This document shows positions 1 through 64,000 of a stretch of 64,000 nucleotides of DNA, piece by piece; within the stretch, counting starts at the first letter, position 1, and every line of letters starts with the position of its first letter. The position numbers and the translations under genes were made by a program. The stretch comes from a virus: the IMG/VR virus record IMGVR_UViG_3300022924_000018, positions 12,637 through 76,636 of that record, one strand, 5' to 3'. The notes beneath the pieces are model-generated. The model made no database searches and had not been told where the DNA came from. It saw only the letters and a program-made list of their open reading frames with translations.

Positions 1-618
1 GCTTCGTTCTTGACGGGTATGGCTTTCTTCGGACAGAACATGAGTACATACGGTGGTGCTAAATTTATGGAAAGAGGAAAGGATGATAAGCTTATTGATT
101 TGGTGTCGGAAAAGGGAGGTTCTTTTAGTGAGAAAACTCGTTCAAGCATTGAAGTTGTAGATGAGAAAACAACGGAGAAAAGAGGGGTTACTACGGCAGA
201 GTTTGAGAAGTATGAAAAAGAGTACGGGGATTATGTTAAAGCAGAACTTAAATCTAACTATACAAAGCTAAAAGCAATGAATACAGAGGATTTTGAGAAA
301 GAGTTGAAGAAGATTAAATCTAACGCAACAGAGGTCGCTAAAGAAGCTGTATCAGGCATTGACGAGGATATGTTAAAGATGAGGAAAGACGGAGAAACAG
401 TTAAACTAACTCCTGAACAATTACAGGAACGTATAAGCTTAAATAAAGAGTTTATGAAGAAAGCAATAACCAAAAAGGACAGGTACATCAGATACTTTAT
501 GCGAAAAGATAAGGTTAGTAAGGAAGTAGCGGAAAAGAAAGCAGATAAAAAGCTTAAAAGCCTTGCTAATGAATTTTCTAAATCAAAGATGGAAAAAGAG
601 GTATTCTCTAATAAATAA
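1..618 (+). CDS. C-terminal part of a large, probably virion-associated protein (5' truncated)
   Basis: Frame is open from base 1; Lys/Glu-rich helical sequence; precedes tail genes. Confidence 0.55.
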   Translation, partial: ASFLTGMAFFGQNMSTYGGAKFMERGKDDKLIDLVSEKGGSFSEKTRSSIEVVDEKTTEKRGVTTAEFEKYEKEYGDYVKAELKSNYTKLKAMNTEDFEKELKKIKSNATEVAKEAVSGIDEDMLKMRKDGETVKLTPEQLQERISLNKEFMKKAITKKDRYIRYFMRKDKVSKEVAEKKADKKLKSLANEFSKSKMEKEVFSNK

Positions 619-661
619 ATTAAATAATAACTTTACAACATAAACTTAAATACAGATAATC

Positions 662-1138
662 ATGGCCTTAACACCTAGTCTATCATACTCCCAATCATCT
701 GATGGAAAAATTCTTACCATTATAGACACATCAAACTATGTCGCTCAAAGTGTAGACCCTGCTTCATATGTCAGAACCGTAGAGATATGGACTCTAAAAG
801 ATGCAAGTGGTTCTTTATTGGATACCTTAACATTTAATGGTTCAGAGTTAACGGTTGACTACGATTTAACTGCCGACCTTTATCTATCCCTTAAACTAAT
901 ATTTACAGGCTCACCTAGTGTTGCTAGCAAGATTATCAATATCGGAACTACCCAATTTGAATACATTGCCTTAGATAAGCGTTTAATGAAAAACTGTGGA
1001 TGTAGTAACAGTAAAGGATGTGATAAGACTACTTTAGGTGCTTTATATTTAAGTAGGGCAGAACAGCAGGTATTAGCAGGTAATCCCGCTAAGTTCAACT
1101 CATACATTCAAGCTAGTCTTAAAGTGTTAAACGGATAA
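662..1138 (+). CDS. Putative tail structural protein
   Basis: 158 aa, beta-rich N-terminus, NCGC motif near C-terminus; tail-module context. Confidence 0.5.
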   Translation: MALTPSLSYSQSSDGKILTIIDTSNYVAQSVDPASYVRTVEIWTLKDASGSLLDTLTFNGSELTVDYDLTADLYLSLKLIFTGSPSVASKIINIGTTQFEYIALDKRLMKNCGCSNSKGCDKTTLGALYLSRAEQQVLAGNPAKFNSYIQASLKVLNG

Positions 1139-1141
1139 GCC

Positions 1142-1759
1142 ATGACAATAGAGGAAATACAAGATACTATTCTACTTGCCAACTCGTTCACGCTTGAGCT
1201 TACTGATCTTTTATTAGAGGAGCAAAAGAAGGGCTGTAGCGGATGCAAATATGAAGGACAGATAAATCAGATAAACAACTTAGTTCTTTCGTTAGAGAAC
1301 AGGATAAGCCGTAATGATTTAAGTTTAGATACATATAAGATTTACAGTTGCCTTTTAACAGCTATAGAGAACTTTAGTGGTTCTTCTGTAATCGACCCTA
1401 ACGCTTTGGTTAGCGGAATAACAATTATTGTAGATGGTGGAGGAAGTGGTGACGATACACCTGATTCTATTGACGTGTTCTATTCCGATATGACGGGTGA
1501 CGATGGTAATGGTGGCAGAACAACTTATACCAACACTGATTTAATAGGTTGGATTCCATTTATTCAAACACTAGGCGTTTCTATGCTTTATATTGATGTA
1601 GACTTTACGTGGAACTCAAGTACCGCAGTTTTGGAGTTATTGCCTAATGGAAATTTACCTGCTATTTATTCAGGCGGTACATTCAGAATTACAGGTTATA
1701 AGAGAGATGGGGATGTGCCTATAAACCCTTTAGTTCCGTTATTAATAAATTGGTCTTAA
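1142..1759 (+). CDS. Putative tail structural protein
   Basis: 205 aa, CSGC motif, tightly coupled to previous gene. Confidence 0.45.
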   Translation: MTIEEIQDTILLANSFTLELTDLLLEEQKKGCSGCKYEGQINQINNLVLSLENRISRNDLSLDTYKIYSCLLTAIENFSGSSVIDPNALVSGITIIVDGGGSGDDTPDSIDVFYSDMTGDDGNGGRTTYTNTDLIGWIPFIQTLGVSMLYIDVDFTWNSSTAVLELLPNGNLPAIYSGGTFRITGYKRDGDVPINPLVPLLINWS

Positions 1760-1771
1760 CAAGGTATAAAA

Positions 1772-2776
1772 ATGAGTTCTATAAAATCTTTAGCCGATAA
1801 TTCGGTGTCAACATATCCAACAGATAGCAATGTAAACGTATATGCTACGGGAAGCACACCTATGCAGGTTATATTAAGTTCAGGAGAAGAGGTAACAATA
1901 GCAGAGTTAAACGGAGGTAGTCCTATTACAACAAGTCCCTTTGACTTTACCTACAATTCCTCTACATTTCCAAGTGGCGTTAATCCTGTAGTTACAGATG
2001 TAGGAACAGACAAAACAATAACATTTACATTTTCAGGAGATATAGATTCAGGTGATTTACCTATCATATGCAAGTACTTAGGTGATACTTTAATTGATAA
2101 TAAGATTTCAAGAGCAACAGGAACAACATTGATTAATGTAATACCAACAGTTGATGGGTATATTTGTAGTCCTGTAAGCTTTGATGAGTTGATTTTTGAT
2201 GAAGATAAAGATGTTGATATTGTCCTAACTCCTGTTATAGTCCCTGCATTATATTCGGGATACACATTAGATAATCCTGAAACATTTAATAACGGGATAG
2301 TTTTAAATGAAGTCGACGGTGTATATAAGAGTGAGGGAGGTTCAGAGTTTATAGGTCAAGGATTAGAGGGAATGGTCGTAAATGGTAAAAGAGCAATTAT
2401 TTACACAGAGGATACTAAAAATATAGTTTTTGGTTTAGGTGCTTCGGGAATGGATAACCTATATGATGCTCCTGCAATATCTTTTGAGATTGACAGTATG
2501 GGATTTGTTATTGTAGTTAAAAATAATGTTTACGTGTCCGACTTATCCCCACAACCATCTGTTGGACAAGGCTTATTGTTTAAACGTATGACAGTAGAAG
2601 ACCCATCAACAGAATTAACTACCATAAGGGTTGGACGTACCATAGATGGAGAAAACTTTCTAACAGGCTATCAGGACGTACCATTACAGTATTTTAGAGA
2701 TACAGGGCGTTGTGCGGTTTATGAAATGGCTAACAATACATCAATAGAATTAAATCATCCACAATATAAAGCTTAA
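1772..2776 (+). CDS. Putative tail fibre-associated structural protein
   Basis: 334 aa acidic, T/S/G-rich beta-strand composition. Confidence 0.45.
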   Translation: MSSIKSLADNSVSTYPTDSNVNVYATGSTPMQVILSSGEEVTIAELNGGSPITTSPFDFTYNSSTFPSGVNPVVTDVGTDKTITFTFSGDIDSGDLPIICKYLGDTLIDNKISRATGTTLINVIPTVDGYICSPVSFDELIFDEDKDVDIVLTPVIVPALYSGYTLDNPETFNNGIVLNEVDGVYKSEGGSEFIGQGLEGMVVNGKRAIIYTEDTKNIVFGLGASGMDNLYDAPAISFEIDSMGFVIVVKNNVYVSDLSPQPSVGQGLLFKRMTVEDPSTELTTIRVGRTIDGENFLTGYQDVPLQYFRDTGRCAVYEMANNTSIELNHPQYKA

Positions 2777-2782
2777 AATAAA

Positions 2783-3889
2783 ATGAGTACAATATGTAAC
2801 TTATCGTGGGTTGAAATGCCTCCTGAACCAACAACAGAATTTGATGTTCTTAACACTTATGAGCAGATGTTTACACATGTGAACTTTGCCTTTGGTTCAG
2901 GAACAGACGGACAGCACATAACAACTATACCTGCAAAGAAAGGTGGTAAGCCCCTTATTTATTCAGGAGTAAATAATCCGTTAATTGGAGGAGCGCCAAT
3001 ATTAACTATTTTTAAAGATGACCCAACCGAGGCTAGTATAGATGTTCCAAATATCCCTAGCTTAATGTATAGAAGTGCTGAATTTGACCCAAGTCTTGCT
3101 AATCCAAGAGAAGTAGCGTTTGTTATGAGGTTTTTAGCAGGGCAAGATTATGAGCAGTTTCAGGACACCTTTGTAGGTGGTGACCCATTTGGAGATTCAG
3201 GGGCTCAATTTAGAGTGATAGACGGAGTTAATCAGAAAGCAGGTTTTAGAGCAAGAGTTGGAAACAATGATGTGATCGGCAGTTCTTTTTGCCCCTACTG
3301 GAAGAAATCTTTAGTTCAATTGTCAATGACAGACTCACTAACTAGAATGTGGGTTAATGGAGTTTACCAAGGTTCAATAGAACCTAGCGATGCTTTACTT
3401 AAAACATGCAATGAGATTTTTGTAAACACTAATAATCCTGACCAACAATGGTTTGCTTCTTATCATAAAGTTGATGGGTTGTTTAGTGATGATGACAGGC
3501 TTAAAATAGGTGTTTCTTTAATGAGAAAACATAAATGTGGTGTAGACCCTCAATTCCCATATGCAATTAATGTAGCACAGGGGTTATCATCAGGAGTTTG
3601 GTCTAGTACTTATACAACGAGAAATCCATCAGGAGGAGGTATTAATCCTGCTCTTACACAAAATCAATGGATTATTAATATTAGGAATACGGGGGCTTTT
3701 GAATATCAAAAAGTTATTGCTACTACACCAACGGTAACGGAGTCTGCTGTTAATGCTGCTGTTGCTGCTTATAAAGCTGAAATAGGTGGTTCATTTGAGA
3801 GTTCACATATTTACAATCAGGTAAAGGCTTTTGATAATTCAGGGTTTGGGTGGAAATATATGCGTGGAGATTATAGTTTAATAGCATAA
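2783..3889 (+). CDS. Putative receptor-binding protein with ConA/LamG-like domain
   Basis: TRMWVNGVYQGS resembles the LamG-like strand motif; tail context. Confidence 0.4.
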   Translation: MSTICNLSWVEMPPEPTTEFDVLNTYEQMFTHVNFAFGSGTDGQHITTIPAKKGGKPLIYSGVNNPLIGGAPILTIFKDDPTEASIDVPNIPSLMYRSAEFDPSLANPREVAFVMRFLAGQDYEQFQDTFVGGDPFGDSGAQFRVIDGVNQKAGFRARVGNNDVIGSSFCPYWKKSLVQLSMTDSLTRMWVNGVYQGSIEPSDALLKTCNEIFVNTNNPDQQWFASYHKVDGLFSDDDRLKIGVSLMRKHKCGVDPQFPYAINVAQGLSSGVWSSTYTTRNPSGGGINPALTQNQWIINIRNTGAFEYQKVIATTPTVTESAVNAAVAAYKAEIGGSFESSHIYNQVKAFDNSGFGWKYMRGDYSLIA

Positions 3890-3900
3890 TAAAAAACAAG

Positions 3901-6627
3901 ATGAAAAGAATATTAACGATATTATTAATGGGTATTGCCTTTGCTTCATATGGACAGGCAGACATTAACAGGACAGTAAAAACACCTGCAACGGGTTCTA
4001 ATCAAAATAAGACTGCTGTAAGAGATGCTAATCTAACTGCTGTTTATAATTTAAGGATGCCATCTTGGAGTTCGTTCAACCTGTTTAATGCTAAGCCTGA
4101 TAGTGCAGGCTACATAGGCTACCAAAACGTAATTAAAAGAGCAGCTATTTGGAGTGGCAATAAGTTTGACACATTGGCATTTACTCAAGATTTAGCAAAT
4201 TACATGACTATTACAGACGGTTTAAAGCGATTAGACAGCATAACTGTTAGTGGGCTGACTGTTACCGCATATGCTCCTATTCAGTGGCGTATAAACGCTG
4301 TAAATTATCAAAAATTAACAAATAGCGTATTCTCTATTCCTGCTACTACAGACGGGTATAACAGAATAGATTTATTATATGCCACGACAAGTAATACAGT
4401 TTTGAGATTACAGGGTACAGAAACTATGGGTGTAGCAGTAGAACCCGTTCCTCCTGTTAATACAATTAAGGTAAGTGCCATATTTATTACAGGAAGCACT
4501 ATAAGTCCTCCTTTTCCAGATTTAACGGATTATCTTACAAAGAGTGAGGCAACATTATTATATCCTACTTTTAATTATCTTACATCAAACTACTATACAA
4601 GCTCACAATCGGACAGTAAATATATATATGCAAGTCCAAATACTCCACAATCAGCAAGCATAGACATAACAGATAATGCAACTATTGGCTCTAATTTATC
4701 AGTAGGAAATAACGCAACAATTGAAAGGACTTTATTCACATCTGATATAAGGTCATTAACTGGGGAGAATTTAACGTTATATACTGCTAATAATTTATAC
4801 CTTAACCTATCGGGAGGTAGTAAGCTTATTGTTGGTGATGCAACCGAGGGTGCTGTTGCTGATTTTAGAACTACCGTTAATTTGATTAAAATACCAACAA
4901 CAGCAACAGGCACCAATTACTCATTAGTAAGAGATAGTGTATCAGGAGAGATTAAGCAACAAATGATTACAGGAGGCGGAGGCGGTTCAGGAACTGTTAC
5001 AAGCGTTTCAAGTGCTAACGGAGATATAAGTGTAGCAACGGGAACAACAACCCCTTTATTGACCTTAAATAGTGGCACAGGGGCAAACCAAATTGTTAAA
5101 AGAGATGGTAGTGGTAATATCGCTGATTTATCAGGATATGCTTTATTAAATGGTAACAATACATTTAACGGAATAGAAACAATAACTGAATCGGCATTTC
5201 CTGATTACAATACAGTAGTAAGGTCATACAACATACAGGTTAATGATATAGCGGGTTATTTTGGTAGATTATCTCCTGCCGAGCTTTTAATACAAGGTAA
5301 TCTTTCGGGAAGTGGATTTGTATTAAGGGGTGATAACGTTACAGGGGCGCTAAAGACATTTCAAATGCCTAATGTATCGGGTATATTAGCTTTAACTTCT
5401 GATTTACACTCTCCGGTAACTATAGGGACTGCTAACGGACTTTCTTTAGCCGGACAAGCATTATCTATGGCTTTAGCAAACGGAAGCGTTACAGGGGCTT
5501 TAAATGCCACTGATTACAACACATTCAACAACAAACAACCTCAACTCAACGGAACAGGATTTGTAAAGGCATCTGGAACAACGATTAGTTACGACAATAG
5601 CACTTATCTTACAACGACAGCAGCGGCAGCAGGGTATGTAGATTTAACTACTAATCAAAATGTTGGAGGCACTAAAACAATGACTGCTAATAACTTTTAT
5701 ATAGATGGCAGTGTGGGTACTCAAAAGATGTTTGGATTTAGTGGCGCTGATACTAATCCTAACTTTAAAGGTGTTTATGACTTTGATGGTGGTTACAGCG
5801 GGTTTCAATCAGGTACTAATAAAGGTGTTCAGGTATTCGGATATTGGGGAGTAACTATTCAGGGCAATACTCAACAGGCGACTCCTAACACATTAGCAAC
5901 TATCACTGGGGCTACAACAGATAATAGCTTAACTGTACTTCAAACAACATCTAATGCACCTATAATGGAGATAAAGGCTGCATCAGGAATATCTGCTAAT
6001 TATTTAAACATAAGTACAAGTGCAGGAACAGGAAATATTTTTAATATCAACTCTTCGGGTAATGCAACATTAGCGGGCAGTTTAAACGGCATAACATTTA
6101 CAAATTCAGGGACTAAGACTTTAAACTTAGCTAGTGGAAGTTCTTTAATTACTTCGGGGGCTTTCTCCACTACTTTAACATCAACAGCTAATACAACAGT
6201 TACCTTTCCCACAACAGGAACTTTATACGGTACAGCTACGGGAAGTATTACATCAGCACAGTTATTAGCTTCTTTAAGTAATGAAACAGGGACAGGTGTA
6301 GCAGTATTTGGTACATCACCAACAATTACAACTCCCAATTTAACTTATGCCATAGCAAATAAAACCACCACTTATACAGTTGTTTTAACAGACTATACAT
6401 TGACAGGGGATGCAACTACAGCCTCTTTTACTATGACTTTACCTACAGCAGCTTCATCAACGGGAAAGATTTTTAGCTTTAAGAAGATAGATAGTTCAGC
6501 GAACACGGTGACTATCAAAGGTAATGGTGCAGAATTGATTGATGGAACTAATACAAAAGTAATTACTACTCAATATGGCGGTTTTACATTGCAAAGCAAC
6601 GGAACGGTATGGTACATTATATTATAA
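3901..6627 (+). CDS. Tail-fibre-like protein with N-terminal Sec signal peptide
   Basis: 908 aa T/S/G-rich; GGGGSGTVTSV linker; fibre motifs (DYNTFNNKQ, C-terminal TLPTAA...IDG...LQSNGTVWYII); MKRILTILLMGIAFASYG-Q signal. Confidence 0.7.
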   Translation: MKRILTILLMGIAFASYGQADINRTVKTPATGSNQNKTAVRDANLTAVYNLRMPSWSSFNLFNAKPDSAGYIGYQNVIKRAAIWSGNKFDTLAFTQDLANYMTITDGLKRLDSITVSGLTVTAYAPIQWRINAVNYQKLTNSVFSIPATTDGYNRIDLLYATTSNTVLRLQGTETMGVAVEPVPPVNTIKVSAIFITGSTISPPFPDLTDYLTKSEATLLYPTFNYLTSNYYTSSQSDSKYIYASPNTPQSASIDITDNATIGSNLSVGNNATIERTLFTSDIRSLTGENLTLYTANNLYLNLSGGSKLIVGDATEGAVADFRTTVNLIKIPTTATGTNYSLVRDSVSGEIKQQMITGGGGGSGTVTSVSSANGDISVATGTTTPLLTLNSGTGANQIVKRDGSGNIADLSGYALLNGNNTFNGIETITESAFPDYNTVVRSYNIQVNDIAGYFGRLSPAELLIQGNLSGSGFVLRGDNVTGALKTFQMPNVSGILALTSDLHSPVTIGTANGLSLAGQALSMALANGSVTGALNATDYNTFNNKQPQLNGTGFVKASGTTISYDNSTYLTTTAAAAGYVDLTTNQNVGGTKTMTANNFYIDGSVGTQKMFGFSGADTNPNFKGVYDFDGGYSGFQSGTNKGVQVFGYWGVTIQGNTQQATPNTLATITGATTDNSLTVLQTTSNAPIMEIKAASGISANYLNISTSAGTGNIFNINSSGNATLAGSLNGITFTNSGTKTLNLASGSSLITSGAFSTTLTSTANTTVTFPTTGTLYGTATGSITSAQLLASLSNETGTGVAVFGTSPTITTPNLTYAIANKTTTYTVVLTDYTLTGDATTASFTMTLPTAASSTGKIFSFKKIDSSANTVTIKGNGAELIDGTNTKVITTQYGGFTLQSNGTVWYIIL

Positions 6628-6631
6628 ATAT

Positions 6632-6656
6632 AAAGCGGGTGTAAAAGCCCGCATTT
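6632..6656 (+). terminator. Intrinsic terminator-like hairpin
   Basis: gcggg/cccgc stem right after the fibre stop; weak U tail. Confidence 0.5.
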
Positions 6657-6675
6657 CACTTCTAATCCCTATTAT

Positions 6676-7335
6676 ATGAAAAAACATCTACTTATTCTTC
6701 TTCTTGGGTTATCTACAGCATCTTTTGCGCAAACGCAGGATGTTACCATTTTAGACCCGCATGTAACGCAGATTCAGAGAACGGCAGACTTACTTTCAGC
6801 GTTGCCCCGTCAAAGGGTTTCTACCTCAACAGCCTTAGTTTTAACCGATCAATGGCAGACGGTTACATTTGTATCAGGTAATAGCCTTTTTGATATGAAC
6901 AACTTTGCAACGAGTCGTTGGGACTTCACCAATTCCAAGCTACTCACCAACCCCTTGAATAACTATGAACAAGGTTATACATTAAGGTTTGATATGAGTT
7001 TACAGAATGTAACAGGCATGAGTAAGGTGCAGCTAAGATTCGTTATTCCTGCCCCTACACCTACTTACTTTCCTTTTCCTAACTCAAGTACCAATAGCTT
7101 TGTAGACGTCACTACGCTCACTATACAAGGCGAGATAAAGAACAACAGTTTTGGTTATGACATTTACACTAATTCAGATTTCAGGACTTATGGGTGTCAG
7201 ATTCAGATGAGGGCATTAAGCTATTCAAACACGAGTAACATTCTTACAGGGCTTATATCGCAAGTGTTAACAGTACTTACAGGAAGTAACAGGGTAAGCA
7301 TACTAAACTCATCACTGAATATTTACGCTAAATAA
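6676..7335 (+). CDS. Secreted beta-rich protein
   Basis: Signal peptide MKKHLLILLLGLSTASFA-Q. Confidence 0.55.
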   Translation: MKKHLLILLLGLSTASFAQTQDVTILDPHVTQIQRTADLLSALPRQRVSTSTALVLTDQWQTVTFVSGNSLFDMNNFATSRWDFTNSKLLTNPLNNYEQGYTLRFDMSLQNVTGMSKVQLRFVIPAPTPTYFPFPNSSTNSFVDVTTLTIQGEIKNNSFGYDIYTNSDFRTYGCQIQMRALSYSNTSNILTGLISQVLTVLTGSNRVSILNSSLNIYAK

Positions 7336-7336
7336 T

Positions 7337-7344
7337 TATATTTG
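7337..7344 (+). promoter_or_regulatory. Bacteroidota sigma70 -7 element TATATTTG
   Basis: Matches TAnnTTTG, 30 nt upstream of the peptide ORF. Confidence 0.55.
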
Positions 7345-7373
7345 GAGAAACTTATACTTAAAAATTAAAAATC

Positions 7374-7520
7374 ATGGAAGAAAATTTACAAAACGAAGAA
7401 TCGTCTTTAAGAGGTGACACTTGCAATGGGGTAGAGAAACCTACAGATGGCAATGATTGGATTTGTCAAGATGGTAAATGGGTTAAAATAGATGTTCCAA
7501 CCCTACCAACAGAACCTTAA
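7374..7520 (+). CDS. 48-aa peptide MEENLQNEESSLRGDTCNGVEKPTDGNDWICQDGKWVKIDVPTLPTEP (not in ORF track)
   Basis: Read directly from sequence; A-rich start context; fills the gap; two Cys, two Trp. Confidence 0.75.
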   Translation: MEENLQNEESSLRGDTCNGVEKPTDGNDWICQDGKWVKIDVPTLPTEP

Positions 7521-7531
7521 TCATTTCAGAG

Positions 7532-7909
7532 ATGTATAAATACCTACGAGAACATGGGATATTGACTACATTTCTAATTCACTGGCTTCTATATTATTTT
7601 GCTTTGCTTAATAATACATTGGATTGGGGGTTTAGCGGCAAGTTAAATTACTCAATCCAATGGGGAAGCCTACCGATATTGGGAATAGGCGTAGCTATTA
7701 CTTTTTCCAAGTGTATTGATGATTGTAATGTAAGATTGTTAAATGCATGTATATTTAGTATGGCGGTAAGGCTAGTGGTCATTGTGCTTAAGCCTTGGGG
7801 TTTTGACAGTAGTCCTACCATTATGTTCATTTGCGGATTCTGCTTGATATTTTACTTTCTTTATGAGTACTTTTACATGAAATCAAAAAGAAGAAAACTA
7901 TACATTTAA
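7532..7909 (+). CDS. Small multi-pass membrane protein (~4 TM)
   Basis: Four hydrophobic segments, basic C-terminal tail. Confidence 0.65.
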   Translation: MYKYLREHGILTTFLIHWLLYYFALLNNTLDWGFSGKLNYSIQWGSLPILGIGVAITFSKCIDDCNVRLLNACIFSMAVRLVVIVLKPWGFDSSPTIMFICGFCLIFYFLYEYFYMKSKRRKLYI

Positions 7910-7914
7910 CTTTG
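7907..7914 (+). promoter_or_regulatory. -7 element TAACTTTG
   Basis: Matches TAnnTTTG upstream of 7961. Confidence 0.5.
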
Positions 7915-7960
7915 CCTATAAGATAAAAATTCTACTTCACAATTTTATAACATTTACACC

Positions 7961-8305
7961 ATGAAGGGAATTTATCTAAAGCTTTCTATCCTAGCATACA
8001 CAATATTTGTTTTATGCTACAATTTCTTTGAAGTTACGCTATCAACTAATTACTATTATTTATTTGAAAAATGTTTTATGCTTATGGTTCTTTTTATAGA
8101 CTACAAAAGTTCTACGATAACAGACAGGCTGTTTATAAACTATGCAAGAATATTAACGACATTGGTGCTTGTGCATCTTATACTATCCTTATTTCAGGAC
8201 GGTGTTAAAGAGTATGGATTGGCATTCTTAGTGTCTAGCGTTGTACTATCTATCTTTGGTTCGTTAATTGCGCTTTACTTGGAAATAAGGAGAGAGAAAT
8301 TATGA
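7961..8305 (+). CDS. Small multi-pass membrane protein (~4 TM)
   Basis: Hydrophobic segments throughout. Confidence 0.65.
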   Translation: MKGIYLKLSILAYTIFVLCYNFFEVTLSTNYYYLFEKCFMLMVLFIDYKSSTITDRLFINYARILTTLVLVHLILSLFQDGVKEYGLAFLVSSVVLSIFGSLIALYLEIRREKL

Positions 8306-8565
8306 AAAAGGAAAGATTTGTTTGGAGTTGGCCGATACTGCTTATGATATGCGTTACCTTTAGCGCTAGTGTGTTACAGTCTTGTGGGGCAATAAAAGTT
8401 GATAGCATTAACAAACGTCCTATATTAAACACATTCAATCAGCTTAATGCTGTGTGTTGGGTGTCAGGGTTTACAATTGTTATAGGCATTGCTTTTGCGT
8501 ATTACGTACACCTACAGTTAACAAAACTAGATGAAAAGATTAACCAATTAAAGCACAGTGAATAA
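8302..8565 (+). CDS. Small membrane protein, possible lipoprotein with C-terminal TM
   Basis: LQSC lipobox-like motif after a hydrophobic stretch; second TM; ATGA overlap. Confidence 0.55.
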   Translation: MKKERFVWSWPILLMICVTFSASVLQSCGAIKVDSINKRPILNTFNQLNAVCWVSGFTIVIGIAFAYYVHLQLTKLDEKINQLKHSE

Positions 8566-8567
8566 TA

Positions 8568-8864
8568 ATGAATCAATCAGAAGAAAGGGTACAATTATCC
8601 CGCAAGTGGAAGCTATTTCAGTTGTATTCACTTCAAATTGCTTTGGGTTGCCTTTCAGGATTGATATTATTAAACTTCTCTTATGTGGAGGGAGTGTTCA
8701 AGAAAATTCATTTGGAAGCTCTGTATGCTTACTTCCTTGCATCCGTCATTATTATTGGTGTATTTGCTTTTATGTGTTCAGGAGGAATAGGATTATTCAG
8801 ATTGATAAATGCAAAGCGATTACTAAGGATTATAGAAAAGGAGGACAATAACGATGGAGTATAA
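8568..8864 (+). CDS. Small membrane protein (2 TM)
   Basis: Two hydrophobic segments; operonic spacing. Confidence 0.6.
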   Translation: MNQSEERVQLSRKWKLFQLYSLQIALGCLSGLILLNFSYVEGVFKKIHLEALYAYFLASVIIIGVFAFMCSGGIGLFRLINAKRLLRIIEKEDNNDGV

Positions 8865-9207
8865 TTACAGAATAGGTCTGGTTGTTTTTCTTATTAATGT
8901 TACTATAATTATTTGTTGCAGTATAGGAAGCTATTATAGGTTTCATAGCGCTGTTAACTCTAAAACAAAGAAAGAGGCAGACCAACACTTCTTAGTACTT
9001 TTATGCTTCCTTACTTTTCTTGTAGCTAATTCTTTTGCCCTATATACAGGATACAAAGCTTATATACTGACTCCTTCGTTAATACGGAGTGATTTGATAA
9101 TTTATAGATTGGCTGACAGAAGTGCTATGTTGCTTGTTAGTATAGGATTGATGTTATTGGGAAGGAATATTAAAGGAGTGTTTAAACATGAGGATATAGA
9201 TACTTAA
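8854..9207 (+). CDS. Small membrane protein (3 TM)
   Basis: Three hydrophobic segments; overlaps previous gene. Confidence 0.6.
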   Translation: MEYNYRIGLVVFLINVTIIICCSIGSYYRFHSAVNSKTKKEADQHFLVLLCFLTFLVANSFALYTGYKAYILTPSLIRSDLIIYRLADRSAMLLVSIGLMLLGRNIKGVFKHEDIDT

Positions 9208-9251
9208 AGAACTGTAACTTCGTTATATTCATAATTTGTTTTTAGAGAAAG

Positions 9252-9286
9252 GAGAAAGGTGTTCGGATGGATGCCTTTTCTTGTTT
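9252..9286 (+). terminator. Intrinsic terminator
   Basis: gaaaggtgttc/ggatgccttttc stem followed by T-rich tail. Confidence 0.6.
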
Positions 9287-9324
9287 ATTGATATTCAGTA
9301 CATTTACATAAAAAAAGAATCACT

Positions 9325-10563
9325 ATGGCTTTAAGAAAAGGAACAATCACAGAGGGAGGTAATAAGATTACTTGGACTCAAACGGATAAGGGTATATCCT
9401 ATTCAGATGGAAAGACTGCTATCCCATCTCCTGACAACATGGATGCTAAAATAGCTTATAAGACCGCTACCTCTGTTGTAGTGCCTCCTGTAGTTATACC
9501 ACCTGTTGTGGACACTAAATGGGTTTCATATACTCCTGATGAGTTGTCTACTAAAGTTGGATTAAAAGACGTAAACGTTAGGATTAAGGCATCAACTAAG
9601 CCTTATACAGGTCAATATACCCTTACAGATTTTGAGCGTGTTACAATTGATCTAAATGCGTCAGAAGGTGTAGTATTCTCTACATGGAATATGGAAGCTT
9701 TTGTGCTTAAAGGAATAACGAATGATTTACATTTTATTAATGGAAATGTAACTAAGACTAACAGGCCATTTGTTAAGTACGATTATTTGGGAAGTAAGCA
9801 ATTAAGTGGCATTACTTTCGATAAAATGGTGTTGGACAATACAGGTAGTTTATTTGACTCTCAAGGTGGTTATAAAGACTCTGTAGAGCAATTGGCTTTA
9901 GGTATTATCAATAACTTTAAAGTAACGAATACAACTATTAAAAACTCTCCAAATCAAGGTACTTTTGTTGTGGTTAAGGGGGAAGATTGGCTATTTGAAA
10001 ATGTTACGGTAGATAATGTAGCTGTTACATCTGGACAACATGCACATATATTGGTGTTGATGGGTAATGGAATCATAAGGAATAGCATAGTTACTAATCA
10101 TAGGGGAAGTTTTAATAGGGTTACGGCATATAACTTAACCACGGCTAATAAGAAATCGGTATTTACTAACAATATTGTTGATAGTTCAACTAGGTACAGT
10201 GCCTTTGAGGTGTTTTACTTACCTGATGAGGTTTATAAAAAAGCAGGATTGTTTTATCCTTCTAGTGTATTAATTTACAATAATACTATTGGTAGATTAG
10301 GATGGACAGATAAGATTTGGGAGAATGTTGGTGTTGATATCTATGATAGCAGAGGTGCTGTAGAGTTCTATAACAACTTATGCTATAATTTATACTCAAA
10401 CAATAACAATGCTAATCCTAGTTTAATTAACTATGCGAGTAGGGATGCTAAAGACCCTTTAGTTAAGTCTTATGGCAATGTGTATAAAGCTACATGGCAA
10501 GAAGCAGTAGAGAACTTAAACAGTTTTAAATCTAAATTTAATGGCGTAGGAGCGTCTTTGTAG
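9325..10563 (+). CDS. Right-handed beta-helix (pectin lyase-like) protein, possible depolymerase/tailspike
   Basis: Repeated N/T/V ladders (IINNFKVTNTTIKNS, FENVTVDNV, IYNNTIG, FYNNLCYN). Confidence 0.6.
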   Translation: MALRKGTITEGGNKITWTQTDKGISYSDGKTAIPSPDNMDAKIAYKTATSVVVPPVVIPPVVDTKWVSYTPDELSTKVGLKDVNVRIKASTKPYTGQYTLTDFERVTIDLNASEGVVFSTWNMEAFVLKGITNDLHFINGNVTKTNRPFVKYDYLGSKQLSGITFDKMVLDNTGSLFDSQGGYKDSVEQLALGIINNFKVTNTTIKNSPNQGTFVVVKGEDWLFENVTVDNVAVTSGQHAHILVLMGNGIIRNSIVTNHRGSFNRVTAYNLTTANKKSVFTNNIVDSSTRYSAFEVFYLPDEVYKKAGLFYPSSVLIYNNTIGRLGWTDKIWENVGVDIYDSRGAVEFYNNLCYNLYSNNNNANPSLINYASRDAKDPLVKSYGNVYKATWQEAVENLNSFKSKFNGVGASL

Positions 10564-10566
10564 GAT

Positions 10567-11103
10567 ATGCTGAATAAACAAGATATAAAAGAACTTGCAG
10601 AAAAGAACGGTTACACTTATGATAACTTAAATGCCGTTGTTAAAGTGGAGTCGGGAGGGATAGGATTTGCAGCAGATGGAAAGATTATAATTCAATTCGA
10701 GCCATCTTGGTTTAAGAGGAAGTCTCCTTATACCCCATCTGGACTGTGGTCACAGAATGGAGTTGAAAGACAAGTAAGAGAATGGCAAGCATTTAATGAC
10801 GCTTTTAAACGTGACCCAAATGCTGCTATGGAATCAACATCAATAGGATTGATGCAGGTAATGGGGTTTCATTATAGCTTATTAGGATTTAAAACTGTAG
10901 GAGAGATGTGGGATTTTGCAAAGGTTTCAGAACGAAACCAATTAGATTTAGCGATTAGATTTATCAAGTCAAATAAAAAACTAGATAAGGCTTTAAAAGA
11001 GGGCGATGCAGCCACTTTCGCTTATTATTACAATGGTAGTGGGTATAAGAAATTTAAATACGACACACGGCTTGTATCAGCAGGAATGAAATCAACTAAA
11101 TAA
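10567..11103 (+). CDS. Endolysin, N-acetylmuramidase (DUF3380-type)
   Basis: AVVKVESGG, IQFEP, STSIGLMQVMGFHY, FAYYYNG motifs. Confidence 0.9.
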   Translation: MLNKQDIKELAEKNGYTYDNLNAVVKVESGGIGFAADGKIIIQFEPSWFKRKSPYTPSGLWSQNGVERQVREWQAFNDAFKRDPNAAMESTSIGLMQVMGFHYSLLGFKTVGEMWDFAKVSERNQLDLAIRFIKSNKKLDKALKEGDAATFAYYYNGSGYKKFKYDTRLVSAGMKSTK

Positions 11104-11111
11104 AATATATT

Positions 11112-11495
11112 ATGGAATTTCAAATTTATCTTAAATGTGTTATAGCAGGAATACTAGGTATGATTGCTCACATTGTCTTTTTAAAGCTTCCTGCGGTAAG
11201 GAAACGTAGCTTGGCAGCTAACAAGCCATTTAACCTTAAAGAGTACTTTAAAGATGATTGGTTAGCTATTCTTGGCTCTTTTCTTACTGTAGTTATTTGC
11301 GTTTATCTATTGGATGAAATTATAGGGTACAATCCTAACTTCTTTAGATATGTTAAATATGGGTTCTTGTTTATAGGTTATACAGGGAGTTCAGTATTAA
11401 TTGGGATACTAGGTAAGGCAGACCCTAAAATACTAACTAAGGTGGATAAGGCTACAAATGAGTTAAGCGACATTAAAGCGGGAGATAGATTATGA
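11112..11495 (+). CDS. Putative holin
   Basis: Three TM segments, between endolysin and spanin. Confidence 0.6.
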   Translation: MEFQIYLKCVIAGILGMIAHIVFLKLPAVRKRSLAANKPFNLKEYFKDDWLAILGSFLTVVICVYLLDEIIGYNPNFFRYVKYGFLFIGYTGSSVLIGILGKADPKILTKVDKATNELSDIKAGDRL

Positions 11496-12028
11496 AGGAA
11501 GACGGGAAGGGATTAATCAATTGGTCTTTGGTAGGTGTGGTTGTTGGAGTGATTATGCTGTTGCTGTTTTTAGCGGGGTTATTCCAATCATGCGGAACAC
11601 GTAAGGTAGAAACTCAAATCGCTAAGACAGATGTTAAGGTTGATAAGGAGGTAAAAGAAAGCGGTACTCAATCTAACAAAGTAGAAATTTATACTAATAC
11701 TGTTGCCTCTGAAAAGAGTGATAAAGTAGACGAAAGACAAGAGCAAAGGATAACAGAGCTTTATAATGAAAATGGGGTGCTTATAAAGCGATTGACGGAG
11801 TTAACTAATCAAAAGAGTACAGATAAGTCAATTAAAGATAAAAGTGTCTTAGAAAGCTTTATTTCGTTTGAATATAAAACGTTTGTTACTACCTATCGTG
11901 AAACTATTACTATACACACTAAAGGAAAAGTTAAGGCATCCGAAACAAGTAACAAGTACTTTTATATTACTATAGCTTTATTAGGTGGATTAGTTATTTG
12001 GTTAGGGTATAAAAAGGTAAGGGGCTAA
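11492..12028 (+). CDS. Putative unimolecular spanin (lipoprotein with C-terminal TM)
   Basis: FQSC lipobox, hydrophilic middle, C-terminal TM; end of lysis cassette. Confidence 0.7.
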   Translation: MKEDGKGLINWSLVGVVVGVIMLLLFLAGLFQSCGTRKVETQIAKTDVKVDKEVKESGTQSNKVEIYTNTVASEKSDKVDERQEQRITELYNENGVLIKRLTELTNQKSTDKSIKDKSVLESFISFEYKTFVTTYRETITIHTKGKVKASETSNKYFYITIALLGGLVIWLGYKKVRG

Positions 12029-12043
12029 TCACCCCTTTTTTAT
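12019..12043. terminator. Terminator between convergent transcription blocks
   Basis: aagggg/cccctt stem plus T run at the +/- convergence. Confidence 0.65.
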
Positions 12044-12504
12044 TAATCATTCGGTTTAAATAACACTATCCATTTGCCTGTTGTTGATTCTGCTTCTAAC
12101 CATTTGGTATTTGCTTCTTTCCATTTTACATCCGAAGTGTAATCATGATAAATTGGATATTCATAAGGATTAACCTCATACACTTGTAAATGCTGCATCA
12201 GGGATTTGAAGGAATCTAGGGCGCTAAATAACGAATGAGTAAAATACCCTTTACGGTAATCCTTATGCTTAATTAAACCGTAATCATTATACTCATCAAC
12301 CATAATCTTAGCTGTTTCTTCTGTAACCTCGCTTGTAAGTCCGATTAAAACCGTGCCTTTCGGGAAGTATTCCCTGAATGTTTCATGACCAACAAAGTAA
12401 GATAAATAAGGCTTTTCATCATTGAAATACTTAAACCTATCTGCCCCGGGTGATGGAAGGAAAAACGTTACCGTTCCCTTTTCTGTTTTATGTTCTACTT
12501 GCAT
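12043..12504 (-). CDS. Hypothetical phage protein
   Basis: 153 aa ORF, last gene of the minus block. Confidence 0.6.
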   Translation of the reverse strand: MQVEHKTEKGTVTFFLPSPGADRFKYFNDEKPYLSYFVGHETFREYFPKGTVLIGLTSEVTEETAKIMVDEYNDYGLIKHKDYRKGYFTHSLFSALDSFKSLMQHLQVYEVNPYEYPIYHDYTSDVKWKEANTKWLEAESTTGKWIVLFKPND

Positions 12505-13588
12505 GGTTAAGCGTTAGATGTAAAACAAGTTACGCATAAAACAGGATGTGATTTCTTACCAAATTCAAAATCGATTTTAGAAAGTTGTTTGTCGCAATTA
12601 CAGCAATTAGGATTATGATAAAGTTCTTTTTCTTCATCCCATTCTAAATCCATTTTTTCGGCAATATCTTGTATCTTATCGGGATTTGGATTAGCTATGT
12701 CTAGTTTATCAAACGCAAGGTCTAATACTTCATTGTCAGTTAAGTGTGTTTTCATAATCTTACTTTAAATTGTTTCTAAATCTGTTAGGTTAGTATGAGT
12801 TTAGAATAGTCATAGCATATTGAAATGCCCTAGTCCAAGTTTGTTCCAATCCATTAATTTCATTCCATCCGATTCGATCTGCGTGATCTTCATAACTATA
12901 TTGCACGTCGTCGGGGTCTTGAATAGTTTTCATAATATCCGCCCGCATTTGTTCTTGATGGTTTTTTCTAATTATATCTATTGTTTCCATATCTCTTATG
13001 TTAAATCCTTTAGGTTGAGGATTGATTGTTTGTCAATAATAACCTCGTATCCGGCATCCCCTTTATCAATGCATTTATAATTTGCCTTTTCCGCTGCTTC
13101 ATCTAACTTTTGATTGGCGTATAGCTTCATTGCTTTTAAAATCATTGCATCTGTTTTACGACCAACTGGCCATGGTCTATTTGGACAAACTAAGTCAAGT
13201 ATTTCTTCTGCTGTTTTCATACTTGTAAATTTACCTTTTATATACCCTTAAAAACGTTCTATACTTACCGTCTGTAGGGATGTGTTTGTCTAAACATATT
13301 ATATGCCATATTGCTTTTAGTAGCTTCATAGCAGTTCTAATTTTTTATTGGTGTCTCTAGATAATTTTCCAAACCCTCGATTAAACAACTTTAAATAATC
13401 ATTAACAAGTTTTCTATGCGTTTCAATAAAAATCCAATCTTCATCATCCATGACGCTACCTATAGTCATATTTCTACCAACACTCATTATTAATTGCTGT
13501 ACAATTCGTATTTCGGACTGTCTATCTTCGAAATATTCTATATGAGTCAAAAGTTTATTTGCCTCATTAATTGTTTCTTTTTCCATTT

Positions 13589-13879
13589 CTACTTCTCCTT
13601 TTTAACTTGGTTAGTACCTAAGAACTGTGCTAATCCCTGCATCTGTTCTCTTAACTCTTTAGCTTTCTTACTTGGTATATCACTTTCTTCTATTGACTTA
13701 TTAATGTTTCCTAATATTCCGTATATCTGCTTTAGATTAGTAGGTGTTAGATTTAAGTGGGTAATGGTGTCCTGTACGGCTTTAACTTCTTGTTTAGGCT
13801 TAGTTACCTCTTTAGTTGATTGACCGTAGCTTATAACGGCTGTAAATGCGAATAATGTTGTAATGATAAGTTTTTTCAT
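13589..13879 (-). CDS. Small secreted protein
   Basis: Signal peptide MKKLIITTLFAFTAVISYG-Q. Confidence 0.6.
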   Translation of the reverse strand: MKKLIITTLFAFTAVISYGQSTKEVTKPKQEVKAVQDTITHLNLTPTNLKQIYGILGNINKSIEESDIPSKKAKELREQMQGLAQFLGTNQVKKEK

Positions 13880-14098
13880 TTTATTATTTGTTTTATTAAT
13901 GATGATAAGTTGTGTATTTCTTCATGTGTTATGATTATTTCTTTCCCCTTTTTAGTAGTTAAAACAATAAAGTCATTTTCGCTACTCGTATATACATTAC
14001 CTCCGTTTTTTAATGGGTAAGAAATGCTTAAAGTTGTTGATGCTTCATTTTGAGGCCAATTATAAGCAGGCTGAATGTATTGTGTTTCATTTTCCATC

Positions 14099-14404
14099 TT
14101 ATTCCTTAATTATTAAAATCCTCTTTACTGTTATTGTTTTAAGCTTATATCCTTTATATAAATATATAGGGAACATAAGTTGATCGTAGAAGTTTAACGT
14201 AGCTACATCCCTTTTTAAATCAGTTGTATTGGCTATGTAATATCTATCGTTAGATTTAGTATAAACGTAAGTATAAAGGGTGTCAGGTTCGTTATGATTA
14301 GTGTTTTCAAGTTTACTGACATATATGTTTACATCAACGTATTCGGGTAGTGTTTCCTGCTTTGAGCATCCTGCAAAAAGTAATAGGAGTAGTAGATATT
14401 TCAT
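14099..14404 (-). CDS. Small lipoprotein
   Basis: MKYLLLLLLFAG-C lipobox. Confidence 0.65.
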   Translation of the reverse strand: MKYLLLLLLFAGCSKQETLPEYVDVNIYVSKLENTNHNEPDTLYTYVYTKSNDRYYIANTTDLKRDVATLNFYDQLMFPIYLYKGYKLKTITVKRILIIKE

Positions 14405-14918
14405 AGTTTTATTTCTTAATTACTGATTCATTTTGTAGTCCCCATGCAGGGCTTTCTCGGTCTAAGTTTCTAAGTGACCATTTCTGTGCGAGGGTAACAT
14501 CCATTTCTGTTATCTTTAAATGATGCGCCACCCTTCCAATAGTAAAATTAGGATTAGCCTTTAAGAAAGCTAATATCTCTTCTCTGCTTTTCATAAATTC
14601 TCAAGTTTGTTTTTAATATCATTTTGTGAATAATTGTTTCTTTTGTAACCGAATGGATTGGCAAGCTTAAATAAATAGTCCATAGTCTTAAAATAAGGTT
14701 CTTGTTTATGTATAGGCATTTCTTCAAACTCTATATTGTCTAGCTTTCGCTTTAAATACTTGTATTCTTTTTTAGGAGTGACTTTGCTTTTGGAGGTTTC
14801 CTTTTGCTTAGACGTTACTTTAGGAGGACTAAACGGGTAATATCTCATAATAAGAAGTTAAAGGAGGCTTTTTACACCTCCAATTAGATTAAAATGGTAG
14901 TGTTATTTTCTTACCATT

Positions 14919-15260
14919 TTAGAAGGGTAAATCTTGGTCTGGGTCTTCCTCTACAGATGCGGGTGCTTGTTGTGTTGGTGTTCCCGAAGTCTGATTGATG
15001 TTAAACTTCCATAGTTGTAAGCTTAGGTAAAACTTTTCTTTATACTCGTTACCTCTAAAATTCGCTGACACCGTTACGTTATATCCAACCCTAATTTCAT
15101 CTAACTTAACACAGTTGTCTTGTGTAGCTTGAATAGGAATGAATTGAGGATATTCGGTTGCCTCATCAATTGTTAAAACTAAATCTCTTTTTTTAAATTT
15201 TTCAGAAACTTGTTCTGTTGTTCCTACGGCTTTTACCGTTCCTGTAATTTCTACTGTCAT
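14919..15260 (-). CDS. Single-stranded DNA-binding protein, DUF3127-like
   Basis: EITG...FKKRDLVL...EYPQFI pattern; acidic tail ending DQDLPF. Confidence 0.85.
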   Translation of the reverse strand: MTVEITGTVKAVGTTEQVSEKFKKRDLVLTIDEATEYPQFIPIQATQDNCVKLDEIRVGYNVTVSANFRGNEYKEKFYLSLQLWKFNINQTSGTPTQQAPASVEEDPDQDLPF

Positions 15261-15610
15261 GATGTTTTAATTATTGATTCTTCTTTTTTTAATTTATTTA
15301 TTAATGAGGCAACCCTCTTTTGATTCTCTACACTTAAAGCCAAACTGTCGTACACTAAATTAAAGTTTCTCTGCGTTTCAGCCTCTATAAGATCGTTTTC
15401 TAATCCAAATGATGCAATATCTCTGCTTAGGTTTTTAAGTAGCGTAGAAACGTTCTTTTGTGTCTTATCGCATAAGTTAAACAGATACTTGTTATCCTCC
15501 TCTTTAATGCCGTATTGAAGTGTTAGCATCGTTAAGTAATCTTTGAATATTTCTCCACTTATAAGGCTACCTGACTTTACGTTGAATGTAATTGATTCCT
15601 TAATTGTCAT
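15257..15610 (-). CDS. Hypothetical protein
   Basis: 117 aa, overlaps SSB start. Confidence 0.55.
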   Translation of the reverse strand: MTIKESITFNVKSGSLISGEIFKDYLTMLTLQYGIKEEDNKYLFNLCDKTQKNVSTLLKNLSRDIASFGLENDLIEAETQRNFNLVYDSLALSVENQKRVASLINKLKKEESIIKTS

Positions 15611-15676
15611 TTCATTATAGCTAATATTAAAAGTATTAAGTAAATAAGGATGTGCTTTAGGGTTATTAGGTCTGTG

Positions 15677-16111
15677 TTACTGTTTCTGTAGTGTGCCATG
15701 TTCGTAAATATTTCCGATTATTTCAATATTTGGATTGTTAAGTAGAAAAGGTTTATTATTGCAAGTGTACAGAGGACGGTCTATTCTATTTCTGTTATCA
15801 GATGATACTATCCAGTAATTCCAAGCTAAATGTAAATCATCCCAATAAATGCTATACAAATCATTTTGACTTCCTAAATCGCTATTAGCACGATATGCTT
15901 TTACTAAGTCTCCTTCATAAATGTCTTTTCCGTTTTTATCTTGTTTGCCTGTAAACTGACCAAGGGTTTCGGGGTTAACTTCATACTTACTAAAATCGTT
16001 TGAGTCTGAATGTTCAATTTCGTGAAAGACTCTGCCGTTTATGTTTGCTTTAATGTAATTGCCAAAAACCATTGTATTTCCATACATTGCTCTAAATTTA
16101 ATTTCTCTCAT
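15677..16111 (-). CDS. YopX family protein
   Basis: MREIKFRA...GQFTGKQDKNGKDIYEGD...EIIGNIYE; start refined to 16111. Confidence 0.9.
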   Translation of the reverse strand: MREIKFRAMYGNTMVFGNYIKANINGRVFHEIEHSDSNDFSKYEVNPETLGQFTGKQDKNGKDIYEGDLVKAYRANSDLGSQNDLYSIYWDDLHLAWNYWIVSSDNRNRIDRPLYTCNNKPFLLNNPNIEIIGNIYEHGTLQKQ

Positions 16112-16136
16112 ATCTTTTAATCTAATATTCTTAATC

Positions 16137-16700
16137 CTAGTTTTTTTGTGTTTTGAAAAAAGCAACTAAATCTTTAAGCAAAACTTTTTTGTAATCAGGG
16201 TATTTAATACTTTCGGTATGTTCTTGAGTCCACCTGTATCTACCTTTCACCTCTACAGAACCATCTTCTTTAAATTCAGGAGGGTAGTAATTTATGCTAT
16301 AATATTTGCTTAAAACTTTTTTTACTTTATCTGCAAAATCCCATTGATTGTCATCCCATTTCCAATGTTCCATATCTTTAACCTTGATAGGAGAAAATCG
16401 GACTAAACTTACATTACTCCACCAACATAATCCGCCATCTTCTATACTTTCAAGAAGAAACTCATGCCAACCATTATCATGTAGTCTGATTTCTTTAAAC
16501 CAAGATAAATACCATTTGGTAAAAGGCGCTGCGGATATTCTAACTAAATCTCCATCTCTTAAAGCTTCACTTTTAACTGACTCAAAACTCCAATCTTTTT
16601 GACTTATGTTTCTATGTTCATCATAATATGTCGTTGTGGCAAAATTTATTATATAATTGAGTATTTCTATTCTTGCCCTGTTTCTTGTAATTAATTTCAT
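16137..16700 (-). CDS. Hypothetical Trp-rich phage protein
   Basis: 187 aa ORF in operon. Confidence 0.55.
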   Translation of the reverse strand: MKLITRNRARIEILNYIINFATTTYYDEHRNISQKDWSFESVKSEALRDGDLVRISAAPFTKWYLSWFKEIRLHDNGWHEFLLESIEDGGLCWWSNVSLVRFSPIKVKDMEHWKWDDNQWDFADKVKKVLSKYYSINYYPPEFKEDGSVEVKGRYRWTQEHTESIKYPDYKKVLLKDLVAFFKTQKN

Positions 16701-17125
16701 TTTCCTAATCTGCTTTTTAAATAACCTAATTCTCTTGATTCTTTGTCGTTGGCATGAATGTAGTCGTGGTGTGGTTTACATACAGCCATCCATTCTCTAC
16801 TGTCCAACATATAGTCTTTTCCTCTGCCCCTGATATGATGGCATTCTGTAGATATGCTTATACAATTTTTAAACATACATAACGGATGGTCTTTCATAAA
16901 TTGTTTCCTTAACACGCTATATGCAGCATCTATTTTCTTTTGCTTATCGCTTTTCTTATTAATCGGAGTTCTCTTCTCTACGGGCTTTATATCGCTTGAC
17001 TTAGTGGTTATTTTGTAGTTGCCTATGGGTGTTGCCTGTTTGAGCGAACACTCTTTACATTGCTTTGGGTTACTTTTCCATAGGTAGCATTCCTTTTGGC
17101 AGGATGAGCATATTTTAAGTTTCAT
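16697..17125 (-). CDS. Zn-finger/HNH-like nuclease (NinG/Ref-like)
   Basis: CxxC pairs; ECHHIRGRG...WMAVCKPHHDYIH. Confidence 0.65.
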   Translation of the reverse strand: MKLKICSSCQKECYLWKSNPKQCKECSLKQATPIGNYKITTKSSDIKPVEKRTPINKKSDKQKKIDAAYSVLRKQFMKDHPLCMFKNCISISTECHHIRGRGKDYMLDSREWMAVCKPHHDYIHANDKESRELGYLKSRLGK

Positions 17126-18197
17126 CTTCTTTTTCGTAATATTTATTCATAACCTTTTCTTTCATCAGTTGCTCTACCCACATTACATCATGTTTAATTG
17201 TATGTCTCCAATGAAATCCCTCTTGCTCTGCATTATCTCTTATTCTTTTCAGAACTTCATATACAGCATTCAATTCGGGTAGGCTGGCTTTTCTTAGTTT
17301 GTCGTATTCTAAAGTCATCATATCCTTTGTTCTCCTTTAATTTTAAACCTATCTGTAAATAAAGTTCCTTGTTCTTTAGGTAATATATAATACTGATAAG
17401 CATTACTACCACATTCGTTTATTCTTATCTCTTGTGTTGCTTCTAATGATTTGAAGTAGTCTGAACTCTTGCGCCATTTAGGTTGTTTCATAATTCAACT
17501 CTTGTTATTGCATGTGCAAGCTTCATTCCATCATCTCCATCAAACTCATGTAGTTCTGGATTAGCCTCTAATACGTAAGGATAATGACCTTTTACCCATC
17601 CTTTAGGCGTTAATAACTCAAACTCTAATCCGTTAATACATTCTTCCATTGTAGGCTCTCTGTATTTTGTTTCATCAAAAAATGCCATATCTATTTATTT
17701 TGTGTTTTCTTAGCCTCGTGTTCAGCCTTAAGTTTGTCGATCATTTCCTGAGTGCCTACAAAATATTGAGGTGTTCCCCAAGCAAGATGGTGTTTAAATT
17801 TCTCCATGATCTCTTCTCTGCTCTGTAAAACGGCTACAAGCAGATTACCTACGTTTAGTGTGCCTCTCCTAGCCATAGTTTCGACGTAGTGATATACCAA
17901 TGGGTCATTAAGATACTTTTTAAAGCCTTGAGGTAAAGAGTCAATTATCAACTTTTTACATTCTTCTATTTTATTGTATTCTTCCATATCTCTTTATATT
18001 TTATCTATGTCTATAAATTTTGGTAAATCATTTTTATTTTCGCTATAAAATAACAAACCTCTTTTAGCTATTTGTGGCTCATATTTAGCATCAGGAAATT
18101 TAAACAGCTTTTCTGTAGCAAATTCTTTAATCAGATTTAAGTAATACTTTCTGTTAGCCCGGTAACTAATTCGTCTATCCCTTGAGTTCTTTTTCAT
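17115..18197 (-). other. Small hypothetical ORFs (17115-17321, 17488-17688, 17691-17987, 17994-18197)
   Basis: Co-oriented, tightly packed. Confidence 0.55.
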
Positions 18198-18490
18198 AAT
18201 CTTATTTGTTTACTCCTCCACTACGCTTTGTTTCTTTACACCATTGGTTATAGAGGGTGTTTAGTTTTTGTTCCATAATGTTTAATTACTTTCCTAAATG
18301 CTTTTCTAATGCGACTATTAACCCAAAAGCAAACTTGTCGTTTTCGTTCCAAAGTTCGCATAATAAATTGTACAAGTCTCTTGCTTCATTATCAGTTGCA
18401 GTTATCAGTCCGTCTGATATAATGCTTAGTATTTCATGTTTCATATTGTTTAAAGGGATTAGAAAGGGTGTTTCATTTATTGTACTGTAC

Positions 18491-19264
18491 TTACTTGCAT
18501 ACTATTGAAATCTTGTTAGGCTTACGTTTACGAACGAGTCCGTCCTTACCCAAGAAGTAGTTTGATGGATAACATAGTCCATAAAAGGCACGAAGATTAA
18601 GTTTGTCCTTAGAAACTATTTCAATGTTCTTCTCTGATTTAATCAATCCAACTGCATTTAACTTCTTTTGTATTTTGTTGCCTGTTGTTATGCTTCTTCT
18701 ATTTACAAGAGTTGCTAATCCTTTATTGCTGATACTATAATAATCTTCGGTTCTTTCGGGTGTTGTGTTTTGCAGATAAGCATTTCTCTTTTGAATTAAT
18801 TTCTTAGCTTCCTTTGGAGAGATAAAATTATCCTCTTGCAGTTTAATGATTTCGGACTTGAGATTGGTTATGTATTGTTGTTGCCTAAAGTTTTTTAATA
18901 ATCGTGTAAATTGAATGTTTAATATTTGTTTGTTCTTGTCATTATTGTATTCTACGGCAATTAGGGGCGACTGTAGTGACTTTCTAAGTTTGGTTGACCC
19001 AACTATGCAAAGATTCCCGTTGTGCATTGTAACGAGTCCTAATTCGGTAAGCTTCTTTATGTGCCTTTGTAGAGTAGAAATTGATAGCCCTGTTTTCTTA
19101 GAAACTTTTCTATATGAGAAGTTGTAGAATTTAGGATTTTTATAAGTCTTTCTTAGGATGATTAGGATTGATAATGAACGTTCCCATTTTTGAGCAATAG
19201 CTTGTTGTATTACCGCTTCGGGTAGCCAAGTGTATTTGTCGTATGTAATGGAAAGTTTGGTCAA
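18491..19264 (-). CDS. Double winged-helix DNA-binding protein, copy 1 (TTG start, 257 aa)
   Basis: FSYRKVSKKTGLSISTLQRHIKKLTELGLV and SNKGLATLVNRRSITTGNKIQKKLNAVGLI; paralog of 25390-26163. Confidence 0.7.
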   Translation of the reverse strand: MTKLSITYDKYTWLPEAVIQQAIAQKWERSLSILIILRKTYKNPKFYNFSYRKVSKKTGLSISTLQRHIKKLTELGLVTMHNGNLCIVGSTKLRKSLQSPLIAVEYNNDKNKQILNIQFTRLLKNFRQQQYITNLKSEIIKLQEDNFISPKEAKKLIQKRNAYLQNTTPERTEDYYSISNKGLATLVNRRSITTGNKIQKKLNAVGLIKSEKNIEIVSKDKLNLRAFYGLCYPSNYFLGKDGLVRKRKPNKISIVCK

Positions 19265-19426
19265 AGCAAAAGGGTTAGTGAAATTTAACTAGTTACCTTG
19301 ATTGACGCTGTGGTAGGGCTTTATCGGTAATCTTTGCTAACTCACTAACCCTTTAGGGTTATATCTTGATGTTCTTTGTATGATTGTCCTGCCTACCACA
19401 GCGGTTTCAACCATGCATCAAAGATA
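19265..19426 (-). ncRNA. Promoter (TATCTTTG, 19419-19426) plus structured 5' leader, copy 1
   Basis: Interleaved inverted repeats 19269-19281/19342-19354 (13 bp) and 19306-19317/19392-19403 (12 bp). Confidence 0.7.
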
Positions 19427-19435
19427 TGAAATATT

Positions 19436-19627
19436 TTAATATTTAGGAACTTCTAAGTAATCAAATAGTTCCTCCCTCAATTCGTCTATTGCGGAGGTCG
19501 TTCCAGAACTTAAACCGTAAGCAGGATGCCCTAAATTCTGTGTCGCTTGTAGTAGCTTTTGTTCTGTTTCCTTTAACACCGTAAGCACCTCTTCTTTTGT
19601 TGCTGTCTCTAGTTTGTCGCTTTTCAT
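19436..19627 (-). CDS. Small protein, paralog of 34645-34842
   Basis: Shared LKETEQKLL.ATQNLGHPAYG.SS and LFDYLE. Confidence 0.7.
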   Translation of the reverse strand: MKSDKLETATKEEVLTVLKETEQKLLQATQNLGHPAYGLSSGTTSAIDELREELFDYLEVPKY

Positions 19628-19665
19628 TTTTGTTGAATTTTATAATTTTCATGTTTTCTTTTAAT

Positions 19666-19697
19666 AAAAGGTGGCGCTTATCCAAGACAACCACCTT
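19666..19697 (-). terminator. Intrinsic terminator
   Basis: aaggtgg/ccacctt stem, U tail on the minus strand. Confidence 0.55.
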
Positions 19698-19754
19698 CCA
19701 AATCTAAATTAACGCATAGCCTATGAAGCTATAATAGGGGCTCTCATCTTCCTA

Positions 19755-19946
19755 TCGTGAATGTGGAGGGACTCAAACCCTCATGGCTACTGTGTTCCTT
19801 CATTACCTTTGCGAACTCTCTAAGAAGCTTTGTTTCGGTACACACTCAATTTCACACACTTTTATGTACTCCATTTAATCGCATGACGGGATAGTGTGAA
19901 ATATAGGCCTTATTGTCTTTACCGTCTCTCTTTCCGGCACACATTC
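19755..19946 (-). ncRNA. tRNA-like RNA with a greatly expanded anticodon region
   Basis: Acceptor GAATGTG/CACATTC, D-arm CCG..CGG, T-arm GAGGG-TTTGAGT-CCCTC, about 135 nt between D- and T-arms. Confidence 0.7.
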
Positions 19947-19950
19947 ATAT

Positions 19951-20409
19951 TTACTTTTTTAAATTAATCGCATATTCCAAAATCAAAAGTGCATCTGCAT
20001 TTGCAAGTGTAACCTTAATATGAGGATATAACTGTTGTGCTTTTGCTTTAAGTTTATTTTTCCATTCGGTTGTTGATAGTTTAGACTTTGTGCCTATAAG
20101 CATTGTTTTCTGCCATGCTTGGGGAGAGGTTGTTGTTGTTTTAATTTCATTGGCAATCAAAGCCATTTCGATATGTCCGTAGCCTTGACCAAAGTTAAAC
20201 ATTGAAGAACCTCCCATTTTCGGCATACCTCCAACCTTTTCAAGCATACATTCAACATCGTAATCGTTTTGTCTTAAGGATTTAAAGAGTTCAAATAAGT
20301 CTTTTGGCGTGTCTGGCATTTTATATGAAATGATACTTCCATCAAATGTTCTAACTACTATTGCACCATTTGCTCCTGGGTCTATTGCTATTAATGTTTT
20401 ATTTTCCAT
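19951..20409 (-). CDS. RuvC-like Holliday junction resolvase
   Basis: IAIDPGANG, MLEKV, MFNFGQGYG, PQAWQK, ADALLI. Confidence 0.85.
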   Translation of the reverse strand: MENKTLIAIDPGANGAIVVRTFDGSIISYKMPDTPKDLFELFKSLRQNDYDVECMLEKVGGMPKMGGSSMFNFGQGYGHIEMALIANEIKTTTTSPQAWQKTMLIGTKSKLSTTEWKNKLKAKAQQLYPHIKVTLANADALLILEYAINLKK

Positions 20410-22481
20410 CTGCTGCGGGTTTAATCTCTCCATTATCAAGAGTGAGGGTTAGTTCTTTGTGTTCTGTTAAAATATGTCTAGCCCATTTAGCACCATCTAT
20501 AAATCCTTGTCTATAAAAAACTGCTATTTCATTATCCTTATAGTTAAACTGTGCTAATTCATCAGCATATTCAAGTATGTCTTTTTGCGTTATTGTTTCC
20601 ATATCATTTTCGTTTTTGTAATCTGCCGTCAAGTTCAATCTTAAACCCTGTACTTTTTAGCTTCTCCGCTAATTTAAGGCGTTCTGCGACACTATCTAAT
20701 TGAGGTTGTTCTTTGTCTACCGTGTAAGATATTTTGTTGTGACAGCTTATTTCATTGCCTTTAAAAGTCTGTTTCATAATTTAAAAATCTTTATCTCTTG
20801 GGTCAATTTCTTTTGCCCCCTTTATACACCAAATAAAAATACCTAAAGCTATAACACATATTCCAAATATGGTAAAAGCAGTTTCACATGTAGACATATC
20901 AAAATCTTTTAAAGGGGTTTAACAACACTTCAATTGTACTATAGAAAGGTAAAGGCATCTTATTAACAACTAACATTGGTGGTTTAGGTTGACTAATGTA
21001 ATGCTGATTAAGTGCTAATTGTGTTTCTCTAAATGTTGATTGCTTTTTCATAATGATTGGTTTAATTTGGTTAGGTAAAATTAGATTGCCAATCGCTGAC
21101 TGTACAGCGTTCCCGTCTTTTATAAATTCAATTGAACTTAAAGGTTATATCGCTTGGTTTATGGCAATCTAATGAGGTTAGTTGATATTCCAACTTGGTC
21201 TTTCATTCTCTAATTCAGCTTCCCTTCTATCACGCCTTTCTTGTTCGCTATAATCGGCTAGAACATCTGCTCTATAATCTTCTTCGTTATCCTGTTCAAT
21301 AGCTATCTGTTCAAGGGTAGGGTTGTCTATGTGCTTTTTCATAGTTTTCATGCTTTTGCAAAATCTTCCATTATTACTCCCTTATCTGTTATCGTACCTA
21401 ATTCTACACAAGTAGAATATTTTTCACTCCAAGCCTTGCAATTGTTTCTTGTTTCAGCGCCTCCATTTGATTGGGCAATTGATCTTGCCTCTTTTTCATT
21501 TTCAGCATTAATAACAAATCCAAAAGCTTTGTCAAACCAAGGTTCCCAAGGATTTACATCAGATTTTTCTAATTTATCTTTAGGTCTTAAAATAAATGTT
21601 TTCATATCTACTTATATTTAGCTTTTTCTTCTTTAGACAGTTTATCAAATTCAGGCTTTAAACTATTCATGTGTGCCTGTATCATAGGTAATACTAATCC
21701 GTTAAACCCTGAAAACCTAATAGCATACTTAAACAATTCATTCTTCTCTAGTCCTTTAAGGTCTATGGTTGTTTTTGATGTCTTTCTTTCTTTAATATCT
21801 TTCATGTGTTTATAGTGCTAGTGGTATTCTGAATGTGTGGTAAGGATATTCTTTGTCGAAGATGCTTTTCTTCTCAAACTTCTCATAAGAGAATTGTAGG
21901 TTCTTATTGCCTCCAACAATAGGCATGGTATCGTTAATTGTTAGGTACTTAAATTTTATAAATGGCGATCTTTTATCTTTACCTATATAAAGTGTACTTT
22001 CATTGGCATACCAAACTATTCTATATACTCTATCGTAAACTTTAAACTCTATCTCCCGACTAAATTCTTCATCGCCTAAAGAATTATATTGCCCCATTAT
22101 TTGAGCGCTTTCGAGGACTAATTGTATTTCTTCTAATGTATGTGGCTTCATGTGTTATAAGTTATGTGTTGCTAATAAATCAAATAGTTGCTCAAAGAAG
22201 TCATTGTCACTAGCGGTCTTAATAAAATCATTGTCACAAAACTCATCATCTCCTAAAATCCACCCGTTTCTATCTTCCTTTAATTTATAAGCTTTAAGTA
22301 GGTGTACTCTGTGAGCGTAAATACGATGTTCCATGCCATTATAAAATGGTTCGGATGCTAATGGTTCATCTCCAAAGTGAGCAGGATTAGATTTAAGTTC
22401 TTCTTCTTTATATTTCTGTAGTAAGTCATAAGACTCTTTTGTTACCATAATATATACGGCATCATCTAAATACTTTCCCAT
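20399..22481 (-). other. Small hypothetical ORFs (20399-20602, 21348-21605, 21608-21805, 21810-22151, 22155-22481 and shorter ones)
   Basis: Co-oriented, tightly packed. Confidence 0.55.
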
Positions 22482-22484
22482 AAC

Positions 22485-22988
22485 TTAATTTATCTGCAAA
22501 TTTTTATTCTCTTTAATTCTTGCACCTTTTACTTTCTCTCCTGCTTCAATAGCATTCTTAACAGCTTTCTTATCTATTTTGAATGTAGCAGGTACAGGAA
22601 TTTTAAACTTCTTAGGGATAAGCTTTTCATCCTCTATAATCGTTTCTTTTGAAGTTCTGAATGATAGCTTAATGTTCTGCACTTCGATTGATTTAACTTC
22701 AAACATTATCATGGCATTCTTTACTCTCTCTTCTAACTTTTCCTTGGCTGTTATTCGTGCCTTTTTAAGCGCTGTAAGGCGTTCAATTTCTTTATCCAAT
22801 AAATCTATCTCTCCATCATACTTTTTACAAACATAGCCGTATTTAGCGCTTTTAATCTCAAAGTTTTCTTTGTTAAGTTCTAAGGCTTTTTCTAATTCTG
22901 GTGTTACCTCGCCTCCTGCTTCAACTAATTGTTGAGCAATGGATAAATATTCTTCTTGAAGGCTGTAAAGATTTAATTCTGTACTCAT
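22485..22988 (-). CDS. Siphovirus Gp157 family protein
   Basis: LYSL...EIERLTALKK...LSFRTS...IEDEKLIPKKF...IDKKAVKNAIEAGEKVKGARI; near ERF. Confidence 0.85.
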   Translation of the reverse strand: MSTELNLYSLQEEYLSIAQQLVEAGGEVTPELEKALELNKENFEIKSAKYGYVCKKYDGEIDLLDKEIERLTALKKARITAKEKLEERVKNAMIMFEVKSIEVQNIKLSFRTSKETIIEDEKLIPKKFKIPVPATFKIDKKAVKNAIEAGEKVKGARIKENKNLQIN

Positions 22989-23157
22989 GCTTCCTGTTTT
23001 TCTAAATGTTTAAACCTTTTTTCAAACAATCCCTTCAATAACGAATTGCTCTGATATGAAAAGTGGAGGATACTTATGTACCGCTCCAATTCCTTTTTGC
23101 TTTTTATGTTCCCTACTTCCTTTGTTATCCTTAGTAGGGCTTCGCTGAATGTTTCCA

Positions 23158-23421
23158 TCATAAAGCATAATTAAACTTTTTCAACAGACTTCTATTGGAT
23201 TTTAATACCTTCTTAACCTCTTCCCATTTCTCAAATGTTTCAGGGTCTAAGCTTTCGAGGCACATTTCATTAACAAAATCTAAGGCATCTAATTCACCTC
23301 TATCATTCGTTAAATACGCTTGAAAATCTTTTTCTAATTGTTCTTGATTTGTAGCTTCTAAACTTGTGTTAGCATCGCTTTTAGAGTTAAAAAACTCGTT
23401 TAATAAATTTGTTCTTTCCAT
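23158..23421 (-). CDS. Hypothetical protein
   Basis: 87 aa ORF. Confidence 0.5.
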   Translation of the reverse strand: MERTNLLNEFFNSKSDANTSLEATNQEQLEKDFQAYLTNDRGELDALDFVNEMCLESLDPETFEKWEEVKKVLKSNRSLLKKFNYAL

Positions 23422-23575
23422 GATTTTAATTGTTTTTTAAAAATTGTTTATATAAATATTCGTATGGCGCATCTTTTTCCCCAAATGAAGCGAATGCCAT
23501 ATTATTACTTTTGTCTATAAGAATTAGTCTTTTCTTGCCTTTACCGTAATCCTTTAATAATATTTCTAATTTCAT

Positions 23576-24157
23576 CTATGCAGTTTTGCTAAGTTCTTCC
23601 TCTAATTCTTTCTCTGTTGCTTTAGATACTGACCATTTCTTTCTAACATCAGCAATCTTATACCCTTCTCTCATTGCTTTTACAACATTGGCGAAACTAG
23701 GAGCATCAGATTTATTTAACCAAGGCAAAGCAGGTTTCTCTTCTTTCTTATCTGTGCCACCTGTACTGTTATTACCACTTGCATTGTTACCATCATCATC
23801 TTCATCTATGTTAAGCGATAATACAGCCCCTACAGCGTATCTTCTCTGATAAGTGATACATGAGCCTATTCCTTGAGGATCGTTCTTTGTAGGGTTCATT
23901 TCATACGTATCCATTAAGTATTCACCACTCTCTGCATGAATAAGGATTGTAGTTAAACCATGATTACCTGTAGGATGCTGACTAATGACTAATCCTGCAT
24001 CTAATAAGGGTTGATGTATCTCTGAAAGAATATCTGGTAAGGCAGCGTATTTTGATTTAAAGAAAGGGTTGTTGCTTCCCTTGTTTACCGTTCCTACATT
24101 AGTGTGAAACTTTACCAATGCTAATGCAATGTTTTTTATTGATTCTGATTTTTCCAT
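23576..24157 (-). CDS. erf: ERF-family single-strand annealing protein
   Basis: NPFFKSKYAAL, HAESGEY, PQGIGSCITYQRRYA, DEDDDGN. Confidence 0.9.
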   Translation of the reverse strand: MEKSESIKNIALALVKFHTNVGTVNKGSNNPFFKSKYAALPDILSEIHQPLLDAGLVISQHPTGNHGLTTILIHAESGEYLMDTYEMNPTKNDPQGIGSCITYQRRYAVGAVLSLNIDEDDDGNNASGNNSTGGTDKKEEKPALPWLNKSDAPSFANVVKAMREGYKIADVRKKWSVSKATEKELEEELSKTA

Positions 24158-24159
24158 TG

Positions 24160-25320
24160 TTATTTCTCTGCGTTAAGTTGTTTAATTAATGCATCTGCAT
24201 GTTGGACTGCTAGTTTTGATATTTGATCAGGTGAATATGCTTTACTATTTGTTTGTGTATAGCATCCTTCTGCATTAGCTAATATTCCTTGCATAGCTTT
24301 AGTAGCTATATAAGCTCTAATTGTTAAGCCTCCCTCTGTGTAGTTAACCATACCTAAGCTGTCACCATCCATTCTGTCTTCGTATTCTTGCCTGTATTTC
24401 AGAAGTGGAGTTAATGATTCATTTGGTTCTGTTTTCATATTAATCAAGTCTTAAATCCCATCTACGTTCAAGAATTGTCTCATGGGATAGTTTATGTTCT
24501 TTATCTTTTGTTTTAACCTCTTTAGGAGAGGTGTAAGCTTCTATTTCTTTATCTGACATAAATAGCCCTGTGTGCGAGTTAAAAGGTCTTCCATTAGGCT
24601 TAATTACGATGTATAGAGGTAGATGCTTATAGGGTTGGTGTTTCTTCTTTGCCATGATGCTTTAAATCTATAGTCCACATTAAGAAATTGGTATAGTCTG
24701 CCATCATTACTGTAATGTTATGCAGAAGTGCTACATAAGCTTTGTATTTGTAACCTGATGGATATTTAACTTTATCCATTTCAATGCCCATAGCTAAACT
24801 ACTGTATCCATCAGAGCCTAACCAGACTCTAAAAGTGTTTTCTTTATCTATTTCATCGGGCATTATAGAAGTTATACCAAAAAGTAGATTCCTAATGTCC
24901 TCTACAATATCGTTTTCTGATTTTACTGTTGTTAATGTCATCACTTCACATAATTAATCTTGTCATCTAATGCTTTCCATTCTAACTCTACTATGAAATC
25001 TTTTAAATCCCATAGTTCATTTCTCCTAGCTATAGACTCTACTCTCTCAAAACGCTTTCTATCTATTCCTAAATCAATGCTTTCCTTTTCTAGGGTGTCT
25101 ATTCTTGCCTTTATTTGGGCTTTAATTGCGTCTATCATGGCTGTAATGATTTAAGGTCTTCTATTATCTCTTTAAAAATGGGTATAATCATAGTTAATGA
25201 CGCTTTAGATTGAATGGCAAATTGATTTAACTTACCTTGAAGTAACCTTTCTGACTGTTCGGATGTGATTAAGTATCCTTCATACTTTAAAAGTAAAGTT
25301 TTAATTTCCTGATGTTCCAT
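24160..25320 (-). other. Small hypothetical ORFs (24160-24447 with the common phage GLTIRAYIATKAMQG motif, 24440-24655, 24627-24944, 24941-25138, 25135-25320)
   Basis: Overlapping co-oriented ORFs. Confidence 0.55.
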
Positions 25321-25389
25321 ATTTGTTATTTTGTTTATGTTTTGTTGTTTAAACCCATTTCAATAATTTCACTCTACTTCTTATTCCTT

Positions 25390-26163
25390 TTACCGGACTG
25401 TGATTTTATTAGGTAGGATTTGGAACACAATGCCGTGTTTAGAGAGTTGATAGTTGTTGCTAATGTACTTCTCCCTAAATGCTCTATAGTTTGGCAAGTA
25501 GTCAGCCATTACTATGTTACGTTCCGATTTTATAAGTTTTAATCTGTTAAGGTCTTTTTGAATTTTAACCCCTGTTCGTGCGCTGCGGTTACAGAGCTTT
25601 CCAAATGATTTGTTTGATAGCATTAAATAATCTAGTTTACCAATTTCAGCGTTTTTGTATTGTGGCATATCGTTCATTTTCTTTCTTGTAAGCTTTATGT
25701 CGCTAATTGAAAGTTTGCAATCTGCCTTAGGAATATCAAGGATGTTTTGGCGTAACTTATTTGCTTTATGCTGTAAGTGTAATTTTCTACGTATTAGTGT
25801 CTGTCTTAAATATGTTAGTTGATCTTGCTTGTTATTGTAGATTTTTATAGGAACTAATGTTGTTTTGTATTGTGCTTTTAAAGCGTGGGTTGATTTAAGG
25901 TAAAGGTTGCCATTTCTTATAGAAGCTAAATCAAGTGAAATAAGCTTGTGTAAGGCACGATGAAGTGTAGCGGGTGAACAACCTATCTTTTTGGATAAAT
26001 CAGCGTATGTGAAGTTATAATGTACTGGTTTGCGCTTTAATGAAGCTAATCTTATAAAATAACCCAATTGATTTTCAAAACCTTGTTCAAAGGCAATTTG
26101 TATCAGTCCTAGTGGAAGATACTTATAGCTGAATGGTTTTAATTGTTTGGGTTCGTACTTCAA
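25390..26163 (-). CDS. Double winged-helix DNA-binding protein, copy 2 (TTG start, 257 aa)
   Basis: YNFTYADLSKKIGCSPATLHRALHKLISLDL..RNGNL and LSNKSFGKLCNRSARTGVKIQKDLNRLKLIKSE; PNKI terminus shared with copy 1. Confidence 0.7.
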   Translation of the reverse strand: MKYEPKQLKPFSYKYLPLGLIQIAFEQGFENQLGYFIRLASLKRKPVHYNFTYADLSKKIGCSPATLHRALHKLISLDLASIRNGNLYLKSTHALKAQYKTTLVPIKIYNNKQDQLTYLRQTLIRRKLHLQHKANKLRQNILDIPKADCKLSISDIKLTRKKMNDMPQYKNAEIGKLDYLMLSNKSFGKLCNRSARTGVKIQKDLNRLKLIKSERNIVMADYLPNYRAFREKYISNNYQLSKHGIVFQILPNKITVR

Positions 26164-26318
26164 TGATAAAAGGGGTTAAACATTTCACGTTGATACTAAA
26201 CTCTGCCAAGCGCCCTGTATCTTATGATTATGTCAACCCCTTTAAGGATATATTTTGGTAATGTATAATGCTTATGACGTGGGCGCTTGGCGTTGCCTTA
26301 TATCATGCACCAAAGATA
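26164..26318 (-). ncRNA. Promoter (TATCTTTG, 26311-26318) plus structured 5' leader, copy 2
   Basis: Interleaved inverted repeats 26169-26183/26230-26243 and 26205-26215/26281-26291 (11 bp). Confidence 0.7.
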
Positions 26319-26328
26319 TGAATATTTT

Positions 26329-27856
26329 TTATTTATGCTCTTTAATAAGCTTTTTTATATCAACTTCTTTAAACTCTTCTTCAAAATCGCTACCGTCTTT
26401 ATACTCTAAAGTAAACAGTTTGTTGTGTTTAAATGCTTTAGGCAGAATTTTTAAATCAATTCCATCCCACTCAATATCTTCGTAATGACGCATAAAGAAA
26501 ACTGATTTACCTTTTATGTCCTCAGCAATTGCTTTCTCCATCATAACATCAAATACAACAACGCTACCTGTATAACTTCCGTAACCACATAAAGGGACTA
26601 AAGAACTGTTTGCGTAAATCTCATCAGCTGATTTAACGGCATCCCAAGCCTGATAAGGTTCGTGCCATGCGTGACCTACTACATCATCGAATATGTCACC
26701 TTCTGTATTTATTCCAGAAGTTTCTAAAATCCTTCTTAATTGCCTTTTTGAAGTTCTTACCTCATCATCCTGAATGTAATCACTATCTATAAATATTCTT
26801 TTCATAATTTCTTTTTTTGCCATAAGCAGAACAAAGCTATTCCGGTTATGAGAGTGAGTAGTATAGGCATTATTCTCCTAGTGCTTTATTGATTGCTGCC
26901 TTAAATTTATTGTAGCTATCAGTTGATTTTGCTTTTCCTGATTCTACTTTATCCACAAAGTCTATTGCAGCTTGTAAAAGGTCTTGTGAAGCGCAAATTA
27001 ATGTAGCATTAGCTTGTGCAGCAGTAATACCAACCTCAATAAAATCTAACACATTTCTTCCCTCAGCATAAGGCGAGTTTAGTATTTTAAGAAATCCACT
27101 TCTTGATACGGCATGCCATTCACCCTTTGTCCCTTTAAATTCTTTCATTAGTCTAATATTTTTCTAATCCATTTAACCAAAAAAGGCACTAAATACAAAG
27201 CGCCTCCTATTAATAATCCTATAGTGTATTTGTTCATTTCTCATTATAATAGTTTAATCCAACCTCTATTAATCAATTCTTCAACGCTTAATCCCATGTA
27301 AGGAATTGCATAGCCTTTTGATTTTAAGTAATCAAATACATGGCATTGAAATTCATAGTTTTCCTGAAAATGGTCTATTAGGTTATAACGATTTACATTA
27401 AATTCAAATTTTTCACGCAAATAATTATAGTCATGGATAGATAGTGATGAAATAGGTTTGAGTTGTAAAAATGTGTCTTCTAGAGAGTAAACACCATATT
27501 TTTGAGAAAATCCACTTTTATATTCTATTGAAGGTGTATATTTTATAAATATAGAACCTTTACTTACACCTATAATAACGCCAAAATGAACGTATCTCTT
27601 TGATTTTACAATAGCACCTAAATATTGTCCAAAAAACTTTTCTTTGTTTTCGAGTGTGTTTTCCATATCATTAAATCTGAAATACTAATCTCTGTATATA
27701 CCCCTTATGCATTAACAAGAAGTTTAACGGTATTTTGCTGAGGTTAGCGAGACTTTCGAAGTCTGCATCTACATTTCCACCTTTATGTATTGAAGTGGCT
27801 AATTGAGGATGTTTATTGAACACTTGTTTGAGTGCTATGATTTTTTCAGTTTCCAT
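26329..27856 (-). other. Hypothetical ORFs (26329-26823, 26870-27148, 27244-27666, 27671-27856)
   Basis: Co-oriented ORFs. Confidence 0.55.
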
Positions 27857-27858
27857 GA

Positions 27859-28290
27859 TTACAATTCTAAAAATTCCTTAATTGATTGAATAATTTTCTC
27901 TTTGTTCTTAGCGTATAGGTTAAAGTTCCTTTTGCTAGGGTGAATGGTATAAAGCCATTGAGTATTGCATCCCCATGTTTTGTCTTTAGTTGCTATATAA
28001 TCTCTGGCAACATTGCCTAATACCCAAACTTTATTGGCTGATTGCACTTTTATTTCCAGTGTATCATCCCAATGCTTATCCATTTGTTCCTGAGTAGGTT
28101 TTAAATGCCCTCCGTTAGCATCAAATCCTGTGAATGAACCAAACACAGCATCAAAGTCAAAAATGCCTTGTGCAGATTCTTTTGTAATGCCTACTTCTGC
28201 TAGCCATTGATACAGCATTGTGGTATCGTATGGGGTTTCTTGCTTTACAAATGGCAACGCTTGGCCAATTATTAATATTCTATTTTTCAT
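27859..28290 (-). CDS. Uracil-DNA glycosylase superfamily-like protein
   Basis: Motif A-like ILIIGQALP and motif B-like IHPSKRN. Confidence 0.7.
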   Translation of the reverse strand: MKNRILIIGQALPFVKQETPYDTTMLYQWLAEVGITKESAQGIFDFDAVFGSFTGFDANGGHLKPTQEQMDKHWDDTLEIKVQSANKVWVLGNVARDYIATKDKTWGCNTQWLYTIHPSKRNFNLYAKNKEKIIQSIKEFLEL

Positions 28291-28852
28291 GATATCTCCA
28301 TTTACTTCCCAAGCATGTTTTTGAATTATCTTTTAATGCCCTCCAAACTGATTTGGTAGCAGCTTTAGCTTTTATAGCCTCTTTAATTGAAGGCCATGTT
28401 TTAATTATCTGATCTGTTTTTTTGTCTATTTGGTCGACTTTTATACATTTAGGTGCTGTGCCATTAATTTTACCTGCCGTATTGTGAGTTTTTAAAACCT
28501 CTATCATGTGCTTTTGGTTCATCGAGTTATTACACCATTCAAGATTTTCAAGTCTATTATCGTCTTTGATGCCGTTGATATGATTTATCTGGGGATATTT
28601 TGTTGGGTTTGGAATAAAGGCTAACGCAACTAACCTATGAGTTAAAAACATATGTGATTTTAAATCCTTTCGTAAACATATTTTTAAATAACCTTGTACG
28701 TCTTTTTTAGGAGTCATAATTGATGAAGGTATTGAGTAATTACCTCTTTTTTCCGTTACTACAAGCCTATCTAATGACTTTATTCTACCAACATCACTAA
28801 CTTCGTATAGTCCTTCAAAGCCCAATATGGGTTTCCATTCTTCTTCAAACAT
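28280..28852 (-). CDS. NUMOD4-HNH homing endonuclease
   Basis: EEWKPILGFEGLYEVSDVGRIKS; HRLVALAFIPNP; NHINGIKDDNRLENLEW. Confidence 0.92.
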   Translation of the reverse strand: MFEEEWKPILGFEGLYEVSDVGRIKSLDRLVVTEKRGNYSIPSSIMTPKKDVQGYLKICLRKDLKSHMFLTHRLVALAFIPNPTKYPQINHINGIKDDNRLENLEWCNNSMNQKHMIEVLKTHNTAGKINGTAPKCIKVDQIDKKTDQIIKTWPSIKEAIKAKAATKSVWRALKDNSKTCLGSKWRYHEK

Positions 28853-29387
28853 GATATGTGCATTTAGCAGCTTCTTTTAAGCTTGGTTTATGTCCTAATG
28901 ATTTCTCTGTTCTTTTAAATGATGTTTCCCACATCTTATCTACTTTGATATTTTTAATACCCTCTACGCTTGCGTGTGCTAAATGTAATATTCCTTTAAA
29001 CCCTACTTTCCAATAGTATTTTTTAGGCAATCTAACACACATCATCAATTCGGGTATAGGCGCTTGCCTTGTTTTTACATGGCTATCTAATCCGAAGTAT
29101 TGAACCCATGAAATTTCTTTACCAATCTTATATCGTAATCCGCTGTTTCCCTCTCCAATATCCTCTAAGTAAAATCCGTTTGCTAAAGCCCATTCTAAAA
29201 CAGTTTCTTTATTCATGTTGGGAAACTGCAAACTCAATATTAAGGCATCGTTAGGGATTTCTAATTTATCAGGATTAACAATTGTTTTCCATCCTACTAA
29301 TTCAGGATTACGAGCGAATAAAGAAGCGAACGTACAGCCAATATTTTTGCTGTTGCACATCCATTTCCTATTTAAAGTAGTTTCCAT
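28845..29387 (-). CDS. Hypothetical protein
   Basis: 180 aa, overlaps HNH start. Confidence 0.6.
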   Translation of the reverse strand: METTLNRKWMCNSKNIGCTFASLFARNPELVGWKTIVNPDKLEIPNDALILSLQFPNMNKETVLEWALANGFYLEDIGEGNSGLRYKIGKEISWVQYFGLDSHVKTRQAPIPELMMCVRLPKKYYWKVGFKGILHLAHASVEGIKNIKVDKMWETSFKRTEKSLGHKPSLKEAAKCTYHV

Positions 29388-29496
29388 AACTCAACAATTA
29401 AAGTTTCAAACATAACCCCTAATATGAGGCATTCTACTATTACCAAGCCTTTTACAACTATTGTATTTTCAGCTTTATTACCTATGTTAACGTTCA

Positions 29497-31453
29497 TTAC
29501 TCAATTATTACAGATACTTCTAAGTTCTTATTATGGTTTACCCATGTTGTAATGTCTTTACGCTTATTACCTACCTTGAACTTAGCAAGGAATATAATAT
29601 GTCGCTTAACTCCTAATTTATCAGCTATGTAGTTGATTTCTCCAATAGCATTGCTAACTGTTAATTTGTCGTCTTGATTTTTCATTGTTTTAGTTTTTTT
29701 ATAAGTTAGCTATTATTGTTTTAGCTATATCTCCATACCATATCATTACTCTTCCATACAAAGACATAGGAATACTATATCCTGTTTTATATTTTTTAGA
29801 ATCTGTAGTAGTAAATTTATATCTAATTTCTTCTAGTTCATCACCATCAGCTTGTATTTTAACTACATCATCAGCTAATAAATTCATATTACTTTTGAAT
29901 GGAACATAAAATTGTTTTTCTGTTCCATCTTTGTTTACTATATATAATGCCATTGTTTTTAAGTTTTTAAAATGTAAAAGCAGGGAAGCAAACAAACCCT
30001 GCTAAATCTAATCCTCTACGAAACGAATGCTTTTTACACTTATCCAAGTGGTGTTTTTATTTAAGCGATTTAAGCACGCTATAAGCCTCTGTTATTATTG
30101 GCAACTGTTTACCATTACCCGATAGCTTTCGTTCTTTCTCAACGGCTGTAATGACGTTTAAAAGGGTTTCTTTGAGTATGTTGTTTTGCTCAATTAGATT
30201 ATCTATAATTCTATGCGAAATATTATCTTTCTCGTCCATCTTTAAATGTATTTTTCAATTCAACATTATACTCTTTATTATTCACTAAGTACCAATTTAT
30301 AATTAGGTTCTTAATCCATTGTTCGTGTAGTGCGTATGGTTTCATATTAGCTATTTTTATTGAAAAAATCGCCGATAGTTATTTCGTTACCTTGTGTATA
30401 ATATCCTTTTCTTGTTTCCATAAAAATCTTTAACTGCTCTATTATTTCTACCTCTGTTTTTGGATTTATTTTTTGCCTTGACAAATACTCTTTAAATTCA
30501 TTTTTACATTCATAGCAGATGTAACCAACGCTATCTATGTAAGTCTCACACATTATTTGAGGACAATTTTCCCTATAACAACTCATTACTCCCATTATTT
30601 CCAAGTTTTAAAATCAGATAAACTCCATAACCCTAATAGAATACATATTAAACTCATAAAGCCTAATAGTAAAGCAAATCCACCTAATCCATCATAACAA
30701 TTTACTTTATATGCTAAAACAGATAATATGCAAGCAAGGATTGTAAAGAATGCACAACTTAAATAGTCGTCAGCGTTTAGTTTCTTCATGATGTAAATAT
30801 ATTTTCAAGTGTTAAATACCTTTCGCCCTCTAGGTCTTTCATATCGTTTCTAATGGTAATATCTCCCATTAATAACCGCCAGTATAACCTGTTGTATTTT
30901 AAGTCCTCTAATACTATTATGCGCTCGTCTAATGGTGTTGCTTTGCTCTCTGCAAGTATATCGCCATCTTTTATTGGTTGTCCTTTAGAGTTGTTCATAT
31001 CCTTGTTATTTTTAATTTGCTCCTCATGTATTCTATAAATAAAATCTCTTATGTAATAAGGCCAACCATTTCTTGTCCCCGCTGTACAATCTAAAAATAA
31101 ACCTGTTTTAGAGTTTATAACAGAGCTTTTTAATCCATTTAGATGAATACAATAAATCCTTTCTTGCTTATCATTTATAATCCCCAACCACCAGTTAAAC
31201 GGGAAATCCTTTCCTTTTAACTCCTTTAAATCAGAACGTTTGAAATCATTTTTCATATCACATTTAGTTTTCGTAATAACTGTTTAGCTGTAGCATTCAT
31301 TATAGCAAATTCAAAGGAATGAAATAAGACGCTGTAATCAACTGTTTCATACAAATCATGTATTTCATTGTCTAATTGATAAAAGTGTCTTAAAAGGGCT
31401 GAATTGCTTTCGGGATTGCTAACATGTTCCGTTGAGAATAGTTCTGTTTGCAT
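29497..31453 (-). other. Small hypothetical ORFs (29497-29685, 29699-29953, 30057-30239, 30347-30604 Cys-rich, 30595-30789 membrane, 30786-31256, 31253-31453)
   Basis: Co-oriented, packed. Confidence 0.55.
29976..30003 (-). terminator. Intrinsic terminator
   Basis: agcaggg/ccctgct stem, U tail on the minus strand. Confidence 0.55.
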
Positions 31454-31929
31454 TTCTTCGCTGTTTATTAGTGGTAAATTCTATTTTGATATGTTGATGA
31501 TACATTTAGGATGTTCTTTTATTGCTTCATTAAGTTGTGTTAAAACTTTCAAAGCAACTTCATAATTACCCCAACCATCTGTATCAATTATACATTCGTG
31601 ATTACCTACTTTTATGTAAGTAATATCGTTTATTGTTTTGTATTTATTTTTCATAACGTTTCTGCTTTTGCTTCATCAGTATAGGCACACACCTATAGAC
31701 GTTTATTTTATCAACCCTCGTGTCCTAGTCGGTTGTTTCTCGCTACATACCCATTACTTTATTATTCATGGTTTAGTTAACCGTTTCAAGTTAACAGCGT
31801 TTTGCATTTGATTCGAGTTGGTTTTATCCCTTATCTCTACAACTGTTTGGTAGTTAAACCCTCATTTACATATTAATGAGATATGCCAATCTTTATTTTA
31901 AAACGCAATATTGGGAATACGTTTGTTTT

Positions 31930-31991
31930 TGCCCTTGATAACAGATTCGAACTGTTTAGCCTATTATTTCAGCTAATGCCTTAATCAAGGG
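31930..31991 (-). ncRNA. D-armless tRNA-like mini-RNA
   Basis: CCCTTGAT/ATCAAGGG acceptor stacked on AACAG-TTCGAAT-CTGTT T-arm; TTAGC/GCTAA arm. Confidence 0.65.
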
Positions 31992-31997
31992 TTTTTA

Positions 31998-32414
31998 TTA
32001 TTTATTTTTATTGTACCATTTAATAAACCAAACAACGGCATTAAAACATGATTCTATTTTAGTTTTGTATCTAGTATCTAAATCTTTTAAATCCTTAATG
32101 CCTAAATCTATTTGAGAATACCAACCTAAAAACTCTACTCTATTGTCATATTCAGTATGTAAATACACTTGTTCGTCTTTTACATTGGTTGTTTCAATCT
32201 TTTCAACCACTGGCATTAACCAATTCCAATCAGAATTATATAAAAGTTCATCCTGACTATAGTGTTTTTGTGCGCTGACAACATTTTTTAAATCTCCATA
32301 GTCTTTATATTGTGCTTTACCTATTCCATAAGTATTTGAATGAACATTATATAAACCGCCCATAAATTCAGCTATAAGCTTATTGTTTTCTATTGTTGAT
32401 TGTTGAGTATTCAT
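31998..32414 (-). CDS. Phage protein of the N..IAEFMG / DWNWL family; related to 34829-35125
   Basis: ENNKLIAEFMG...YNSDWNWLMPVVEKIE. Confidence 0.65.
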   Translation of the reverse strand: MNTQQSTIENNKLIAEFMGGLYNVHSNTYGIGKAQYKDYGDLKNVVSAQKHYSQDELLYNSDWNWLMPVVEKIETTNVKDEQVYLHTEYDNRVEFLGWYSQIDLGIKDLKDLDTRYKTKIESCFNAVVWFIKWYNKNK

Positions 32415-33128
32415 GATATTTTAAACTTTAAATCCTATTTTCTTTTTTTTAATATATTTTCTTTTGTTTTCAAAGCCCATTGTAACGCCATAAAAGTATC
32501 ATCTTGTTTGCTACACCACGTATGACCGTATTTAATTTGAATAGCTCTTGCAAGATTATATTTATGCCTTTTAATTGCTAACCAAAATATATTTTCTGAT
32601 TTATCTCGCTTTGGCTTATTGTTGCCGTATTGTATTAGTTCATCAAGTAGATGAGGAAATGTTACTTTCATAATTTAGTTATGCTTTATACATTTAAAAC
32701 TTAAAAACAAACTATACCATTTTCGATAAAAATAAAACAGCGGGTATTTTTGATTACCACAAACACAACATTTAGCATTTGTAAAAGTCTTTGTTTTCAT
32801 TTGGGTATAAGATTTGTTCTTTATAAATTATAATCATTGCTTTATCGCCTTTCCATTTATCAACTATTTCATTACATGAGGTGTTGATAAAATCCAAACC
32901 GAAATACATCGCCAGAGACAAACCTCTTTGAAACATCCAATCATAATTTGTACATTTTGACTGAAAAGCGCCATTAACAAATAATTTGTATTGTGTTTGT
33001 GGAATTGTGGTTGGTTTTAACATGGTTATTTATTGTTTTAAGCTATTTATATTCGATTTAAGAGACTTTTATATATTGGTTGGTGTTTGGTAGGGTAAAT
33101 CTTTTAATGTGTTGTAGAGGGGGTTAAA

Positions 33129-33992
33129 TTAGCCGTTTATAATTTCTTGCAATTCATTTGCAAATTCATATATATCCGCATCTAATATGCTTTTAGCCTT
33201 ATTTAACGAATTAACGCATTCTTTGTGTATTCTTTCAGCCGTTCTACTATCGCTATCATAGCCTAACTCACTGCAAAATTCTTCAAACTCTTGTTCGCCT
33301 GCCATTGCATCTGATATGAAGCATTCGAAAGCACTTAATAAATCTTCGCCTTTAATTTCTGTGTTACCTTGATTGTAATCATTAGTTGAGCCATAGAAAT
33401 CAAAACCTGTTACGCTTTCATTCTCTGTGTTTTTAACTGTTATGTAGAAACGGTTATGTAAACCTCCATCTTTGGTATTTGGGAACGCTACACCCGAAGC
33501 GATTAGCTTAGATGATATGATAAGGTTCTTGTATTTAAACTCTGTAGTTTCGTAATCGTTGTATTGCGTTTTAACATAAACTTGAATTGCTTTTAATTCT
33601 AACTCGTTTAAGGTGTGTGCTTTCCAATCCCAACGAAAATGCCCTTTACCGTAATTAACCGCTTTGTTTTCGTCAGCATCCATTTTATCTCTATAATATT
33701 GCCCGCCATGACCTAAGCCTTGTATTTTGTTATCAGCAATGTTTTTAAGTAATACTGGCACGCTTAAAGGGTCACCAACACTAAATATGATATTATTTAG
33801 CTTTCTAATTAAAGCATTTAAGGCGGTTGTTTCTTTGTATTTATAGCTTTCAGTTTTCCAAATATCATTTGCAGTTTTATACAAAGGCACGGTTTCCCCT
33901 GATACCTGATTATAACATTTGATTATATTATTTGCCATGCTTAAAAAAGCATCTGATTGTTTTGTTGCAAAGAATTGTATTTCGTTATTCAT
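33129..33992 (-). CDS. Hypothetical early protein, possibly a two-domain fusion
   Basis: 287 aa; C-terminal FEEFCSELGYDSDSRTAERI resembles a recurrent phage domain. Confidence 0.6.
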   Translation of the reverse strand: MNNEIQFFATKQSDAFLSMANNIIKCYNQVSGETVPLYKTANDIWKTESYKYKETTALNALIRKLNNIIFSVGDPLSVPVLLKNIADNKIQGLGHGGQYYRDKMDADENKAVNYGKGHFRWDWKAHTLNELELKAIQVYVKTQYNDYETTEFKYKNLIISSKLIASGVAFPNTKDGGLHNRFYITVKNTENESVTGFDFYGSTNDYNQGNTEIKGEDLLSAFECFISDAMAGEQEFEEFCSELGYDSDSRTAERIHKECVNSLNKAKSILDADIYEFANELQEIING

Positions 33993-34644
33993 GATATTAG
34001 TGTTTTTAAAGCTATATAAGCCGTTTAAATTATTTAGTAGTGTTAGAGCCTAATTTATAAGCTTGTTGCATTAATGATAATATGTGACTCTCTGTAATTG
34101 GATAATCGAAGTCATAACCTGATTTTTTGAGTATATCAGCTAGTTTTCTGTTAAAGTTATCGACCTCTACAGGAATAACGTAGTACCTTATAAATTCCCC
34201 TCTATGTTTTGCGTTTTCTATGTCTTTGATTTTAGCTTTTTTAGCTTTATCCAAGAATTTAATATTTGTCCCCAGATAGTTGTATGCTTGTTGTTTTAAG
34301 CTTTGAGCATCCCAAACTTCCATTATAAAGAACGATTCTCCGAATGCGTCTGAATATCTGATTTTATATAATTGTTTCTTAGCTTCCATAATCTTATTTA
34401 TTTGATGGTGTTAAATATTTACGTGTTGGTTTACCTGCTTTAGTAAGCTTGCCAGTCTCAAAATAAAGCCTGCCTTTTTTATTAGCATATACTTTATATG
34501 TTTTACCGTTATAGATTGCTTTGTCTTTAGTTTCTACTTTATCCGCAGCATCTAAGTTGTAAACAGTTTGAGCAAATAAGCCCGATGCTGTTAAGCTAAT
34601 AAGCAAAATGATTGCTATTGCTGTAATGTAAAATGTTGTTCTTT

Positions 34645-34842
34645 TCATGGTGTTTTGGTATTTATTTCTAAGTAATCAAATAAATTCTCTCTCAAATTGT
34701 CAATAGATATAGTAGTCGACGAACTTATTCCGTAAGCGGGATGACCTAGATTTTGTGTTGCCTCTAATAATTTTTGTTCAGTTTCTTTTAAAACTTTAAG
34801 CACTTGCTGTTTTGTTGCTTTTTTTAGATTATCGCTTTTCAT
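34645..34842 (-). CDS. Small protein, paralog of 19436-19627
   Basis: High identity by eye. Confidence 0.7.
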   Translation of the reverse strand: MKSDNLKKATKQQVLKVLKETEQKLLEATQNLGHPAYGISSSTTISIDNLRENLFDYLEINTKTP

Positions 34843-35299
34843 TTTTAATTATTTTTAATATTATTTGATATGAACCTTTTAAGTCTTTGGAGTTAATAAG
34901 TTCATTTAGCTCTAAAATTAGATTATTTTGTTTTTTGCATAGAATTAATCTATCATATACTTTTTTTACCCAATTAATATCTTCATCAAACTTTAACCAT
35001 TCTATATAATCAAAAGGATTATTTATAAGACCTTTTAGAGAATCGGCACAATCATACCATCCCAAATCTGTCTTCGCCATTCCCATAAATTCAGCTATAC
35101 GTTTATTTTCTTTGCTATTATACATTTTAATGAGTTTTAAGACGTTTAAATATTAAATTAATACAATTAGTAGCCTATACTATTTAAGTTGCTTAGAGTG
35201 CCTTTAGAATAAGCCACACACAATGGCAATACAACAAATACAATAAGGAATAATACCGAGGCTATAATAACCTTTTGATTGTAATTAAGAGTTTTCATA

Positions 35300-35599
35300 T
35301 TATTGTTTATTAATTAAGTAAGAAGATTTAACAACAAATATATCTGTACTGTCAATGCTACTTTTAAGCGTTTGCAATTCTTTCAAATGCAGAGTGATCT
35401 CGCTATCATTCAAATTAACCATCACACTATCTCCAATCTTTACAGGAATACTAACAGACTCCCCTTCAATAACAGTAATAACTTTACCGTTAACAATTGA
35501 TGTAACATCGTAAACCCGTAGTTTAGACTCCTTACACGACTGTATAAGAACAGTAGTACAGAACATAGCACACACAGCGCCTAATAATAATTTTTTCAT
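35300..35599 (-). CDS. Small lipoprotein
   Basis: Hydrophobic N-terminus ending LIQS-C. Confidence 0.6.
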   Translation of the reverse strand: MKKLLLGAVCAMFCTTVLIQSCKESKLRVYDVTSIVNGKVITVIEGESVSIPVKIGDSVMVNLNDSEITLHLKELQTLKSSIDSTDIFVVKSSYLINKQ

Positions 35600-36342
35600 G
35601 TTGATATGATTAAGGATTGATTAAATGTTTTTATTAAATTTAGATGTTGAAAAGTCATAAAAATAATCATACTCTTTAACTAGTTTATCATATTCAGAGC
35701 CATAACAAAATTCTCCGTTATAAACCTTTTTACCATCGTCAGTAGAATTAAACATATAACCAATTGTTCCGCTTGCATTCATTCTGTAAATACCGCCACA
35801 AACTGATAATGCATCTTTTTTTAATGAAGTTTTCATAATTAATATATTTTATAAATGTTAAAAATCAAGTTATTAGAGTGTTGTATTATTGGTAGTCTCT
35901 AATGGGTAATGTTATTTATTCTCCTGATAAAACTATCAATACCTCAATCTCATCTAAATCGCCATTATCAAGGTTTAACTGAATACATTCCTTCATGTCC
36001 TGTAACGTCTCTTCAGCATCCTGACCTAAGCAATAAAACGAATGCATTCTAATACCCTCAATATCTTTCAATATAGAGATACAGCCATCTAATGATAATT
36101 TGTTAACGTCTTCGCTTAATGTAATTTGATTCGCCATGTTATTGATAATTAATGTGTTAGTGTATATTATTTAGTACAATCAGCCATTTTTACCTATTTT
36201 GTGCTGATTTGGTAATGCAATAGTACGAACAATATTTATAAATGCAATACTTTTATTTAAATATATTTAATAATATTTATAGACGTGCCTCTAAACACAT
36301 TTAAACACACTATTTATTTTTAATGTATATTATGTTGTTACA

Positions 36343-36720
36343 TTAGGTTATAGAACTAACCAAAGAAATTATACTACTTATAGCCTTATCAGTAGGTGCA
36401 AACAATTTACAGTTATTCCATCCGTTACCAATATACTCAATCATACCGTTGTTATACAATGTAGTCATCATGCTATATATCTTCTTATAATAACCATGAC
36501 TAAAACTATGATGCTTCAAAACCTGATTAACACTCATACCTCCACCAGTGTAATGATAATTAGTAACCAACAACACTAACACCTCAAAACTCTGATTAGT
36601 TAAATGGTTATCAGTTATAAACTTGTTCTGATTATATATATATGACGTGACAAACTTTAGGGTGACTTTAGTTACAGGGGGTTTATCCAATACTTTTAAG
36701 TCTTCAATCTCTGTTATCAT
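36343..36720 (-). CDS. Winged-helix (MarR-like) regulator
   Basis: LTNQSFEVLVLL...TTLYNNGMIEY...FAPTDKA; TAATTTTG 4 nt upstream of ATG. Confidence 0.55.
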   Translation of the reverse strand: MITEIEDLKVLDKPPVTKVTLKFVTSYIYNQNKFITDNHLTNQSFEVLVLLVTNYHYTGGGMSVNQVLKHHSFSHGYYKKIYSMMTTLYNNGMIEYIGNGWNNCKLFAPTDKAISSIISLVSSIT

Positions 36721-37335
36721 ACATCAAAATTAGTTAAATCAAATGTATTATAAAGACTTTTAAAACACTATAGTCATGACCTTTAATAATAACACCATTG
36801 ATAATTAGTTAATATCTTACATAGCTTTAAATTAGTTAGGCTTGCTATTGATATGATTAGTAGGTTAGTATAAGTAGATAGTGATTGATAATAATGAGAT
36901 TGAGAATGAAGGGCACCCCGTTGAGATAGATCGTGTTTTGATGAGGGAGGGAGGCGGGGCTTTATATAGGGGTTATATGAAGCTTATACCATTATGGGGG
37001 GGGGTATCTGATATAAAATGGTACTTATATATTCATTTGTGTGTAAAGATTTAATAAGTATTACTGCTTACTACTGATAAGGTAAGGGTTGGATTTAACC
37101 GTTAGCATATTTATATGCGGATACCTTGTTATACTCTTTATATATACGGTATTCTTATTATTTGTTTAGAGTATTGATTTAATTGGTTGGTTGTTATTTA
37201 AACTAAGAATATGCCTTTAAATAGTCTGTGCAGTATTTTACATGAAATGTGGATAAAAAGTATAGTTATTTGCGTAATTATGCATAAATATATTGTGCAG
37301 TGTGTTGCATAAAAGAATTAAAGTGCATACATTTG
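36721..37335. promoter_or_regulatory. Divergent non-coding control region with G tracts
   Basis: ~600 nt without ORFs where gene orientation switches; outward -7 elements at 36725-36732 (-) and 37328-37335 (+). Confidence 0.65.
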
Positions 37336-37338
37336 GAT

Positions 37339-37842
37339 ATGGCAAAAAGAAAAAAGAAACCTACAGAAGAAGAGCTTACGGATGAATTGATGGGGACTAA
37401 CCCATTTATGACAGATGCGTTAATAACGGTAAGCAAAAGAAGAACACCTAAAGATGTTGAGAATGGTGCTATTAATTACGAAGACAACTTAATTGAGATT
37501 ACGCCTTATACTAAAGTATTTGAGGTAACGGGAGGTAAAGAGAAGATGTTGGCATTGAGTCCTAGAGGAAAGGAGATGTATTTGTATTTGATACATTATG
37601 CGCCAAAGGCTAAAGATTATATGTGGATTAATAGGGTTCACTTTATGAAGAGCAATGATATTAAGTCTGTACACACGTTTTTAAACGCTTTAGGAGAGTT
37701 AAATGCTTCGGGCTATGTTCAGTCCAAGTTTAAGATGAAAGATGTTATATGGCTTAATCCGTTGTACTTCTTTAAAGGGAGCAGACTAAACAGATTTCCT
37801 GATAAACTAACAATTAAACCTTATAAGAAAAAAGATGAATAA
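37339..37842 (+). CDS. RepL-like winged-helix protein
   Basis: LSPRGKEMYLYLI...NALGELNASGYV...WLNPLYFFKGSR; start refined to the ATG at 37339. Confidence 0.65.
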   Translation: MAKRKKKPTEEELTDELMGTNPFMTDALITVSKRRTPKDVENGAINYEDNLIEITPYTKVFEVTGGKEKMLALSPRGKEMYLYLIHYAPKAKDYMWINRVHFMKSNDIKSVHTFLNALGELNASGYVQSKFKMKDVIWLNPLYFFKGSRLNRFPDKLTIKPYKKKDE

Positions 37843-40246
37843 ACTAACAGAGTACATGGTTCAAGAACCTAAAAGAAAAGGTGAATTTCTTTATAACAGA
37901 GCAATATTCATTTGGCATAATAACTACGAGCAAGATTTGAAAGTTCATTGGGGAATGAAATTAGATAAGTCAAAAGGGAAAATGGATAGCTATGGCGAGG
38001 TTAGAAGCAAAGGCAAGACTATGTTTCGTATCCGTCCAAAAAATGAAAATGAATGGATTAATTATTAATAATATGGCAATATTAAATTACACAACAAAAA
38101 TAGATAGCATAAAGACTATCGGGGAGATAACAAAATGCTTAGTTGAGCATGGCGCTAAAAAGATTGTATCAGATTATGACGATGATGGTGTTCCTATTCA
38201 GGTTACATTTCAAATAAGCATAAATGATAATATGGTTTTCTATGCTTTACCTGCAAATTACGGAGGAGTGCTTAAAGCTATGGATAAGAACAAAAAAGTT
38301 CCTCGTAGCATGGTTAATAAAGAGCAAGCAATTCGTGTATCATGGAGAATTATAAAAGACTGGGTTGAGGCACAAATGGCTATTGTAGAGGCACAGTTAG
38401 CTGATATGGCAGAAGTATTCTTGCCTTATGCGGTTACTAAAAATGGTAATACGCTTTACAACGAGATTAAGAACAACCCTAAACTGCTTTTGAATTAAAT
38501 AGAATAGTAATAAACAAATAAAAGAACATGAAACTTAAAGAATTTTTAGAACAGCTTGTGGAAGCAAACAGCCAAGTTAGACTTTGGTATAAGGTAGATG
38601 AAGGACATAAAATGATAGCAGAAAATGACCATGCTGTTATGGAACATGAAATCCTACGGTACAATACGGTATTGAGTGAATATCTAAATAATGAAGTTGA
38701 ACACATTTTTTCCGTTTTAATGTACAAATCACAAAGTCCCGAAGCAATAAATATTTCGATTAAACTTTAACCTTATCCAACCAATAGAACTAAACTATAA
38801 AGCAATATAAATTATGGAAAAGCAAGATTTTTACGAGTGGTTTAAAGAAATGTTAGATTATGCTAATAGCAAAGATTGGTATGTAGATACAGAAAACCCA
38901 AACGATTACAAGGACAGTTATGAACAAGGATTAACACCCGAAGAGACTATCGATGATGATATGTCTGATGCTTATGGAGATTTTGACGACTAAATAAATA
39001 GATATGGGATGGTTCAGTAATCCGAAATGCCCTCATTGTGGCACAGAAACAGTAGCAACAGGATATTCATTTCCTTACCCTCAATTGAGATGTAATAGAT
39101 GCTACAAGGAAAATACAAGACTTAAAGAATTAGAGGATAGGATTAAACAATTAGAAAAGAAATGATATGGAAATTAAAACAGCAGAAGATTTTTTAATCG
39201 AAATAGACAGACTTCATGGAGATGATACAGTACATGCTACCAAAGAAGAAATAATTGAAATAATGACTGATTTTGCAAAACAGTTTGTTGAGTTTGGGAT
39301 AGAGGACTTAAACAACCAATCTGAATATCAATCAGAGGCTTATTTAAAACACCTTAAATCCTTAATAAAATAGACTTAATCACTATAAAACACAAACAAC
39401 ATGAAAGAACCACAGAAAGGAATGCTACACATTGAGATAACAGATAGTGAGCAGATAGTAGAAATAGAATGCCATGTAAGTAAGAAACTGTTTGAGTTAT
39501 CAGCAGAGGACTTGGTAAGTGCAATATGCTTGTTTCAAGAGACTAGAAAGGAGTTAGAAGATGGAAATTAAAAGCATAAACGAACTAAAAGAATTATATG
39601 CAGATAGCAGAGGTTTTGACAGCTACAATGATTTTCTGAAAAATGCAGGATACCCTACGGATGAAAGTTGGGAGGCTATTTGCAAAGCTTATGCAGAACA
39701 GTTTATGGATTTGGCTATATCTGAAACAGATTATAAACATAATGAAAACGTAAGCACAATATCAATCAGAGAATTAGTAGAAATTAAAAACAAAATAAGA
39801 TGACAAGACTACTTTGCTATCTATTCGGACATAAATGGATAAGAGGAATGTATTATAACAGAGATTACTGCTCAAGATGTTGGAATACAAGGCATAATAA
39901 GCCTCTATAAGACCATAACTATTTAAAAACATACAATCTATCCAATAACAAAATAAACAGCTTAAAAACGAACTATATGAAATGGAAAGACGCTAGGTTA
40001 GAAGTGCCTGAAAAAGAAGAAGCTTGCATAGTATTAACAACAAAGTGTTGGAAAAGGTATCCCACTATAGAAACTGCATTTTACGGATATGATTCGTCTA
40101 CAGAAAAAATGTATTGGTATGGGTGTAAGTTTCATGACGCTATTGAACATGACCAAGATATGATTAGCGTTCAGTATTGGTGTTATGAGGATGAGTTTAT
40201 ATTTGAGAATTTTAAAGATGTAGAATTGCTAAATCCAATAAAATGA
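37835..40246 (+). other. Small hypothetical ORFs (37835-38068, 38528-38770, 39167-39373, 39561-39803, 39977-40246 and shorter ones)
   Basis: Co-oriented; 39167 and 39561 resemble 12996-13220. Confidence 0.55.
38073..38498 (+). CDS. Conserved phage protein of unknown function
   Basis: LNYTTKI...QAIRVSWRIIKDWVEAQMA...EVFLPY. Confidence 0.7.
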   Translation: MAILNYTTKIDSIKTIGEITKCLVEHGAKKIVSDYDDDGVPIQVTFQISINDNMVFYALPANYGGVLKAMDKNKKVPRSMVNKEQAIRVSWRIIKDWVEAQMAIVEAQLADMAEVFLPYAVTKNGNTLYNEIKNNPKLLLN

Positions 40247-40716
40247 AAAGAAAACAGCTTGCCCGCATTGACTTAAGCAACCCTGATAAACCAAAAATCA
40301 TATTTAACTCAACAAAGGCATTCAAAGAAGATTTAACTGCTTTTAAGGACGGGGCTAAAATTTGGGTGGAAGTGAGAACATACTCACCGCAGCGTAGCTT
40401 ATCGCAGAATAGCTATTTACACGTGATATTTGGCATTATAGCAGATGAGATAGGTATCGAGTTAGAAGAAGCTAAATGGCTGTTAAAAGAGAAGTTTTTA
40501 AGAGTGCCGCTAACAGATAAGCATGGCAACGAAGTACACGAAAAGGGAGATATACAATTTAGAGTAAAAGATACAAGTGAACTATCGAAAACAGATATGA
40601 TTAGCTTTATAGACCAAATTTACAGATGGAGTTTAGAATTTCTGAATGTGGATTTGCCAAAACCTTTAGAACAGCAAGAATTACCGATTAATAATTATCC
40701 GACAATAGAATTATAA
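40243..40716 (+). CDS. NinB-like recombination protein
   Basis: RSLSQNSYLH...LKEKFL...DTSELSKTDMISFIDQI. Confidence 0.75.
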   Translation: MKRKQLARIDLSNPDKPKIIFNSTKAFKEDLTAFKDGAKIWVEVRTYSPQRSLSQNSYLHVIFGIIADEIGIELEEAKWLLKEKFLRVPLTDKHGNEVHEKGDIQFRVKDTSELSKTDMISFIDQIYRWSLEFLNVDLPKPLEQQELPINNYPTIEL

Positions 40717-40736
40717 ACAATTTAAAAACAAGAAAA

Positions 40737-42540
40737 ATGAACGAAGAAAACAAAATTCCACAACAAAGAAGTGTTGAAGAACAATTAGAAGATTTAAGGC
40801 AACAATTAGATTGGAGAAAAGAAGAAGAACGTAAAGAACTAAGAAAAATTAAAGCAGAAGCTTTTAGAATGGCTATTCAGATTAAACCAAATGGAAGTTT
40901 CTCTTCCTCAATAGGACAAACAGTAGAACCTAAGTACTCTACAGAAGATTTAATTAAATCAGCTAATAAAATTTACGAAGAGTTAATTAAATAACTAAAT
41001 TTGAAACACTTTAAAAACAAAAACAATTATGACAAAAAGATTTAAGAAACTCACAATTACCCAAAAGCGCAAAAAGCCTTTCATTAAGGTAAGCTATGAT
41101 GATGTAGACGTAACAAAAGACCTTCAACAGTTCAATGTAAACTACGTTAAAACATCTAATCAACCGATGAGTAAGGCATTAACAGATGCAGTCGAGAACT
41201 TTGTTGTCCATTTACTTCACGCTAGTGAGATGATAGACGGCAAATTAGAGCTTGGAGAACACGAATTTGATAAATGGGTATCAGGACATAACTTCCAAGA
41301 CGATGAACGCTACAAACACGTTTATATTACCTCATTAGAGTTTAGTGGTAAAGAAGATTATGACGGAATAGTAATCAAAGGCTATAGAGAAACACAATTA
41401 ACAAGAAAAGCTAAGAAGATCAACTTTGAAACAGGCGTTATTGATTTAAACAAGGAATTAGAAAACCCTTATGCTTTATCAGGCAATCTTTGTGACTGTG
41501 TAGATGACTTAGTAACTCTTTTAACTAATTATTTGGAGAAAATGGAGACTACTCCTAGTAATCAACTTAGCATAGCAGTATAATGAAAGACATAATCGTA
41601 AAAGATACAATGGTTGGCAAAGATATTATTGTCACTTGTAATTCGTAAAATAATCAGAAAAACGTTGCATTCTACAGGGGAGACTGTTTGGAATGTTATC
41701 GGGCGGTAACCAATCCGTTTTATAAAGTCAATCTTAATCGGTTGGCTTTTTTTGTTTATCAGTAGTTCGGAAATACCGAATTACTTGCTATATTTGTTCA
41801 AGCGCAATGTAGCGCTATACATAAACACATACATATATGTTCATTTTAAGAAAAGTTGCCAACGGGCATGAGTCAAACACAATTGTAGGAGATTCTTATA
41901 ATTTCGTGTCAAAGGAAACAAATCCAGAAGAGTTCACTTTAGCATTTAAATCATGGCATGGGGCTATTTCAATCGCAGAAGAAGATAGCGAGACTTATGC
42001 TTTTTTAATTTACGAGTGTGGTCAGAAAAGTATGCCACTATTCAAAAATCAGTACAACTACATTATGACAAGCGATGGTAAAACATTTGCTAACATAACG
42101 CTTAGATAAGATACGGTTTAAACAGTCGTTCAAAAATTGAATCCTGCGGTCGAGACGATAGCAGGATTTTTTTATATATTTGAAGTGCCACAGGAAATAT
42201 CTCCTGATGAGTTAAAATAAATATTATGAAAAGTACAATCAGAGTCGATTACGATTTCGACGCAAACGAAACGTTTATTCAGTTAAACATTCCAACAAGC
42301 GAGCCTCACCACATGGTTGATGTAGACGTTAAGCTAGATTTAGCCGATAAGCACCTAAAGAACTTCATAGAGCAATCTTCTACTCGTGGGTTAGAGTTAG
42401 TATACCCTAATGATAATAATGACAACAGCACACCTCAAATTAGGTTAAAACAGTCAACTACGACAAATAACGTTAGATTAGGTTCTGAACAGCTTGACGA
42501 ATTGAGAGAAAAAGGAGAATTAACTTATACTCAAAAATAA
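40737..42540 (+). other. Hypothetical ORFs (40737-40994, 41029-41583, 41837-42109, 42226-42540), several with their own TAnnTTTG promoter and terminator
   Basis: -7 elements near 40996, 41789 and 42175; hairpins at 41724-41753 and 42140-42172. Confidence 0.55.
42140..42172 (+). terminator. Intrinsic terminator
   Basis: aatcctgc/gcaggatt stem plus T run. Confidence 0.7.
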
Positions 42541-42604
42541 TTAGCATATTTGCAATTCAAAAGGCACAACTCCTAGTGCCAATATATTTTGAGTTAATAA
42601 TCAT

Positions 42605-42640
42605 AAAGGATTTGAGTTTGGTAGCTTGAATCCTTTTTTT
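42605..42640 (+). terminator. Intrinsic terminator
   Basis: aaaggattt.../...aatccttt stem plus T8. Confidence 0.7.
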
Positions 42641-42710
42641 ATTTACACGCTTTTCTAACTATTTGAAAATAATTTCTTGTTTATTGAAAAATACTTTGTA
42701 CTATTGTGGT

Positions 42711-42887
42711 ATGGAAACAACAAAGAAAAAAATTAAAGTAGAAAACCTTATGACGGTTGAAGAGTTCGCCACATTTAAGGGAGTAACAGCAAGAACAGTT
42801 TACAATTGGATTGATGAAAAAATTGTAAAGACTGAAATGATGTTCGGTAAAAAATTAGTTGACAAAACTTCTTACTTAAAACCGTAG
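42711..42887 (+). CDS. Small HTH (excisionase/Cro-like) protein
   Basis: LMTVEEFATFKGVTARTVYNWI. Confidence 0.75.
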   Translation: METTKKKIKVENLMTVEEFATFKGVTARTVYNWIDEKIVKTEMMFGKKLVDKTSYLKP

Positions 42888-42938
42888 ATAGTTTTCGACG
42901 GCTCTAAACAATTCTAAAACACTGAAAAATTATTAAAA

Positions 42939-43211
42939 ATGAAATTAGACACAACATTCGACATTAGACAATCTGTATTTTTTATACACGACAATAAAGT
43001 AGAAGAAAGAACTATTGATGCAATATCAGTCCAAGTAAATTCTGAATTTAAGGATAGAAAATATAATAGTTATAAAATGGAAGAATATTACTTTTCAAAC
43101 GCATACGAAATAAGATTACCTCTTAAAGAGGAAGAAATAGGACATGCTATAATAAGAAAATATGCTAACCAAATATTTGCGACTAAGGATGAATTATTAA
43201 ACTCGCTTTAA
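42939..43211 (+). CDS. Hypothetical phage protein
   Basis: MK.DTTFDI...IFATKDELLNSL pattern. Confidence 0.6.
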   Translation: MKLDTTFDIRQSVFFIHDNKVEERTIDAISVQVNSEFKDRKYNSYKMEEYYFSNAYEIRLPLKEEEIGHAIIRKYANQIFATKDELLNSL

Positions 43212-43212
43212 T

Positions 43213-43878
43213 ATGGTTGGATTTATTAAGCTTCACAGAAAACTACAAGAGTGGGAGTGGTATAATAAATCTGAAATGGTTCATTTGTTTATTCATCTTT
43301 TAATAAATGCAAATAGCAAGGATAAAGGTTGGCAAAATATAATTGTAAAACGTGGACAAGTAGTAACTGGATTTAGTGCTTTAAGTGAAAAAACAGGCAT
43401 ATCAATCAGGACTTTAAGAACATGTTTTGAGCGTTTAAAATCGACAGGCGAACTGTCAGTCAAAACGACAAACAAATATAGTATCGTAACTATCTGTAAA
43501 TATGATGATTACAATGATAAAATTATTAAGACCGACAAGCAAATCGACAAGCAACCCGTCACTCCAACGACAACAACTAAGAAGTATAAGAATAAAGAAG
43601 ATAATATAAGTGAATATGATAAAGCATTAAATGACTTCTTAGATATGAGAGATAAAATAAAAAAACCTGTAAATACTGATAGGGCATTTAATGGGCTTGT
43701 TAAAAAACTAAACGAGTTAGCGCCAAATGATGAGGAATTGAAAATAAAAATCATAGACCAATCAATAGTGCATAATTACTTATCATTTTTTCCATTAAAA
43801 CAAGAGTTAGACTTATTTAAGAATAATGGATATAAAAGTAAAACAACAGAGGCATCAGTAGAAGATTTTAATTTTTAA
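43213..43878 (+). CDS. Phage replication initiator (lambda O / replisome organizer-like)
   Basis: GFIKLHRKLQEWEWY, HLFIHLLINAN, KRGQVVTG, HTH; internal repeats; helicase follows. Confidence 0.8.
   Translation: MVGFIKLHRKLQEWEWYNKSEMVHLFIHLLINANSKDKGWQNIIVKRGQVVTGFSALSEKTGISIRTLRTCFERLKSTGELSVKTTNKYSIVTICKYDDYNDKIIKTDKQIDKQPVTPTTTTKKYKNKEDNISEYDKALNDFLDMRDKIKKPVNTDRAFNGLVKKLNELAPNDEELKIKIIDQSIVHNYLSFFPLKQELDLFKNNGYKSKTTEASVEDFNF
43442..43577 (+). repeat. Iteron-like CGACA(A/G)-type repeats (probable origin)
   Basis: Copies at 43442, 43466, 43533, 43545, 43568, followed by an A-rich tract. Confidence 0.6.
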
Positions 43879-43880
43879 AT

Positions 43881-44888
43881 ATGAACAATATACTAGACCA
43901 TACAGAAAAAGTAATGAACCATTACCATAGTGGTAAATTAAAAGGCGAACCAACAGGATTTAAATGCCTTGACGAATTAATAACGTTCAAACCTAAATAT
44001 ACAACCTATATACAAGGATTTCCTAAATGTGGTAAAACAGAAATGCATTTGGAGATTCTCTTTAATCTAACCCAAAAATCACATGCTAAACACGCTATAA
44101 TGAGTCCTGAAATTGGAGGAGTAGAAGATGTGATTGCAGAGTTAGTTTCGAAATACCTAAGAAGACCATTCTTTAAATCATCTTATAATGCCCCACAAGA
44201 GCGTGAAATATATCAAGCTATGAATCAACTATCTCAATACTTTTTCGTGCTTGATAACGACTCTAAAGACTATAATATAGATACTTTTTTTGAGGACTGT
44301 ATTAAAATAGAGAAAGACAACAAGGTAAAATTGTTCAGCACTTCTATAGACCCTTGGAATGATTTAGATGAGGACTTACAAAAATTTGGTGGAAGGGAAG
44401 ATAAATATTTAGCTCACGCATTAAGAAAAGTTCGTTCAACAGCTAAAAATAATAATTGGCATAATTTCATTGTTACACATAGCAAAGAGTCTACTGCTGT
44501 AGATTATAAGCATTATCAAGGAGGAAAAGTTACTTGTACGCCAATGCCGACATTACAAACATTTGCAGGAGGACAAGTTTGGAGTAGGAGAGCGTTTAAT
44601 GTTATAGGAATGTGGAGGCCAGAAGAAGGTGCTGTAAACCCAAAAACACACCAACCTTTTGAAGATAATGCTGCGGTTATAAAAATTCTAAAAGCAAAAC
44701 CAAAAGGAGTTGGAAAGTTGGGTAGTGCTTATTTATATTTTGATTGGAGAAAAAACAGATACTTCGAGAAGTATAACGATAAAAACTTATATGCTTACGA
44801 ACACATAAAAGAAGATGAAGAGTTGGCGAAAATAGAAAAAGAAAAGGGAGTTATTGATACATCACAAACACAACAAGCATTTTTCTAA
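43881..44888 (+). CDS. DnaB/T7 gp4-like (SF4) replicative helicase
   Basis: PTGFKCLD, Walker A GFPKCGKT, SPE, IDPWN, IVTH. Confidence 0.85.
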   Translation: MNNILDHTEKVMNHYHSGKLKGEPTGFKCLDELITFKPKYTTYIQGFPKCGKTEMHLEILFNLTQKSHAKHAIMSPEIGGVEDVIAELVSKYLRRPFFKSSYNAPQEREIYQAMNQLSQYFFVLDNDSKDYNIDTFFEDCIKIEKDNKVKLFSTSIDPWNDLDEDLQKFGGREDKYLAHALRKVRSTAKNNNWHNFIVTHSKESTAVDYKHYQGGKVTCTPMPTLQTFAGGQVWSRRAFNVIGMWRPEEGAVNPKTHQPFEDNAAVIKILKAKPKGVGKLGSAYLYFDWRKNRYFEKYNDKNLYAYEHIKEDEELAKIEKEKGVIDTSQTQQAFF

Positions 44889-45500
44889 TGACAGACTTGG
44901 AATATCACTATTTGCAAATATCAAACATACATGATAAGCATTATAAGAAAAATAGAGAACGGTTACAAAAAATAATGATTGCAAAGGGTGTAACTACTGA
45001 AATGTTAAGTGATTTATTATTATGGGAAAAAGAAAACAAGAGAACAGTTAAATCAAAGAGGCAATTAGATAGATTATTCTTATTAGAAGAGGCGTTGGAT
45101 GTGTTCGATGTTTGTGCTTCAACAGCAGACCAAACAGAGGTATTGTTAAACTTAAAAACTCAAGAAATAGAGAGTTTACTAAAAGCTAATGAAGAATTAA
45201 GGAAAGAACTAGAAACAACAAAACAATTTTATGAAAGCGAAAAGTCTATTTGACAGAAACAAATCCTATAACTATAATTCCTTTGAGGGTAAGAGTGGCA
45301 TTTGGAAACTAATAGGTATAGAAGCAGGTTCTACAATGGAAAACACTTTAGATACTTTTTCAAATGGCAAAGGCGATTACAAAACATTTAAAAGAGAATA
45401 TGTAATTGAACAGGCAGACTTAGGAAACATCAAACCAATAGAATCATCAGAGGTAAAACTTAATACAGAAACAAAGAAAAAACAAGGAAGAGCAATATGA
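44888..45500 (+). other. Two hypothetical ORFs (44888-45253, 45231-45500)
   Basis: Overlapping ORFs after the helicase. Confidence 0.55.
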
Positions 45501-45859
45501 AAATAGACAGGCAATTAGTTTTAAATAAATTTGACGGAAAATGCGCTTACTGCGGTTGTGATTTAGAGAAAGGATGGAACTTAGACCATAAAACTCCTCA
45601 ATGGCATTGTGAGGGTAAAAAACCATTAGCATCAATAGAGCAAGTACATTGTATGGAAAATTATATGCCTTCATGTAGAAGTTGTAATTTATTTAAGTCA
45701 GGTAATAGTATTGAAGGTTTTCGAAAACACATTGAATCACAAATAGAAACATTGAGAAGAGATAGACCTACATTTAGGGTTGCAGAAAGATTTGGACTTA
45801 TCGAATGCAAACCTAAGTCAGTAGAATTTTACTTTGAAATTTATGAAAGAAAACCCTAA
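45497..45859 (+). CDS. HNH endonuclease
   Basis: KFDGKCAYCG...LDH...NYMPSCRSCN. Confidence 0.9.
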   Translation: MKIDRQLVLNKFDGKCAYCGCDLEKGWNLDHKTPQWHCEGKKPLASIEQVHCMENYMPSCRSCNLFKSGNSIEGFRKHIESQIETLRRDRPTFRVAERFGLIECKPKSVEFYFEIYERKP

Positions 45860-45973
45860 AAACAGATCAATCCTTCTAAGACTATTTCGAATAGAGTGGT
45901 TAAAGAACAGAGATAAAGAAATGGAGATATTAGCAGTGAGAAAGACTAAAGTAGAACAGTTAAAATTAGAATT

Positions 45974-46696
45974 ATGAGTATATCAGTAGTTATTCCAATT
46001 AAGTCAGATACAAAGAACAATAATATAGAGCTTATTTACGCATTAAGAAGCCTTGAGAAGAACTTAAATGGTTTAGGAGACATATTTATCATCGGAAATA
46101 AAATAAACTCTCTAAAGGGCTTAAAATACATTGAATGCAAAGATGATAAAGGTAGTCAATTTAAAGAAAGAAATATATACCGCAAAATATTATCTGCCTG
46201 TAATGATGAAAGAGTATCAAATAACTTTATTTGTACCAACGACGACATATACTTAACCAAAGAATTTGATGCTAATTCACTTCCATTTTACCATAAGAGT
46301 GAATTAATTAACACAATGTCAAAGAATGCAGGAGATTATAGAAAATCTTTAAACCACACTCGGAAGCTTCTTATGAAAATGAAAAATACAACGTTAGATT
46401 ATGATACTCATTTCCCTATACTATACAACAAAGAACATTTTTGTACATTTGCTAGTGAAGAAACAAATTGGAATCAGCCATTCTCTTACGTAATAAAAAG
46501 TCTTTATTGTAACAGAAAAGGAGTTAAAGGCGAATATGGAGGTGATTGTAAGATACAAACCAAGATGACTTACGAAGAAATAGTTAATAAAATTGGAGAT
46601 AAATCATTCTTTAGCACATCAGACGGATGCATGAATGAGGATATGATAAAATACTTAAACGAACTTTACCCAACAAAATCGAAATATGAACGATAG
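45974..46696 (+). CDS. Glycosyltransferase-like (GT-A / Stealth-like) protein
   Basis: SVVIP, ELIYALRSLEKN, FICTNDDIYL. Confidence 0.6.
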   Translation: MSISVVIPIKSDTKNNNIELIYALRSLEKNLNGLGDIFIIGNKINSLKGLKYIECKDDKGSQFKERNIYRKILSACNDERVSNNFICTNDDIYLTKEFDANSLPFYHKSELINTMSKNAGDYRKSLNHTRKLLMKMKNTTLDYDTHFPILYNKEHFCTFASEETNWNQPFSYVIKSLYCNRKGVKGEYGGDCKIQTKMTYEEIVNKIGDKSFFSTSDGCMNEDMIKYLNELYPTKSKYER

Positions 46697-46964
46697 GAAA
46701 AAAGCAGTCAGTTATACTAGAGTAGAGGCAGGCACAATACAGCCCATTACATTTGATGTCTACGAAGATGAATTAAAAAACCATGTAGATGTGGTAAAAA
46801 AAGAAGTTTTCTGTAAAGCGCTTAAACAACGTATAAATACAAGGGTAATAAAATTTGGTAAAGTTTATGTTCATGCTTTATTTTTTGAAGATGGAAAGGT
46901 TTACGATGTAAGAGAGGGAGGTTTTAAATTAAGAGAACTACAGGGAGAAGCATTAAGATGGTAA
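46686..46964 (+). CDS. Hypothetical protein
   Basis: Overlaps both neighbours. Confidence 0.5.
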   Translation: MNDRKKAVSYTRVEAGTIQPITFDVYEDELKNHVDVVKKEVFCKALKQRINTRVIKFGKVYVHALFFEDGKVYDVREGGFKLRELQGEALRW

Positions 46965-47860
46965 ACACAAAAGAAATTCAAATGTTATCGAACTATGTTT
47001 TGATATTACCAGACCCGCAGCTAGAAACATATCAAATTAAGGGAGTAGATTTAGGGATTATTTCTCCCGATTTTAAATATGAAAATGGAGAGAAGGTATC
47101 GATAAAAGAAAGGAATCAAAGCGTATTTGGAACTGTTTATGGAGTGCCATCAAACCTTATATTCAACAAAAAGAAAATACTTAAACTAGCAAGCTCACAT
47201 ACGCTTTTCTACAGAGAAAACGAACATAATATCCCTGTCAATATAGGCATTCACAGAGTCATAGGAGAACTAACTAAAAACTCTGTACTTTACGATACCG
47301 ATATAGAAATAAGTGCAGGAGACAAGGTTAATTTCAGTTATACAGCACATAAAATAGCTAAAGACCAAAAGATGATATTCGATACTGAACTTGGAGAGAT
47401 GTATCTTATAAAATACGATATGCTATACATGACGGTAGATGAGAATTATAAACCTAAAAAAATGCTTAATGGATGGGTAATAGCAGAACCCGAAGTTATT
47501 GAAGTCAAGAAAGAAGATAATGGACAGGAATTTATCGAACATTCAAGCGGACTTGTTACTTTAGCACCTAAAAACAAAATAAAGAAGACTAGAAAGACCC
47601 AAAAAGGAATAGTTAAACTATTTGGAACAAGGAACAGGGATTATCTTCAAGAGGTCGAAAAGGAAGACTTCAAAGACAATATGGTAATAGGACAAAACAT
47701 AGTGTATGACCCAAGAAGAAGTCAAAAGCTAGAATACGAAACACATCAGATTATGAGTGATAAAACATTACACTTAATTCAACGAAAAGATATTTTATTT
47801 TTAGACGGAATGTTTGGATTGGAGATAGATAAAATGGTAAAGGAGGAACAGAATGTATGA
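46958..47860 (+). CDS. Tandem GroES-like co-chaperonin
   Basis: Two repeats: MLSNYVLILP..GTV..ISAGDKVNF and MLNGWVIAEP..SGLV..GIV..IQRKDIL. Confidence 0.6.
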   Translation: MVNTKEIQMLSNYVLILPDPQLETYQIKGVDLGIISPDFKYENGEKVSIKERNQSVFGTVYGVPSNLIFNKKKILKLASSHTLFYRENEHNIPVNIGIHRVIGELTKNSVLYDTDIEISAGDKVNFSYTAHKIAKDQKMIFDTELGEMYLIKYDMLYMTVDENYKPKKMLNGWVIAEPEVIEVKKEDNGQEFIEHSSGLVTLAPKNKIKKTRKTQKGIVKLFGTRNRDYLQEVEKEDFKDNMVIGQNIVYDPRRSQKLEYETHQIMSDKTLHLIQRKDILFLDGMFGLEIDKMVKEEQNV

Positions 47861-48452
47861 TTTAGATAGGGTTTATATCAACTTCACTAAATGTCCAAAA
47901 GGAACTAAGCTTACTGATTTCCATACTGAATTGGCAGCTTTCAGCGAGTTTACGTCTACAAAGAATGAGAATATAATAAAAGTTGCAATATTAACAGCAG
48001 ATATGGAGAGTCCTTTTTTAAAGATTAAGGACAGGAAAACTATGATAAGAACCATTTTCGAGTTTCTTGGACTTAGTTTAGAAGGTAAACCCACCAAACA
48101 ACTGTATAACGATATTGTAGAATACAAGGAAACACACTATTTAGACTGCTTTGGGAGATATTTAATGATTCTACATGATATAGATTGGACAGAATATCAA
48201 AGTACAAAGCAGACCCACGATGTTTTAACGATGGACAGTATGCGACCTCGTGAAAAGGAAGAAAACATAGACGCATTCGTAAAACGAAGAGTTAATATAC
48301 AAACGCATTTAAAGAAGATTGGGGATGACTTAAAGAAGTTGGAGGCTAAGATATTCCCTGACAGTCGTTCGGCTCGTGAGGTAGCCTTAAATGAGGTTAG
48401 AAAGATAATTAGTTACCCAGAGAAATACGCGGTAGATAGGCAAGTAATATGA
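47853..48452 (+). CDS. Putative terminase small subunit or packaging-associated protein
   Basis: Helical 199-aa ORF overlapping the TerL start; position only. Confidence 0.4.
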   Translation: MYDLDRVYINFTKCPKGTKLTDFHTELAAFSEFTSTKNENIIKVAILTADMESPFLKIKDRKTMIRTIFEFLGLSLEGKPTKQLYNDIVEYKETHYLDCFGRYLMILHDIDWTEYQSTKQTHDVLTMDSMRPREKEENIDAFVKRRVNIQTHLKKIGDDLKKLEAKIFPDSRSAREVALNEVRKIISYPEKYAVDRQVI

Positions 48453-50614
48453 TAGATACTAAGAAATTAATAAAGCCCGATGGAACTGTAGATTTATTTG
48501 GTTTCCCTCACTATCAAATGAGATTTACTGAAAAATCTCCAATATACCCATTGTACGGGTACGAGGCAATACTTCCAGAACCGCCACCAGATAACGAAAT
48601 ACTTAATTATGATTTACCCATTGAGCAACAAATATTTAGGCACGTCCATATTCCAAAGGATTTAAGTAAATGGAAGGAAAAGGATAAGGACGAGTTTATT
48701 GATGGTGAATATAATAGAAGATTCAATGGTATTTGGATTTTTATAAAGGGGCAAAAGTATTACATAACAGGAGTATTCTATTTCTTTTTAAACTATTGGA
48801 CTTCTACATCAGCACCTAAAATTCTTTTTAGAAAGCTTGATCTAGATTTTTTCATTATGTGGTTTTTAGTAGTTTATGACCCTAAATGTTATGGATTGCT
48901 TATAGCGAAATGTCGTCAGGTCGGCGAGACTGAAAAATCAATATGCATCATTTATGAATTTTCTACACGTGTAAAGAAGGTTAAATGTCCAATGCAGTCT
49001 ATTAACGAGACTGATATATATGAAAATGCTTATAAGAGAATACTTCACGCTCATAATGAAATGGTATTCTATATGAGGGCTTCTAATAGGGGTAGTGTTG
49101 ACCCGAAAGATGGATTGTTTTTTGATTACCAAAGAGAAACCTTGTCTAAGGATAAGATGAAGAAAAACCAAGAGGAGCATGGAGCAGCGTCTATAATTAA
49201 CGAAGATTATGAATATGACCCTTTAGATAGCTCTATTGTTTATGGCGCTACCAAACCTCACGTGTTTGGTACAGGTACATTTGGACGTTATTATATGGAT
49301 GAATGGGGCAAGATGGAGCAGATGAATCCATTATACGCTTGGGGTGTTGTTAAGCAGGCTATGTATAACAAAATGACTAATGAGATATTAGGTAAGGCAT
49401 TGTTTACGTCAACTGTAGAAGAATTAAAAGGTGGAGAAACGCTTAGGATAGCTAAAATGATGTGGAATCAAAGTGACCCTAATAACAGAAAGACAAATGG
49501 TGAAACATTAACAGGTCTTTATAGGATTTTCAGAGGTAGCTTAGACGCTGCTCCAATTGATGCTTGGGGTTTTCCTAAAATGGAAGAGGCAAAAGAAAGA
49601 AACAAGAGTGAGATTTCAATGCGTATAGCTCAAGGAGATATAAAGGGTAAAATTGAATATATGCGTATGAATGCTGAAACTATTGACGATGTATTCCAAA
49701 ACACAAACGAAGGAACTCAATTCGATTTAGAAAGATTAGCAAACAGACAGCATTATTTATTAAACACAGCGCCAAAATCATTATGCGTAAGAGGCAACTT
49801 AAAATGGAAAGATGATATAAGAGATACGGAAGTAATTTGGGAGCCTAACACAAAAGGAAAATGGATGATTTCAAAACACCCAAGCGATTTTGGATACGAA
49901 GCTAATGCCAAAGTAAGAGGGGTAATAGCTCCAAAGCCTGCAAATATTCAATTTTTCAAAGCAGGACTTGACCCTTATGACCAACAAACCACTAATGACC
50001 CTGAACCATCTTTAGGTGCAATAACCGTTAAGCGTGTTCTTGACGAATACATTGATGGTGCTGAAACTAACTACCATCAACAAAATGACCCTGATGGTAA
50101 GTATAGAATTGGCGACCCGATGGATTATGGATTTCACTTTCAGACGAACAGAATTGTTTGTGACTATCTATACAGAGAAAATGACCCTAATGACTTCTTT
50201 GAAGACGTTATATTGACAATGGTATATTACGGTACAGACTTTTTACCTGAAAAGGATAAGTTTGGTGCTTGCCATAGTTACTTAAAAACAAGAGGTTATG
50301 AATTATATTTAATGGAGAAACCTACTGATAGAAAAAACTCAAAAGGACAAATTGAAAGAGAAGGAGTTTCGGCAACCATTGGCAATATTGATAGTTATTT
50401 CAGCTTTCTAATGACATTAACTGCTAAATGGGCTAACACAATCGACCATCCGAGGGTTATTGAACAATTACTTAGTATGAACTGGCTTAATAGAGGTAAG
50501 CGTGATCTCGGAGTTTCAACAGGTTGGGCAGAGTTTGCTGCATCACAGCCTAAATCATCATTTAGAAAACAAATTCAAGAAGATATAAGACATTATGATG
50601 AATATGCAGTATAA
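48449..50614 (+). CDS. terL: Terminase large subunit (crAss-like)
   Basis: YITGVFYFFLNY, KCRQVG, Walker B YYMDEWGK, nuclease AGLDPYD, FFEDV...YYG. Confidence 0.9.
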   Translation: MIDTKKLIKPDGTVDLFGFPHYQMRFTEKSPIYPLYGYEAILPEPPPDNEILNYDLPIEQQIFRHVHIPKDLSKWKEKDKDEFIDGEYNRRFNGIWIFIKGQKYYITGVFYFFLNYWTSTSAPKILFRKLDLDFFIMWFLVVYDPKCYGLLIAKCRQVGETEKSICIIYEFSTRVKKVKCPMQSINETDIYENAYKRILHAHNEMVFYMRASNRGSVDPKDGLFFDYQRETLSKDKMKKNQEEHGAASIINEDYEYDPLDSSIVYGATKPHVFGTGTFGRYYMDEWGKMEQMNPLYAWGVVKQAMYNKMTNEILGKALFTSTVEELKGGETLRIAKMMWNQSDPNNRKTNGETLTGLYRIFRGSLDAAPIDAWGFPKMEEAKERNKSEISMRIAQGDIKGKIEYMRMNAETIDDVFQNTNEGTQFDLERLANRQHYLLNTAPKSLCVRGNLKWKDDIRDTEVIWEPNTKGKWMISKHPSDFGYEANAKVRGVIAPKPANIQFFKAGLDPYDQQTTNDPEPSLGAITVKRVLDEYIDGAETNYHQQNDPDGKYRIGDPMDYGFHFQTNRIVCDYLYRENDPNDFFEDVILTMVYYGTDFLPEKDKFGACHSYLKTRGYELYLMEKPTDRKNSKGQIEREGVSATIGNIDSYFSFLMTLTAKWANTIDHPRVIEQLLSMNWLNRGKRDLGVSTGWAEFAASQPKSSFRKQIQEDIRHYDEYAV

Positions 50615-51245
50615 AATATCAATCATTCACCCAAGTCGTAACAGACTTGAACAGGCAGAGGAAACCATCAAGCTTTGGTTAGATAACGCTAAAGACAAAA
50701 GTTCAATAGATTATACACTATCTGTTGACATAGATGATAAGTATTTAAAGCGATATAAGGCTTTATCAGACAAGTACGGCACTAACATTCATATAGCTAA
50801 AAATAATTCAGCTATAGAGGCTATAAACAGGGCTACAAGAAGGTCTAAAGGAAATATAATTATAGTGGTAAGTGATGACTTTAACTGTGAACCTAATTGG
50901 GATGAAAAACTTTCAAAGGAGTTAGAGGGAAAAGAAGACTTTATAGTCAAGACTCAAGACGGATTGCAGGAATGGATTATTACTTTACCGATAATGGATA
51001 GAAAGTATTATGAAAGGTTTGGTTATGTATATTACCCTAAGTACCAACATTTATTTTCTGATACTGAAATGACAAGTGTCGCTGATTTAACAGGCAGAAA
51101 GATAACCTCACAGTTATTCTTTGAACACAGGCATTATTCTACAGGAAAATCAGAGAAGGATGCGGTAAATACCAAGAACGATTCTACATGGAATCAAGGC
51201 AAAAAACTATACAATCAACGAAAAGCAATTAACTTCGGATTATGA
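50604..51245 (+). CDS. Glycosyltransferase, GT2-like
   Basis: ISIIHPSR, AIN, VSDDF. Confidence 0.8.
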   Translation: MQYKISIIHPSRNRLEQAEETIKLWLDNAKDKSSIDYTLSVDIDDKYLKRYKALSDKYGTNIHIAKNNSAIEAINRATRRSKGNIIIVVSDDFNCEPNWDEKLSKELEGKEDFIVKTQDGLQEWIITLPIMDRKYYERFGYVYYPKYQHLFSDTEMTSVADLTGRKITSQLFFEHRHYSTGKSEKDAVNTKNDSTWNQGKKLYNQRKAINFGL

Positions 51246-51787
51246 TACTAAGCATACTCATAGCTACAATGCCTAAAAGAAAATGGAAGTTTAATAGACT
51301 TCTAAATTCTTTAGACTCTCAATTACCAATGAATGGAAGTGTAGAAATACTGTGGAATGATTCAATGGAATATAATATTGGAATTAAGCGACAAGAACTT
51401 CTTGAGAGAGCATTAGGTGAATACATAGTCTATTGTGACGACGACGATCGTGTTTCAGATGATTACGTTAAAAAAATACTTGAAGCAACTAAGACAAGTC
51501 CTGATTGCATAGGTATTAGTGGAATAATAACAACGAACGGATTAAAGCCTAAACAATGGCATATTTCAAAAGATTTTGGCAGTTGGTTTGAAAAGAATGA
51601 AATCTACTACAGAACTCCTAATCACATTAGTCCTGTAAAGCGTGAAATAGCTTTAAAAGCAGGGTTTCCCGCTATTAAAACAAGTGAGGATGCAGAATAT
51701 TCTAAAAGAATATTACCCATGCTTAAAACAGAGGAAATAGTACAAGGAAACATATATTTTTACTTATACCGAAATAAAAACAAATGA
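51242..51787 (+). CDS. Glycosyltransferase, GT2-like
   Basis: LSILIATM, GEYIVYCDDDD, SEDAEY. Confidence 0.85.
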   Translation: MILSILIATMPKRKWKFNRLLNSLDSQLPMNGSVEILWNDSMEYNIGIKRQELLERALGEYIVYCDDDDRVSDDYVKKILEATKTSPDCIGISGIITTNGLKPKQWHISKDFGSWFEKNEIYYRTPNHISPVKREIALKAGFPAIKTSEDAEYSKRILPMLKTEEIVQGNIYFYLYRNKNK

Positions 51788-52380
51788 TTCAACTAAGCAT
51801 ATTGATACCTTCAATACCATCACGAATAAATAAAGCAACAGAGTTATATAATAAGCTTTCCTGTATGTCGGAAAATATGCATGTAGAAATAATAATGCTT
51901 ACCGATAATAAAATTATGAGCATTGGAGAGAAGCAAAATAAATTAAAGGACTGTGTACATGGTAAATATTTTTGTTTTATACATGATGATGATGAACTTT
52001 TAGAACTACAGGATATTTATGAATCTACATTTTTAGACGTAGACGTTATTACGTTCAAGGCTCAATGTTTTAATGATGATGGTAGTAAATATATTGTTAC
52101 TCAAAGACTAGGGAATAAAGTTGAACACAAAACATTAAAAGGAAGATATGTGGATTGTAAGAGACCACCATTCCCTAATTGCTTATGGCATAATAAATTT
52201 AAGAAATTTGATTTCCCTCACATAAGTTATTCAGAAGATTGGGAATGGGTAAAACAATGCCTTACAGAAGCTAAGACAGAGCATTTCATTGATGAGGTGC
52301 TATTCTCATACAATTTCAATCCTGAACTAACGGAAGCATCAACAGAAACTAATGAATATTGGAACAACCCTAATGGATAA
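51784..52380 (+). CDS. Glycosyltransferase, GT2-like
   Basis: LSILIPSI, GKYFCFIHDDD, SEDWEW. Confidence 0.85.
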   Translation: MIQLSILIPSIPSRINKATELYNKLSCMSENMHVEIIMLTDNKIMSIGEKQNKLKDCVHGKYFCFIHDDDELLELQDIYESTFLDVDVITFKAQCFNDDGSKYIVTQRLGNKVEHKTLKGRYVDCKRPPFPNCLWHNKFKKFDFPHISYSEDWEWVKQCLTEAKTEHFIDEVLFSYNFNPELTEASTETNEYWNNPNG

Positions 52381-52987
52381 ATGCATAATAAATGTTTCTA
52401 CCAAAAAGTATTGGAAAGGACAAGAACGACTATTAAGGACTTTAGAAAATAATACTGATGCAGATGTTCTGATGTTTAAGAGAGAGTCAGATGTGGGTGC
52501 ATTACCTCACAAAGATTCTATGTATGGTTTTAAGCCTATGGCATTTAAAAAGGCTTATGAAATGGGATATAAAACAGTCCTTTGGTTAGATGCTTCCATG
52601 TGCGTTATAAAGGATTTAAAACCTATATTCGACGCCATAGAAAAAGACGGTTACTATTTTCAAGATAGCGGGTGGATGAACGAAAGGTTTACAACCCATG
52701 AACAAAAAGAGCATTTTGGCACAAACGAAGGTAGAATGATTTCGTCAGGAGTTTTAGGATTAGAATTATCAAATTTTTACGGTCATAGTTTTTATAGACA
52801 ATGGATTACATCTATGCAGGCCGGTATGTTTAATGGGTCTCACGATGTTACTAGACACGACCAATCCGCAGCAAGCCTTATTATTGAAAAAATGAAATTG
52901 AAAATATCGGAAAACAACACGCTATGGAATTACGGTAAAGAACCTTTCCATGAGAATATAGTAATCCTAGCTGATGGTATTTGCTAA
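52373..52987 (+). CDS. GT-A nucleotide-diphospho-sugar transferase-like protein
   Basis: YGFKP, VLWLDAS, RHDQS. Confidence 0.7.
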   Translation: MDKCIINVSTKKYWKGQERLLRTLENNTDADVLMFKRESDVGALPHKDSMYGFKPMAFKKAYEMGYKTVLWLDASMCVIKDLKPIFDAIEKDGYYFQDSGWMNERFTTHEQKEHFGTNEGRMISSGVLGLELSNFYGHSFYRQWITSMQAGMFNGSHDVTRHDQSAASLIIEKMKLKISENNTLWNYGKEPFHENIVILADGIC

Positions 52988-53627
52988 CAAATTAAATATG
53001 AAAATGATAAAATATCAGTCACAAAACAACGAAACAAATATTGCCTTAAAATATTTTAAAGGAAGAAAAGGGAATATTCTTGATATAGGGGCAAACACTG
53101 GCTACTTTCTAAGTAACTCTTATGATTTAATTAAAGAGGATTGGTTCGCAGTTCTTGTTGAGCCTAGTAGTGCTTTTGAAGAATTAGAAACTCTATATAA
53201 GGGCAATAAACATGTGGAACTTCACAATATAGCTTTAGGTAAAAAGGATGGTAAATTAAAATTCTATGAATCAGGGGCGCATATCAAGGGAGGAAATGAT
53301 AAAGCATTGGTATCAACAGCAATTCCAAAAGAAATGGAAAGGTGGTCAGAAGTAGATTTTAATGAAACAGAAGTAAATGTAATGAGTGTTACAAGCTTTT
53401 TAGATTGCTATAAAGACAAGAAGTTTAATTATATATCACTCGATGTGGAGGGAATGGAGTGGGAAATATTACAATTAATAAACCTTAAACAAGTGGGGTG
53501 TGAATTTTTATGTGTAGAGTGGAATGGCAATAAAGACTTAGAGAAAAAGTTTACAAGTCATTGTGGTAAATATGGTTTAAAAGAAATAAGCAGAAATGCA
53601 GAAAACTTAATATTCGCTATTCCATAA
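52974..53627 (+). CDS. FkbM-family SAM-dependent methyltransferase
   Basis: LDIGANTG, LVEP, ISLDVEGMEWEIL. Confidence 0.9.
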   Translation: MVFANKLNMKMIKYQSQNNETNIALKYFKGRKGNILDIGANTGYFLSNSYDLIKEDWFAVLVEPSSAFEELETLYKGNKHVELHNIALGKKDGKLKFYESGAHIKGGNDKALVSTAIPKEMERWSEVDFNETEVNVMSVTSFLDCYKDKKFNYISLDVEGMEWEILQLINLKQVGCEFLCVEWNGNKDLEKKFTSHCGKYGLKEISRNAENLIFAIP

Positions 53628-54198
53628 TGCCATAACTCCTTCTATCAGCAATTGCAATTACAAGTGGAACAAAATTAAGTTTCACTTTTTTTGTTATAGC
53701 CTTTATCCAATTGAAGTCCGCAGCAGAAACACTACCATCAAAGTCCGCAATATCCTTACAAGAGTGATGAAGTACAATACAAGGCATACCTATCTTAGAA
53801 CGCCTAACTATTTTACTATTTATAAACTCATTAGAAGGCTTTAAACGACCATTACGACTAAATTGACATATAACACCGTAATGATTTTTAAGCGCCTTAC
53901 AAAGCTTCTCTAAGCAATTATTAGAAGCTAATACTTCATCATCATCTATGAACATAAAGAAACCATTATTAACTTGAGATTTTAATTCGTTGCAATACTC
54001 ATCATAGAAGAAAGGCTTAGATAAATCCTTATAAACCCTTATTTTATTAACTTCTTCGGGGATATAAGACAATGCCCGTTCATCATCATAGCTAACAACA
54101 ATATTTATATTTTTATGCGTTTGATTGTAAATGGAGTCTAAAAGTCTTTTGAAAAGTACAGGACGATGTGATGTTCTCAATAGTAAGTTAATTAGCAT
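53617..54198 (-). CDS. Glycosyltransferase, GT2-like (inverted orientation)
   Basis: LLRTSHRP, DSIYNQT, FMFIDDD. Confidence 0.8.
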   Translation of the reverse strand: MLINLLLRTSHRPVLFKRLLDSIYNQTHKNINIVVSYDDERALSYIPEEVNKIRVYKDLSKPFFYDEYCNELKSQVNNGFFMFIDDDEVLASNNCLEKLCKALKNHYGVICQFSRNGRLKPSNEFINSKIVRRSKIGMPCIVLHHSCKDIADFDGSVSAADFNWIKAITKKVKLNFVPLVIAIADRRSYGIME

Positions 54199-54214
54199 AA
54201 TTACTTTTTATTTT

Positions 54215-54231
54215 CAAAAGTAGTACATTTG
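54215..54231. promoter_or_regulatory. Back-to-back -7 elements: TACTTTTG (-) and TACATTTG (+)
   Basis: caaaagta-g-tacatttg between the inverted GT and the portal gene. Confidence 0.6.
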
Positions 54232-54249
54232 GTTAAAAAATATTCAAGC

Positions 54250-56730
54250 ATGGCACAAAAATATCTGCAACCTTCGCAATATGTAGGGCAAACTTTTAAA
54301 AATCCATATCCAACAGACAGTTCATTTGATAGCCGATTAAAAAAAGAGAAAGATTATTTCTTAGCTTTTAACAATGCTTTTTTTTGTGACTATGCTAGTA
54401 ATTATTGTTATGTGCCATTTGAGTTTGGCGCTAAGAGAAGTTTTCAGGAACTCCGAGCTTATGCTACAGGTCAACAGTCAGCTAACAAGATTAAAGAAAA
54501 CCTTATTGGTGCTAAGAAGAAAAACAGAGATGGTAAGTTCATCACCAAAATGAATGTTTCGTTCGACACCTACTACAAGCTTCCTCAAATGTTCGATGTA
54601 ATGAGGGAGAAGAATATGAGTCAGGAATACGATATTTCAGTCAGTTGTATTGATGATGATAGTATCGCAGCTAAAGAGGCTGACAAAGCCATGTTGCTTT
54701 ACCTTATTGATGCTAACAACAAAAACTTTATGAAGCAGGTAGGGTTTGTTCCCAACACTCCAATTAACCCCGAAGAAATGGGATTAAGAACTGCTCAAGA
54801 TGTAAAGACCTACTTTGAAATCGGTGGTTATACAATGCACAGAGAAATAGCTTGCCAAGCAGCTTGTCAGAAAAGTAAACTTACCTCCAACTACAAAGTT
54901 ATACAAGACCAAACATTTGATGATTTAATCGTAGCAGGATTATGTGGATGGAAAACCTACATAGAGGCATCAACAAAACTCCCTAAATTTAGAAAAGTAA
55001 ACATCGACAGGGCATTAATACCTTATTCAGAGATGAATGACTTTAGCGACATTACAAGAGCAGGAGAGATAAGGATAATGAGTATAGCGGATATTAGAAA
55101 AGAAAATCCCGACCTTAAAGGCTCTGAATTACTTTACTTAGCTAAATGCTTTGCTTGGATGAACCCACAGTACACGGCAACCATAAACAGCAATTACTAC
55201 AAATACCAATCTCCTTATGATGGCACAAACATTACAAATGCTGATGTTGACCCTGTAAGCAGAGTAAAAATAATGGTATTAGACTCTCAATGGTTAAGTG
55301 TTGATGTAGAAACGAATCTTAAAAACGTTACAGGTAATGGACACAACAGGTTTAAAGAAATACCTTTCGATTATGAAGTAGATAAAAAATCTGCAAAGAG
55401 TGGGGATAAAAAAATACAGAAGAATGTAATCAGGAAATATTATTCAAGTTGGATTATAGGTACTGATATGTTTTTAGATTACGGTGTTTGTAAGGATGTA
55501 GTTTACTACGGTGTAGACGGAAACAAAACGCCAAAATTAGATTTCTTCTTTGCTAAAACGGGTAATGCAAGTTTAGTAGAAAGAGCAGTAGCTATTGTTG
55601 ATGATATTGATATGGCGATTGTTAAACAGAGAAATGCACTTGCAACTATACCTGCTGCTCCGGGTCTTGCTATTCAAAAAGACTTGCTTGAGAATGTATT
55701 TTTAAACGGTATTTTACAACAACCAGACGATATATTACAAGGGTTACAAGAGAGAGGTGTGATGTATTATAATGCCTTAGACGATCATGGAAAACCTTTG
55801 TATATGAGTGGTGGTCAGAAACCAATTGAATACTTAGATGTAACTAAAATAGCAGGCATATTAGCTGTTTACGGTAATCATATCGCAGAGAAAGTAAATG
55901 AACTTCGTGAGGTATTGGGAATGCAGAACGGAGCAGATGCAGGTGGTACAAGCGCTTATCAGGGATTAGGACAAACTAAACTAGCTTTCCAAGCAGCAAA
56001 CGCTTCATTGTACCCTACATTCAATGCCTATAACTATGTATTTAAAGCAGCATTCGAGGACATTATTAAAAAGTGGCAGATCGTAGCAAAGGATGGTGAG
56101 GTAAAAATAAACTATTCATTGTTGGGTAGTAAGAACATGCAGGTATTTAAGCTTGATAAAAACTTCGACAACTACGACTTCAATTTAGAAATAGAAATTG
56201 CACCATCCCAAGAAGAGAAACAAAACTTGCTATCATCAATAGTTCAACAAAAAGCTTTAGGCGATCAAACAGGAGGCGCACAAGGTCTTACAATGAGTGA
56301 ATATCTTTATGTATATCGTAAAGTAATGGCGGGCAATGTTGATGAGGCTATGTATTTAATGGCTCAAATCGAGGCTAAGAAAAAACAAGAACAAGAAGCA
56401 AGTAAGCAAGCGGACATTCAAGCTAATGCACAAGTACAACAACAGTCAGCAGAAACAAAAGGTCAATTAGACCAACAGTTATTAGCAGCTAAAGCGGAAG
56501 CAGATAAACAGCAAGCGTTATTAACAGCATTATTGAAACAGAATGAAATGCTTATTAATCAAATTGTAAGTCCACAAAAACCAGAGGAAATTTCAAAGGA
56601 TGATTTAGCTATCCCCATAGTAGCATTGAATAATGCACAGATAGAGGCTATTGTAGCGCCACAGCCGAGTCAAGAAGAGTTAATGATGCAACAGCAAGCC
56701 CAAGCACAACAAGCGCCTCAAATGGCTTAA
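54250..56730 (+). CDS. Portal protein (crAss-like)
   Basis: ~825 aa; LRAYATGQQ, DLIVAG, VNELREVLG; Q/A-rich coiled C-terminus; synteny TerL-portal-scaffold-MCP. Confidence 0.85.
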   Translation: MAQKYLQPSQYVGQTFKNPYPTDSSFDSRLKKEKDYFLAFNNAFFCDYASNYCYVPFEFGAKRSFQELRAYATGQQSANKIKENLIGAKKKNRDGKFITKMNVSFDTYYKLPQMFDVMREKNMSQEYDISVSCIDDDSIAAKEADKAMLLYLIDANNKNFMKQVGFVPNTPINPEEMGLRTAQDVKTYFEIGGYTMHREIACQAACQKSKLTSNYKVIQDQTFDDLIVAGLCGWKTYIEASTKLPKFRKVNIDRALIPYSEMNDFSDITRAGEIRIMSIADIRKENPDLKGSELLYLAKCFAWMNPQYTATINSNYYKYQSPYDGTNITNADVDPVSRVKIMVLDSQWLSVDVETNLKNVTGNGHNRFKEIPFDYEVDKKSAKSGDKKIQKNVIRKYYSSWIIGTDMFLDYGVCKDVVYYGVDGNKTPKLDFFFAKTGNASLVERAVAIVDDIDMAIVKQRNALATIPAAPGLAIQKDLLENVFLNGILQQPDDILQGLQERGVMYYNALDDHGKPLYMSGGQKPIEYLDVTKIAGILAVYGNHIAEKVNELREVLGMQNGADAGGTSAYQGLGQTKLAFQAANASLYPTFNAYNYVFKAAFEDIIKKWQIVAKDGEVKINYSLLGSKNMQVFKLDKNFDNYDFNLEIEIAPSQEEKQNLLSSIVQQKALGDQTGGAQGLTMSEYLYVYRKVMAGNVDEAMYLMAQIEAKKKQEQEASKQADIQANAQVQQQSAETKGQLDQQLLAAKAEADKQQALLTALLKQNEMLINQIVSPQKPEEISKDDLAIPIVALNNAQIEAIVAPQPSQEELMMQQQAQAQQAPQMA

Positions 56731-56782
56731 TTTGCTTTTTAAATTAAATGGTTATACTTTTGGTTAAGAAAATTGAGAAAAA

Positions 56783-57964
56783 ATGAGTGAAAATAACACA
56801 GTAATGGATTATGCAGCCCAAAGGTTTGCACCCGAACAGACGACAGAACAGACAACGGAAACTGCAATAGTAACCGACACAACTGCCGAAACAACAACGG
56901 ATGCACCTGCTTCAACTGAAATAGTTGATACTACACAGACCCAAGAAACGCAAACTCCACCCGAAACCACTGCTACTACCGACACAGTAGATTACGCTAA
57001 ATTCCTGTCTGAAAATTCAGACGGTCTTTTTACGGATGTAGAAAGCTTTAAATCAGCACTTCCAAAAATAAAGGAGTATGATGAGAAGATTGGCGCTTAT
57101 GACACAATATTGAAGGAAAAGACAGAACTTGAAGAAAAGCTAAAGGTAGACCCTTTTGTAAACGAGTTCACCAAGACCTTAGACTCAATGATACGTGCGG
57201 GCAAGTCAGCAGATGAAATCGAAAACTTCACAAAAATCAGCAGACTTGACTTAGACCAACTTTCAGCAACAGACGCTAAGGTTATGGTAATGGTTAAGAA
57301 TGGTTATAGCGAGGCTATAGCAAGACAGATCGTTGAAAAAGACTTTCCTCTTGATGATTATAATGAAGGCTCAACAGAGCGCAGTATATTAGAAGAACAG
57401 CTACGAGTTAGTTCTTTGCAAGACAGACAAATCCTAAAAGATTACAAAAAAGAGTTAACAGCAGTTGACAATTCAGCACAGGAACAAGCAAACGCACAGT
57501 TAGAGCAAAACAGGTTAGCAGAAATTGCTAATAAAAATGCTCACATACAATCAGTAAAACAGACAGTACCTAAAATAGCGGAAACAATAGTTGGTTTAGG
57601 AGAGATAAACTTAAATGGTAAAGAGGGGGAGGAAGCAGTTAAATTAAATTTTGATTTTAATGCGGACTTCAAATCAAACCTTCCTAAAGCCTTAGAGTCA
57701 TTTTTCCTAGACGGACAGATGGAAGTAAACGAAGAAAACATTGCATTGGCAAAAGGTTACTTAGAAGCAGATTATTTACAAAAGAATAAAGAAGCTATTT
57801 TCCAATCTATCTACAAACACGCAGACGCATTAGCTACTGAAAGAACTGTTAACAAGTATGAGAACCGTACAGGCTTACCTGCTGAAACACTTCCTGCCAA
57901 TACAAGTAATGTAGATAAAGAACGAGCTGATTTCTTGCAAAATATCGTAGCAAAAAAGAGATAA
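56783..57964 (+). CDS. Putative scaffolding protein
   Basis: Acidic/Thr-rich N-terminus, coiled-coil; between portal and MCP. Confidence 0.65.
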   Translation: MSENNTVMDYAAQRFAPEQTTEQTTETAIVTDTTAETTTDAPASTEIVDTTQTQETQTPPETTATTDTVDYAKFLSENSDGLFTDVESFKSALPKIKEYDEKIGAYDTILKEKTELEEKLKVDPFVNEFTKTLDSMIRAGKSADEIENFTKISRLDLDQLSATDAKVMVMVKNGYSEAIARQIVEKDFPLDDYNEGSTERSILEEQLRVSSLQDRQILKDYKKELTAVDNSAQEQANAQLEQNRLAEIANKNAHIQSVKQTVPKIAETIVGLGEINLNGKEGEEAVKLNFDFNADFKSNLPKALESFFLDGQMEVNEENIALAKGYLEADYLQKNKEAIFQSIYKHADALATERTVNKYENRTGLPAETLPANTSNVDKERADFLQNIVAKKR

Positions 57965-57997
57965 TTAATTTAAAAAACTTAAAAAATCAGCAATACA

Positions 57998-59467
57998 ATG
58001 GCAGAAGTTATCAATCAAACCGCCCCAAGTCACGTAGAATCGGCACAAGGAGATGTATTCGTATTAGGTTCAACCCTATTACAAGACAATCCTCAATTAC
58101 TATCGACTTATTTCAAAGAATCAGGCTACCCTCCAACTACCTTGAGCAAGATTAAAATGTTCGGTATGGGTTCGGCTGTAAGAAAAGGTGTAGAAGGGCC
58201 AATTACGGGTCACTACGAAAAACCACGTCCTAAAGATTTATTTACTGTAGGAGAAATTATTTCTGTTGATGACAACGAAATCACAATTGCTTTATCTACA
58301 GATGATATGTTGGTTCAGACTAACAATTCAGTAGGTACAACAATCTTTTCTCGTCCAAGAGTAACAGAAGTTTATCAGGGACAAATCAACGGTAATCAGT
58401 ATCGTATTATTGAAAAAGACCGTACCGTTAATCCACACCAAATTACTTTAGAAGGTAATACAGGCGTTGACCCAGAAGATGACTTCGTAGAAGGAGCAGT
58501 ATTCTCTTGGATTTCAACTTTAAGTGGTGAAGGTACAGGTCAACCAGAGCCATTACGTTCTGTTAGATACAAATACGAAAATACATTCTGGATTGCTAAA
58601 GAAACTGATATTACATCAGGTACTCACTTAACTACATCAGCACCTTTCCAAGTTGTTCCCGGTTCAAACTTAATCTACATGGAGTCACTTCGTGATGCAG
58701 AGATGAGAATGGAGCAACAAAAAGGTCACGTTTGGATGTTCGGTAAAAAAGCAACAGGATGGACTGATTATTCAGACCCATTAAAATCAGAAGTTCCTGT
58801 TACAGGTACACAAGGTTTATTACCTTATGCGTTAGAGAACGGATATGATTTCGAGTATGATTTAACTGATTTTGATGATGCAGATTTGTATGCTTTAGCA
58901 GCGTATTACCACGATATTCGTGTACCATCTACAGAAATTATGTTAATTGAGGGTTACAACTTCAATCAGAAAATCGAGAAATTCTTCTCAACTCGTTATA
59001 ACTACAATTGGGTTATTGGAGTCTCTGACCGTTACATTGCGGAAGGAGTAAGAAATGCTCGTAAATACGATAGTGGCTTCACAGAAGAAGGTATGATGGT
59101 TAATTTAGGCATTACAGGATTCTCATTAGGTAACTTCACGTTCCTACAGACTTCTGCTCCTGAATTAGATTATATCGGAGGTGCAGGTCAAATCGGAGGT
59201 AAAGATTGGGCTATTGGAGTTCCATTCGGTTTCGCAGGAGAGTCAGCAGACAACCGTCCTTTCATTGGTTATGAGTGGAGAGGTACTGATGGTTACTCAA
59301 GAGAGAACGAACTTTGGGTAAATGGTGGTGCAGGAAACGACCGTAGAGTTATTAAGTCATCAGAATTTGATGCACAGAACACTTATATGCGTTCAGAGAT
59401 TGCCCCTCACTTTGCTTTAGGAGAGAACTTTGTAGTAATGCACCCAACAGGTACATCAGCATCATAG
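57998..59467 (+). CDS. Major capsid protein (crAss-like)
   Basis: 489 aa, strongly biased codon usage, GTQGL motif, own terminator; synteny. Confidence 0.85.
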   Translation: MAEVINQTAPSHVESAQGDVFVLGSTLLQDNPQLLSTYFKESGYPPTTLSKIKMFGMGSAVRKGVEGPITGHYEKPRPKDLFTVGEIISVDDNEITIALSTDDMLVQTNNSVGTTIFSRPRVTEVYQGQINGNQYRIIEKDRTVNPHQITLEGNTGVDPEDDFVEGAVFSWISTLSGEGTGQPEPLRSVRYKYENTFWIAKETDITSGTHLTTSAPFQVVPGSNLIYMESLRDAEMRMEQQKGHVWMFGKKATGWTDYSDPLKSEVPVTGTQGLLPYALENGYDFEYDLTDFDDADLYALAAYYHDIRVPSTEIMLIEGYNFNQKIEKFFSTRYNYNWVIGVSDRYIAEGVRNARKYDSGFTEEGMMVNLGITGFSLGNFTFLQTSAPELDYIGGAGQIGGKDWAIGVPFGFAGESADNRPFIGYEWRGTDGYSRENELWVNGGAGNDRRVIKSSEFDAQNTYMRSEIAPHFALGENFVVMHPTGTSAS

Positions 59468-59494
59468 AACTCAATTTTTCTTTGTTTATAATTA

Positions 59495-59530
59495 ATCCCT
59501 ACTTGTGTAATACTTGTAGGGATTTTTATT
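59495..59530 (+). terminator. Terminator after MCP
   Basis: atccctac/gtagggat stem plus T run. Confidence 0.75.
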
Positions 59531-59556
59531 TTAAATACATTTTTGTACATTTGATA

Positions 59557-59736
59557 ATGGCAAAGGAGAAAAAACTGGCAGAATCAATAAGAGTCCTTTT
59601 TGAGGAGGATGATATGAGGTTCATGAATGACTACAAACAAGAGTTTGGTTCTACGTTACAATGGTTCATACAAACTGCTGTAAAAGAGAAAATATTTAAT
59701 ATAAGTGTTAAACAACAATTAGACGAAGAATTATAG
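59557..59736 (+). CDS. Small ribbon-helix-helix-like protein
   Basis: SIRVLF strand then two helices; TACATTTG 3 nt before ATG. Confidence 0.55.
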   Translation: MAKEKKLAESIRVLFEEDDMRFMNDYKQEFGSTLQWFIQTAVKEKIFNISVKQQLDEEL

Positions 59737-59738
59737 AT

Positions 59739-60875
59739 ATGTTATTTGAAAACAGAAAACAGGTTACGGCAAAAGAGATGATGGAGAAATACGCTACATC
59801 AGATGACTTTAAGAAGCTATCAAAGAAACCAAGCTTTGAGGTTACTGCTGACAGAAAAAAGATTGATCGTATTAATGGCGGTGTAATGAAATCTCCTAAA
59901 GGTTTTATGTGGCGTTCACACTTTATGGCCACCGACCCAAAATCAGGTCTTAAAGTAGAGATTAGATATGCTACAAACAACAATACGAAAGTAGTAGGCG
60001 ATAGGGTTATAGATAACTTTGAACCTCGTTATGTAGAAACAAAAGGGGCTACATTTAACTTTCAGAACAACATTGATTTGGGAGTATATCAGTTTTTACA
60101 TCCAAACAACCTATCTTCTCCTTTAAGAGATAAAAACAATAAGGCTAAACCCAAGATTGACTTTATTGATACTAAGAAACGCTCACAAGCTAAAATGGCT
60201 ACGATTGATGCTTTAGCTACAGCAATGAGTCATGCTAAGGATTTAAGTGAAGATAGATTAATTGTTTTAGCAAAAGGATTAGGTATTAAAGGACTTGATA
60301 AGAAAGAGGCAGATGAAGTAAGAGCAGATGTATTGGAGTTCGCTATGAACAATCCTAAAATCTACAATGAGAAGTCTAATACGGAGATGACTTATATTGA
60401 GGGTCGTATTATCAACTTAATCGACAAAGGAGTGGTTAAACTTACAAACGTAGGTAGTACCCGTAGATGGACTTGGATGAGTGGAGAGAGAGAGGGAGAG
60501 CACATCCTAGATATTCAGAATGTAACTCAAGATGCTAAACGTGCTTTAATTAATTATTTCTTTAGTGATATTAACAAGCATATTAACTTATTGAAGGACA
60601 TTAACAACGATATGAGTGCAAGAGCAAAAGCGGAGAGAGATTTAGCAAGAATGGATGAAGGACACGCTCCATTAGGAACGGCGCCTTTAGAAAGAACTAT
60701 TGGAGATGCTTTACCAGAGCATTTAAGAAGCCAAACGACTGTTAATAATGCTCCTGTAGAAGTATTCGTTCCAACACGAGAAGATGCCATAGAGGCTCTA
60801 AAAGAGGCAGGAGAAGTTGAACCTATACATCACAGTAAAATATCTAAGTGGTTGAGAGAAAACGGAGGTGAATAA
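59739..60875 (+). CDS. Conserved virion morphogenesis protein downstream of MCP
   Basis: 378 aa; position typical of crAss-like capsid modules. Confidence 0.55.
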   Translation: MLFENRKQVTAKEMMEKYATSDDFKKLSKKPSFEVTADRKKIDRINGGVMKSPKGFMWRSHFMATDPKSGLKVEIRYATNNNTKVVGDRVIDNFEPRYVETKGATFNFQNNIDLGVYQFLHPNNLSSPLRDKNNKAKPKIDFIDTKKRSQAKMATIDALATAMSHAKDLSEDRLIVLAKGLGIKGLDKKEADEVRADVLEFAMNNPKIYNEKSNTEMTYIEGRIINLIDKGVVKLTNVGSTRRWTWMSGEREGEHILDIQNVTQDAKRALINYFFSDINKHINLLKDINNDMSARAKAERDLARMDEGHAPLGTAPLERTIGDALPEHLRSQTTVNNAPVEVFVPTREDAIEALKEAGEVEPIHHSKISKWLRENGGE

Positions 60876-60896
60876 AGATTGATAAATTGAGTTGTG

Positions 60897-60930
60897 ATGC
60901 CCTATGTCTTAATTGATGTAGGGCATTTTT
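60897..60930 (+). terminator. Intrinsic terminator
   Basis: atgccctat/gtagggcat stem plus T run. Confidence 0.75.
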
Positions 60931-60963
60931 ATTTTAATAAATAAATACGCTACATTTGTTAGC

Positions 60964-61656
60964 ATGATTGAAGTACAACGATTATGGGACAGACTGATGG
61001 CGTTAACTAAAAGTGGCACATCAGGTTACTTTACAGAGGAAGAGTTTAACAGCAACCTTTATTCTGTTCAATATGCTATTCTATCGCTGTTATGCGACAA
61101 CTACGAGAATAATCAAAAAGTATCAGATGCTTTAATCAATCACGTTGTAGAAACTGCTACATTAACTTCATTGGCAGGAGGCAATCTTTTCGCAACAGAT
61201 GTTACAACGGTAATAACTGACTACTATAGAACGTTAGACTTAAAGTACATTAAAACAGGTGTAGAATATCCAAGCATTAAAATAGCCGTAAACGAGGAAA
61301 CAATGTATTTGACAAGTCCTATTAGGAAGCCTGATTTAACCATTAACAGAACATTGTATCTTTTCAAGTCTAACAACATTACAACGCTTCCTAAAACAAC
61401 AGGCAACACTTATGTGCTTACTTACTGTAAGAAGCCTACAGAAGCTAAAATAGCCTTTACAACAGCTACAAATGCTAATAATGACTATTTGGTAATTGAT
61501 ACCGTAAACACAGTGGATATTGATTTTCCAGAGGGATTATTCAACCTTTTCACGTATTATATGTTGGAGAGTTTAGGAATTGAGATGAAGGAGTCAATTC
61601 AGCAAGAATACAGTCAGTTAGGAATTAACAGAACAACACAAACCGATTTAAAATAA
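60964..61656 (+). CDS. Tail ring / tubular protein
   Basis: SGYFTEEEFN, YCKKP, IDFPE; crAss-like synteny. Confidence 0.7.
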   Translation: MIEVQRLWDRLMALTKSGTSGYFTEEEFNSNLYSVQYAILSLLCDNYENNQKVSDALINHVVETATLTSLAGGNLFATDVTTVITDYYRTLDLKYIKTGVEYPSIKIAVNEETMYLTSPIRKPDLTINRTLYLFKSNNITTLPKTTGNTYVLTYCKKPTEAKIAFTTATNANNDYLVIDTVNTVDIDFPEGLFNLFTYYMLESLGIEMKESIQQEYSQLGINRTTQTDLK

Positions 61657-61663
61657 AAAAGCC

Positions 61664-61870
61664 ATGACATTAGCAGAAAAAAGACAAGAGGTATGGGATG
61701 AAATCACCAACCTTTATTCAGCAAACATCCAAATTACTCCTCCACATGAATTTATTCCTAAATTAGGGGCAGGTTCAACAGAAGGATTTATCTCTACACA
61801 GTACAAGACCATTTTAGGTACTAGAACTGACAAAAGAGGTCGTACAATTTACGTTGGTACAAAAGGATAA
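61664..61870 (+). CDS. Hypothetical protein
   Basis: 68 aa within the tail operon. Confidence 0.5.
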   Translation: MTLAEKRQEVWDEITNLYSANIQITPPHEFIPKLGAGSTEGFISTQYKTILGTRTDKRGRTIYVGTKG

Positions 61871-61876
61871 GAAAAC

Positions 61877-62503
61877 ATGACTAAATCAGTATTTGCAGAG
61901 AATGTATTAATCGCTATGGGCGGTGGGGTATTAACAAATGAGTTAGCTATACAAAGAGTTGATATATTTGCTTTTCTACCTGCTGCTGTCAATTATGCTT
62001 TAACTGCGGGAAGAAACACTTCTTTATCGCAAGAAGGCAACAGAGATTTACCATCTATGTTCTACGGTACATTTACTGATTTAGTTATTGACAGAACAAC
62101 TAATACCGCATTCGTAACCTTACCTAAAGGATATGTTCCTTTATACGGAAACGAAGGTGTAAGGTCTGTATTCGATGACTGTGGCAATTACTATGCACCC
62201 TTAATGGATGCCGACAGAAGGCTTATAAAGGCTTATAAAGACAAACTAACAGAACAAGGGTTCTATTATCCAATTGGCAAAAATAAACTAGAAGTATATC
62301 CAACAAATCCATTGGTAGAGATGCTTAATGGAGAATATATTGTAAGGGTACAGGATTTAGCAGATGATGATGAATTGCCTTTACCTGCGGATACGGAGAT
62401 GATGGCGGTACAGCTTTTAGCACAATGGTTTACAGACCCACGCAAACGTCCTGCCGATTTAATTAACAATAAAAGTGACGACGCTAACGTAATTAAACGA
62501 TGA
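61877..62503 (+). CDS. Tail ring protein
   Basis: DDDELPLP motif; synteny. Confidence 0.6.
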   Translation: MTKSVFAENVLIAMGGGVLTNELAIQRVDIFAFLPAAVNYALTAGRNTSLSQEGNRDLPSMFYGTFTDLVIDRTTNTAFVTLPKGYVPLYGNEGVRSVFDDCGNYYAPLMDADRRLIKAYKDKLTEQGFYYPIGKNKLEVYPTNPLVEMLNGEYIVRVQDLADDDELPLPADTEMMAVQLLAQWFTDPRKRPADLINNKSDDANVIKR

Positions 62504-63246
62504 GTAAAGCATTAGTATCTATAAAAACAATTGCATCTAACGTTTCAGCAGGAATGGGAGATAGCACAGGTAAATATGAATTTACTATTGGTCGTCATCT
62601 ATTAAGCGGATGGAGAGAATTAAACCTATTCTTAAACCAAGAGTTTGATGTAGAAACTGCTGTTCTTGAATATGACAACGTTGTAAATTTACCTTGTAAT
62701 TTTGTGTATGAAACTAAGGTAGGTATCTTAAAGAACGGACATTTAGCGGTATTATCACTTGATAAAAGCATCAGAAAAGAAAACCTTAACCAAAAGCAAT
62801 CAGAAGAAAGAGTTGACTGTATTTTTAGAGGTGAGTATAGCGGAGAATATTACCCTTTTTACAACGCATACCGAAATGGTAACTACTTAGGAGAATTGTA
62901 CGGGTTTGGCAGAGGAGTACATTGTGCAGGCTATTACAACATTGACAAGAAAACAGGCGAGATTTATATAGGCAGTCAAGTACCCGAAGGTGCAGAGATT
63001 GTTATTGAATACAAATCAGACGGCATTTCAGACGGTTTGAAGCTTGTGCCTAGTGAATGTGAATTAACATTGAGTTATTGGGCTAAAGCAAGGTTCTTTG
63101 AAGATAAAGGCGACCTAAATAAAGCCGAATGGAATGAAATAAGATACGAACGTCACTATAACAAACTACAAAGACTTTACAACTTCCAAAGTGCCTTATA
63201 TGCAGCAGCTAAATTAAATGAGTCGTTCAGCCCCACAAACTACTAA
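62500..63246 (+). CDS. Tail ring / tubular protein
   Basis: VNLPCNFVYETKVG, IVIEYKSDG; synteny. Confidence 0.65.
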   Translation: MSKALVSIKTIASNVSAGMGDSTGKYEFTIGRHLLSGWRELNLFLNQEFDVETAVLEYDNVVNLPCNFVYETKVGILKNGHLAVLSLDKSIRKENLNQKQSEERVDCIFRGEYSGEYYPFYNAYRNGNYLGELYGFGRGVHCAGYYNIDKKTGEIYIGSQVPEGAEIVIEYKSDGISDGLKLVPSECELTLSYWAKARFFEDKGDLNKAEWNEIRYERHYNKLQRLYNFQSALYAAAKLNESFSPTNY

Positions 63247-63248
63247 AG

Positions 63249-64000
63249 ATGCCATCAAATCAGAAAAAAATTGCAACACATACTTTCGTAGATGGCATTG
63301 ATACTGTTACTGCTGATGCCTTAATGCGTCCAACGAGCGCTAGATATATCCTTAACTGCTATATAAACTCTACAGGAGTAGGTAATGTTGGTATAGTAAC
63401 CAATATAAAGGGTAATACTCAAATACAAACTCCCTTACCATTAGGGCAAAACAAAACAATCGGAACTGCTGTAGACGAGGAAAAAAACCTTTTCTACTTT
63501 TTTGTTTGGAATGAAAACGGCTACCATACCATATTTGAATATAACGCTTTAACAAAAGCAATTATTCCAGTTCTGCAATCTATTACCGACACAGGGGGAT
63601 TTGATATTCTTAACTTCAATAGAGATTATTTAATATTAATGACCGATGTGGTAAATAACGATTTATTGTATTGGGTAGATGGCTTAAATGATGCTAGGAA
63701 AATAAACATCAGAAAGGCTTTAGATAAAAGTGCTACAGGCTATGGAGCAGGTGTTTTAGAGGAATACATCAACGCATATAAGTTAGCGCCTTCACAAGCC
63801 CCTGTGCCTGTTTATTTCAGCGACTTATCTAAACCAATAAACACTCTATACGGAACACTAAGAAAATTCACTTATAGATTCAGATATGATGATGGAGAGT
63901 TAAGTAACTATAGCGATTTCAGTAATGTGCCTTTACCTCCAAAAGAAAGCTTTACAGGAGTTAATGCGATTCCTACAGATAACAATGGAATAAAGATTAC
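63249..64000 (+). CDS. Muzzle / tail stabilization protein (3' truncated, not in ORF track)
   Basis: Open frame MPSNQKKIATHTFVDGIDT...ARYILNC...VTNIKGN...LLYWVDG..RKINI running to the window end. Confidence 0.75.
   Translation, partial: MPSNQKKIATHTFVDGIDTVTADALMRPTSARYILNCYINSTGVGNVGIVTNIKGNTQIQTPLPLGQNKTIGTAVDEEKNLFYFFVWNENGYHTIFEYNALTKAIIPVLQSITDTGGFDILNFNRDYLILMTDVVNNDLLYWVDGLNDARKINIRKALDKSATGYGAGVLEEYINAYKLAPSQAPVPVYFSDLSKPINTLYGTLRKFTYRFRYDDGELSNYSDFSNVPLPPKESFTGVNAIPTDNNGIKI

Follow-up and report, generated by a model that had tools for sequence, protein, structure and literature searches.

Phages P1/P7 and P4 encode the c4 and CI RNAs, which RNase P releases from their own operon leaders and which serve temperate or plasmid prophages as trans-acting immunity factors; in each case, the leader contains both the antisense element and its target, located at the start of the next gene, and sequence variants provide separate specificities. 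Replication genes of plasmids are under tight control by their leaders. In pT181, a terminator-like stem-loop is located just upstream of the rep start codon and is accompanied by a pre-emptor, whereas in pSK41, a plasmid of the RepA_N family, the start region of rep is sequestered by a leader stem-loop (PMC5703833). The pseudoknot control of repZ/repA in the IncI-alpha, IncB and IncL/M plasmids, as summarized in PMC10724649 with reference to Asano and Mizobuchi 1998, involves an upstream element that pairs over a long range beside the start codon of an initiator-type gene; in that summary, the short loop-to-linear pairing activates translation, a translated leader peptide is needed, and the antisense Inc RNA blocks the process.

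Little of the RNA-based regulation in Bacteroidota and their phages has been mapped. F. johnsoniae tunes translation through the structure of the start region and makes no use of the Shine-Dalgarno sequence; given that Bacteroidota initiate without Shine-Dalgarno pairing, control of translation by RNA structure should matter more in this phylum. Here we describe two copies of a previously undescribed folded leader RNA of about 150 bases, one in each of two cassettes in the genome of an uncultured Bacteroidota phage. Probably, this leader buries the start of an early gene to hold its expression in check.

The cassettes share with pT181 repC and pIP501 repR a leader of 100+ nt in front of a DNA-binding gene of replication type (putatively so here) and a terminator-like stem-loop that covers the ribosome site and ends just before the start codon (here, helix A and the following U run). 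In those plasmids, an upstream competitor pairs with the 5' arm of that stem, and a short rival hairpin is its candidate counterpart here. The cassettes differ from both plasmids in that a consensus scan detected no antisense promoter, in the Bacteroidota phage setting and in the protein, which is neither Rep_trans nor PriCT, and from pT181, which has no counterpart of helix B, in that the loop of helix A (32-58 nt) holds one arm of this crossing helix. What is new is a defined, comparatively supported leader of ~150 nt without a family in Rfam 15, linked to a large unannotated protein family, with a fold that combines a 5'-terminal clamp, a putative start-burying helix and a competing hairpin. 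As an apparently portable expression-control module, it could serve as a genetic part for Flavobacteria and Bacteroides.

Architecture of the cassettes

Both cassettes lie on the minus strand and have a common architecture: a promoter, a leader in which helices B and A interleave, and a TTG-started gene for a protein with two winged-helix (wHTH) domains (Table 1). All the elements that the original prediction had placed there, namely, the promoter, the leader, helices B and A, the rival hairpin, the TTG and the 257-aa product, were confirmed to the base. The transcript starts were predicted by the rule that the G of the Bacteroidota -7 box is at position -5 (PMC6847099), and, counted from the +1 thus predicted, the duplex of helix B and its outer extension begins within 0-6 nt in all leaders. 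The 18-mer promoter of cassette 1 recurs, with one change, at 26304-26321. In IMG/VR, the promoter 19-mer was found only before unrelated genes with very short leaders or nearly none and is, therefore, a generic strong promoter that lies outside the element.

Table 1. Positions of the promoter, leader and gene features of the two cassettes
Feature	Position	Strand	Remarks
Cassette 1, promoter -7 box TATCTTTG	19419-19426	minus	Bacteroidota TAnnTTTG type; predicted transcript start 19414
Cassette 1, leader RNA, 150 nt	19265-19414	minus	predicted +1 to base preceding TTG; CM R1 score 159 bits
Cassette 1, helix B 5' arm	19392-19403	minus	12 perfect pairs with 19306-19317; outer extension GGUUGA at 19407-19412
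Cassette 1, helix B 3' arm	19306-19317	minus	outer extension UCAAUC at 19300-19305
Cassette 1, helix A 5' arm	19341-19354	minus	inside loop closed by B; 13 perfect pairs, 19342-19354 with 19269-19281; 14 pairs including one G.U
Cassette 1, helix A 3' arm	19269-19282	minus	ends CCCUUU, then UGCU, then TTG; spans about -5 to -18
Cassette 1, rival ('pre-emptor'-like) hairpin AACCC-UAAA-GGGUU	19347-19360	minus	3' strand is the beginning of the helix A 5' arm
Cassette 1, wHTH gene 1	18491-19264	minus	TTG start 19262-19264; 257 aa; long helices connect the two winged-helix domains
Cassette 2, promoter -7 box TATCTTTG	26311-26318	minus	predicted transcript start 26306
Cassette 2, leader RNA, 143 nt	26164-26306	minus	CM R1 score 103 bits
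Cassette 2, helix B, 11 pairs	26281-26291 with 26205-26215	minus	
Cassette 2, helix A	26233-26243 with 26169-26179	minus	
Cassette 2, wHTH gene 2	25390-26163	minus	TTG start; 257 aa; 36% identical to gene 1

The comparative set consisted of 12 leaders from 9 related phage contigs; hand-made degenerate patterns led to the related loci G003, G004, G006 and G007. Further searches added nothing to this set: tblastn with three wHTH-family members against 50,697 deposited phage genomes and two scans of GTDB genome contigs gave no match, no RNA run was among the sequencing runs listed as containing the sequence, a metagenome scan returned solely contig G001, which was already known, and all of the 57 loci retrieved with the motif CCC-AAAGGG were unrelated save G001. 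Within cassette 1, leader positions 19325-19337 are complementary over 13 nt to positions 19007-19019 of the coding sequence, which by a hand estimate is at the chance level for the region.

Conservation of the helices

The order B..A..B'..A' is present in 10 leaders from 8 phage contigs: the homologs keep both helices, with sequences that differ from one leader to another. To assess this arrangement, the best crossing pair was sought in each leader without prior positions and compared with 200 dinucleotide shuffles per leader. In 9 of the 10 leaders, none of the shuffles matched the observed crossing-pair score, and in L086, one did; in L080, the crossing helix was not significant (13/200). 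For cassettes 1 and 2, this position-blind search recovered both B and A, with 0/200 shuffles as good, so that a chance origin of the pairing in these cassettes is excluded, and cassette 2 indeed repeats the architecture with different stems, as had been predicted. The linkers are alike across the 10 leaders (L1, 33-45 nt; L2, 5-35 nt; L3, 12-26 nt), the leader length is 131-162 nt across the set, and the 5' arm of helix A always lies within B, with the 3' arm outside.

When five leaders were aligned with unguided MAFFT, 94% of helix A was paired, with a compensatory change in 7 of the 14 pairs; none of 500 shuffles reached either this paired fraction or the covariation score, and slid controls were 27-61% paired. 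Because the register of helix B shifts among the leaders and MAFFT splits its 3' arm, this helix was scored per sequence rather than column-wise. Comparison of cassette 1 with its orthologue in G001 revealed one change (U-A to U-G) in 64 stem columns versus 13 in the 102 columns elsewhere (p = 0.01), and 12 of 194 pairs are G.U on the sense strand, where the opposite strand would give A.C. Judging from these comparisons, helices A and B are both maintained by compensating changes in related phages. The structured leader with interleaved helices ahead of a gene for a DNA-binding protein, the core of the original prediction, is thus real and conserved; the outcome that the prediction had named as counting against it, homolog leaders devoid of covarying A and B helices, did not occur.

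The expectation that this RNA had not been described is borne out by the comparison with Rfam 15, which identified no matching family: there was no match at the gathering score in the whole window (that is, the entire 64,000-nucleotide stretch analysed), none in cassette 1 at E up to 10, and in cassette 2, only chance snoRNA/sRNA rows at 14-17 bits, compared with gathering scores of 43-72. These results also bear on the notion of a riboswitch that senses a ligand or of a self-cleaving ribozyme with a double pseudoknot, for example, an HDV-like one. The location in a 5' leader and the interleaved helix order, which resembles that of P1 and P2 in HDV-like ribozymes, are in accord with this notion, and the lack of an Rfam match even at such a permissive threshold counts against it. 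HDV-like ribozymes have a P1 of ~7 bp and a P3 of 3 bp, far shorter than the 9-16 bp helices of the leaders. Furthermore, apart from CCC..AAAGGG and CCCUUU, the unpaired positions are not conserved between leader types, so nothing points to a pocket or an active site; nor did the compared leaders reveal a conserved loop sequence of the kind expected for a ligand pocket. We consider a riboswitch or ribozyme extremely unlikely.

Proposed role of the leader

Our preferred reading, to which we assign a probability of roughly one half, is that the leader acts in cis, as the leaders of plasmid rep genes do, by hiding the translation start and, probably, by attenuating transcription as well. Each cassette would then be a transcription unit of the host RNA polymerase in which the folded leader restrains the gene behind it. 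Helix A would block the initiation of translation, given that Bacteroidota ribosomes, which operate without Shine-Dalgarno pairing, need an open start region and, together with the U run, could also form a leader terminator, that is, an attenuator. The short hairpin of type Ia leaders, a competitor for the 5' arm of A, might provide the 'on' alternative, similarly to the pT181 pre-emptor. Helix B, in turn, may hold the fold together, protect the 5' end or present a double-strand processing site. Such tight leader control of a replication-type gene would follow a logic known from plasmids.

The geometry of helix A is consistent with this scheme. Its 3' arm ends 3-19 nt from the start codon (3-7 nt in type Ia) and is usually followed by a U run, as observed in both cassettes, in G001 and in leaders L081, L078 and L086; L087 has almost no U run at this position, so attenuation is not universal. 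In L075, the 3' arm covers the start codon itself, and there, a local hairpin is a better explanation than helix A for how the start codon is buried (nested fold, -52.7 versus -35.0 kcal/mol). In the two type II leaders, a canonical hairpin with a U5-U8 terminator is found inside the loop closed by B; the U runs of type I leaders follow A. In L075 and L080, a canonical terminator lies earlier in the leader. The CCC..AAA..GGG core of the rival hairpin, which overlaps the 5' arm of A, is maintained in type Ia leaders; the hairpin is only 3-6 bp long, G001 has a weakened version of it, and L078 and L086 lack it. Counting against a restraining role, helix A (-14 to -23 kcal/mol in most type I leaders; the ViennaRNA energies refer to nested structures only, with the pseudoknot outside the scoring) is so stable that a route to translation is hard to see, and no opening signal was found among the candidates considered, namely, an antisense -7 box, a conserved leader peptide or a conserved loop. 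The consensus motif scan covered the opposite strand of 10 leaders together with 200 nt of coding sequence and detected no shared TAnnTTTG box. Inspection by eye revealed no conserved leader peptide: the leader ORFs span 25, 22, 2, 43 and 9 codons with differing ends and are frameshifted between cassette 1 and G001. A peptide starting from an AUG at the predicted +1, as present in cassettes 1 and 2 and in two leaders that lack a wHTH gene, was likewise discarded because these ORFs are not conserved.

The same observations bear on the converse scenario, in which the leader is an activator, with the pseudoknot presenting the weak TTG in the style of IncI-alpha, IncB and IncL/M, or with an RNase III cut in B that switches translation on by taking away the repressive 5' arm of A. 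RNase III cutting has this effect in the early leaders of lambda N and T7. The long-range pairing adjoins the start codon, 7 of the 9 wHTH genes start with the weak TTG, and B with its extensions is a nearly continuous duplex of 15-22 bp whose sequence is free to vary, which is how a purely double-strand signal would be expected to look; the arms of A lie on either side of B, so that a single cut in B would separate them. However, an A duplex of 13-15 bp would stay together after such a cut, and none of the short loop-to-linear pairing, the coupled leader peptide and the antisense RNA of the IncI type is conserved here. Accordingly, an activating leader seems unlikely to us. The original prediction had invoked IncIa/IncB plasmids as a known analogy, and one part of this parallel stands, namely, the leader pseudoknot formed by long-range pairing beside the start. 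The leaders described here differ in having two long helices, with neither a conserved leader peptide nor an antisense promoter and with repression as the expected outcome; since the peptide and the promoter were not found, the analogy is topological only.

Exchange of the leader and possible action in trans

Comparison of the related contigs revealed the same gene behind a different leader as well as the same leader ahead of a different downstream sequence. Recombination of the leader is independent of that of the coding sequence, with the breakpoint located exactly at the start codon, and the exchanged unit extends from the predicted +1 to the start codon. By this comparative evidence, the leader is a separate module that is inherited and exchanged on its own, so that the suggestion that the system is 'perhaps mobile' holds in the sense that the leader is exchangeable between related contigs. 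In contrast, the proposal that sequence-orthogonal B helices confer specificity of a leader for its protein is not supported, given this independent recombination and the presence of the leader without a wHTH gene in two phages. In G001 and G008, an intact leader with its own B sequence precedes an 8-codon ORF and a conserved non-coding stretch, and there is no remnant of a wHTH gene after the second G001 leader. These two leaders would suggest that the module can be placed before different downstream units. Such an arrangement fits an RNA with its own function at least as well as it does a gene-specific leader.

It is conceivable, albeit doubtful, that the leader itself is a stable small RNA of ~150 nt that acts in trans, via the 5' arm of A, on cognate start regions. 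Such an RNA would be terminated at helix A and the U run or cut at B, and its specificity would lie in the outer, variable half of A. Several features are compatible with this possibility: the antisense element (the 5' arm of A) and the start-codon target are in one predicted transcript, the structure has a terminator-like end, the exchanged unit has its boundaries at the predicted +1 and at the start codon, G001 and G008 retain intact leaders, each with its own B, in the absence of the wHTH gene, and one genome carries two cassettes with different helix sequences. However, the 5' arm of A is paired either in cis or in the rival hairpin and is not obviously free, the constant spacing of 3-7 nt between A and the start favours a role in cis, and the hairpin loop of A, at 32-58 nt, is unlike those of efficient intrinsic terminators, with no call in a terminator scan. 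Neither lysogeny nor plasmid-maintenance genes, which would give immunity a purpose, were seen in a partial search.

The parallel with P1/P7 c4 and P4 CI lies in the combination, within one leader, of an antisense element and the start of the next gene as a target, and in variants with separate specificities; the difference is that processing and trans action are conjectural here and that the partial search revealed no lysogeny genes. The corresponding broader proposal, that the leader is a self-contained RNA gene and part of a sequence-addressable system with several orthogonal specificities encoded in the variable half of A, appears rather improbable to us. If true, a self-contained RNA could serve dosage counting, incompatibility or superinfection control, and action in trans would make it the first c4/CI-like system from phages other than enterobacterial ones.

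The winged-helix protein

The product of the wHTH gene, an early DNA-binding protein, is conserved across the phage group. The presence of two wHTH domains, predicted from the sequence, is supported by an AlphaFold model (pLDDT 82.8), which comprises a wHTH domain at residues 11-105, a long helix at 110-143, a further helix at 150-165 and a second wHTH domain at 178-254. In Pfam, only generic HTH families score above the cut-off, with DnaD_N in 3 of 53 family members, and Foldseek and VIA structure searches returned generic wHTH matches only (Z <= 7.2). The match to the RepA_N N-terminal domain (4pta) has a Z of 7.1 over 96 residues, a range common for unrelated wHTH domains, and the profile comparison with 4pta yields an E of 0.005 for residues 42-145; PHROG 428 and 270 match at E ~1e-6, and the PHROG match annotated as 'replication initiation protein' has an E of 1e-6. 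Erf, Gp157, YopX and UDG are encoded in the gene neighbourhood. The protein, thus, weakly resembles replication initiators of the RepA_N and DnaD type. With the pSK41-type RepA_N systems, it shares the weak resemblance of the N-terminal wHTH domain and the next helix to RepA_N (4pta). The comparison extends no further: in pSK41, sequestration is induced by the antisense RNAI and the origin is inside rep, whereas the searches of the cassettes yielded neither an antisense RNA nor iterons, and family membership is putative.

This resemblance raises the question of whether the inverted repeats act in DNA, as a replication origin, a cruciform, a single-strand hairpin or paired operators for the wHTH protein. 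Initiator genes often carry or adjoin their own origin, as in lambda O, SPP1 G38P and the RepA_N plasmids. However, both cassettes lack repeated 9-11-mers as well as clustered near-repeats, so that iterons and an iteron-type origin within the cassettes are ruled out, and the lack of clustered direct repeats in or near either cassette weighs against the DNA scenario in general. Moreover, the arms cross and are 32-98 nt apart, an arrangement unlike that of operators; tolerance of G.U pairs is restricted to the transcribed sense; in all leaders, B starts at the predicted 5' end of the RNA; and the leader and the protein are exchanged independently. A function of the repeats in DNA is, therefore, very unlikely in our estimate.

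The wHTH family is large and unannotated, with 694 clusters at 50% identity. Around cassette 2, G000 and G001 have no alignable DNA in common. The family marks a group of uncultured phages of 70-77 kb that come from litter, soil, plant and water samples.

Structure and conservation of the leader

The leader that precedes the two wHTH genes of this phage is a real, conserved and previously uncatalogued structured RNA of a group of uncultured Bacteroidota phages. Its anatomy is solid, and it would be a novel variation on a known kind of control, that of rep-type leaders. All the elements that the original prediction had named for cassette 1 are present, and a repeat finder returned exactly the claimed arms of both the 5'-terminal closing helix, B, and the helix that crosses it, A. 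As also anticipated, cassette 2 repeats this architecture with differing stems: its B sequence is wholly unlike that of cassette 1, and A keeps an AAAGGG/CCCUUU core with a changed outer half. The two cassettes have a promoter 18-mer in common, with one change, and their TTG-started genes encode proteins of 257 aa each that are 36% identical. A position-blind search for the best crossing helix pair led to B and A in both cassettes, with scores equalled by none of 200 dinucleotide shuffles.

Coordinates of the features discussed (window positions unless a contig is named)
Feature	Location	Details
Cassette 1, wHTH gene	18491-19264	minus strand
Cassette 1, predicted +1	19414	leader 150 nt
Cassette 1, 5'-terminal AUG	19412-19414	
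Cassette 1, helix B	19392-19403 / 19306-19317	12/12 pairs
Cassette 1, helix A	19342-19354 / 19269-19281	13/13 pairs
Cassette 2, wHTH gene	25390-26163	minus strand
Cassette 2, predicted +1	26306	leader 143 nt
Cassette 2, 5'-terminal AUG	26304-26306	
Cassette 2, helix B	26281-26291 / 26205-26215	
Block in common with G001	18464-19438	86% DNA identity
Region after wHTH-less leader, G001	L006:17130-17548	
Region after wHTH-less leader, G008	L110:10620-10810	
Gap directly upstream of cassette 1	19628-19950	323 nt
Erf recombinase gene	23576-24157	minus strand
NUMOD4 + HNH homing-endonuclease-type gene	28280-28852	early region
120-aa gene	45497-45859; G001 54245-54625	other place, opposite orientation

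The helices are maintained across relatives. The 12 leaders collected contain ten distinct B sequences, which form 8-15 contiguous pairs each and in most cases reach 15-22 bp across a bulge. RNAalifold arrived at helix A on its own from an alignment made without guidance, in which the helix is 94% paired, with compensatory change in 7 of 14 pairs; neither its paired fraction nor its covariation score was matched in 500 shuffles, and slid controls were only 27-61% paired. When cassette 1 is compared with its orthologue in the related phage contig G001 (86% identity), substitutions fall in 1 of 64 stem columns versus 13 of 102 other columns (p = 0.01), the sole stem change being U-A to U-G. G.U pairs (12 of 194) occur on the transcribed sense, where the opposite strand would give mismatches.

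The predicted 5' end of the RNA provides a further line of evidence. The TAnnTTTG box of Flavobacterium johnsoniae has its G at -5 (PMC6847099). When +1 is predicted by this rule, helix B, counted with its outer extension, begins 0-6 nt away from it in the 10 leaders checked, and at +1 itself in both type II leaders. A role at the level of DNA is less likely; given that an independent promoter rule agrees with the fold, both the promoter call and the RNA-level structure are supported. The promoter itself is specific to neither cassette: the 19-mer round the -7 box also precedes unrelated, almost leaderless genes in 8 other viral contigs (L010-L017). The predicted transcripts of both cassettes and of two leaders with no wHTH gene start exactly with AUG; conservation is lacking in the leader ORFs opened by this 5'-terminal AUG (25, 2 and 15 codons), and ribosome binding at the 5' terminus may conceivably play a part.

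Relatives and leader types

The wHTH proteins belong to a large family without annotation, the majority of whose members come from run assemblies; with an E cut-off of 1e-3 it comprises 694 cluster representatives, and with one of 1e-10 it comprises 258. In IMG/VR, 7 related phage contigs carry the gene (G001-G004, G006 and G007, of 70-75 kb, and the 17-kb fragment G005), and tblastn with three family members recovered it from none of 50,697 deposited phage genomes. In each of the 7 contigs, the wHTH gene is the sole common gene within ~3 kb, and the gap before it is 130-165 nt.

The leaders fall into three types. In type Ia (cassettes 1 and 2, G001, L081, L087), the order is B, the rival hairpin, the A 5' arm (AAAGGG...), the B 3' arm, the A 3' arm (...CCCUUU), 3-7 nt and TTG. 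In type Ib (L078, L086), the elements follow one another as in Ia, A has the opposite polarity (ACCC.../...GGGU) and the U run is strong. The linkers of all type I leaders are alike in length (L1 33-45, L2 5-23, L3 12-26 nt). The B-closed loop of type II leaders (L075, L080) accommodates a canonical terminator, made up of a hairpin and a U run, and a further hairpin; the start codon of L075 is locally buried, and the crossing helix of L080 does not reach significance.

Mobility of the leader

The original prediction held that B sequences might be matched to their proteins. This idea found no support; leader and protein move independently, as indicated by breakpoints at the start codon and by leaders without a wHTH gene. 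This phage and G001 are only distantly related: typical proteins are 25-55% identical, with hardly any alignable DNA, and the longest block in common is the cassette itself, starting ~12 nt ahead of the -7 box and continuing for 27 nt past the stop codon. In contigs from other samples, this unit is broken at the start codon. In two of these (73,069 and 7,975 nt), ~92% identity to the coding sequence extends from 18465 or 18439 to 19258 or 19253; upstream, they are unlike cassette 1 and end in ...GGC-U6-AUG, another leader type. Upstream of ~92% identical wHTH genes in runs X2, X3 and X5, the leader bases directly ahead of U6-AUG are ...AUAGGGC, ...AUACGGC or ...GUACGGC; in the 30 nt of each that are visible, a terminator-like stem directly abuts the AUG start. 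In a third contig, the leader matches 19261-19414 with 12 differences, and both the downstream gene and the sequence before +1 are unlike.

Two leaders have no wHTH gene behind them: a second intact leader in G001, roughly at the position of cassette 2 (type Ia covariance model, 63 bits), whose B has a new sequence with 13 perfect pairs, or 14 counting one G.U, and one in contig G008 (pattern scan, then covariance model, 99 bits), whose 15-bp B is compensatory relative to cassette 1. Behind each comes an 8-codon ORF (MQLNPIPT in G001, MQSTPNTT in G008), at the spacing of 3 nt that is usual for these leaders, and behind the ORF a non-coding stretch whose G001 and G008 versions are homologous (~70% identical). 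Two pairs are compensatory in a small hairpin of this stretch, CGAG..AGAGU/UUAGU..ACUCU/ACUAA..CUCG. Here may lie another structured RNA, or else a mini-ORF with a regulatory role. Such leaders, together with the fact that the module ends at +1 and at the start codon, leave a released RNA resembling c4/CI as a candidate, and we give a trans-acting RNA system of this kind a modest chance.

Possible mode of action

The constant features of the leader are a 5'-terminal closing helix, a helix over the 15 nt that lead up to a weak start codon, and a U run or internal terminator; type Ia adds the short hairpin that competes for the 5' arm of A. In Bacteroidota, there is no Shine-Dalgarno pairing, and structure in the start region tunes initiation (PMC6847099). 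Given these features and this background, the simplest reading, in which the functional steps are inferred throughout, is that the leader would repress in cis by hiding the start site, with attenuation added in most leaders. Closest in logic are the rep leaders of pT181 and pSK41 (PMC5703833), from which the present ones differ in that no antisense RNA is visible (a shared opposite-strand TAnnTTTG box was sought in ten leaders). B and A can form together as a pseudoknot, having no nucleotides in common and long linkers, and, in nested-only folding, the B and A states differ by a few kcal/mol in several leaders. Activation, whether brought about by the pseudoknot or by an RNase III cut in B, is less likely than cis repression. 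So is a ribozyme or riboswitch; the Rfam search of the whole window gave no match anywhere.

The wHTH protein and the genome setting

In the AlphaFold model (pLDDT 82.8), a 34-residue helix and a second helix link two winged-helix domains. Fold and profile searches returned generic wHTH regulators (Z 6-7.2, E 0.005), with the N-terminal domains of RepA_N initiators and of DnaD/DnaB among the best matches, not clearly apart from the rest, and PHROGs gave 'replication initiation protein' at about 1e-6. No iterons were found in or beside the cassettes. That the protein is replication-initiator-like, or an early regulator, is a lead rather than a finding.

On its plus strand, the window (bases 12637-76636 of the 76,636-bp virus record; G+C ~33%) encodes a terminase and a helicase of the DnaB-like kind, and, on the minus strand, a long series of small genes includes YopX, Gp157, Erf recombinase, UDG and an HNH/NUMOD4 endonuclease. 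A Bacteroidota host is indicated by TAnnTTTG boxes between genes and by the look-alikes that a language model returned, which come from this phylum and its viruses. ARAGORN detected no tRNA or tmRNA in the window, including 19755-19946 and 31930-31991, and the gap directly upstream of cassette 1 contains no minus-strand ORF of at least 60 aa. The Erf gene is the second mosaic block in common with G001 (84% DNA and 80% protein identity), with unalignable neighbours, and the 120-aa gene, 79% identical to its G001 counterpart, looks like a mobile small gene.

What the first reader, a model, noticed from the sequence alone, without database searches (positions are those of the whole stretch)
19755..19946. 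190-nt tRNA-like RNA with the anticodon arm replaced by a multi-hairpin domain
Seen: perfect 7-bp acceptor (GAATGTG/CACATTC), TG linker, class II-like D-arm (CCG-GAAAGAGAGA-CGG), 5-bp T-arm with TTTGAGT loop, 3' ACGA rather than NCCA. The ~135-nt middle is closed by ggc(c)ta/tagcc and holds hairpins atttcacac/gtgtgaaat and tgtgtacc/ggaacaca. It lacks the G3:U70 alanine identity of tmRNA and is too short for a group I intron. Inference: tRNA-mimic scaffold (anticodon-nuclease decoy, ribosome/EF-Tu binder, or processing signal).
Basis: partly seen in the sequence, partly recalled or inferred. Interest (0 to 1): 0.75.

Follow-up and report, generated by a model that had tools for sequence, protein, structure and literature searches.

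The report
Scrambled phage tRNA gene remnant
This stretch of an uncultured Bacteroidota-type phage is derived from a tRNA gene: the top half (acceptor stem plus T-arm) is intact, but there is no anticodon arm and the middle is a garbled internal duplication, so it cannot decode and is either a relic or at most a processing signal.

Summary
The tRNA-like frame is unlikely to be chance: about 0.013 such sites are expected per shuffled window. Its 22-nt T-arm block is identical to those of genuine tRNAs elsewhere.

It is not a working tRNA and belongs to no known RNA family:
- ARAGORN finds nothing, with or without intron mode.
- Removing any single segment never produces a cloverleaf.
- Rfam's tRNA model gives one sub-threshold hit (21.4 bits, cut-off 29). 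The hit covers an inner 90-nt unit (19758-19847) and aligns only acceptor, U8-A9, T-arm and A73.

The "multi-hairpin domain" folds no better than shuffled sequence. It is largely a diverged direct repeat of the upstream gene's last codons plus the 5' acceptor/D region. This repeat supplies a second 5' acceptor strand, which pairs with a G3:U70 wobble.

No full-length homologue exists in any collection searched. One 151-nt contig from a freshwater run keeps the 3' 88 nt nearly unchanged beside a scrambled spacer.

Best reading: a rearranged, non-decoding, class II (Leu-like) tRNA remnant at a module junction, possibly still cut by tRNA-processing enzymes. This scan has noted anticodon-less or insert-bearing phage tRNA look-alikes before on other DNA. 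Interest is modest.

The parts
19940..19946 (-). Outer 5' acceptor strand GAATGTG (element nt 1-7). T19947 extends the pairing to 8 bp.
   Evidence: Read; inverted repeat I25; paired in the MFE fold.
19922..19937 (-). D-like hairpin CCG-G-AAAGAGAG-A-CGG, placed 2 nt (TG) after the acceptor strand. It has a 3-bp stem with G13/A22, as in class II tRNAs, and no GG in the loop.
   Evidence: An exact 18-mer search of IMG/VR found it in no tRNA; the one hit lay inside a methyltransferase coding sequence.
19910..19921 (-). 12-nt unpaired linker TAAAGACAATAA, where an anticodon arm should begin.
   Evidence: no 7-nt-loop hairpin here.
19785..19909 (-). Middle region (element nt 38-162). It is closed by GGC(C)TAT/GTAGCC and holds the inverted repeats 19894-19902/19849-19857 and 19837-19844/19791-19798.
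   Evidence: Folded alone z = 0.02 with different pairings. It has the highest GTGTG/CACAC density in the window.
19908..19973 (-). Repeat copy A: the last 7 codons and stop of the resolvase-like gene, a 4-nt spacer, the outer acceptor strand, the D-like hairpin and the linker.
   Evidence: Local alignment to copy B: 55 matches, 10 mismatches, 24 gap columns. 0 of 500 shuffles and 3 of 1993 real adjacent-segment pairs score as high.
19797..19884 (-). Repeat copy B (element nt 63-150): a diverged duplicate of copy A with three insertions. It contains the inner acceptor-like strand.
19841..19847 (-). Inner alternative 5' acceptor strand GAGTGTG followed by TA. It pairs with the same 3' strand with one G:U, at position 3:70.
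   Evidence: Descriptor scan. The RF00005 alignment starts here.
19766..19782 (-). T-arm GAGGG-TTTGAGT-CCCTC. G53-C61, T54, T55, R57 and A58 are kept; U56 replaces C56.
   Evidence: It is identical in a phage tRNA-Arg and an Acidobacteriota intron-bearing tRNA. It matches tRNA-Leu(TAA) of Salmonella phage S147 at 24 of 27 positions.
19758..19765 (-). 3' acceptor strand CACATTC plus A73; no encoded CCA (CGA follows).
   Evidence: The only change in the freshwater relative is A67 to G, which keeps U6:G67.
19758..19847 (-). Inner 90-nt unit: the only sub-threshold tRNA-model match in the phage.
   Evidence: RF00005 21.4 bits (cut-off 29), E 0.002 per genome. Only acceptor, U8-A9, T-arm and A73 are aligned; the D and anticodon arms are skipped.
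19951..20439 (-). Upstream gene for a RuvC-like Holliday junction resolvase. Its stop codon lies 4 nt before the element.
   Evidence: phrog_1770, E 2.7e-23; 188 IMG/VR relatives.
19668..19706 (-). Downstream Bacteroidota-type -7 box TAGATTTG, then a hairpin AAGGTGG...CCACCTT and a U-rich run. This is probably the start of the next transcription unit or a weak terminator.
   Evidence: Read; pattern located; not called by the terminator scan.

Best explanation
The element is what remains of a phage tRNA gene of the long-arm (class II, leucine-like) type. It sits at a recombination-prone module junction just after the resolvase gene.

A partial tandem duplication, or an unequal exchange between two diverged phages, copied the end of the resolvase gene together with the tRNA's 5' part. 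This left two alternative 5' acceptor strands and a scrambled middle, and no anticodon arm survives.

What is left is a clean acceptor/T-arm top half, plus a D-like hairpin in the outer version. The RNA would be made as the tail of the resolvase operon transcript.

By inference only: host RNase P and the 3' trimming and CCA-adding enzymes recognise just this top half. They probably still cut the element out, which would set the 3' end of the operon mRNA.

It cannot read a codon. I put the chance that this processing is kept by selection, rather than being a leftover, at about 35-40%.
For: tRNA origin.
- The 22-mer around the T-arm is identical to genuine tRNAs.
- The best match in cultured phages is tRNA-Leu(TAA) of a T5-like phage.
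- U8-G9, a 3-bp D stem with G13/A22, and A73 fit class II tRNAs.
- It is the only RF00005 candidate in the phage, at E 0.002.
- About 0.013 such sites are expected per window by chance.

Non-decoding.
- ARAGORN finds nothing, with or without introns.
- None of 3,621 single-segment deletions gives a tRNA at the default threshold.
- No hairpin with a 7-nt loop exists apart from the T-arm.
- The covariance model skips both the D and anticodon arms.

Rearrangement.
- The internal direct repeat includes a piece of the upstream coding sequence.
- The middle has no fold signal.
- In 20 relatives examined the resolvase gene is followed at once by another ORF in most, with gaps of at most about 70 nt, so this spot is a variable junction.
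- 20 of 33 relatives carry ordinary tRNAs. Several of these are insert-bearing (101-164 nt) yet still pass the tRNA cut-off, which this element does not.

A discrete RNA-gene-like unit.
- GC is 42.7%, the 99.9th percentile of 190-nt windows in the early region.
- It lies on the transcribed strand, 4 nt after a stop codon.
Against: All 15 outer stem pairs are perfect, although repeat copies A and B differ at 15% of aligned sites and by 24 gap columns. This argues for selection or a recent origin, not slow decay.

In the one relative seen (a 151-nt contig from a freshwater run), the 3' 88 nt differ at one pair-preserving site. The adjacent 35-nt spacer carries 9 substitutions and 6 indels.

Phages rarely keep 190 nt of junk.

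The class II/Leu assignment rests on few positions: 15-18 of 29 identities in the 5' part against 12-13 for other tRNAs. The D-like hairpin was found in no genuine tRNA.

Processing by RNase P or RNase Z is inferred from what those enzymes are known to need. It was not observed.
Confidence: 0.5

Rival explanations
1. A selected, anticodon-less tRNA-like RNA. The top half (acceptor, T-arm, D-like hairpin) is kept for its own sake. It might act as an RNase P/Z-defined 3'-end or stability module of the operon, or as a substrate or decoy for enzymes that read only the top half (CCA-adding enzyme, AlaRS via the inner G3:U70 pairing, LeuRS, EF-Tu).
For: - The stems are perfect despite an old-looking internal repeat.
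- The freshwater contig shows a conserved element beside a scrambled spacer, and the conserved block ends within 5 nt of the predicted 3' end.
- There is a GC peak.
- A second top-half-like element lies right after another stop codon at 31930-31993, with fold z = -2.67.
- Related phages carry a conserved 81-nt cloverleaf-less tRNA look-alike with G3:U70.
Against: - No full-length homologue exists anywhere, so there is no covariation.
- The middle is not structured.
- GUGUG/CACAC is reused in three stems, which invites misfolding.
- The phage encodes no recognisable tRNA- or RNA-processing enzyme among 84 early and middle ORFs.
- The conservation evidence is a single 151-nt contig at depth 3 and could reflect mosaic exchange.
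Confidence: 0.3
2. A working tRNA split by one or more unconventional inserts, like the 'enigmatic' introns of Lak megaphages. For example, the closing stem could serve as anticodon stem and ATTTCAC (19896-19902) as a Glu-type loop.
For: - Insert-bearing tRNAs occur in related phages: L012 has a 77-nt insert, and others run to 101-122 nt.
- Lak phage tRNA introns are reported in PMC6784885.
- ATTTCAC has U33 and R37 next to the closing stem.
Against: - No single excision gives a cloverleaf.
- This reading needs a second 12-nt removal, a bulged stem and a 2-nt variable loop.
- There is no group I core or small ribozyme (Rfam).
- The phage encodes no ligase or endonuclease gene.
- The inserts of relatives still pass the tRNA model; this element does not.
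Confidence: 0.05
3. A DNA-level element, such as protein-binding repeats or an origin or regulatory region near the replication genes. Its inverted GTGTG/CACAC motifs imitate RNA stems, and it sits next to a stray tRNA 3' fragment.
For: - The window's highest density of GTGTG/CACAC lies here, in both orientations.
- There are colinear repeated blocks.
- The stems contain almost no G:U pairs, so they give no strand signal.
- Replication-initiator-like winged-helix genes lie downstream.
Against: - The repeats are not regularly spaced iterons.
- The T-arm, the exact 7-bp closure and the hairpin at the D position are tRNA-specific.
- The region is GC-rich rather than AT-rich.
Confidence: 0.07
4. 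A tRNA 3'-end copy left by site-specific integration (att-type tRNA gene fragment), with the upstream complement arising by chance.
For: Phage att sites often carry the T-arm and acceptor 3' strand. tRNA gene fragments of this origin are common (PMC9897764, listed).
Against: - The whole 76.6-kb record has no tyrosine integrase.
- U56 would give a defective host tRNA after integration.
- Two matching 5' strands and a D-like hairpin are present.
- No bacterial genome carries the T-arm followed by this acceptor strand: the T-arm 21-mer had a single hit, whose acceptor strand differs.
Confidence: 0.04

Closest known systems
Class II tRNA-Leu genes of phages and bacteria, e.g. tRNA-Leu(TAA) of Salmonella phage S147 (NC_048012), and the intron-bearing tRNA of an Acidobacteriota MAG (L084)
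   Same: 7-bp acceptor; U8-G9; a 3-bp D stem with purine 13/A22; the same T-arm (17 of 17 with L084, 16 of 17 with S147); A73. The acceptor differs from S147 by two double, pair-keeping changes.
   Different: No anticodon arm; no GG in the D loop; U56; 135 nt in place of about 40 nt between the D and T arms; below the tRNA model cut-off (21.4 against 29 bits).
Insert- or intron-bearing phage tRNAs: the 'enigmatic' introns of Lak megaphages (PMC6784885) and the 77-nt insert in L012 found here
   Same: A phage tRNA body interrupted by a non-group-I insert; Bacteroidota-type phages; missed by default tRNA finders.
   Different: In those, removing the insert restores a cloverleaf, and the tRNA model or ARAGORN -i still calls them. 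Here no excision does.
tRNA gene fragments and pseudo-tRNAs in prokaryotic and phage genomes (PMC9897764, seen in the listing only, not read)
   Same: Partial tRNA sequence, non-decoding, created by DNA rearrangement.
   Different: Both acceptor strands and the T-arm are intact and pair perfectly. No integrase is present. The fragment is duplicated internally rather than at an att site.
tmRNA tRNA-like domain (Rfam RF00023)
   Same: Layout: acceptor and T-arm closed around a large insert that replaces the anticodon arm, with a reduced D region. The inner pairing has G3:U70 and A73.
   Different: No tmRNA model match; no tag reading frame or pseudoknots detected by ARAGORN's tmRNA mode or the tmRNA model; the outer (MFE) pairing has A3-U70; A2-U71 instead of G2-C71; half the usual length.
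tRNA-like 3'-end processing modules (MALAT1 mascRNA, mitochondrial tRNA punctuation, the T4 tRNA-cluster stable RNAs); from my own knowledge
   Same: A tRNA top half placed at the end of a longer transcript, where RNase P cutting would define the mRNA 3' end.
   Different: Those are shown experimentally and conserved. Here cutting is only inferred, and no Rfam model of such elements matches.

Membership tests
tRNA (Rfam RF00005 / ARAGORN) | 7-bp acceptor stem closed next to a 5-bp T-arm with a T54-Psi55-C56-R57-A58 loop | tested here: met
   Perfect 7 bp and 5 bp. The loop TTTGAGT keeps T54, T55, R57 and A58 but has U56.
tRNA (Rfam RF00005 / ARAGORN) | Anticodon arm: 5-bp stem with a 7-nt loop carrying U33 and R37 | tested here: not met
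   No such hairpin in the 192 nt. None after any single excision. The model skips it.
tRNA (Rfam RF00005 / ARAGORN) | Score at or above the curated cut-off, or a call by a tRNA finder | tested here: not met
   21.4 bits against 29. ARAGORN gives 0 genes in default and intron modes.
tRNA (Rfam RF00005 / ARAGORN) | D-arm with G18-G19 for the elbow contact | tested here: inconclusive
   The outer version has a 3-bp hairpin at the right place but no GG. A GA could pair with U55/U56, as in the L082 tRNA-Arg, which has G18-A19 and U56. The inner version has no D-arm.
Intron-containing tRNA (group I or Lak-type) | Exons that join to a cloverleaf | tested here: not met
   3,621 splice combinations gave 0 ARAGORN calls at the default threshold.
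Intron-containing tRNA (group I or Lak-type) | Group I catalytic core | tested here: not met
   No Intron_gpI match at E up to 10. The same model did find the intron in L084.
tmRNA | G3:U70 alanine identity in the acceptor stem | tested here: inconclusive
   The outer pairing has A3-U70. The inner alternative pairing has G3:U70 with A73.
tmRNA | tmRNA model or ARAGORN tmRNA call (tag frame, pseudoknots) | tested here: not met
   no match at E up to 10.
att-site tRNA fragment | Integrase in the element, and identity to the 3' end of a host tRNA | tested here: not met
   No PF00589 match in the 76.6-kb record. One genome hit with the T-arm, but its acceptor strand differs.
YrlA / Y-RNA-like tRNA mimics | Rfam model match; a Ro/Rsr-binding stem formed by the two ends | tested here: not met
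   No Rfam family matched at the gathering threshold or at E up to 10. Here the ends form the acceptor stem, not a Ro-binding helix.
Functional structured ncRNA in general | Conservation with covariation across homologues; expression | not testable with these tools
   No full-length homologue; only one 151-nt partial relative.

The most novel reading that the evidence does not exclude
The element is a selected 'top-half tRNA' with two competing 5' acceptor strands. The outer strand gives A3-U70. The inner strand gives G3:U70 with A73, the minimal alanine identity that AlaRS reads even in minihelices.

Two other elements may belong with it: the 62-nt element at 31930-31993, and the conserved 81-nt G3:U70 look-alikes next to the resolvase gene in related phages (L009-L011). 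Together they would define a class of phage-encoded, anticodon-less, chargeable tRNA top halves. These would act as a tmRNA-TLD-like or CCA/aaRS/EF-Tu-engaging RNA or decoy.
Probability: 0.1. Interest if true: 0.7.

Novelty: new variant of a known kind. Interest (0 to 1): 0.3.

Why it matters
If it is only a relic, it shows how phage tRNA genes erode at module junctions, and it warns that clean acceptor/T-arm pairings can outlive the tRNA. If the top half is kept by selection, it joins a growing set of phage tRNA look-alikes that cannot decode. Such RNAs would point to phage uses of the host's tRNA-processing or charging enzymes beyond translation. That is testable with simple in vitro RNase P, CCA-addition and aminoacylation assays.

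Tried and rejected
- ARAGORN in tmRNA, mitochondrial and intron modes found nothing at default thresholds. At 80-90% thresholds it gave only inconsistent calls (Asp, Tyr, Pro and others).
- Rfam at gathering threshold on the window, and at E up to 10 on 19600-20100 and 12000-37000, gave only noise.
- DNA searches gave no match in cultured phages at 1e-5. At E 10 the only RNA-related hit was the T-arm of tRNA-Leu.
- Exact-pattern scans used all 8 IMG/VR, both JGI metagenome and the single GTDB genome scan.
  - The 3' acceptor version, the 5' part, the middle, the neighbouring leader and the second element gave 0 hits.
  - The D-hairpin 18-mer hit only a methyltransferase coding sequence, at chance level.
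- 80 loci with resolvase homologues hold no similar DNA, and 20 of them examined have no comparable gap after the gene.
- The whole records of 33 relatives gave only short chance-level hits. The best was 30 nt at 87%, inside a long open reading frame (333+ aa, function unknown) of G001 that has no counterpart in the window.
- Sequencing runs: no RNA holder listed. Only the probable source run holds the whole stretch.
- T-arm-like hairpins are not enriched in the window overall.
- The idea that the 5' part is a decayed methyltransferase motif (AGKRDG) was dropped, because nothing beyond 7 residues fits.
- Earlier-findings look-up by sequence found no look-alike in other genomes.
- No covariance model was built. 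With one sequence and no candidate homologues it could only have returned generic tRNAs.

Full report
**Context.** The window is part of a 76.6-kb IMG/VR virus record that CheckV rates as complete. The only run holding the whole stretch is a leaf-litter metagenome. Its large terminase is distantly related (25% identity) to those of Flavobacterium and Cellulophaga phages.

Bases 12-36 kb are a minus-strand block of small early and middle genes: Erf, Gam, NinB, DnaB-like helicase, DnaD-like loader, HNH endonucleases and a RuvC-like resolvase. The element lies on the same strand in a 323-nt gap. It starts 4 nt after the resolvase stop codon (gene 19951-20439) and ends about 50 nt before a Bacteroidota-type -7 box and hairpin (19706-19668). 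These precede a 63-aa ORF.

A descriptor search looked for a 5-bp T-arm with a TTNRA loop, a perfect 7-bp acceptor 60-320 nt upstream, and a hairpin 2 nt after the 5' strand. It finds only this site in the window. Shuffled windows give 0.14 sites without the hairpin and 0.013 with it.

The T-arm is of genuine tRNA origin. The 22-mer around it recurs exactly in an ARAGORN-called tRNA-Arg(TCT) of two GC-rich phage contigs. It also recurs in an Acidobacteriota tRNA interrupted by a 245-nt group I intron. The best hit in cultured phages is the T-arm and 3' acceptor strand of tRNA-Leu(TAA) of a T5-like phage (24 of 27 positions). U8-G9, a 3-bp D stem flanked by G13/A22, and A73 also fit class II (Leu-type) tRNAs, although the 5' similarity is modest.

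**What it is not.**
- It is not a callable tRNA. ARAGORN finds nothing in any mode at default thresholds.
- No hairpin with a 7-nt loop exists apart from the T-arm.
- Deleting any single segment (5' end at nt 24-74, 3' start at nt 95-165; 3,621 combinations) never yields a tRNA.
- Rfam's tRNA model gives exactly one sub-threshold match in the whole phage, at 21.4 bits (cut-off 29) and E 0.002. The match is the inner 90 nt (19758-19847), not the 190-nt form. Only acceptor, U8-A9, T-arm and A73 are aligned; both the D and anticodon arms are skipped.
- There is no tmRNA, group I intron, ribozyme, YrlA or other Rfam match.
- The record has no tyrosine integrase.

By contrast, 20 of 33 related phage records carry ordinary tRNAs. 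Several insert-bearing ones (101-164 nt) still pass the tRNA cut-off. One of these is a class II tRNA with a 77-nt insert, lying about 200 nt upstream of the resolvase gene start in L012.

**The middle.** Folded alone it uses other pairings and is no more stable than shuffles (z = 0.02). The whole element has z = -1.35.

A direct repeat explains most of it. Copy A (19973-19908) holds the last seven resolvase codons, the stop, the outer acceptor strand, the D-like hairpin and the linker. It aligns with copy B (19884-19797) at 55 matches, 10 mismatches and 24 gap columns. None of 500 shuffles, and 3 of 1,993 adjacent-segment pairs from the real window, score as high.

Copy B supplies a second 5' acceptor strand, GAGTGTG, which pairs with the same 3' strand through a G3:U70 wobble. 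The GTGTG/CACAC words reused in three stems make this the densest such spot in the window.

In 20 relatives examined, the resolvase gene is followed at once by another ORF in most, and no gap exceeds about 70 nt. The site is therefore a variable module junction, where such duplication scars are expected.

**Signs of constraint.**
- All 15 outer stem pairs are perfect, although copies A and B have diverged.
- GC is 42.7%, the 99.9th percentile for the early region.
- One 151-nt contig from a freshwater run covers 19685-19838. Within it, 19751-19838 shows a single change, A67 to G, which keeps a U:G pair. The spacer 19716-19750 carries 9 substitutions and 6 indels.

This last point suggests a conserved discrete unit whose 3' edge matches the predicted RNA end. 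It is one low-depth contig from a mosaic relative, so it is suggestive only. No full-length homologue was found in IMG/VR, JGI metagenomes, GTDB genomes, cultured phages or 33 whole related records. Covariation therefore cannot be tested.

**Verdict.** The element is tRNA-derived and non-decoding (about 0.8 for those two points together). The most likely history is a class II tRNA gene scrambled by a partial duplication at a module junction (0.5 for the whole account).

By inference from the known needs of RNase P, RNase Z and the CCA-adding enzyme (my own knowledge), the intact top half is probably still recognised. It would then be cut from the operon transcript. Whether that is selected (about 35-40%) or a leftover is open.

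The boldest reading still allowed is a chargeable top-half tRNA that uses the inner G3:U70 pairing (about 0.1).

Earlier notes of this scan describe anticodon-less or insert-bearing phage tRNA look-alikes on other DNA. I used them only as leads.

Noticed in passing
window 31930-31993 (-): A 62-nt three-way junction: an 8-bp closing stem, a 5-bp arm, and a 5-bp T-arm with the canonical TTCGAAT loop. It starts about 10 nt after the stop of ORF 32001-32414. Fold z = -2.67. No Rfam or tRNA-model match and no IMG/VR exact match. It could be a second tRNA top-half-like element in the same phage.
   Followed up: partly
L009 2496-2577, L010 2596-2677, L011 2496-2577 (+): A conserved 81-nt tRNA look-alike about 430 nt upstream of the resolvase homologue in three related phage contigs. 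Its acceptor GGGCGGT/ACCGTCC has G3:U70 and A73, and it has a canonical T-arm. ARAGORN does not call it, and RF00005 did not list it in the two of three records where its position could be checked. The only model match is a weak tRNA-Sec hit (16.6 bits).
   Followed up: partly
L012 2637-2801 (+); also G024:C1:57114-57214, G025:C1:63222-63331, G032:C1:8335-8456: Phage tRNAs with 30-80-nt inserts that are not group I introns. L012 is a class II body with a 77-nt insert in the anticodon loop; ARAGORN calls it Phe(GAA), while by eye Leu(CAG) is also possible. All still pass the Rfam tRNA cut-off. They are similar in kind to the 'enigmatic' Lak megaphage tRNA introns.
   Followed up: partly
L082 3900-3974 and 5666-5768 (-); L083 likewise: A phage tRNA-Arg(TCT) with G18-A19 in the D loop and U56 in the T loop, which may be a covarying elbow pair. 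Next to it is a 101-nt gene that ARAGORN -i reads as Val(TAC) with a 32-nt insert.
   Followed up: no
window 19361-19436 and 19436 onward: In the freshwater run, a 151-nt contig is 100% identical to the leader upstream of the 257-aa winged-helix gene. It becomes unrelated exactly at 19436, the end of the 63-aa ORF. So the 63-aa ORF is a swappable module, while the leader is strongly conserved.
   Followed up: no
window 19451-19631 (-): Logan's 76.5-kb contig of the source run lays this stretch (most of the 63-aa ORF) at a second place about 61 kb away. A separate 472-nt contig carries an 81%-identical version. The small ORF therefore has a paralogue or a variant in the same sample.
   Followed up: no
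L084 7300-7635 (-): An Acidobacteriota MAG tRNA gene split by a 245-nt group I intron (Rfam Intron_gpI 26.4 bits, below the cut-off of 50; ARAGORN -i calls the tRNA). It has the unusual U56 T-loop.
   Followed up: partly

Follow-up and report, generated by a model that had tools for sequence, protein, structure and literature searches.

The 64,000-nt stretch of viral DNA analysed here (the window; bases 12637-76636 of a 76.6-kb IMG/VR virus record from leaf-litter metagenomes) carries a conserved, folded leader RNA, located between a predicted promoter and the TTG start codon of a gene for a tandem winged-helix protein. The helices of this leader recur at fixed spacing in other phages, show compensatory base changes, and have no counterpart in Rfam. 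Promoter and leader together (26164-26318, minus strand) probably constitute a cis-acting control element, which would dose the winged-helix gene by attenuation and/or by occlusion of the start site and which features a pseudoknot between the 5' end of the RNA and the loop of a hairpin. From the sequence, we infer transcription from a -7 box as well as termination or occlusion further downstream.

Two winged-helix cassettes and their protein family

The gene, here called cassette 2, lies within a long minus-strand run of small early genes, whose other members encode an Erf-like annealing protein, a Mu Gam-like protein, a Holliday-junction resolvase, SSB, uracil-DNA glycosylase, HNH endonucleases, and NinB. 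The large terminase has distant relatives (~25% identity) in phages of Flavobacterium, Cellulophaga, and Maribacter, which fits the Bacteroidota-type -7 box upstream of cassette 2. In the probable source run, a Logan contig of 76,524 nt contains the record in circularly permuted form and bridges its two ends, which suggests a circularly permuted or terminally redundant genome, though IMG/VR lists it as linear.

The cassette 2 gene has a sole paralogue in the genome, cassette 1:

25390-26163, minus strand: cassette 2 gene, tandem winged-helix protein of 257 aa, TTG start at 26161-26163
18491-19264, minus strand: cassette 1 gene, 257 aa, TTG start, 36% identical to the cassette 2 protein

The first-pass annotation had described both as TTG-started genes of this length that directly follow the stop of an upstream gene and share a near-identical promoter context, and this description holds in each respect. 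The ORF upstream of cassette 2 stops at 26329-26331 (minus strand), the distance from upstream stop to -7 box is 9-10 nt in both cassettes, and the 15-nt promoter word TTCATATCTTTGRTG occurs without mismatch at just these two places in the 64-kb window. A -33 TTTG element upstream of the -7 box was found in neither cassette. All features listed by the annotation are present, none displaced by more than one base. Just upstream of cassette 1, the small ORF 19436-19627 (minus strand) has a paralogue at 34645-34842 (minus strand), given a 197-nt direct repeat (19451-19647 and 34666-34862, 75% identical overall); one Logan contig carries 19506-19631 at two places of itself, without differing letters.

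AlphaFold2, supplied with a 42-sequence alignment, predicts two winged-helix domains joined by a long helix (pLDDT 92), and the C-terminal domain modelled alone again yields a winged helix, with generic fold matches (Z <=5.7). Other fold matches were generic as well (Z <=7.2) and comprised 4pta, a staphylococcal RepA_N protein (6.9), the N-terminal domain of DnaD (5.9-6.2), and regulators (5.5-7.2); Foldseek, VIA, and ESM Atlas likewise returned only generic winged-helix or HTH matches. Against PF13730 (HTH_36; gathering threshold 25 bits), the cassette 2 protein scores below threshold (19.5 bits) and the cassette 1 paralogue passes (29.1 bits), the latter also matching PHROG replication-initiation families (E ~1e-6). 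Judging from these matches and models, it is plausible that the cassette 2 protein is a phage replication initiator. Neither a polymerase nor a primase was found in the early region, where the sole hint of a helicase is a weak DnaB_C-like (RecA-type ATPase) match in a 335-aa ORF at 43881-44888 on the plus strand (24.7 bits, under the Pfam threshold).

DNA and protein searches of GenBank phages gave no match to the family. An exhaustive profile search nonetheless collected 488 representative clusters (50% identity), 42 of them at E <1e-30 and nearly all from Logan or ENA assemblies. The closest relatives are P0003/P0154 (81% identical to cassette 2), alongside P0006 and P0011. Related loci were sought in two ways. 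A search of viral and metagenome contigs returned only contig G001, and genome contigs returned none; a degenerate nucleotide pattern representing the conserved C-terminal motif led to eight IMG/VR contigs with family loci, of which six are phages of 70-75 kb with one gene copy each. Each of the eight further phages searched has the family gene just once, and gene order around it was not conserved among the phages. Nine upstream regions, from the eight pattern-found contigs and G001, were compared. Together with our two cassettes, G001, G005, G006, and G007 provide six leaders of the same architecture (type I), which represent only five lineages. The N-terminus M-K-Y of the cassette 2 protein recurs in G005 and G006, in support of the TTG as its start codon. 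A motif scan of leader DNA had picked up two further candidates besides G001, L008 and L009, which turned out to be unrelated terminator hairpins, and a scan allowing spacing variants gave one false match, L026. Contigs of sequencing runs revealed no sequence variation inside the leaders. In a second leaf-litter run, a 147-nt contig matches just the promoter-box region 26303-26338 (6 differences in 36 nt) and is unlike our sequence on both sides; it may represent the same promoter type in another phage.

Architecture and conservation of the leader RNA

The elements of the two leaders, all on the minus strand, are listed here, those of cassette 2 in their order from 5' to 3':

26164-26318, minus strand: promoter and leader of cassette 2
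26311-26318, minus strand: -7 box TATCTTTG (Bacteroidota consensus TAnnTTTG)
26281-26291, minus strand: helix B 5' arm GCCAAGCGCCC, near the 5' end of the predicted transcript
26244-26247, minus strand: mini-hairpin M 5' arm CCUU, whose partner AAGG lies inside the helix A 5' arm
26231-26243, minus strand: helix A 5' arm AAAGGGGUUGACA, within the span closed by helix B
26217-26221, minus strand: helix C 5' arm GAUAC, inner continuation of helix A
26205-26215, minus strand: helix B 3' arm GGGCGCUUGGC, in the apical loop of the A+C hairpin
26192-26196, minus strand: helix C 3' arm GUAUC
26169-26182, minus strand: helix A 3' arm UGUUUAACCCCUUU, ending in CCCCUUU
26164-26168, minus strand: spacer UAUCA between helix A and the start codon
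19265-19426, minus strand: leader of cassette 1, for comparison, with its -7 box at 19419-19426
19392-19403 and 19306-19317, minus strand: cassette 1 helix B
19341-19354 and 19269-19282, minus strand: cassette 1 helix A
19326-19330 and 19293-19297, minus strand: cassette 1 helix C, arms UUACC and GGUAA

The order is thus B5', M5', A5' (containing M3'), C5', B3', C3', A3', the U run, a few nucleotides, and TTG, with ~145-150 nt of predicted leader between promoter and start codon in cassette 2. Helix B comprises 11 bp with full complementarity, exactly where it had been annotated (26205-26215/26281-26291). Helix A, annotated at 26230-26243/26169-26183 with a terminal U run, is confirmed with ends that differ by at most one base; it consists of 11 continuous pairs, one of them G-U, after which a 1-base bulge and two more pairs can be read by eye. 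Helix C had not been listed. Jointly, A and C form one long, irregular hairpin that resembles a terminator in its G/C-rich base and U tract and whose apical loop of ~25-30 nt holds the 3' arm of helix B. Two disjoint stems of matching length arose in 2 of 1000 dinucleotide shuffles of the 149-nt cassette 2 leader, and in none of 1000 for the five other type-I leaders.

The claim that a rival mini-hairpin is kept in cassette 2 stands as far as its presence is concerned, and RNAalifold applied to the six-leader alignment returns helix B together with M; M is weak, however, with 3-4 bp in cassette 2 as opposed to 4-6 bp in cassette 1, G001, and G006, and both M and C are weaker here than in any other type-I leader. 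The uORF of cassette 2 indeed reads ATG-ATA-TAA, and the view that no leader peptide is conserved is borne out by the six type-I leaders, which share no uORF (G006 lacks one altogether). A helix between the 5' end and the start codon, seen in single-sequence folds, was dropped, as it is not kept in G001.

All six type-I leaders precede a TTG start codon and their spacing is narrowly confined: 36-40 nt from B5' to A5', 15-23 nt from A5' to B3', 19-23 nt from B3' to A3', and 3-6 nt from A3' to TTG. The -7 box lies 13-19 nt before B5', with the exact consensus in four leaders and near matches in the other two. The A3' arm ends in CCC(C)UUU(U) and is followed by the U-rich spacer in 6/6 cases, a terminator hallmark also present in type II and G009.

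Covariation within these leaders supports a selected RNA fold. In the four leaders that MAFFT aligns, the pseudoknot pairs form in 95.1% of cells and 14 pairs are changed on both sides, compared to 0-4 in controls slid by 1-3 columns and with 0/500 shuffles reaching the observed values. Since MAFFT misaligns cassette 2 and G007, the six leaders were aligned by a covariance model (R1), which was built from the four MAFFT-aligned leaders with helix B only and thus without cassette 2 and G007. R1 recovers both at full length and at the expected place (cassette 2: 29.5 bits, E 4e-4; G007: 33.9 bits, E 4e-5), and a search of the 76.6-kb genome gave nothing further of significance. In the resulting alignment, helices A and B pair in 95.5% of cells, 17 of 26 pairs are changed on both sides (2-5 in slid controls), and the covariation score amounts to 0.713 (<=0.133 when slid), values attained by 0/500 shuffles. 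Given that helix A is absent from R1, its support does not stem from model fitting. Related sequences can outperform shuffles without any structure, yet the slid controls argue otherwise here. The first-pass annotation had proposed that structure retained despite sequence turnover indicates a selected fold, and had named an alignment no better than shuffled sequence as its refutation: the real leaders exceed the shuffles, and the same helices and spacing with compensatory changes in other phages, as well as the recovery of cassette 2 by R1, support the proposal.

The helices differ in how they vary. Helix B is composed of 75 Watson-Crick pairs and one G-U among 76 pairs over the leaders. In helix A, the proximal AAAGGG/CCCUUU is conserved and the distal half covaries. 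Helix C is formed in all six leaders between the A5'-B3' and B3'-A3' stretches with differing letters (e.g. GAAUACC/GGUAUUC in G005); its summed pairing energy is -52.6 compared to a shuffle mean of -21.1, a sum over six leaders that 0/2000 shuffles match, with 0-68/2000 for individual leaders and 41/2000 for cassette 2.

The inverted repeats could also act in DNA, as a replication origin or as an initiator or repressor region with extruded hairpins or a bound palindrome. We judge this very improbable. A tandem winged-helix protein with weak replication-initiator matches, an early region that yielded no polymerase or primase and a single weak helicase-like match, and the almost pure Watson-Crick pairing of helix B would all suit such a role. 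However, no iterons were found, the arms are interleaved and 48-86 nt apart, unlike operators, and a DNA role leaves the U tract after helix A unexplained; the fixed distances to the -7 box and the start codon, together with this U tract, fit an RNA better than a DNA site. In addition, helix A contains seven G-U pairs on the sense strand over eight leaders, which would be A-C mismatches on the other strand, and its summed duplex energy over these leaders is -143.6 kcal/mol for sense and -124.3 kcal/mol for antisense. Because the MFE of the whole leader is not better for sense than for antisense, it is the G-U pairs of helix A that carry the strand assignment, and the comparison amounts to moderate evidence in favour of a sense-strand RNA.

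Candidate modes of action and known leader systems

In all six leaders, the arms follow the order of an H-type pseudoknot (S1a-S2a-S1b-S2b, here B5'-A5'-B3'-A3') and both helices covary. The nested folds B+M and A+C are 1.1-5.3 kcal/mol apart in each of them, in models that are restricted to nested pairs and hence silent on the coexistence of A and B. Such near-equal states are expected of a switch, or of a pseudoknot with both helices formed, and the loops are long enough for A and B to form together.

For the cis-acting leader that we favour, the A+C state would be OFF: transcription would stop at the U tract and/or the ribosome-binding region would be hidden, helix A ending shortly before TTG, inside the region that a 30S subunit must occupy. 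The B+M state would be ON, with A3' and the start codon free. Here, M would occupy that part of A5' which nucleates the base of helix A, and pairing of B5' with B3' in the apical loop would create either a pseudoknot or, along with M, an alternative fold that frees A3'. The weak TTG start could add to this control, so that a DNA-binding protein would be made in low and timed doses, and the balance might be shifted by folding kinetics alone, by a protein, or by another RNA.

The I-complex plasmids offer a precedent: they need a pseudoknot to translate the initiator, and they employ a leader peptide and the antisense RNA I (PMC8125031). As with their rep leaders, a 5' element pairs over a long range with a site near the start, in a structured leader that precedes a dose-limited, initiator-type gene. 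Pairing of helix B might accordingly be an activating pseudoknot as in IncB, IncI-alpha, and IncL/M, blocked by an antisense RNA that has escaped detection, and the initiator-like protein with its weak PF13730 and PHROG matches would agree with this logic. We nevertheless consider it improbable: the translated leader peptide of the plasmids has no conserved equivalent in the phage leaders, and a search for an antisense promoter yielded no exact TAnnTTTG at a conserved position, only one-mismatch words that are also expected by chance. Moreover, the 5' element pairs with the apical loop of a terminator-like hairpin rather than with the ribosome-binding region, and the host group initiates translation without reliance on Shine-Dalgarno pairing, as is well established for Bacteroidota.

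Leaders that act as antisense-driven attenuators or sequester the ribosome-binding site also control the rep genes of pT181, pIP501, and pSK41 (PMC5703833). Common features are a hairpin with a U tract, or a sequestered start site, just ahead of the rep start codon, as well as a competing segment further upstream, here M, which is able to engage one hairpin arm first. In contrast to these plasmids, the phage leader yielded no countertranscript promoter, has a local hairpin of 3-6 bp as its competitor, and contains an extra pairing of 11-15 bp between the 5' end and the hairpin loop.

A further precedent comes from phages themselves. The immunity RNAs CI of phage P4 and c4 of P1/P7 are cut from a leader, and their loops pair with sites in the same operon. 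The RNA described here is likewise a phage leader with a basal stem and an internal segment that can pair directly ahead of the downstream gene on the same transcript, and the specificity of both differs between related phages. It could therefore be imagined as a stand-alone small RNA acting in trans, ending at the U tract after helix A or processed at B as in P4 CI and c4, or reporting genome copy number or a co-infecting relative by leader-leader pairing. A terminator-like hairpin straight after the promoter would be in keeping with this, and so would the divergence of helix B between the two cassettes, which have 51% of unpaired leader positions in common and 61% of those in helix A, as opposed to just 4 of 24 in helix B. 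Cross-pairing of B between cassettes is weak (-2.9 and -4.5 kcal/mol, compared to -22.4 and -23.5 kcal/mol for the cognate arms), so the modules would be orthogonal. This divergence is compatible with selection against cross-talk of co-resident modules, as a single case. Helix B is not generally hypervariable, however; G005 and G007 share 23/24 positions and a core is common to five of the six leaders. Guide-like targets of B, as suggested from the first reading, were not detected elsewhere in the window for the arms of either cassette with up to two mismatches, and A5' has no target in the window closer than its own partner. The leader also differs from CI and c4 in its fold, shows no evidence of processing, has no match to the c4 family in Rfam, and its pairing is most simply intramolecular. 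Given that it always adjoins the start codon of one gene family, a cis role is simpler, and we regard a small RNA in trans as unlikely. In the cassette 1 leader, 13 nt between A5' and B3' (19325-19337) are 92% complementary to 19007-19019, ~305 nt downstream inside its own coding region, which may be a chance match.

A more speculative idea, to which we assign little credence, is that B serves as a self-complementary "address", by which terminated leaders titrate nascent leaders in trans through sense-sense pairing and without the need for an antisense promoter. If true, this address would endow each initiator module with a copy-number or co-infection sensor of its own specificity, and the two cassettes would represent orthogonal replicon-control modules in which cross-talk is prevented by the wholly replaced B.

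Autoregulatory leaders of ribosomal-protein operons and of T4 gene 32 are pseudoknotted and bound by the RNA-binding protein that they encode. With these, the phage leader shares a pseudoknot-type structure that includes or adjoins a non-ATG start and sets the dose, whereas its own product is predicted to be a winged helix of the DNA-binding type.

The leader belongs to none of the compared plasmid rep, P4 CI, or c4 systems. A cmscan of window positions 17000-28000 on both strands against Rfam 15, which includes the C4 antisense RNA and known Bacteroidota leaders, gave 0 matches at E <=1, nor did we find the leader in the literature searched; the class is well supported and uncatalogued. To our knowledge, a terminator-like hairpin that adjoins a TTG start and has its loop tied to the 5' end of the RNA has not been described. 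Bacteroidota differ from model bacteria in their promoters and translation initiation, and very little is known of RNA-based gene control in their phages. This leader class is tied to a widespread phage protein family with no assigned role, and it makes the dosing of an early DNA-binding protein, possibly a replication initiator, open to experiment in such phages. It also provides natural and apparently orthogonal RNA parts for Bacteroidota genetics.

Distant members of the leader family

Beyond type I, the topology survives without sequence similarity in G003/G004, G002, and G009. G003 and G004 possess a different helix A (ACCCGUAUC.../...GAUACGGGU, then UUU) and a helix B that covaries between the two, and their 5' helix extends into A3'. 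G002 combines an 11-bp helix B with an A-like pairing that takes in the TTG. The start of G009 is immediately preceded by a compact 9-bp hairpin (8-nt loop) with a TTGTTTTTT tail. The scan classifies this hairpin as terminator-like, and 7 nt of its loop are complementary to the loop of a hairpin further upstream. The theme common to the family is a terminator-like hairpin that adjoins the start codon and has its loop paired with a 5' element. Regarding the compactness of the hairpin loop (3-8 nt in terminators), G009 conforms and cassette 2, with helix A arms ~48 nt apart, does not; a terminator scan of 25300-26400 made no call.

Two of the more distant loci display additional features. In G008, an ORF located ~300-100 nt upstream of the family gene (L025) ends in a long GCT-rich triplet run with interspersed GAT/TAT, the short leader may form a compact pair of interleaved stems (5+5 bp), and the family-gene match contains one TGA. 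In G009, ~150-250 nt upstream of the family gene (L024), a tRNA-like sequence with the T-loop word GTTCGAATC is located on the opposite strand, just upstream of the promoter.
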